Of a stretch of DNA of 64,000 bases, positions 1 to 64,000 are shown piece after piece (position 1 is the stretch's first letter; every line of letters starts with the position of its first letter). A program made the translations under genes and the position numbers. This stretch comes from Aplysia californica (lineage: Eukaryota): NCBI RefSeq assembly GCF_000002075.1, contig NW_004797741.1, forward strand, positions 500,827-564,826. The letters are read 5' to 3'. The notes beneath the pieces were generated by a model. The model ran no database searches. It was given only the letters and a program-made list of their open reading frames with translations, and had not been told where the DNA came from.

Positions 1-26100: not shown

Positions 26101-26777
26101 ACACCATACTTTTAAAAATAGTTGTAAGAAAAGCCAAAGTTTTGAGGAAAGAAAGTACCTGAAGTCAGTCTGTCAGAATGGAATATTTTTTTGGGGTCTT
26201 TTGTGGAATGAGATAAACTTGCACCGTCTTCTTTCATTGGTGACCGAAGTTTGGAGAGTGACCATTGAAAGTTGCATGCTTAAAAGATGTTATGACTTTG
26301 GGATGCTTTTTTCCCATCTTAATCTTTTATCATAGTTTCCAAATACTAGAGTGCCTCACTACTTTATCCCTTAAGGTTTTCTAAGAAAAGGTTTTTCTTT
26401 TATTCTGTGAAGAATATAGTGTTATGGATGTTAACATTGCCGGGAGGTATCATTCAGAATATTTTCAGAATTTCAGAGATAAATAAACATTCCCAAAACT
26501 TCTAAGGTCCATGTTAAAAAGATTAATGTAATGATCTGCTTTGTAGATATGATATCTAATGTTGCCATGAAAGTAGGAATATCATTTTTAAAGACTTTTC
26601 TCAACTTATACAACACTTTTACCCTTTGGCTGTGTCTACAGGACCCTGCCTATGCCCAGAAAAGGCACCTGCCCGGCCGGACTCTACATGTGCTGGATCG
26701 ACACGCTGACCCGTGACATGCCACCCATCCTCCTTGTGAGAGGCAACCAGACCAGCGTCCTCACCTTCTATTCATAG
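2078..26777 (+). CDS. SLC12A2: Na-K-2Cl cotransporter (SLC12A2/NKCC1-like), 5'-partial, 20 coding exons
   Basis: Spliced translation gives SLC12 hallmarks [67 protein letters not shown] and C-terminal [12 protein letters not shown]. All exons are flanked by AG/GT and the phases are consistent. The Na+-site motif ATLSS in TM8 places it on the Na-coupled (NKCC/NCC) branch. The symbol is the closest vertebrate family member, not proven orthology. Confidence 0.95.
2729..2856 (+). CDS. SLC12A2: NKCC exon ...[27 protein letters not shown] (TM6)
   Basis: ccccag / gtgagt; invariant SLC12 motif. Confidence 0.95.
3051..3313 (+). mobile_element. Diverged copy of the ~180-bp retroposon with an internal insertion
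   Basis: body match plus 3' hairpin GGCGCTCATATGACC...GCAAGCGCC and (ACTAAA)n tail. Confidence 0.65.
3329..3506 (+). mobile_element. ~180-bp SINE-like retroposon (family A)
   Basis: head TGGGTAGTTGGCGGGTGCT, hairpin GGCACTT...AAGTGCC, ACTAAAACTAAAAC tail. Confidence 0.85.
6458..6666 (+). mobile_element. Degenerate tRNA-derived SINE
   Basis: A-box-like TAGCTCAATTTG, B-box-like GGTTGAATCC, 3' hairpin CCGCTTTGATGACCTTATAGCATTGAAGCGG. Confidence 0.55.
7202..7917. repeat. 42-bp minisatellite, 17 copies, intronic
   Basis: GGTACCACATCTATCAAA(G/T)GATAAGTGTTCGATTGTTGCCTC at 7202 + 42n up to 7874. Confidence 0.97.
8024..8302 (+). mobile_element. Family A retroposon plus a second partial 3' half
   Basis: head GTGGATGGTTGGCGGGCGCTCTG; two hairpin-tail segments. 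Confidence 0.8.
9457..9759. other. Assembly gap (N) flanked by G-runs
   Basis: run of N. Confidence 1.
10162..10226 (+). mobile_element. Isolated 3' tail of a related non-LTR element
   Basis: GGCGCTTAAATGACCAAAATTGTGTCGATAGTGCCGTAAAAC followed by an A-rich (CAAT) tail. Confidence 0.55.
10927..11096 (+). mobile_element. Family A retroposon
   Basis: head, body, hairpin and tail match. Confidence 0.85.
11260..11548 (+). CDS. SLC12A2: NKCC exon [21 protein letters not shown]...CVLREANG plus Ser/Thr/Ala-rich loop (TM7, extracellular loop)
   Basis: ttcccag / gtgagt; IPKGT motif. Confidence 0.92.
12078..12184 (+). CDS. SLC12A2: NKCC exon APQYSSEDY...[18 protein letters not shown]
   Basis: tttcag / gtacat; CxYGL motif of the extracellular loop. 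Confidence 0.9.
12554..12661 (+). CDS. SLC12A2: NKCC exon [36 protein letters not shown] (TM8)
   Basis: ctccag / gtatga; conserved TM8. Confidence 0.95.
13504..13627 (+). CDS. SLC12A2: NKCC exon [30 protein letters not shown] (TM9)
   Basis: cctcag / gtaaga. Confidence 0.95.
14111..14212 (+). CDS. SLC12A2: NKCC exon [33 protein letters not shown] (TM10)
   Basis: tttcag / gtaaga. Confidence 0.95.
15015..15170 (+). CDS. SLC12A2: NKCC exon [15 protein letters not shown]...YVHHRKP (TM11-12)
   Basis: gtgcag / gtacgc. Confidence 0.95.
15729..15828 (+). CDS. SLC12A2: NKCC exon [16 protein letters not shown]...EHIKNFR
   Basis: ttccag / gttagt. Confidence 0.95.
16100..16834. mobile_element. Non-autonomous DNA transposon with TTAA target duplication (Kolobok-like MITE)
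   Basis: TTAA|GGGGAGAC ... GTCTTCCC|TTAA; 7/8 terminal inverted match; no ORF. Confidence 0.65.
16906..17017 (+). CDS. SLC12A2: NKCC exon [37 protein letters not shown]
   Basis: tcacag / gtgagt. Confidence 0.93.
17454..17588 (+). CDS. SLC12A2: NKCC exon GTQWENLRQ...HIKSFYS...GAQALMQ
   Basis: acatag / gtcagt. Confidence 0.9.
18022..18128 (+). CDS. SLC12A2: NKCC exon [20 protein letters not shown]...YLGVIH
   Basis: ctacag / gtaagt; GxGKxRPN motif. Confidence 0.93.
18183..18368 (-). mobile_element. RTE-clade LINE 3' fragment
   Basis: minus translation [13 protein letters not shown]...KTW...[16 protein letters not shown], then a TGATGATGA tail. Confidence 0.75.
18840..18946 (+). CDS. SLC12A2: NKCC exon [21 protein letters not shown]...QQDE
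   Basis: ttacag / gtgaca. Confidence 0.9.
19072..20315. mobile_element. Non-autonomous hAT-like DNA element with 6-bp TSD
   Basis: ATTTAT|CAGTGCTGGTAA ... TTATCAGCACTG|ATTTAT; 11/12 TIR; CpG-rich left part and internal (TAGATC)n. Confidence 0.7.
20448..20713 (+). CDS. SLC12A2: NKCC exon, low-complexity cytoplasmic linker [11 protein letters not shown]...[11 protein letters not shown]
   Basis: tctcag / gtttgt; open purine-rich frame; phases 1 to 0 bridge the neighbouring exons. Confidence 0.85.
21417..21492 (+). CDS. SLC12A2: NKCC exon [25 protein letters not shown]
   Basis: ttgtag / gtaagt. Confidence 0.95.
22186..22300 (+). CDS. SLC12A2: NKCC exon [24 protein letters not shown]...EQRQ
   Basis: ctccag / gtaaga. 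Confidence 0.95.
22689..22858 (-). mobile_element. Family A retroposon
   Basis: reverse-complement match including head ACCACACCAGAGCACCTGCCAACCACCCA. Confidence 0.85.
23147..23233 (+). CDS. SLC12A2: NKCC exon [28 protein letters not shown]
   Basis: tcacag / gtgaga; LLSKFRID motif. Confidence 0.95.
24074..24191 (+). CDS. SLC12A2: NKCC exon [11 protein letters not shown]...[15 protein letters not shown]
   Basis: tgacag / gtttgt; PWxxTDxEL motif. Confidence 0.92.
25234..25280. repeat. (GCAC)n microsatellite
   Basis: direct reading. Confidence 0.9.
25446..25513 (+). CDS. SLC12A2: NKCC exon [23 protein letters not shown]
   Basis: ctccag / gtaagt. Confidence 0.93.
26642..26777 (+). CDS. SLC12A2: NKCC terminal coding exon TLPMPRKG...[18 protein letters not shown]
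   Basis: ctacag acceptor; TAG at 26775-26777; canonical NKCC C-terminus. Confidence 0.96.
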
Positions 26778-26921
26778 TTCCTTCATGTCAAAGTACATGC
26801 GTGTATGCATGCATGTAGAAAGATACACACATACAGCGAATGCTGTCAGTCCAACAGTGTACTTTTAGGGACCATTCACTTGAAAACTTGCTTCCTGGCC
26901 GTGGATGAGATTATTTTACTT

Positions 26922-27064
26922 CTAGGTACTGTGTCAGTATCATCACTGTGCTAGATACTGTGTCAGTATCATATTGTGCTAGATACTGTGTGAATATTAT
27001 ATTGTGCTAGATACTCTCATAGTATCATGTTGTGCTAAATACTGTGTTGGTATCATGTTGTGCT
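26922..27064 (+). repeat. ~28-bp tandem repeat, ~5 copies, in the NKCC 3' UTR
   Basis: CTAGATACTGTGTCAGTATCATATTGTG-like units ~150 nt after the stop. Confidence 0.85.
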
Positions 27065-30000
27065 CCATTCCCACTTTTCCTCATTTTTCTGTGAGGCACT
27101 GGTGTGTGTGTGTGTTTGTAGGGGAAGACTGTATCTTAATGTTAACATCATTTTTAAGACAGTTGTCAGTGCTGTTCTGCCTCCTTTCTCCTCCTCCCAC
27201 AACTGCAAATATAAATGTATTGTCAAATTGTCTTTCCATCAAGTTTGTTGCTTCACATCTCAAAGTGCAAGGAATGTTTCTTAGAGTGTGTAAGGCAACT
27301 GGAGATAATTTGCCCAGATTTTTGTTCTGAATCTTGACTTTTGAATTTCTGATGGAGATCAGTCTTTTATCGATTTGGGTTTTTTTTAAAAAGCAAATCT
27401 AGTTTATCACAATCAACGTTTCCTGACGCAAATCCTCACCTTTCTTTCTTCACTTCACATTCTCCTCTTTTTCTTTTTTGTCCCAGTCTCTTTTCTTCTC
27501 TCCTGCACACACACTCATATGTGCACGGCACATAATGTATACACATATCGGTAGTCTTGCTTCCAGAGCATTTGTTCACAGCTGAGGGGTAACGATCTGA
27601 AAGTAGAGGATGTAAGTTAGAGATGGAATAATGGTGTATTTTATTATTAAAGTGAATTAGAAGTAACTTTTCAAGGTTTACTGAGGAAAAGTACACTAGT
27701 ACATAAAATAATTGTGGATCACTTGTTATTTAGTAGTGGAACCTATATTGTTCTTTTTTCTTCCCATTCATTAATGGAATGCTAGTAAGTAATGTGTTAT
27801 AGGGGGAAATGTACTTTTTTGTACAAAATATTTGATCAACGGCAGATATATATGATTGGAGAAATCCAGACACTTTTGCTTATAACAATCTTTGTCAATT
27901 TTTATCAGAACTTATATTTTATTTTGTAATTTTGAGACAATTTACTGGGTGTTGATCTATTGACTATTTCTGCATTACCTGAGGAAAAGTAAATGAAAAG
28001 TAGCTGATGTCCCTCTGCTGTGACTGTTATGTAGATATTTGTACCGACGAGAATGGTCCCACCCTCATACCTTTTAGCGGTGGGCACCTCATGTTTCTTG
28101 CACTCCACGCATCCCGTCCAAGCAAAAGAAGTTGTTGCTGTTATCGCATTCAAGCTGTACCGCACGCTCATGTATTTAGAATTTCCATGCGAATATGCAT
28201 AGTGTGTTAGTTTTCCATGTTATCCATCTATTGTCTTTCCACTGGGACCAGTGAAGAGGAGATGGAGACTTAGTCAGAGAATGACAGTTCTTCATAAGTT
28301 ATTTGTACAATAGCTATTTATAATCTGGATATGTACACTGTATGTGGGACTGAGACCATGTGAATGCTCACCTGTTTTCAGCCTGTGGTCTCTTGTTGAT
28401 CCTCTGTTATTAAGGAAAGCCTCAGTATTGCCTTTCTTGTACAGACATGAAGGTGGAGACTAACACAATTTGTTTTGAACATTAACAGGAAGGATTTATC
28501 AGTTGTGAATCAAAGTGCACTTTCTGGAGACTTGTCAACTTTGTTGCTATTTTTCTTCTGATCATCCAGTTCTAAGTACATTTTTTGTAGAATGGAAGGC
28601 TGCAGAAGTGATGTTCAGGGATAAAGTTGTGTATGGGGCAAACTTGAATTCTGCTTTCAAGATGAAATGCTCCCTATCAAGAAAGTACTGATAGTTTTTT
28701 TTGAAAATCTTTCATTCTCTTCACAGATAAACTCTATTCTGACTGTTAGACAGTCTTATTTATCTGTTTGTGATCTTAGTCAATCTGGTCAGACATAATG
28801 TTACTGTTAGATTTAATGAGTATAGTTATGCAATGTCATCTCTCATGAATCTCCAAAGATGTTGGTGCATGTTTTGTGCAGGTCTGTCTTACACGAGAAC
28901 TGGTGGACTTAATCCCGTTTTTCTCCACACTGGTTCATGTTTGGTATTTTTTCAAGTTGAAATCTGTCTTCCAAAGCTGATTTTAAAATTTGAGCAGCTG
29001 AGAGTATGAGCTATAAAAAGTGAAAATGTGTTGAGCTTGAATGTTGCTGCTAACTGCACTGAAAGGAGAGATTGATGAAGTGTTGATGAAAAGCTGTAAT
29101 ATTGTTTTGTTATGGGGATTTTCATGACATTATATGTGGTTTGTTGTTCAACAAATGTAAATATTGTTTGTGACATTTCAAAAGCTGTCATTCTTTGCAT
29201 CATGGATGTATTTTTATGTACACAAAAATGTTAACCTCATTTCTTTTGTCTGGCTTTCCCCTATTACTCTCTTTGACTCTGGCCCCTGTCAATTTAACAG
29301 TGTAAGTAGGTGTAGGTGTATTCAAAAAAATGGTGCATATTTTACAAATTCATAGCCTTCTGTATAGCTTTCATATACAAAGGTTGTTAGGTTTGATGGA
29401 ACCTTTTTTAGTCTCTTTGCATGATTTTGAACCTGAGGATTCATTGATCGCGTGCTGCTTCTGTTAAAAGGAAAATTCCAAATGCAGTTTTTTTGGTGCC
29501 AAGCAGTAATCAGCTGTATGAAAAAAAAGTTTTCATGACACTGCAATGAGAGATTGAAAGAGAATAGCATTAAAGCCCTTATCTTGTAGTGAGAGGTGCA
29601 GTCTGTGTTGATTCTAACACCCAGACATTGTGTTTGGCTTTGCCATCTTTGTATCACCTCAAAGTTGAATGGTTCTGTTCAGTTTAGGTCACTTTTCGTC
29701 AACAGGCTACATTAGTTCATCATAATATAAGTTTTATCACTCATAGTTTTGAGCATGGTAGAAAAAAAGCGTATCCTGTATTCTCGTCTTTTTCTGACTA
29801 GAATTTTAATGATTTGTTTTATTTCTTCTAAATTTGTTTGAGCATTGAGGCCATTTTATTACAGGGTGGAAGGCCGTTGTATAAAGGGTGCCGTAGTGGG
29901 TCACTTTGAATTTGGTGAATTCAGCCATTGTCATGGCACCTTGACAATATGATCACTGTGGACTGCAGTAGTAATCTTAACTCACTGAGTTTGACCTTCT

Positions 30001-31032
30001 GGGAATGTAACGACTTTTTAAGAGAACTTTTCTTTCTTGAATAATTATGTTTTAGCATGTAACGAAAAATCTTCAGTTGAAAAAAATGTCTGTTAGGTCT
30101 CTTGTGTTTACTTACAAGGGTTTATAAAGTAGAGGGATTAAATTAATAGCCTGTTACTTCCTTAGCTGATGGAAATTGTGTTTTATTCTGAAGCCTGTCC
30201 CTCTTGTTGCTGGAAACTGCTGGTCTCACTGGGTCTGTGAGAGAGAGGAGAGCAATGTCTCAGGATACACCTGGCTGGTCACTGTGAACCTGTGACTGGT
30301 AGAAGCACCAATATGTTGATATTGCCATTTGAGTATTTAAAATCACATTCCTGTACTTTGCCCTCAAAGCTACAACATTTGTCATTGTGTTGTCCAGACC
30401 TGTCTCCATACATTATGATATGTAGTCATGGATATATGTTCTGAACCTAATGAAGAGGAAATACTTGCTAGCCTATGGTTTGTAAATGCCTTTTGCTCTT
30501 GCCTCGCCATGCTTACACCTGCCAGGTTATGGGAATATGTCTTCTGTCTGTGTTCTTGTTAGCTGCAAAATAGCTTTTGGATTTCTGATCATTTTAGGAA
30601 ATGAAAAAAATCTGCATTACCTTGATAAATTAAAAATGGTCTGTATCTTCTTTATGCATTTTACATTTAAATGGTGGGTATCTTCTTAATGCATTTTACA
30701 TGAATGTTGATGCAGTAGTTACATACAATTAGATTATTATTTAGATAAAAGACAAAAATTGATGCAAAAAGATTTTACATTTGAAAATACAGAGAACCTT
30801 TTGTTTAACTGTCTTTGAAAGAAAAAACTATCTATCTCCGCCTCCTGCCTGTTTCCCCCGCATGTTGATTCGGTAAAGTTTCAGGGTCTTTTCAAGCTTG
30901 TCTTTTGATGACTCAGTGTTTTTGTATATTGATGACCATGCATTTTGGTCTCTTTATATGAGCCACTTCAAGCTATCTTTTAATGACTGTATGTTTGTTT
31001 TCTGCACGTGTGTACTCTCTCACTGTTTGTAT

Positions 31033-31198
31033 GTGGGTAGTTGACAGGTGCTCCAGTGTGGTTTGCTCCTTCTTTCCTAAAAGACATCTATCACCCTTAT
31101 CTCTCCTCCTTCTATTTTGTGTTTGTTACTCTCTCTGATCTCTGGCACTCATATGACCAAAGTGTGTTACAAGTGCTGTATAACTTTCACTAAAAACA
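31033..31198 (+). mobile_element. Family A retroposon
   Basis: head, body and tail match; shares an internal deletion with the 10927 copy. Confidence 0.8.
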
Positions 31199-34100
31199 AT
31201 GTCTGTACTGAAGACTGTAGCCCAGCTGTCTCTGCTGGTTCTGCTGGTAGAGCACAGACTGTGTGTGTTGTGGAAAACACGTCAAACTGAGAGGGTATTC
31301 TCCGTCATTTCATAGATGCTTTGTGATCCATTTCATATCATGCGTCTTTGTGTCATGGTAGAGTTACTCTCTGTGTTTCGTTTACAACACTTCTTTTATG
31401 TATCCTGTGCATGTGTGTATCCTGCATTTGTATATATATATATGTGCATGTAATTGTTTGTTTGGGACATGCGTGCGTACTGCTTGTCCTGCATACTGAG
31501 GAGTGATTATGACCTGGCAAATGATGCATCCTGTCTAAAGAGATGTCTTCTTGTCGTCTGTGCCGTCATCTCTCAGTGAAACGGGAAAAGTTCCCAACTC
31601 CCAAAAACTGGCAGGAGAGAAGATCAAGAGTAATGGTGATCCAAGCTCTGTACATCAACTGTGCACTAACACTGTGTTATGTTCTACAGCTTGGTCAACT
31701 TAAAGCAAAAAATCTTCATGTCCCATTGATCAGTTGCAGTTAAGATTCAAAAACTCTACTTATGTATGTAAATTGTTTGTACAGGAAACATTTGTGTGGC
31801 TGGTACTTAGTGACGGAATATCCTTTTGAACTTGCACACTGAAATAGTCCACTTGAAGAAAATGTAACTGATGTGTAAATATTTAAGTTTTAATTTTCTC
31901 AGGTTGGCAAAGGTTAAGACTAACTTTTAGTTCTTCCTACACAAAACGTGGTCCTAGATGGACATTGTTCCAGGGGTGTTTTTGTTTGCAAAGTGCTCAT
32001 TTTTGTCTGAGATGTTTTTGTCCTTGTGGTGCTTTCATGAAGTCAGAGAGAGGTTTCAGGCTGTTGAGGGACTGTTGTTAGCTTTATGCTCTTTTAGGAT
32101 TGCTTCTCATTCTTCTTCTGTTTTTTAGTTATACCATTTCAGTTTTGTTTTTTCCGGTGATTATGTGTACATTGCCAAGTCGATTAGGTGTCTCGGATTT
32201 CATTTGCAATACTTATCCCATATGTTCGTTTTTGTGCAATTTGCATTATTCACTCAGATTTTTGTTCATTCCTCTGCAGGAGTTGAGTCTCGAACCTATA
32301 AAATACTCTTTGATTTTGATTTTTTGTTTGTTTGTTTGTTGTTGTTTTTTTCTGTTTTACAAACCTTTAAAAAAGACTCACTAACTAGAATCTCATCATT
32401 TATTTTGTACCAGTTGTCGTCCCATTTTTATTTGCCACAGGCACACTCATTCTCACACTACATGAACTCAAATGTAAACTACTCTGTGGGGCACCCTGGT
32501 GTATTTTATTTACTTGGGGGAAAGTATCTACCGTGGGAACAAAGTGACAAATTGATACTTCCCTTGCTTCTGTTCCTCTTCCAGGTGTCTGCCCTCCTGA
32601 TAAGACTAAAGTTTTGCATTTCCTGGGCGCGTTTCTGTGAATGTGTTCATGTCATCCCCAAGCTTTAACCCCGCCTCATCTTTTGGCCTGTGTCATGGGC
32701 TCTGTTCTCATTATTCCTATGATTTTTTGTGTCTATAGTTTGCTAGACTTTGTGCCATTCTATTGATTCTGTTTGTTTTTATTTGTTTATTTTTGGCATG
32801 ATAACATCTTTAAAAAAATATTTATAAAGGTAGACTTTGTACCTAGCCGTGTGCTCTGAGGGGGTGATAATGATAACGTAGGCATTCCTTAAGGTGTAAA
32901 TCTTCCTCTTACACCCTGTCAGTGACCTTTGAAATTTCGTTTGAGTTTGCTGCCAGGTCTGTTTTCAAAAATTTGATAATTATTTCAGGTTAAATTTTTA
33001 GATTTTGCTAACATCCTGAATAACCCATTATGTCTTAACAGACAAGATAGGGGCCTACCTAAAACAAACTGGGGTTTTAGGCATGGTAAATGACTGCCAA
33101 CAAATTCAAATGTCACTTTTACGATCTCCCAACGCGAAATGACTGTTATAGCTTCAATGTGCTTCTCTTTTAACTCTATCTAGACTGTTGCTCTGTCTGC
33201 TTGGCACTGCTGGAGGTTTCTGGCCTTTGGTCAGGGAACAACCCGAGATTTATGAAGGGATTGTAGTCAGGCCTGCTGTGTCATCTGCACGTTAGTATCG
33301 GGAGTCAGTTGCCAACCCTGAATCATTGTTAGAACAAAAAGAGCAGACCTGGGGTTTTTTTTTAGTTCTATACTAATAACTAATAAATTTCTTTTCCCGT
33401 GAACAAGAACAATCAAGTTGAGTGCCTTTATGAGAAAAAACAAACAGTGGTGTTACTCTAAATTGTGGCCAATGCACATACATGTATTGTCATTATTACT
33501 AGATAGCTGCCATGTCTCTAATTTACTCAGATCATATTATATATATATACTTACATTCTAACATTCAATAACTTGCCATGCCATTTTAAATTTTACTCAC
33601 TGATCAACTCAATGGCCATATACAGCACAGTTGTACCATGATATTTAAAATTTTTGTTTGTCATGACCAAGTTTGTTTTTTTGGTTTCTTTTTTTTTGAA
33701 AGAACTCTGATAATTATCTTTCCTCCGTTGAAAATTAAGGCTGAAGCCAAATATTCTTAGTTTTATGTTTTAAACTTTTGTGTTCTGCAATGATTCATGC
33801 AATGTCTCTCATCATCCTAGCATTGCTACTGCCTCAGAGGTACACTTGCCGAGATGTCTACCTGCCATTCCTAATTTTTTCCAGTCCTTCATAGAATCTC
33901 CCTCCCAGTCTTGAAATTGTGGACATTTTTCTCACTGACATTTAGCTCTTTATCTTGTGTTGACTGAAGGAGTTTAGAATTATCATGTACATGTAGTTGT
34001 GTAGGCAGTGGTACAAGATGTCCTTTAACAAAAGTTCTGATGCAGTCTTGTCAGTTTGTTCACCCAGTCATTATTCATTATTGAGGAGGGGGATTGGGGG

Positions 34101-35118
34101 GGGGGGGGGGGGGGGGAGGCTGTTTGAATTGGGATTTTGAGAAAATGATGGGTTTGTTGGGTTTTTTTGTGCATTGAAACACTGTGGAAAAGGTCCCATA
34201 CCCGTGAGATATGGTCAGTGCCTATATGTAACATGAAGAGACTCAGTGTTTTCTGGAATGTAAAAAGTTATGTAGCAAATAGGGTGCTTTGTAAATTCAG
34301 GGTAACCCAGTGTTCTGGTACCTTCCTGTCCATCAGTTGTGCTAGCTGTAGGCTACTGTTGCAAGCTTCAGACACACTTGTCTACAGAAACTGGGGGAAA
34401 CTTTATGGTTCTATAATTCTGTGTTCCTGATTTCTAGTCTCTGGTACAGTTCATGAGTAGGGTGTGGGGTAGGCATCTCTGCAATTGTATGACCTTTTTT
34501 TCTGTGTGTGTCCCTGTGTGAGCAAGACTGTCACTTGCTCTCTGAGACTTAACACATTACTCAATATACTTTTTACACTGTCTGATTTTTGATGTTTAAA
34601 AATTTCTGTCACTTATGTTCTGGATTCTTTGAATCTTAAGTCTTTTTTCCCCCCCTTTTACATTTAGTTGTTTTGTTTGTGCAATGCATGCAGTAATCTT
34701 TTAGTATTCTGCTATCGGCATGGTCCCATCACAACATATGTGCTCCTACTCTGTCTGTTTATCTGACCGATCATCACTTGGGGTGGACGGAAATCTCACT
34801 CGCCAGTCGTATGTTTCTCAGTATCTAATCTACTCTTTTTGTCAACAGCTTTAACTTATCACTCGGTTTTTGAGGAGGAATATTTTCTCCACATTAATAC
34901 TGTTTGGTTTGGAGGGTTTTTTTTTTTGCTTTACCACTCCTGAAGTTTTACTTATTCATTACAGTTCCCACTGCTCTCAATCCCTATGCATTGAATGTTT
35001 GTTTCATGCAGGTCAAAATTGTGTTCTCACCTGAATTTTTTGTCAGGTAATCTCTAAAACAGGGCTTTGATAAAAATTCTCTGCATTTCTTTTCTGATGT
35101 TATAATTTATGTATGAAT

Positions 35119-35124
35119 ATTAAA
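35119..35124 (+). terminator. Candidate distal polyadenylation signal (ATTAAA) for NKCC
   Basis: ATTAAA followed by a GU/U-rich tract TTGTTGTCAGATGTGCTTTATTTCTGTGGTGTG; motif evidence only. Confidence 0.35.
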
Positions 35125-35599
35125 TACATTCAGTGCGACTTTAATTGTTGTCAGATGTGCTTTATTTCTGTGGTGTGACCACATGTCAAGATGATGTCGT
35201 CCCTCTCTGACTCCTCATTACTTACTCTTGTTTTGTGAAACTGTAGATGTCACAGTCATTGAATTCATTTTGCATGTCATCGCTGTAAGTCGCCAGCCTG
35301 GTAACTGCACCTTTCTTGGATATTAATATTTTGGTTTAGCCTTTAGATTTAGAGGCACCATATTTTCTAAGTACTGATGTTTGGGGTTTTACTAGGGAAA
35401 GTAAAAAAAATGTGAGTGATACAGAAAAAAGCAACTAATTAAACTGAGCACTGGAGAACTATTTCGCTTTCCTTGAATTCTGTATTTGGATGTTACGAAC
35501 TGTACGACTTACAGCGATGACACATTTCTTATATGTCCATGTAGAACGTTGTAGGTGAACAAGTACAGACTGTTGGATGTGTTGTATCATGAACATGCT

Positions 35600-35735
35600 C
35601 AGACCATGACGCACTGCTAATGTGTTATAGTTCAGACACACAGACCATGACTCACTGCTATTGTGTTATAGTTCAGACACACAGACCATGACGGACTACT
35701 AATGTGTTGTAGTTCAGACACACAGACCATGACAC
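35600..35735. repeat. 41-bp tandem repeat, ~3.3 copies
   Basis: CAGACCATGAC at 35600, 35641, 35682, 35723. Confidence 0.9.
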
Positions 35736-37879
35736 ACAGCAAACATGAGGCAATGTGAACACTCCAGCCATGGTATGCAGCGGAATTGTTTTGACAATTG
35801 TTTCCTTTGCTGATGCATCCCACTTTTTAGGACCATAATTATAGATTTGAACAATAATCCAAGCAGCTCTTTCCATCCATGTGTATTTTTAGAGATAGTG
35901 GCTGACTGGGAGTCTCTCGGCTACCACTGCCACGTATTTCTGAACACTTCTCATTGAGTACTTTTTGTGTGCAAATATGATGAATGGTCTTACACAATTC
36001 GTCGTCTCAGGTTGTCTAAAGTGCCTCTTTACATAAGTACACTTCGGACAAACTAGTTCTGAGACCACGAATTGTCAAAGCTAGACTTTAGAACAATGTT
36101 TTCAATTCTCTAAATGTAGTGGATCCCAGTTGATACTTGATAGAATGCACATGTGCTAAACTAAACTACTGTGGTAATCTGTTGTCTCTAGACAGTGAAC
36201 TTTTTTTGTAAAGAGCTTTCAATGTAGACGTATTTATGATTTCTTAGGGGGGAAGTTCTTGTGTACGGCATTATGGCCTCCTGTCAGTACCTGGAGGGTG
36301 GTGGTAAGGCTCTTCTTGGCCATTCTCTGTGTAAGGCATGACTTCAGTCTGTGAGGAGGCTTGTTTAAAATCAAGAATCTCTGTCTGCTTGCATGCTGTA
36401 TCTCTCTCTGCCTGAATTGGCCCTGACAGGCAGGGTCAAAGTATCCTGCCTCCTATACGACCGACTGTGTTGATGGGAGCATAAAGCATTTATAATTAAA
36501 ATTCTAATTACGTCCTGTCATCTTGCCGTTTCTCAAAGAGTGTGTCGGGATGCTTGTACTTATGACTTACTGTATTTGCTGTTCTGTCATTGTAACACTG
36601 GTTATGTAAATATGACCTACATTGTTTGTGTTGATCCCAAACGCGACCTGTCTTATCAGATGTTCTGTGCCTTAGAAATAGGTTTTTTCACAACAGACGC
36701 TGGGCACTCCCAAGTCATTTTTTAACCCAGGTCTTGGAAGAAACTCCAATATGTTTCCCAAATGAGGGTTCGGTTGATGGGGGGGTTGAAATATTTTCTA
36801 TTAAAAGACTCCAGGGATGATCATACCATTCTTATGCCAAAATGTGTATTTGCTTTTTTTTATATAAAAAAATTTCTAGTTTGGGAATTTGTGTATTTTA
36901 AGATTTTTGCTAGCTGTATTAGTACAAGTTTGAGAGAAGAATTTTAGAAGAAAAAAAAAGAGCTATTCAAAAGATTTGTTTCATTACTCAAGACTATGTA
37001 CCTTAAAGTTCCCATCGTAGTCTCTACCGACACTTTTTCACCAGTCTATTTGTGGTGTCTCCATCTTGTACGTGCCAATGTTGTGACTCCTAGAGATAGC
37101 GTCTGACTCTTGTGTTAGGCAATAGCATGCTACTATTAGAGCCTTCTTCGTGTTAGCTGATCAACGGCTTCCACTCGTGCTTGTCATAGAAATCATAAAG
37201 ACAGTTTATCAATCTTGGAAATGTGAAATAATGTGACCTTGAATTTGTCATTTGTAATATTTTGAGTGTCCTAAATGCATTGATTGATTGTTGCCACCAT
37301 AGATCAGAAGTTAACAAAATAATCTGGCTTTGGATTTGTCAGTAGTAATTTTTTCATTATGAGCAATAGTGCTGTGAATATTCACACTCATCGTGCTCCT
37401 AAAGCTTTCAAAATGCTTTGAAGAATTTGTCTGGTAATTCATAGTTGTGAATTCTTGGAATACATTGACTTGGAAGGCTTTTGTTAATCTTGCATAATTT
37501 CAAAACTGACTTTGAAAAGTCTTTAGAGATGCAGCTTTCTGCGCTGTGCTGGGAATAGTCCTTCATTGTTTCTGGATAAGTTTACTTTTGTTTTGCTGAC
37601 GTTCCTGTTATGCTTTTAAACTCCTCAGAGAATTTGTTGATGACATGGCTGGTACTATCTCATACACAGGGTTATAAAAATCTTGAACATGAAAAGAGGG
37701 GAAAACCCAAAGAAAAACAATTAAAAAAGACAAAAATAGTTTCATAATAACTGAGTTTGATTTCATGAATTTGATGTGAGTTGTGGCCATGTTTTTGTGT
37801 CGAGAATTTGTGCTTATAAATTTTTGGGTGGCCTGAGTAGCAGAGGGAACTGTCCACTGAGAAATTCAGTTGAACAATC

Positions 37880-37952
37880 CTCCTCTCGTGAGAATCGAAT
37901 CCATGTCTCTCTGGAGCAAGGAGAAAAGCCTAACCACTACACTACTGCTGCT
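37880..37952 (-). mobile_element. Degenerate tRNA-derived SINE head
   Basis: minus strand TAGTGTAGTGGTTAGG ... GGATTCGATTCTC (A/B box-like). Confidence 0.5.
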
Positions 37953-50300: not shown

Positions 50301-53300
50301 ATCTGAGACTCGTAGAACGTGCGCTTTTCACTCAGACTCTTGATGGTGGCCCGGAGACGCATCAGCTCTTGCTTGCGGTTATTTCTGTAGCGACGCTGGT
50401 TGCGAATGTCCTGAGGAGTAGACAAGACAACAAACAAGCATGAGTGCTGCTGACTTTACAGAGCCACCCGTAACAAAAACTATTACTAATTAGAAATCAA
50501 AATCACATACCGTTTCATAATGAAATACAACTAACAGTCCAAGGACACACTCAACAGTCTAAACATGAGACGAGTGACATTTCCGTCTAGCATGATCCTT
50601 TCAAGCTAACATAACACAGTCATAGCACAATTGACAAAGTCATTTATTTCAGGTGTCTAGGTATCGGTACGTTAAAAATGCCAGCTCCTTGTTTCCTTTC
50701 CACAACATAGCAGGGTTTTGTTTTCTTTATTAAAAATCAAATTATTGAGATCACTTTCACTCATCCTCAGGTATTAAGGTCGACTAACTGTCTTTTCAAA
50801 GTTTTCAGCTGGCAACAAAACATGACTTAGGCAACTGTGCTGTGACCATGACAATAAAAAGCACCTTACACTAGTCTACCCTTCAACGACACACACCACA
50901 AAAACAAAAAAAAGATACTGTAAACACCTATATTTCCAGAAGCTCAGGTGCGGTTTGCTCCTTCTATCCCTATACCACACTGCTATTGTCCTAATCTATT
51001 CCTCGCAAAATATGGTCATCATCTTGCTGGCTCACCATAACTACAACTCAAAATTATTATATCAAAAGCCACAGGAATAGACTACACATACCTGCACAAT
51101 GGAGTTGAGCAACGCCTGATATTTGTTTTGTTTGCTCACCATCCCGGCCAACTCCAGGCTTTGGAGGTTGGCTTTCACCTTGGTTTTCATCACCTCAATT
51201 GGCAACCTGTTTCAAGTAAAGAGAAACACATTGCTGCAAGAACGGCTATTTGGTGCAGGGAAAAAGTAAGAAAAATAAATTAAATCAATAGAGGAAGAAG
51301 AAAGATGGAGAGCCTAACAGAGGTGCCCACTAACCACCCACTCGGCAACCCTTAGCAACAATGTTGGAGACAAAGTTTCAGCCCTTTCCAACCTCAAACA
51401 TTTTTATTTTACCAACACAAGAGTCAGACCCATGGCCTCCTTCCAACTTACAAAGCTAAAATGTACCAATCAGGATTGAAATAAGCAAACTTTACAGCAG
51501 GTCAGAACTAGAACACGGCACATGTTTTTTGCCCCCAAATAATAATTTTTATACAACACACAGGTTAAAGCTTATCTACAAATATTCTCCAGGTTTGCAT
51601 GAAATGAGAAGAGTGCTGTACACTCTAAAATAAATCATAAAACACTGAATGCCATCATAGTTTTTTCATAGCAAACTCATTTTTCTTATCTACACATACC
51701 TTAAAAATCCATTAAAATGTCCAGTTCAGAATGCAACTCATTCGAGCGGCTGAACTGGCTGATCGACAACTGACCACCACTGACCTGGTATCCCCTAAGA
51801 TGGAGGCGTGTCTGACAAGCTTCTGGCCCTTGTCCTTCTGCGTCTGTGTGGCCTTCTTGTCGATGAGGTCCCGCTTCTTGACCAGCGCCTGATGCAGCTC
51901 CTCCTGCTGCTGGTTGCACGGAGCGTCCAGCACCAGCACCAGGTTGTCCCCCGGCTGGCAGGCGATCACGTCAACGATCATACGCTTTGTCCTACAGGGT
52001 GGATAAGATAGAGATATGACATCAATGATCATACGCTTTGTCCTACAGGGTGGATAAGATAGAGATATGACATCAATGATCATACGCTTTGTCCTACAGG
52101 GTGGATAAGATAGAGATATGACATCAATGATCATACGCTTTGTCCTACAGGGTGGATAAGATAGAGATATGACATCTACGATCATACGCTTTGTCCTACA
52201 GGGTGGATAAGATAGAGATATGACATCTACGATCATACGCTTTGTCCTACAGGGTGGATAAGATAGAGATATGACATCTACGATCATACGCTTTGTCCTA
52301 CAGGGTGGATAAGATAGAGATATGACATCTACGATCATACGCTTTGTCCTACAGGGTGGATAAGATAGAGATATGACATCTACGATCATACGCTTTGTCC
52401 TACAGGGTGGATAAGATAGAGATATGACATCTACGATCATACGCTTTGTCCTACAGGGTGGATAAGATAGAGATATGACATCTACGATCATACGCTTTGT
52501 CCTACAGGGTGGATAAGATAGAGATATGACATCTACGATCATACGCTTTGTCCTACAGCGTGGATAAGATAGAGATATGACATCTACGATCATACGCTTT
52601 GTCCTACAGGGTGGATAAGATAGAGATATGACATCTACGATCATACGCTTTGTCCTACAGAGTTGAGTAGATAAGTAAGAGATACACGTCAACAATCATA
52701 CGCTTTATTCTACAGGGTTGAGTAGATATGGAAGAGATATCACATGAACGGTCATACACTTTTAGTTTTAGTAGAGGTTTTACGGCTCTCACAACTGCAT
52801 AACATCATATGAGCGCCAGAAGACAAGAGGTGTTACAAGAGAGTAACAAATATAAAAAAGAAGAAGGGGAGATAAGGAAGATAGATTTTTCATAGGAGAG
52901 AAGAAGCAAACCACACCAGAGCACCCGCCAACCTCCCACTCATACACTTTGTCCTACAGAGTAGATAAGGAAGAGATATCAAGTCAACGATCATAAGCTT
53001 TGTCCTACAGGGAAGATAAGGAAGAGAAATCCATTCAACGGCAATTATCATATCTTTTGTCCTACAGACATAAGAAACAGAACAAATAAGGAAGTGATAC
53101 CTCATCAGCATTATAATAATACACTTTGTCCTTCAGAATAGGGAAGAGATACTGCAGTAATGTTAACAATCATACGCTTTATCCTTCAGAATAAGTAAAG
53201 AAGACCAGATGTCAGTCAAAGTTGTAGTCCCCTGATATTCAGGCTCCTTGAGAGGCAGGACCTAGAGATGAAGGAATGCCACATCTAAACTGAAATGAGC

Positions 53301-56300
53301 TTAAGAGAACTACACCGACTCGACTCGAAAACGATCATTTGGCATTGGGGAAAAGACAAGGCACAGAGGTCCAACGAGAGATAGAAAAGAACTAGGGCTT
53401 TCCAGGATCACACTCAAACCACCACCTATTGCATTAGCCCATCTATAAGTAGGGCCTATAAAATATTCAATGAACGACACTCAAAAAGCATGAATTAACC
53501 CCTTGAGCCCTGCCCCACACTGAGTAGAACTTGCCTGTCTTCTCAATAATTTAAATTGAGACAATGGGCGGAAAACATAGGTTATGAGAAAGAAAAAAAA
53601 CAACCCAAAAGCTTTCTAGAAGAACCAGAACAACAGGGCAGCTTTAGCTGTCAACACACTCAGTCCTAAAAAGCGTTCAGGAAGGAAATTCGTAAAAACA
53701 CCTCTAAATCATATATGATAAACAGATGCACTCCAGACAGCTGACGAGTCCCACCTTATAAGCAAAGACTTCATATCTGCTTTGTCATCTGTGTGAACTT
53801 CAAACTTGCTGGACAGCGTCAGAGAGATTTCCGTTTTCGCCATCTGCGAGCGCAGTGCGTCGTTAGCAGCTTCATCACCCGTGAGTTCTGTACCCAGCAG
53901 CTCGTCGATGGTCGGGGCCTCGCCCAGTTCCTCCAGCAGTTCATGGAGGGGATCGCCACCCTCGGGCGCAATTGTGTCTTGATGTTTGAGCAGAAGCTGG
54001 ACACACATAGAAACAGGTTTTTCAAAAAAGTTTTACTAAGTTTTTTTAACGGCACTTGCAACACAATTAGGTCATACAAGTGCCGAAGATTAGAGGCGTT
54101 GCAAGAGAGTAACAAACATAAAAAAGGAGAGATAAGGACCATAGATGTTTGATATGAAAGAAGGAGGAAACCACACCAGAGCACCCGCCAACCCCCCGCA
54201 ACACAGGAATGGGGGAAATTTGACAGAGTTTGACTGAAAGAGAAGCACATTAGTACAATACCAGTCACTGAAAATTGGGGGGGGGGAATAAGACGGACGG
54301 ACGGACAGAAACAACAGAATGAGCAAATCACAGTAATATCATGACACTACAAGGCTGCACACAGAGATTTTCCCAACTAGAACTGAAAAGCACACATTTT
54401 GCTACAGTTCTGCAATACAGTTGTAAAATGAAAACTTCATTGCTACCCAAGTCGGCAGTGACAAGCCTGACCTTGATACCTTATATTTTGCTTCGAGTTT
54501 TTGAGTTATAGTTACATCATACGTTTTATAGCGCTATTGACACAATATGGTACCTGATGTGTATCCACAATCTCCCCCACAGAGATGTACACGACTGGCT
54601 TGGCAATCATGGTGACATCACTGTACTGATCCACATTAAACCGAGCTTCTGGCTCCTCAACATCACACGCTGACAGGCAGTACTTCCTGCGGGGCGAAAA
54701 TATTCACAACTCACATCCGGATCCGATAGAAAATAAATTCAGATGTCTTTTACAAAATGTACAACATGTAGGAACATCACCATTGAAAAAAAGATGAATA
54801 GTTGAAGGAAGAAAAAAAAAAGAGATAAATCTTACAATTTAAATAAAAAATTACCCACATGATTAGGAGACAGATACTAATATTTGCAGTTATAACTCAG
54901 CATGCTGTATTTTCAGATTTCTTAAAAACTTAGTATTCTAGTTATTTGTTAGGCTCTTAGTTACAACTTCACTTTAGAGAGCATGAAGGAAAGAAAAGTC
55001 AAAACCTTTTTACCCCTTACTGCAAGCTCGTACATGGAAGATCTACCCTCCATCTCTGTGTTTACATTGGCAACAAACTGAGAAAGAATTCATAAAATCA
55101 AACTAAAAAAGCTAGCTCAGTATTCTGCCGGAGTTATTTTCATTAGTACTTACAGAACAAATCTATGATGAAATTATATGAATGTCACAAACTCTTACTT
55201 GAATTTTTCATGGGCGTTTCTGATGTAGTCATTCATGCTGGCCAAGTACGCACTCTCTCCCCCAAACTGAGAAAAAGTCAACAAAATTAAGACATTTTAA
55301 TCGCTCACAACACACAGAAACTATTGATACTCTTTCCTTTCGAAGACAACAACTGTAAATTTCAATGACATCAGTTTGACTTGATTTTGGCTAGAATGTC
55401 TTATGACAAAATTTATTCACAGGAAAGAAATGTACAATGGTCAGGAAAAGCAAACAGCATGAGCAGAAAAGCTTTTCTTTCTGCTGTACTGATGGACTGA
55501 TTTTAAAAAATTGAACTAACAACACTCTGTTGATCTCTAAATTTACAGAGAACTGCTGTTTTCCTTCACGGAATGAATGAATGATCATTGCTTATTGGAC
55601 TTGTCCACCACTACACATATAAAATAAGGAGAAAACAGACATCAGTGCTTGAAAATCCTGATATATCCAAATCAACTATGACAAGCCACAGCAGCATTTG
55701 CGTGTACGTGTCTACATATATACGTATATAGAAACATACATACAAACTTCATACCCAAAAATGCCCACACTGCCACACCCACACAAATTAAAAATTTTAG
55801 TTTTTCTTTCCATTGCGTAAGATCTCATTATCTCTGTTTACAGAATTTAAACTAAATGAACTCTATGATAGCGCTATAGACTTTCAAACTACAAAAACAA
55901 GACAACAAACAAGAGAAAGTAAAGTGTAAAAGTCACATCCATTGAAAATGTTAACACCATTCATTCTCGTTCTGCAGACAGCAACTACTCCAAATAATTA
56001 ACTTTTTTTTTAAAAGACAGGAATTTCTCATTACAAAGACGCTTACTCACCCCTTTGTTAGAAGCTGCAAACTGTAATATTTTGGCGATGGAGCCCAGGT
56101 TACGCCTCTGGTCACTGCTGAGAGCTTTCTCCGCCCCGACGTTGATGATGTCAAAAGCATCAGGGGCCACAATGGCCGAGTTGATGTAGCGGTAGTACAG
56201 CAGGTTGCCAACAATCTGTGAACAGATTTGTTTCAGTTTAACTTTATTTTTGTTTTTTTCCCTTCCTTGTGGGGCACTGAATCTAACCACCTTCAACTTT

Positions 56301-57911
56301 AAAAACTCGGAAGGCAATTTCAAAGATACACTGTACACTGGTCTACTTGTAAAATAAACCAACAACATCAATTTAGATTGATATCTATGTATCTTTCAAG
56401 TACAGGCTTTGATGCATTGATGTCCCTTCCACACAAACATATCACAAAGATCACAGAATCACCACAACTCAAAATATCTGTGTAAATCCTACAACCTGGC
56501 ACCTGCCATTCCGACTTAAACTTGGTAGATCCAAATAATAACTTTCCACTTATTTGTCGCACATGACATTTTTTTGCTACGTTAACTTCTAGTACATCTA
56601 TAATGATTCCCTACTTTTTTTTCTCAAATGGCTATTTTATAGATTGCAGTATGATGCATGCCCGCTCATTTAAAGGTAAACAATATTTTCCACCATCTTA
56701 TTACCTATTTTGAGTTCTAACATTGTGAGAATGGTAATTTGTATTTTCAGAAGAAAAAAAAAGGTCTTTCATGGGCATCAGCAAATAAACTAAAAGGCTG
56801 AAACGAAAGTCCCACTTAGGAACCGAACTTAAAAAGCTTTCAAATTCTTTCAAAATCCAACAACTTCATACTGCTGTGATGTCAATGATAAAACTGTTGC
56901 TAAAATTAAGAAAAAATACAGAACAGCCACCTTTAAAACATCTTTTTCTGGTGCATCTGGGAACTTCTTCAACAGGCACTCCCTCATTACTTTGGCCATG
57001 TAACGCATCCCGTACCTGATGGAACAAATGAGAAAATATTCTTTAATTTTGTAGACTAGCCAGATCCACAGTACCTCCAAACATGTAATAGAAAAAGGAC
57101 AGTGTCTCCCTAACACAGAAAAGGTACAGTACAAATTTATCAATAAGACTTTTACAGACTTGTCTTTCTAAACCACATGCATAGAGTTCTTTCTTTTTTA
57201 AAGTAAGTTCTTTGAGTCATATGTGCTGAAAATCATTCACTAATAACTGAAAGACCTTTTCTCGCTAGGCACAATGGCCAACATTTAAAAAAGAAAAAGC
57301 AGCATTCACTAAACAGTTTTATTTGAGAAAACACCAAGCTTATTTTGTCATCACCTCCAATGTGACAAATAAAGTCCCGTTATATCAGATATATAGAATA
57401 CAAATTGTAGAAACATATTCAGCGTCAACCTTTCAACGACAGCAGCACTCCTGTAACATTTTCTACAAATTCAATACTCATTTTGACTACTCTGAAGCTA
57501 CAGATAGTGAACTCACGGGATGCTGTCTAAAGAAGAGAGGATCTTGTTGAGGAAACGATCTGTGACTCCCTGCAGTCGCTTGATAGTTTCTTCTATCTGT
57601 GTACGGACTTCTTCATGTTTAAGGGCTTGTTCCGTTGACACATCATATGGCAGACCGCTGCAACAGCAAGAATAGGAAGCAAGGGTCAACACACACTTTT
57701 ATTCACAAATTCAGATCTCTAAGAATAGACAAGACACATACAAAACAGGAAGTACTATTGGTTAAAAGAAAGGTACACAATTGCTGGAATTTGTAGGTTT
57801 GTTCGTTTCAAGGCTGAAGTGTTTACTTCTAATGTAAAACAGACCACTCAGAAGACCTAGTGTACTTTTTTCTCTGCGTTATTTAATGAGGGAGGGAGGG
57901 AGGGAGGGAGG

Positions 57912-57942
<31 letters not shown>

Positions 57943-60900
57943 CACAACTCATGAGTGTGTGTTAACAGCAAGACCAATAGTCCCCCCACCTGGCTTTGCC
58001 AGTGCTGGACTCTGTCTGGTTGACCCAGGCCTTGTACACCTCCACAGGGTTAGTGTTGATGCGCAGATTTCTGTCCTCGATGACGCTGGTGATCAGAGGA
58101 CTCAGCATCTCCTTCAGGGCATTCTGGCCACGCTGGTTCCTGAACAAACATGAAAACAGACCAAAAATATCACATCAGCGCCAACACAACAAACTGCAGT
58201 GGGTGCTATTCTTTTCTAGATAAACTTTTGATGCATTTTCCAATTGGTTATCTTAGTACCCCTTTCATTGACAAACTTTAAAAGACCACTCTCTACCGCA
58301 TTGAGTTGATTTTGAAAGGTATAAAAGCACAAAAGTTGCATGATAAATAACATTACTTTTCCACAGTTTGGATGTAATGGAAGTTGTTTAATGCAGAGTC
58401 CGCGTTCTAACTGCTGGATTTCACCTTGAACAGATTAAGACGATCAAAAAATTATTTTTTTTAATTTCGAAGGAGCAGACCACAGAACATCTATCAACCA
58501 CTTGCTATTGAATAATGGGCTGTACTTTTAATTCCTTATGCCATAGAACACAGCCATAAAAATTCTATTTCTGACACATGATGGTGAGTTTAAGGTATAC
58601 CTGAAACTAATTTCTGATCACAAAGAGTAAATTTCTTTACTATAAAAAAAACCCCTGTATCTTACACAAATACTTGAGTTCTCTCTCACTCAGATACAAA
58701 TACAGAGACAGACATCTCTCTCTCTCTCCCTCTCCCTCTCTCACTCACACACACACAGAAACACACACCTGTTGAATCCCACTATCATCTTCACTACCAA
58801 TGGATTGCCTGTGACGATGTCTGTCATCTTGTCAACCTTGGAGCTGAGAACAAAAGCGAAAACAGGTCAGTCAAATATAGGTCAGAATCATCAGTTATAA
58901 CAGTCGTCTGAAGATTTGACTCATGCATGAACACAAAATAAAGTATAAGTTAGTACAGAGTCGAGGTGAGTTTGGAAATTTTACGCTCATACGCTTATCT
59001 AAACCCCCACCCCCACCCCAAAAAAAACAATACTAATTTTGATATGATTTCAGTAGACAAAATAACAGGGTCTAACTGGCTTTCTTTTCTTTAACAAAAA
59101 AAAATATTTTGATACAATTTTTGGAGTCAAATTTCATTATCAGAATTTATCTCCCTGATTATCAAACATAACTAAAAGAAGCTATATTAGATTCATATTT
59201 TTAGATTTTTCATATTAAAAAAAAAAGAAATTATGCTAATTTAGTCATATGCTCCTTCATGAAAATATACAATGTATGATTAAAAAAGGAAGAAATCGTA
59301 TGTTATTACATTTTACTATAAAAATTACCATACAGCCTATCCAAAGCTTTGACCTTGATAAATTGTATCATGTATAAATGGTGGTGATAGGAAATTGATT
59401 CCGACTCCTGCATTTAATTTTTTTCATCAAATGATTACGTTTTCATTTTTTTAAAATGTTTTAAAATATTCATCTCTGCAGCGTGAGCACAATACACGAA
59501 CTACACTTTTTACAATAATACAAACCTAATGAATGTCTACCTATTCTCACAGCCATGTCAAGAGATCTCAGCTACATGGGATGTGTTATTATCTTTTTTT
59601 GTTTTTTGTTTTTTCAAATTAATAATTCTTTGGCCAAAAATACACAAAATTTTCAATGCACTGACTACTAAGAACATCTATTGAACATGGAGACAAATGG
59701 AAAAAATTAGTAAGCTTCAAATGCAATGGTTTAGAACAGCCGGGATAAATTCACGAAACTGCTGCATCAGAAATTAAAGTTTACCCGCTGGTGTAGGTAT
59801 CTTAAAAAGCATTTTTGGAAAATAACCGGTTATTTACTGTTTGACTATCATAAATTACAATCTCTTCAAAAAAGGCACCAATGCCATGAGGCGCGTTCTC
59901 TCGCAAAAAACATTTCCATATAGAGAGCGTTAAAGCCATAATTATGAGAACAGTCTATCAAGACAGCAGAGACAATGCACCAACACCACATCAAGCTTGA
60001 CAAACACTTCATGAAACCATCGCTAAGATAAAACAACCAATAAAAACTCTGCCATTGTTGATGACGCTGCTGCTGTAGTTGCAGTTGTATCTGTCACAGC
60101 TGTAAGAGCTAACAGTAAGTTGAGCACTAATTTAATGGCAAGTCAGCACCACAAGGCAACATTTTGCAATGAACATATCATCGCTGCTGCAAGCAAGGCA
60201 GTTAAGTCCAAATTTTGAGAATTTTCCACTTTCACACACTCTCAAAGCTCTATCAAAGATGCACCTTTTAACATCACCAAAATGCAGTTTGATGCTATGG
60301 TCAAGGTTTGCAATTTTCTTGCTTTTCATGATTTTTTTAATGGAAACAACACAACAAAACCAGTTGGGTTTTTTGTCTCTGACATAAAAAGTGCCCAAAC
60401 TGAGTTAAGATTGCTTGAGGCACCGACAATACGAACAATAAAAAGAATTAAAAGAGTATATCACATCTGAGCTCTAACATGGCGCCAAGGGCACGCAGCC
60501 CACTCCTTCACATGCCCAACAGATTATTCTCAGAATCACAGGATGCATATTTCAAAGAAGAAAAATAGAGACAATGGCATAGTCTCTACAGCAAGGCACA
60601 AGCCAGTAAACGAGAAGAGACACAGGAAAGACTCAAAGAATCAGAACACCAGCAGTTCCTGCCACAACTCTTAGAACAGCATCAACAGGAGAAATGCACA
60701 TAGCCCGATCTGAGAGAAAAAAAAAGTGTTATTTGCTTTTTTTTTCTCTTCTTTTTTTTTTAAGCTCGAAAAGGGGAGGGGGGGAGGGGGTGTTAACACA
60801 TCAAACTGGACACATGTCATGGAGACAGAGAGGCACTCAGACAAGTGGTAGAAGTAATGAGGAAGAAAGGAAAGGAGGCAGAAAAGATACACAAAACAAG

Positions 60901-63619
60901 TAAGTACCCCACACATACAACGGAGACAGAAAATGCCTTTTTGTTCAGAAAAATTACAAAGAGGTATGGTGCTGCCAATTCAGAGTACCCAAAACGTCCA
61001 ACACTGAGCACTTTTCTACTATTTTGAGATAAATATTTTAACACTTTGATACATATTATACTATACTATGAACTAAATTTCATAGGTCAAGACAATAAAA
61101 AGCAAAAGTGTAAGCCCTAATGAGGGATTTTGGGAGGGGTCAAATGTGTACAAAATCAAAGTGTAGACAACTCAACACATAAAACAGATGTTAGGTGCTT
61201 TAACAAAATTTTTGGTTTTGCCGAAGACCAACAAAAAAAATGGTATAGTGTTCCACTTTCATACGTCAGCAAACATTCCTACAAATGTAAAGAGTATCAA
61301 TAGCTGCACGCCTCTCTCCAGGCTTTCAGGACACAAAAACACAACCAAACAGTGACGTTAGAAGACAACACAGCAAGAAAAGCTTCCTACACTACTCATA
61401 AATTTTGCATTTTGATTTATTCCATACAACAAAGCAAGTTTACTGGATAATATTTATATCTTTCATTTAGAGGCCTAAGAATATAATATATATTATATAA
61501 ATATATATATAATATGCATCCCAAATGTTGAAGAAACCCCCTTTGTTGTATTCTACTGTATTTGTGTCATCATCTAAATACACGTCATATACCGTGCACA
61601 TATAGTCGTGCTAATTGTCCGAAACCACAGCAAGCTTATGCCACTTGGACAATCAAAGCTGAAAATGTTGCTTCACTTTCCTCCAATATATGGTCTACAC
61701 AGAAAATATGAAAGAAATCAAAAAACCATATACAGTTATTACAAAACCAAAAAGAAATTAACAATCCTGAATAGCCAGAGAAAATGAGAGAGACCAAAGA
61801 AACCAGTCACCATAATGGGACCTCTTCACAAAGAAATCAATGGAAGAAAAGAAAATTTATTTAGTAAAGAATAAAAAACAATGCATTGACAGACTGAGTG
61901 AAAATATGCAGCTTTTCTTGAGAGAAAACAAATTCAAAAGTAAGCAAATTGATGAAAAAGAAGATACTGTTTACAGCATTCTGAACTCTCCTTACTCTTG
62001 CAGGTCAACCGCCTAAGTGACACCAGTGCCATACACAAAGTGGAAGCATGCAAATACTTACATTCTCCTGCGAGTGCAACAGACATATATAAATGGCAAT
62101 GTTAAACATGGTATGTCAAATGAAGAGACAAACACTAAATACAATACTGGAAAGTGCTGTCATACAAGGAGAAAGGGGAAAAAAACAAAAAACTATAAAT
62201 AAAAATAATGCAATTTGGTGTTGCCTCTTCAGAATCCGAGATATAAATTTTGTCATGATATGCACAATACTGTGTGCAATGCAATGATGAATATGGATAT
62301 TGCATATGAAGGTTTGATGAACGAACGTACATTTCAACTATGAGATGGTGTAGATGAGATGCTGAGGAGTGATGCTGGAACAATGTGGTGAGGACATTAC
62401 TACATCTCTGGCAGGTTAGGGGCGAGCAACATGCAAACAAACCATTTGTTTGAGATGGGGAATTTGACTACACGAAGAGGTTAAATGATTGCATTTGAGC
62501 GTTTTCCAAAAGTATTAGACTAGATTCAAGGAACAAAATGTTGGGGAGTTAAATAGTAATAAACCTTGTAACAAAAGATGCAGTAGGACACAATGACTTT
62601 AGTCACTTCAGGTCCACAAAGAACCAGTTCAGTTAAACATTGGCTCCACAGGGGAAAATTATGTTAAGGAAAGGGTTTGGAAACATGAAATATTTTCAAC
62701 AGTCCCAAACAGCATGAAGAAACCAGTTGGGAGTCAGCGCTATGAGATTAACCACTGAAATAGGAACAAGGCAGAGGGTGCAATGACAGCCCATCACGTG
62801 TCACTGAAATGGCGCAACAAAATATGCCAATTATATCATCTAACTGTTCTATACAGAGTCTATAGACTGTATAGACTTACTACGACATCATTTTAGCTTC
62901 AATACCTCTTTCAATCCAAAAAGAACACAAGGTAAATAAAAGGTTGAAGCTCTCTTACATTCAAGAAACATAGAAACTTCTAAAATGGTCCGCAGTTCAA
63001 TCAAGAATGGCCTGTTGGAGATCTGAACAATTCAACCTGATACCAACTAAGCTTCCAGCACGCCCAGTCTATAGATCCTGTATACATAATGAAACACAAA
63101 CTGAAGCCACCTACACTTCCTTTATAACACAGTACAAACTTCAGCAGTCAAAGTTTTTCCTAGTGTCTTCATAAATACATCTATACTAAAAGACAAACTT
63201 TTCCACTTTTGTGCTCTCATGCACTCTGGCACCCTGATAAGCTCATTGCACCTCCTGCTCTGACCCCTACTCCCTTGGTAGTTCACAGAGAACAAGGACA
63301 CAACACGAGCCACTCACTTGATCTCCTCCTCCAGCGCAGTCTGGAACAGCTTGGTCAGCAGGTACTCCTCCCTCTGGTTGGCTCCGTAGTTGAACAGGGA
63401 GTAGATGACGGCCTCCATGAACTTGGTGGTGCGGGACTGGGGCATCTCGAAGATGAGCTTAGCCAGGTAGTTGGGACAGGTCTGCAGCAGGTAGAACAAG
63501 TGCTGGTAGGTCTCCAGCCGCTCGTGGTTCTCCTTACTGAGGGCCTTGAGGCCGCCGCCCCGCAGCTGGGGGTCGTCCGACGTGCGCTTGGTCAGCTTCT
63601 TGTTGTGGGTCACCACGTC
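47272..63619 (-). CDS. IQGAP1: IQGAP-family Ras GTPase-activating-like scaffold (GRD + RasGAP_C), 5'-partial, 15 coding exons
   Basis: Spliced translation includes YQHLFYLLQT.P.YLAKLIF, IVTGNP (Thr at the arginine-finger position), GNLLYYRYINSAIVAPD (YYR replaces RasGAP FLR), DIRNQRRYR, LHEKGV and DLLQLQYEGVAVMKMF..NVNLLIFLLNRKFYGK. AG/GT boundaries and phases are consistent. The symbol is the closest vertebrate member. Confidence 0.95.
47622..47983 (-). mobile_element. Older family A copy with a younger family A copy (47705-47875) inserted inside it
   Basis: TSD GTATAACAAGA at 47694-47704 and 47876-47886. Confidence 0.88.
48343..48451 (-). CDS. IQGAP1: IQGAP exon FKNVVFEIGATEDPGVFSVNAKFMGVQMDKVELVFQ
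   Basis: tctcag / gtcagg. Confidence 0.95.
48987..49167 (-). mobile_element. Family A retroposon with 11-bp TSD
   Basis: TSD CTTTGTCTTCT at 48976-48986 and 49168-49178. Confidence 0.9.
49274..49399 (-). CDS. IQGAP1: IQGAP exon KNRKSG...VTYTATRLHEKGVVLEIEGLPQNQ
   Basis: ccctag / gtgagt. Confidence 0.93.
50244..50410 (-). CDS. IQGAP1: IQGAP exon DIRNQRRYRNNRKQEL...YYNQYVKTCMDNLQQKT
   Basis: cctcag / gtaagt. Confidence 0.95.
51092..51206 (-). CDS. IQGAP1: IQGAP exon LPIEVMKTKVKANLQSLELAGMVSKQNKYQALLNSIVQ
   Basis: aaacag / gtatgt. Confidence 0.92.
51785..51991 (-). CDS. IQGAP1: IQGAP exon TKRMIVDVIACQPGDNL...ASILGDTR (shortest form; upstream in-frame acceptors exist)
   Basis: ctgtag / gtcagt; matches the IQGAP TKRLIVDVIRFQPG region. 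Confidence 0.9.
51964..52670 (-). repeat. 51-bp tandem array made of the IQGAP intron/exon junction (14 acceptors at exact 51-bp spacing)
   Basis: plus-strand CCTACAG at 51991, 52042, 52093 ... 52654; minus unit GACAAAGCGTATGATCGTAGATGTCATATCTCTATCTTATCCACCCTGTAG. Confidence 0.97.
52671..53192 (-). repeat. About 6 older degenerate copies of the same splice-junction unit, interrupted by a retroposon
   Basis: tcatacgcttt/gtcctacag-like cores near 52709, 52953, 53004, 53061, 53130, 53183. Confidence 0.8.
52763..52939 (-). mobile_element. Family A retroposon inserted into a degenerate splice-junction repeat unit
   Basis: TSD TCATACACTTT at 52752-52762 and 52940-52950. Confidence 0.92.
53755..53996 (-). 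CDS. IQGAP1: IQGAP exon LLLKHQDTIAPEGGDPLHELL...KTEISLTLSSKF...SLLIR
   Basis: gtccag / gtggga. Confidence 0.94.
54017..54200 (-). mobile_element. Family A retroposon just upstream of an IQGAP acceptor
   Basis: full-length reverse match; perfect GGCACTTG/CAAGTGCC stem. Confidence 0.87.
54554..54686 (-). CDS. IQGAP1: IQGAP exon KYCLSACDVEEPEARFNVDQYSD...KPVVYISVGEIVDTHQ
   Basis: ccgcag / gtacca. Confidence 0.94.
55199..55266 (-). CDS. IQGAP1: IQGAP exon FGGESAYLASMNDYIRNAHEKFK
   Basis: tctcag / gtaaga. Confidence 0.92.
56051..56215 (-). CDS. IQGAP1: IQGAP exon IVGNLLYYRYINSAIVAPDAFDII...QRRNLGSIAKILQFAASNKG
   Basis: tcacag / gtgagt; IQGAP YYR signature. Confidence 0.96.
56931..57015 (-). 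CDS. IQGAP1: IQGAP exon YGMRYMAKVMRECLLKKFPDAPEKDVLK
   Basis: catcag / gtggct. Confidence 0.94.
57517..57657 (-). CDS. IQGAP1: IQGAP exon GLPYDVSTEQALKHEEV...ILSSLDSIP
   Basis: ttgcag / gtgagt. Confidence 0.94.
57888..57942. repeat. (GGGA)n(GA)n microsatellite
   Basis: direct reading. Confidence 0.9.
57990..58139 (-). CDS. IQGAP1: IQGAP exon NQRGQNALKEML...INTNPVEVYKAWVNQTESSTGKA
   Basis: gttcag / gtgggg. Confidence 0.94.
58769..58843 (-). CDS. IQGAP1: IQGAP exon SKVDKMTDIVTGNPLVVKMIVGFNR
   Basis: tctcag / gtgtgt. Confidence 0.93.
62062..62067 (-). CDS. IQGAP1: Candidate 6-nt alternative microexon of IQGAP (GAGAAT)
   Basis: minus strand reads tgttgcactcgcag|GAGAAT|gtaagtattTGCATG; frame-preserving in a phase-2 intron. 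Confidence 0.55.
63318..63619 (-). CDS. IQGAP1: IQGAP exon DVVTHNKKL...LFYLLQTCPNYLAKLIFEMPQ...ALEEEI
   Basis: ctccag / gtgagt on minus. Confidence 0.95.
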
Positions 63620-63892
63620 CTGGAGGGGAGAGGAGGCAGCACGGAGACAAGTTGGTTCAGCAATATAAAATTTATATTGGCACAAAAAATGGTCAGGTCG
63701 CACGAGGACAGAAGCAAGACAGACAGATGTAGAAAGACTGATGGGAGAGAAGGAAGATTACTGACAATACTCCAAAGCCATTCACAGATATTGAAACCTA
63801 GCCTCTATTTCATCAAATATATTTATGAAATGATAATACCCACATTAATGAAGCACAGCACGGCAACAGACCAAAAGCTATAGTCAAAACTT

Positions 63893-64000
63893 CTTTAGTT
63901 TAGTTTTAGTAAGAGTTTTAAGACACTTGCAAAAGAAATAGGTCCTATGAGTGCTGAAGATCAGAGGTGTTACTTAAGAGTAACATACAAAGAAAAGGAT
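63893..64000 (-). mobile_element. Family A retroposon, cut by the window edge
   Basis: tail TTTAGTTTAGTTTTAGT, hairpin and body match. Confidence 0.8.

Follow-up and report, generated by a model that had tools for sequence, protein, structure and literature searches.

One intron of the IQGAP1 gene of Aplysia californica ends in a tandem array of 3' splice sites, many of which keep the reading frame. This locus raises the question of which acceptor is joined to the upstream exon, and whether the array changes the length of the protein. The window analysed here is the whole 64-kb stretch (64,000 nt) around the array, taken from an assembly of 927 Mb in 4332 contigs. Its minus strand carries the 3' half of IQGAP1, with exons that match RefSeq XP_012941932.1. 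CH, IQ, RasGAP and RasGAP_C domains were all detected by Pfam in the host protein, as expected for the IQGAP family.

The array lies between two coding exons on the minus strand. The upstream exon (53755-53996, 242 nt, 100% match to XP_012941932.1) ends in phase 2 at a GT donor at 53754. The downstream exon (51785-51991, 207 nt) begins at acceptor 51991, the site used in the RefSeq models, and the intron between donor 53755 and this acceptor spans 1763 nt. The first-pass annotation had located the array in IQGAP between the RasGAP (GRD) and RasGAP_C domains. Pfam agreed, as the splice junction falls at residue 1389, between RasGAP (residues 1026-1238) and RasGAP_C (residues 1464-1591).

Structure of the acceptor array

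TRF detected a repeat with a period of 51 nt, 14.5 copies and 96% matches at 51974-52718. Sequence inspection bore out the earlier description of its unit as an acceptor fused to the start of the exon: 24 nt of pyrimidine tract and TAG are joined to ~27 nt of exon start. Among the genome matches found, this 51-nt unit is confined to the IQGAP1 locus. On the minus strand, 14 AG acceptors follow one another at 51-nt spacing (52654, 52603 ... 52042, 51991). TRF and a frame check of every AG upheld the claim that all 14 are in frame without a stop: the frame is open from donor 53755 to each of them through exon 51991-51785, and these 14 are the only AGs of the intron for which this holds.

The units had also been called near-identical, which fits the 96% matches, but they are not all alike and fall into a GTAG and a CATTG type. 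Ten homogeneous 51-nt GTAG-type units occupy 52145-52654 (minus strand; TRF and sequence inspection), one of which differs from the other nine by a single tract change. In these units, the exon-derived YTRAY branch-like motif was lost and an AG was gained 33 nt ahead of the next acceptor. The three exon-proximal 51-nt CATTG-type units (51992-52144, minus strand; putative branch point placed from consensus alone) kept YTRAY with the A at -31, and the interval from -45 to -3 is free of AG before 52093, 52042 and 51991. Furthermore, the 48 nt upstream of 52093 and 52042 are identical to those of the true acceptor, with differences starting at exon position 17. By consensus inspection rather than branch-point mapping, a well-placed branch-like motif precedes 4 of the 14 acceptors (52654, 52093, 52042 and 51991).

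The array had been delimited at 51964-52670. It is indeed present there, but it continues 5' with six more degenerate copies, to 53183. This old part (52655-53207, minus strand) is irregularly spaced and contains acceptor copies at 53183, 53130, 53061, 53004, 52953 and 52709, all six of which run into stop codons if used. The acceptor total is ~20, 14 in frame and six unproductive. One old unit contains a ~180-nt SINE-like high-copy repeat (52761-52940, minus strand) that is flanked by an 11-nt target-site duplication and is 93-94% identical to its best copies elsewhere. Since this repeat interrupts one of the old copies, the old part of the array would predate the insertion. The SINE-like family gave 19 blast hits in the window, including 52761-52940 and 54045-54193, and reached enormous depth in the RNA-like runs.

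The main mRNA appears to use the last acceptor

The first-pass annotation had left three options: a ladder of isoforms, constitutive inclusion of the repeat, or selection of the last copy only. Assembled contigs from four runs were aligned to 52604-56400, a region that includes the exons upstream of the array and a single repeat unit. Such contigs lose rare variants, and RNA was informative in a single run, X16, for which the library is not on record and which behaves as RNA. No exon contigs from X4 and X5 were found on the stretch (filtered or absent), which makes these runs uninformative on splicing. Contig joints and loose ends were swamped by the SINE-like repeat.

A 785-nt X16 contig with a depth of 104 covers exons 54685-54554 and 53996-53754 and then runs on for another 380 nt without a match to the first unit; these would correspond to the normal downstream exons. 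Both unit types are identical to the offered unit at 49-50 of 51 positions, and the match cut-off was 88%. The true exon 51991-51785 has no more than 18 exact bases in common with the unit and would therefore not align to it. Had the depth-104 contig entered either unit type, a mean of at least 42 would be expected in the bin over the unit. The observed mean was 7.2, indicating that the dominant transcript skips the array. Some repeat sequence is present in the RNA-like runs, and the repeat depth of X16 reaches at most ~18, a level that 13 collapsed units can produce if each has the single-copy intron background of 3-8.

Annotation pointed the same way. None of the four RefSeq IQGAP isoforms contains the insert, although the same annotation, which draws on homology in addition to reads, resolves a 6-nt microexon. 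The doubled motif was absent from all homologs compared. A protein search with the repeat peptide, covering proteins of 65-208 aa, gave 114 candidates and none at E<=10. Transcripts using several acceptors were seen neither in the dominant X16 contig nor in RefSeq or the protein search. Thus, the main mRNA appears to be spliced to acceptor 51991, the last one. Among the three options, selection of the last copy is favored, whereas constitutive inclusion and a major ladder are contradicted by the X16 contig, its depth and the four RefSeq isoforms.

Boundary duplications in gastropod IQGAP genes

IQGAP introns were mapped in eight gastropods (Aplysia, Elysia, Physella, Candidula, Lymnaea, Bulinus, Batillaria and Patella). 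The position and phase of the array-bearing intron are common to all eight, and intron gain by duplication was rejected on this ground. Adjacent copies of a splice site were found at 26 of the 572 sites in these orthologs (4.5%). A crude null model suggested that arrays are enriched at splice sites (22 observed vs 8 expected), a result overturned by a shifted-boundary control, in which the boundary itself had a rate of 4.5%, compared with 4.6% and 4.2% at shifts of 40 and 120 nt, respectively, and 2-3% at other positions. Because the rate at the boundary equals that measured 40 nt into the intron, boundary arrays do not form a targeted class and are the outcome of dense minisatellite birth.

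About a quarter of the IQGAP introns of Physella acuta contain splice-site copies. Two of them are largely built of acceptor copies, of which 124 and 127 have an AG (L010:16460-24430 and L010:46790-52456, respectively), and a third holds 282 donor copies. None of the seven other acceptor arrays inspected, including two with more than 120 AG copies, gave an open in-frame product. Therefore, gastropods must tolerate long stacks of unproductive acceptors, the last of which is used according to the annotated proteins.

Spacing was a multiple of three in 8 of the 26 events, and in 3 of 12 among acceptors, as expected by chance. The open frame of the Aplysia array is not improbable either: its chance is ~0.23, the product of a period divisible by 3 (1 in 3) and the absence of a stop (0.68 by simulation). 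Since comparable gastropod arrays have a random frame, the in-frame state looks accidental. The 26 events, with their random frames, gave no sign of a design in which selection preserves the frame or which relatives share. The proposal that allelic copy number would alter protein length found no support in these observations.

Recurrence at the same exon

The ortholog of acceptor 51991 is also duplicated in Elysia, with a spacing of 163/153 nt (L009:68951-70106), and in Bulinus, with a spacing of 56 nt (L021:32368-33495); neither set of copies is open in frame. Furthermore, the donor of the exon orthologous to 51991-51785 is duplicated in Elysia, Lymnaea and Bulinus. Because the units differ between species, the sequences suggest that the duplications in Elysia, Bulinus and Aplysia have separate origins. 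Ten species pairs share a duplicated site vs 3.1 expected (permutation p ~0.001), a post hoc comparison within one gene that ignores relatedness and intron length and serves as a lead only. Exon 51991-51785 is a possible hotspot of boundary duplication.

A minisatellite probably seeded across the intron-exon boundary

We favor, with a probability of roughly 80%, a neutral intronic minisatellite that was seeded across the intron-exon boundary and is removed with the intron, the exon-proximal acceptor being chosen. As the composition of the unit shows, a short boundary-crossing duplication copied the pyrimidine tract, the AG and ~27 nt of exon, presumably through slippage or unequal exchange. 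The unit was re-amplified beside the exon, probably later, and the older, decayed copies and the SINE-like insertion were left further upstream. Donor 53755 would be joined to the last acceptor, 51991, as in the dominant product of one run and in RefSeq. Since splicing goes to 51991, the array would leave with the intron and IQGAP would keep its normal length.

Exon definition is the likely chooser among the acceptors: only the last AG precedes a full 207-nt exon and its donor, and with any AG further upstream the exon would be 258-870 nt long and built of repeat. Ten of the decoys may be weakened further because the GTAG-type units have lost the branch-like motif. Masking of the decoys by RNA structure was considered and rejected, as the predicted unpaired probability of tract and AG (~0.5-0.66) was the same for the true site and the decoys.

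If the array is a silent intronic repeat, the IQGAP protein is unchanged and the value of the locus is that of a natural experiment on 3' splice site choice. With ~20 acceptors in Aplysia and over 120 in each of two introns of Physella, of which the last is apparently used, these stacks speak against a simple rule by which the first acceptor wins and argue for exon definition in gastropods. Moreover, RNA-seq could measure acceptor fidelity directly in Aplysia, because mis-splicing in frame is not hidden by nonsense-mediated decay.

Could the array still contribute to the protein?

It is unlikely that the array is leaky, with the last acceptor dominant and the nearest two or three copies used in 1-15% of transcripts. 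Products from these near copies would be in frame and open, and would escape nonsense-mediated decay as IQGAP with 17, 34 or 51 additional residues. Acceptors 52093 and 52042 have the same tract and branch-like motif as the true site, and the X16 repeat depth permits up to ~0.17 unit per transcript. However, this depth is fully covered by the background of 3-8 per single copy over 13 units, no such isoform is found in RefSeq, and the in-frame pseudo-sites of the human F7 VNTR are unused (PMC1557585). We also considered breakage of a helix as an argument against a ladder, as the junction lies in a predicted helix (90-111 of the model). This argument proved weak, because every unit brings back ten native residues; an insertion would effectively come after the predicted helix ends instead of splitting it. 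For the same reason, a short ladder is compatible with the structure taken by itself. Quite unlikely, too, is the broader proposal that low-rate use of the CATTG-type units creates an allele-dependent short ladder at an exon that is a recurrent duplication hotspot in slugs and snails.

A regulated or constitutive ladder with up to 13 extra units is very improbable. The sequence does offer 13 open in-frame alternatives, but the dominant X16 contig is free of units, comparable arrays have random frames, and the homologs are without inserts, with invariant flanking residues (T101 and K102 in alignment A1).

An assembly artefact is a hardly credible source of all or most of the array. The best-matching runs contain only 70% of its sampled words and the extra depth in DNA run X1 suggests fewer than 13 copies, but the ordered unit variants, the decayed upstream copies and an insertion with its target-site duplication are unlike a collapse or expansion error, and X1 provides an independent haplotype in which the first unit is joined to unique DNA and has extra depth. 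X1 represents another haplotype, with many single-base differences from the reference, and one of its contigs joins unique sequence to the first unit. The extra depth on this unit amounts to ~4 copies' worth vs 13 in the reference, a rough figure, as contig depth is not copy number. The array is probably real tandem DNA, the copy number of which may differ between animals or be misassembled.

Comparison with known boundary repeats

We compared the Aplysia array with human repeats at splice boundaries. In CBS c.844_845ins68, the duplication takes in the last 52 nt of the intron and the first 16 nt of the exon and creates two acceptors; the downstream one is strongly favored, with a normal mRNA (PMC7490669, PMC2630376). 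In both CBS and Aplysia, the acceptor and the first exon bases were duplicated and the exon-proximal copy is favored. CBS has one extra copy, whereas Aplysia has 19, amplified as a minisatellite, 13 of them in frame.

The 37-bp VNTR of human F7 intron 7 has a terminal unit that spans the exon-intron boundary and presents five to nine identical donors, of which the exon-proximal site alone is used while the in-frame pseudo-sites remain silent (PMC1557585). Like F7, Aplysia has a boundary-spanning minisatellite and a main product from the exon-proximal site. The F7 repeat lies on the donor side and was tested by mutagenesis, whereas the Aplysia array lies on the acceptor side and was read from sequence and contigs. 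As in the F7 and CBS cases, the Aplysia unit holds a splice site together with exon bases, and the exon-proximal copy is the one in the main mRNA (one run). The Aplysia array is most likely silent and acts like CBS 844ins68 and the F7 intron-7 VNTR.

A polymorphic 31-bp VNTR of human CBS, c.1444_1467+7(16_21), has a unit that includes exon end and intron start, as given by its notation (PMC2630376). This repeat is on the donor side, in contrast to the acceptor-side array of Aplysia. By the title of a 2001 study by Lievers, the CBS 31-bp VNTR reportedly affects enzyme activity.

Expansion of minisatellites near or across splice sites can change exon structure or splicing, as described for internal tandem repeats (De Grassi and Ciccarelli 2009, PMC2812944) and for splicing-associated tandem repeats (PMC10078293). 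In those cases the product is changed, whereas no change of product was seen in Aplysia. The literature searched held no paper on gastropod splice-acceptor arrays of this kind, which is no proof of absence.

Other features of the window

A second minisatellite, at 7202-7917, has a 42-nt unit in 17 copies with 98% matches and long repetitive open frames on both strands; inspection revealed no obvious link to a splice site. RefSeq IQGAP residues 1154-1203 aligned to 57029-56886 (minus strand) with only 66% in one stretch (tblastn), which probably reflects a short exon overrun by the alignment. Finally, a 6-nt microexon of IQGAP1 with AG and GT ends at 62067-62062 (minus strand) fully explains why RefSeq isoforms X1/X3 and X2/X4 differ by 2 residues, and the IQGAP proteins of Haliotis and Gigantopelta carry other short inserts at this position.

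Follow-up and report, generated by a model that had tools for sequence, protein, structure and literature searches.

Microexons governed by the eMIC domain of SRRM3/4-type proteins (Srrm234) are the closest described counterparts of the exon considered here. In the available portions of two reports, such exons are 3–27 nt long, preserve the reading frame, and have a UGC near the AG, a long AG-free zone, and a strong donor (10.1101/2021.02.24.432780; 10.1101/2024.09.17.613571). The UGC, the AG-free zone, and branch-point features are reported there for eMIC targets of both fly and mammals, and the strong donor is reported for mammalian targets; within the accessible text of the second report, UGC is neither necessary nor universal among SRRM4 targets (10.1101/2024.09.17.613571). 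By criteria that require presence in vertebrates and insects, a 20-species study, as far as its available sections go, confidently traces no more than two neural microexons to the bilaterian ancestor. In APBB1/2/3 (6 nt) and in MADD (9 nt), it describes neural microexons that are bilaterian-ancestral. It also describes a Type I class of convergent neural exons, for example in the DHR-2 domain of spg/DOCK3-4, with exons of unrelated sequence acquired time and again at a single protein position close to a GTPase-binding site (10.64898/2026.09.05.749416).

The present exon belongs to the Aplysia californica IQGAP gene, within a stretch of 64,000 nt that was analysed as a whole (the window); the gene and the exon elements given below are on its minus strand. 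It resembles eMIC microexons in length, frame, and flanks, in its host, a cytoskeletal and GTPase-pathway protein, and in the presence of an eMIC-type domain in the genome. With the APBB1/2/3 and MADD exons it shares a 6–9 nt in-frame insert in a signalling scaffold, at one junction in protostomes and deuterostomes; theirs are kept in vertebrates and insects and have been shown to be neural, and no insert was seen in the vertebrate or arthropod IQGAPs retrieved. IQGAP is a broadly used scaffold for actin and Cdc42, and in Aplysia, a classic animal for studying synaptic plasticity, a two-residue splice switch beside the finger loop can be tested directly. The event is already in RefSeq and the microexon class is familiar, which limits the surprise.

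A 6-nt cassette exon in the GAP-related domain

The exon GAGAAT (62062..62067) sits in a phase 2 intron of 4474 nt (58844..63317). The upstream exon (63318..63619), which has a single match in the Aplysia assembly, ends with ...EEEI and the first two bases (AA) of a split codon, and the downstream exon (58769..58843) encodes SKVD...TGNP... and carries Thr at the arginine-finger position. The window holds the 3′ half of the gene (47272..63619), comprising 15 exons and the microexon and encoding residues ∼936–1673 of protein P0121; the gene extends past the window edge. The Pfam domains of P0121 (CH, four IQ, RasGAP-related, and RasGAP_C) are the IQGAP set. At 6 nt and phase 2-2, the microexon preserves the frame, introduces no stop, and falls within the size class given above.

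Some transcripts include the exon and others skip it. Both joints are present in assembled contigs from two independent studies: in run X16, the inclusion joint has a depth of 26 and the skip joint (58843-63318) a depth of 93.3, and in run X6 the depths are 5.97 and 15.4. In both runs the inclusion contig is the shallower, though depth is a rough figure only. The inclusion joint carries the exon's own letters, which is the RNA junction that an earlier note on this DNA, made from the sequence alone, had proposed to seek. Runs X10 and X13 yielded the skip joint alone among the joints found; contigs prove presence rather than absence, and skip-only runs do not equal zero inclusion. In X13 the upstream exon has a depth of 50, above the 13.6 of the skip joint, and no further joint is listed, possibly an effect of the tool's filter. 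Run X11 has no joint listed, and the raw-read runs X21–X23 have no depth on either flanking exon and hence give no evidence either way. The RNA nature of X16, X6, X10, and X13 is deduced from the spliced joints, their records bearing no RNA label; inclusion differs from run to run, and no run is labelled by tissue.

Translation of the flanking exons with the microexon is an exact part of P0121 (KRI), and without it an exact part of P0001 (N). RefSeq isoforms X1 (XP_012941927.1) and X3 (XP_005105517.1) of A. californica IQGAP1 include the microexon (KRI) while X2 and X4 skip it (N); this is the very same event. The earlier note was thus right that the 6-nt exon is real and alternatively spliced, and its minus-strand text and splice motifs stand as quoted, whereas its expectation that standard annotation would miss the exon is refuted. 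The RefSeq isoforms are automatic gene models, and we found no account of the regulation, conservation, or function of the exon.

Inclusion turns N into K-R-I between EEEI and SKVD, the protein change predicted from the letters and borne out by the exact matches. In the alignment, the Thr at the arginine-finger position comes 11 residues after the insert. This Thr replaces the arginine finger; T1049 of P0121 aligns with human T1046. AlphaFold2 predicts a helix spanning residues 57–78 without the insert and 57–80 with it, the two models coming from alignments of 39 and 65 rows, so that their confidence values are not comparable. The fold modelled for the GAP-related domain (GRD) matches 3FAY with Z 40.1, rmsd 2.4, and 376 aligned residues; 3FAY and 5CJP are its IQGAP structural matches. 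GAP activity is absent from the GRD, and the T1046R change does not confer it (PMC9408373). The domain's affinity for wild-type CDC42 is ∼100-fold below that of the complete C-terminal half, and a RasGAP-like mode of CDC42 binding is disputed (PMC9408373; PMC5159498). The proposal that the insert may tune Rac binding is weakened, because the isolated GRD has extremely low affinity for RAC1 and the RGCT is what provides the high-affinity, GTP-dependent RAC1 site (PMC5159498). A search for Aplysia Cdc42 that covered 30 of the 150 matches to the Ras family turned up Rho- and Rac-like exons but no whole Cdc42.

NF1 exon 23a, which is skipped in neurons, offers a parallel in another GRD. According to the accessible parts of two reports, it too is an alternative exon in a GRD of RasGAP fold and alters GTPase-related function, but it contributes 21 residues at the centre of a catalytically active domain, whereas the IQGAP exon adds two residues ahead of a pseudo-GAP's finger loop (PMC7878752, PMC12352984).

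Flanking motifs and candidate regulators

As read from the sequence, the microexon has a CAG 3′ splice site (62068..62070) and a GTAAGT 5′ splice site (62056..62061). A TGCATG at +10 (62047..62052), one of four in the host intron, is a candidate RBFOX site; the proximal downstream intron is where UGCAUG is found, as a positional rule, at RBFOX-activated exons. Upstream lies an AG-exclusion zone of 65 nt (62070..62134) with branch-point-like TTGAC (−52) and TTAAC (−38). A UGC at −11 (62076..62078), between these motifs and the AG, is a candidate eMIC (SRRM3/4-type) element, judging by the available portions of the two eMIC reports (10.1101/2024.09.17.613571; 10.1101/2021.02.24.432780). The UGC, the AG-free zone, and the strong GTAAGT donor are features reported for eMIC targets, and the flanks of the exon fit the eMIC/SRRM3-4 type in their motifs. 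Unlike the eMIC microexons dissected in the accessible text of those reports, the Aplysia exon is known here from sequence and splice joints, has a mollusc as host, and shows no UC-rich tract standing out (pyrimidines make up 62% of −40..−4). Single motifs are weak by themselves, as each recurs at some constitutive exons of the IQGAP gene. Of the 15 other exons, 5 have a UGC no more than 30 nt from the AG and 4 follow AG-free zones of 62–113 nt; TGCATG occurs within 100 nt of two of the 14 other donors, and one of the 14 in the window has the hexamer GTAAGT.

The Pfam model SRRM_C, which we take to cover the eMIC domain, matches two neighbouring ORFs of Aplysia contig G000:C323, in order. The first half (model 1–55) scores 21 bits (E 5.4e-4) and the second (model 56–67) 18 bits (E 4.4e-3), each below the Pfam cut-off of 27 bits. 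GT/AG sites join the two ORFs in frame, and they are located 45–50 kb downstream of a cwf21 exon. From this arrangement, the Aplysia genome encodes a predicted eMIC-type domain (Srrm234). Whole-genome family searches are uninformative for intron-split genes: that with SRRM_C returned nothing, and that with Fox-1_C gave no RBFOX candidate, which does not imply absence.

We think it somewhat probable that, in neurons, the eMIC isoform of Srrm234 switches the cassette exon on, which would lengthen the predicted GRD helix and fine-tune partner binding. The microexon would be skipped by default because it is too short for normal exon definition. In neurons, the UGC together with a remote branch point and the strong donor would promote its inclusion, with RBFOX possibly aiding from +10. 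The insert is predicted to add two residues to the helix leading into the finger loop, and the added Ile, three residues past the preceding Ile, would prolong the hydrophobic face of this helix. Since the GRD is a pseudo-GAP, the effect would fall on scaffolding (of Cdc42 in a RasGAP-like mode, or of another partner) rather than on catalysis.

A real, conserved cassette could instead be regulated outside neurons, in muscle via RBFOX or in another tissue, or be modestly included in many tissues, the UGC being incidental. The TGCATG at +10 suits this reading, muscle microexons regulated by RBFOX2/MBNL/QKI exist (accessible part of PMC12064062), in the Pacific-oyster cluster the insert occurs in 7 of the 15 members listed, and UGC recurs near other IQGAP acceptors, as counted above. 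We nonetheless regard regulation outside neurons as unlikely, though a serious contender: the 6-nt length joined with UGC, AG-free zone, and strong donor matches eMIC targets, an eMIC-type domain is predicted in the genome, and deeply conserved neural exons are mostly small in the available sections of the 20-species study (10.64898/2026.09.05.749416).

Inserts at the same junction in other animals

Isoforms differ at the microexon junction in 18 of the 30 IQGAP clusters compared, and this splicing variation spans molluscs to tunicates; elsewhere in the C-terminal half, at most 4 of the 30 vary at any one junction. The IQGAP tree is a quick version, and exon boundaries in other species are inferred from proteins. 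Thirteen clusters, from gastropods, bivalves, cephalopods, and sea stars, have a 2-residue insert (e.g., in Biomphalaria, Pomacea, Haliotis, Gigantopelta, Mizuhopecten, Crassostrea gigas, two Octopus species, and further cephalopods), and amphioxus has one of 3 residues. At the protein level, the site is conserved in relatives. The dipeptide R-I is common to gastropods, scallops, and cephalopods, and Ile is a last residue that short inserts of molluscs, sea stars, and amphioxus have in common. Alternative donor or acceptor use is ruled out as their source by codon logic: a donor extension starts with GT and an acceptor extension ends with AG, so R-I, M-I, R-T, R-L, and K-T-I are not site extensions. 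The Lingula insert RRGS is ambiguous under this logic, with no skipped form among two records.

Inserts whose lengths lie within 6 nt of one another occupy the same junction in protostomes and deuterostomes, a pattern asked of bilaterian-ancestral neural microexons, together with neural specificity in every lineage, in the 20-species study (10.64898/2026.09.05.749416). No insert was seen in the cnidarian, arthropod, or vertebrate IQGAP sequences retrieved (cluster representatives alone for the latter two), and the joint presence in vertebrates and insects that also marks such exons was not seen among these representatives. The last residue shared by short inserts is compatible with common descent; the microexon is possibly bilaterian-ancestral, or else the junction is a convergence hotspot. 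The site is a candidate for those that criteria built on vertebrates and insects overlook; otherwise it clearly exemplifies repeated convergence. We did not find this pattern of an insert-prone junction across phyla in the literature searched. The microexon itself is likely to be a splicing switch of great age, one that probably acts in nerve cells.

At this position, vetigastropods, Babylonia, echinoderms, and Styela have longer, unrelated inserts of 7, 8, 9, 11, 12, 14, 23, and 30 residues; these fit Type I convergence, from which the short inserts differ by their shared final Ile. These cassettes raise the prospect that the helix end is an insertion-tolerant surface, the exon being spliced with little functional effect and the inserts of different phyla being independent and near-neutral; the absence of an insert from the isoforms listed for Littorina, Patella, Mytilus, Saccostrea, Owenia, and Lineus points the same way. 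We judge this improbable, since R-I kept across three mollusc groups is hard to explain without selection and the other C-terminal junctions vary so much less often. The included form is also the commoner in one cephalopod, where two proteins identical save for the insert are found in 59 contigs with it and 15 without; either form can therefore dominate a run. A second Aplysia cassette resembling the 21-nt Haliotis/Gigantopelta exon was sought in the host intron and none was found; sites of 27 nt at 62192 and 24 nt at 61766 are weak candidates, unlike that exon and in no splice joint.

Chance occurrence of microexon-like sites

Of 1000 dinucleotide shuffles made from the host intron, 761 yielded bare YAG-(3n)-GTRAG sites. 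Adding UGC and a long AG-free zone reduced this to 74, UGC and UGCAUG to 7, and all features to 0, criteria that were chosen after the site was seen and so provide a description, not a blind test. Among 60 bare sites on both strands of the window, the microexon alone has every feature. Common as bare sites are, a chance splice-site look-alike or annotation artefact has next to no credibility, being refuted by the inclusion joints of two independent studies and opposed by the RefSeq isoforms and the same insert in other molluscs. Judging by its upstream sequence, a 12-nt look-alike at +14201 is the end of an ordinary SLC12 exon and was set aside.

Annotated and expressed forms of the IQGAP microexon

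The 6-nt microexon GAGAAT of the Aplysia californica IQGAP gene (window 62067..62062, minus strand) is real and already present in gene models. Two of the four RefSeq isoforms in the Aplysia cluster of IQGAP proteins (X1 and X3) read EEEI-KRI-SKVD and two (X2 and X4) read EEEI-N-SKVD. The window's exons translate exactly to these isoforms, and the protein change is the N-to-KRI change that the earlier note proposed; the note's further claim that standard annotation would miss the microexon is wrong, because X1 and X3 contain it. The upstream exon has one match in the genome and shows 100% identity to Aplysia californica IQGAP1. A 13-residue alternative segment in the IQGAP repeats at residue ∼531, outside the window, separates X1/X2 from X3/X4 (proteins P0001 and P0121 versus P0122 and P0123).

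Eight of 24 listed sequencing runs were examined, three as raw reads, with no depth on either flanking exon, and five as contigs. Included and skipped forms both exist. Since contig depth is approximate and rare variants are lost from contigs, the runs show the existence of the two forms: the predicted GAGAAT joint between the flanking exons was found in run X16 (depth 26) beside the skip joint (93.3); run X6, from another study, contains skip (15.4) and inclusion (5.97) joints; runs X10 (depth 62, a single 8745-nt contig) and X13 (13.6) contain only the skip joint; and contig run X11 lists no joints. The runs hint that inclusion varies between samples.

In run X13, intronic depth reaches 14–17 at window 62010-62388, with its maximum just upstream of the microexon and the intron mostly empty elsewhere. 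This could be a partly spliced intermediate; no supporting joint was seen. Short interspersed repeats in IQGAP introns (window 60190-60335 and 63894-63932) are very deep in every examined run.

Recurrent inserts at one junction across animals

The main interest of the microexon is the recurrence of inserts across phyla at the junction where it enters the protein. We compared 30 clusters of similar IQGAP proteins (at most 15 members each), 20 chosen before the junctions were seen and 10 after, two of the latter for an insert in their representative. Among the members listed, isoforms differ at the microexon junction in at least 18 of the 30 clusters and at the runner-up junction of the C-terminal half in four, and at least 13 clusters contain a two-residue insert at the microexon junction. 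The included form reads KRI in Aplysia and Biomphalaria, HRT in Pomacea, ARI in Haliotis, Gigantopelta, Mizuhopecten and one further scallop cluster, DRL in Crassostrea gigas, TRI in Octopus sinensis/bimaculoides and two clusters placed with Octopus in the tree, and TMI in the sea stars Patiria and Asterias. Amphioxus has an alternative three-residue insert, N-KTI-N, and both Lingula records carry three extra residues. The junction residue shifts upon inclusion like a split codon (N/K, Q/H, E/D, S/R), which suggests that molluscs and echinoderms share a phase-2 intron at the same place.

Unrelated cassettes, 7–30 residues long, are found at this junction in Haliotis, Gigantopelta, Babylonia, sea urchins, sea cucumber, brittle star, crinoid and Styela. 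Such cassettes lie in the same intron (proteins P0018, P0027, P0141, P0149, P0135, P0204, P0213, P0242, P0256 and P0282) and can be combined with the short insert in Haliotis and Gigantopelta.

No insert was seen among the listed members from Littorina, Patella, Mytilus, Saccostrea, C. virginica, Elysia, unionids, Owenia, Lineus, Nematostella and Rhopilema, or in the cluster representatives from Priapulus, Ciona, arthropods (copepods, Tachypleus, Blattella) and vertebrates. Among 339 proteins examined, 60 contain an insert, 35 are unscorable (fragments or divergent) and 244 have none; a missing insert in gene models is weak evidence for true absence.

The junction may be either a hotspot of convergent exon gain or the site of an ancestral microexon. 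The inserted Ile lies three residues past the preceding Ile in molluscs and sea stars and four in amphioxus, predicted to be on the same helix face; this placement could reflect common descent, or a structural constraint favouring convergence. The available text of one study describes convergence at a single protein position as frequent and, requiring both vertebrates and insects, counts APBB and MADD alone as confidently ancestral neural microexons (10.64898/2026.09.05.749416). We consider it rather unlikely that the IQGAP microexon is ancestral, neural-specific and lost in vertebrates and arthropods.

We found no account of the Aplysia microexon in the searched literature on IQGAP microexons and GRD splicing, pes-7, K1035, mollusc microexons/eMIC, or amphioxus/sea-urchin IQGAP exons. 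IQGAP is absent from the main text of 10.64898/2026.09.05.749416, whose supplements, or the 2019 eMIC paper, may list the octopus/amphioxus exon. The main text of the Aplysia CNS transcriptome paper mentions neither IQGAP nor microexons (PMC9282427), and 'IQGAP' does not occur in six supplements of PMC5703972, where gene ids could mask it.

Splice-site anatomy and candidate regulators

The sequence quoted in the earlier note lies on the window's minus strand, within a 4474-nt phase-2 intron between the exon ending at 63318 and that starting at 58843. A CAG acceptor precedes the microexon and a GTAAGT donor follows it. Upstream are a UGC at −11, two branch-point-like motifs (−52 and −38) and a 65-nt AG-free stretch; a TGCATG lies at +10 downstream. 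RBFOX typically activates exons that have UGCAUG in the proximal downstream intron, which makes this a candidate RBFOX site. Of 1000 dinucleotide-shuffled versions of the host intron, 761 contain bare sites of the microexon's form, and the window has 60 on its two strands. The full feature set, by criteria set once the site had been seen, appears in none of the 1000 shuffles and in the window only at the microexon. Singly, these features also mark other IQGAP exons of the window: UGC near the acceptor in 5 of 15, AG-free zones of ≥62 nt at 4 of 15 acceptors, and TGCATG within 100 nt after 2 of 14 donors.

As far as the available text of each source goes, fly eMIC targets have long AG-exclusion zones, strong branch points and UGC close to the 3′ splice site (10.1101/2021.02.24.432780), and SRRM3/4-dependent microexons have particularly strong donors (PMC10250204) and carry UGC in 74–79% of cases, with no strict requirement for it (10.1101/2024.09.17.613571). 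The Aplysia site fits these target features. By anatomy it belongs to the eMIC-type class, and it is a candidate for neural, eMIC-dependent membership.

The Aplysia genome also appears to encode an eMIC-type trans-factor. A pair of ORFs matches successive segments of Pfam SRRM_C, which we take to cover the eMIC domain (positions 1–55 at 21 bits and 56–67 at 18 bits; cut-off 27). These putative exons (G000:C323, an Aplysia contig, L009:2079-2702 and L010:7391-7795, minus strand) have splice sites that allow in-frame joining and lie 45–50 kb downstream of a cwf21 exon (C323:603166-603240), with which they likely form an Srrm234 gene. A genome search with the Fox-1_C family yielded no RBFOX candidate, although such a search can miss genes split by introns.

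Protein context and neighbouring features

In human numbering the insert comes between K1035 and S1036, at the beginning of the Pfam RasGAP domain. The earlier note's distance of about 10 residues before the arginine-finger position agrees with the 11 residues measured ahead of the Thr. The helix is predicted to end at residue 78 in the insert-free AlphaFold2 model and at residue 80 in the one that includes the insert; the model aligns with the IQGAP1 GAP-related domain (GRD; 3FAY) at Z 40.1 (rmsd 2.4, 376 aligned) and with the chain of the IQGAP2-Cdc42 complex (5CJP) at Z 33.2 (rmsd 4.2, 330 aligned). According to the available parts of two papers, the IQGAP GRD has no GAP activity; its binding to wild-type CDC42, made partly via the insert helix, is ∼100-fold weaker than that of the C-terminal half (PMC9408373), and its binding to RAC1 is extremely weak (PMC5159498). 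Given these data, it is plausible that the microexon tunes Cdc42 binding; tuning of Rac binding would be less plausible.

A second, smaller splicing site in the GRD (∼residue 1228 of protein P0122, window junction 56051/55266) varies by 6–30 residues in oysters and Lineus, in 4 of the 30 clusters (proteins P0022, P0156, P0182 and P0297). At another IQGAP intron/exon border (window 51974-52718, minus strand) lies a tandem array in which a 51-bp unit is repeated 14.5 times with 96% matches. Each unit comprises a 3′ splice site and the first ∼30 nt of the exon, placing ∼14 decoy acceptors ahead of the real acceptor at 51991. The array has an open frame throughout, encoding a 17-residue repeat, and may reflect either the assembly or allele length; RefSeq isoform P0121 includes only its last copy. 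Tail to tail with IQGAP, on the plus strand at window ∼13000-27000, is an SLC12 (cation-chloride cotransporter) gene (Pfam SLC12, AA_permease).
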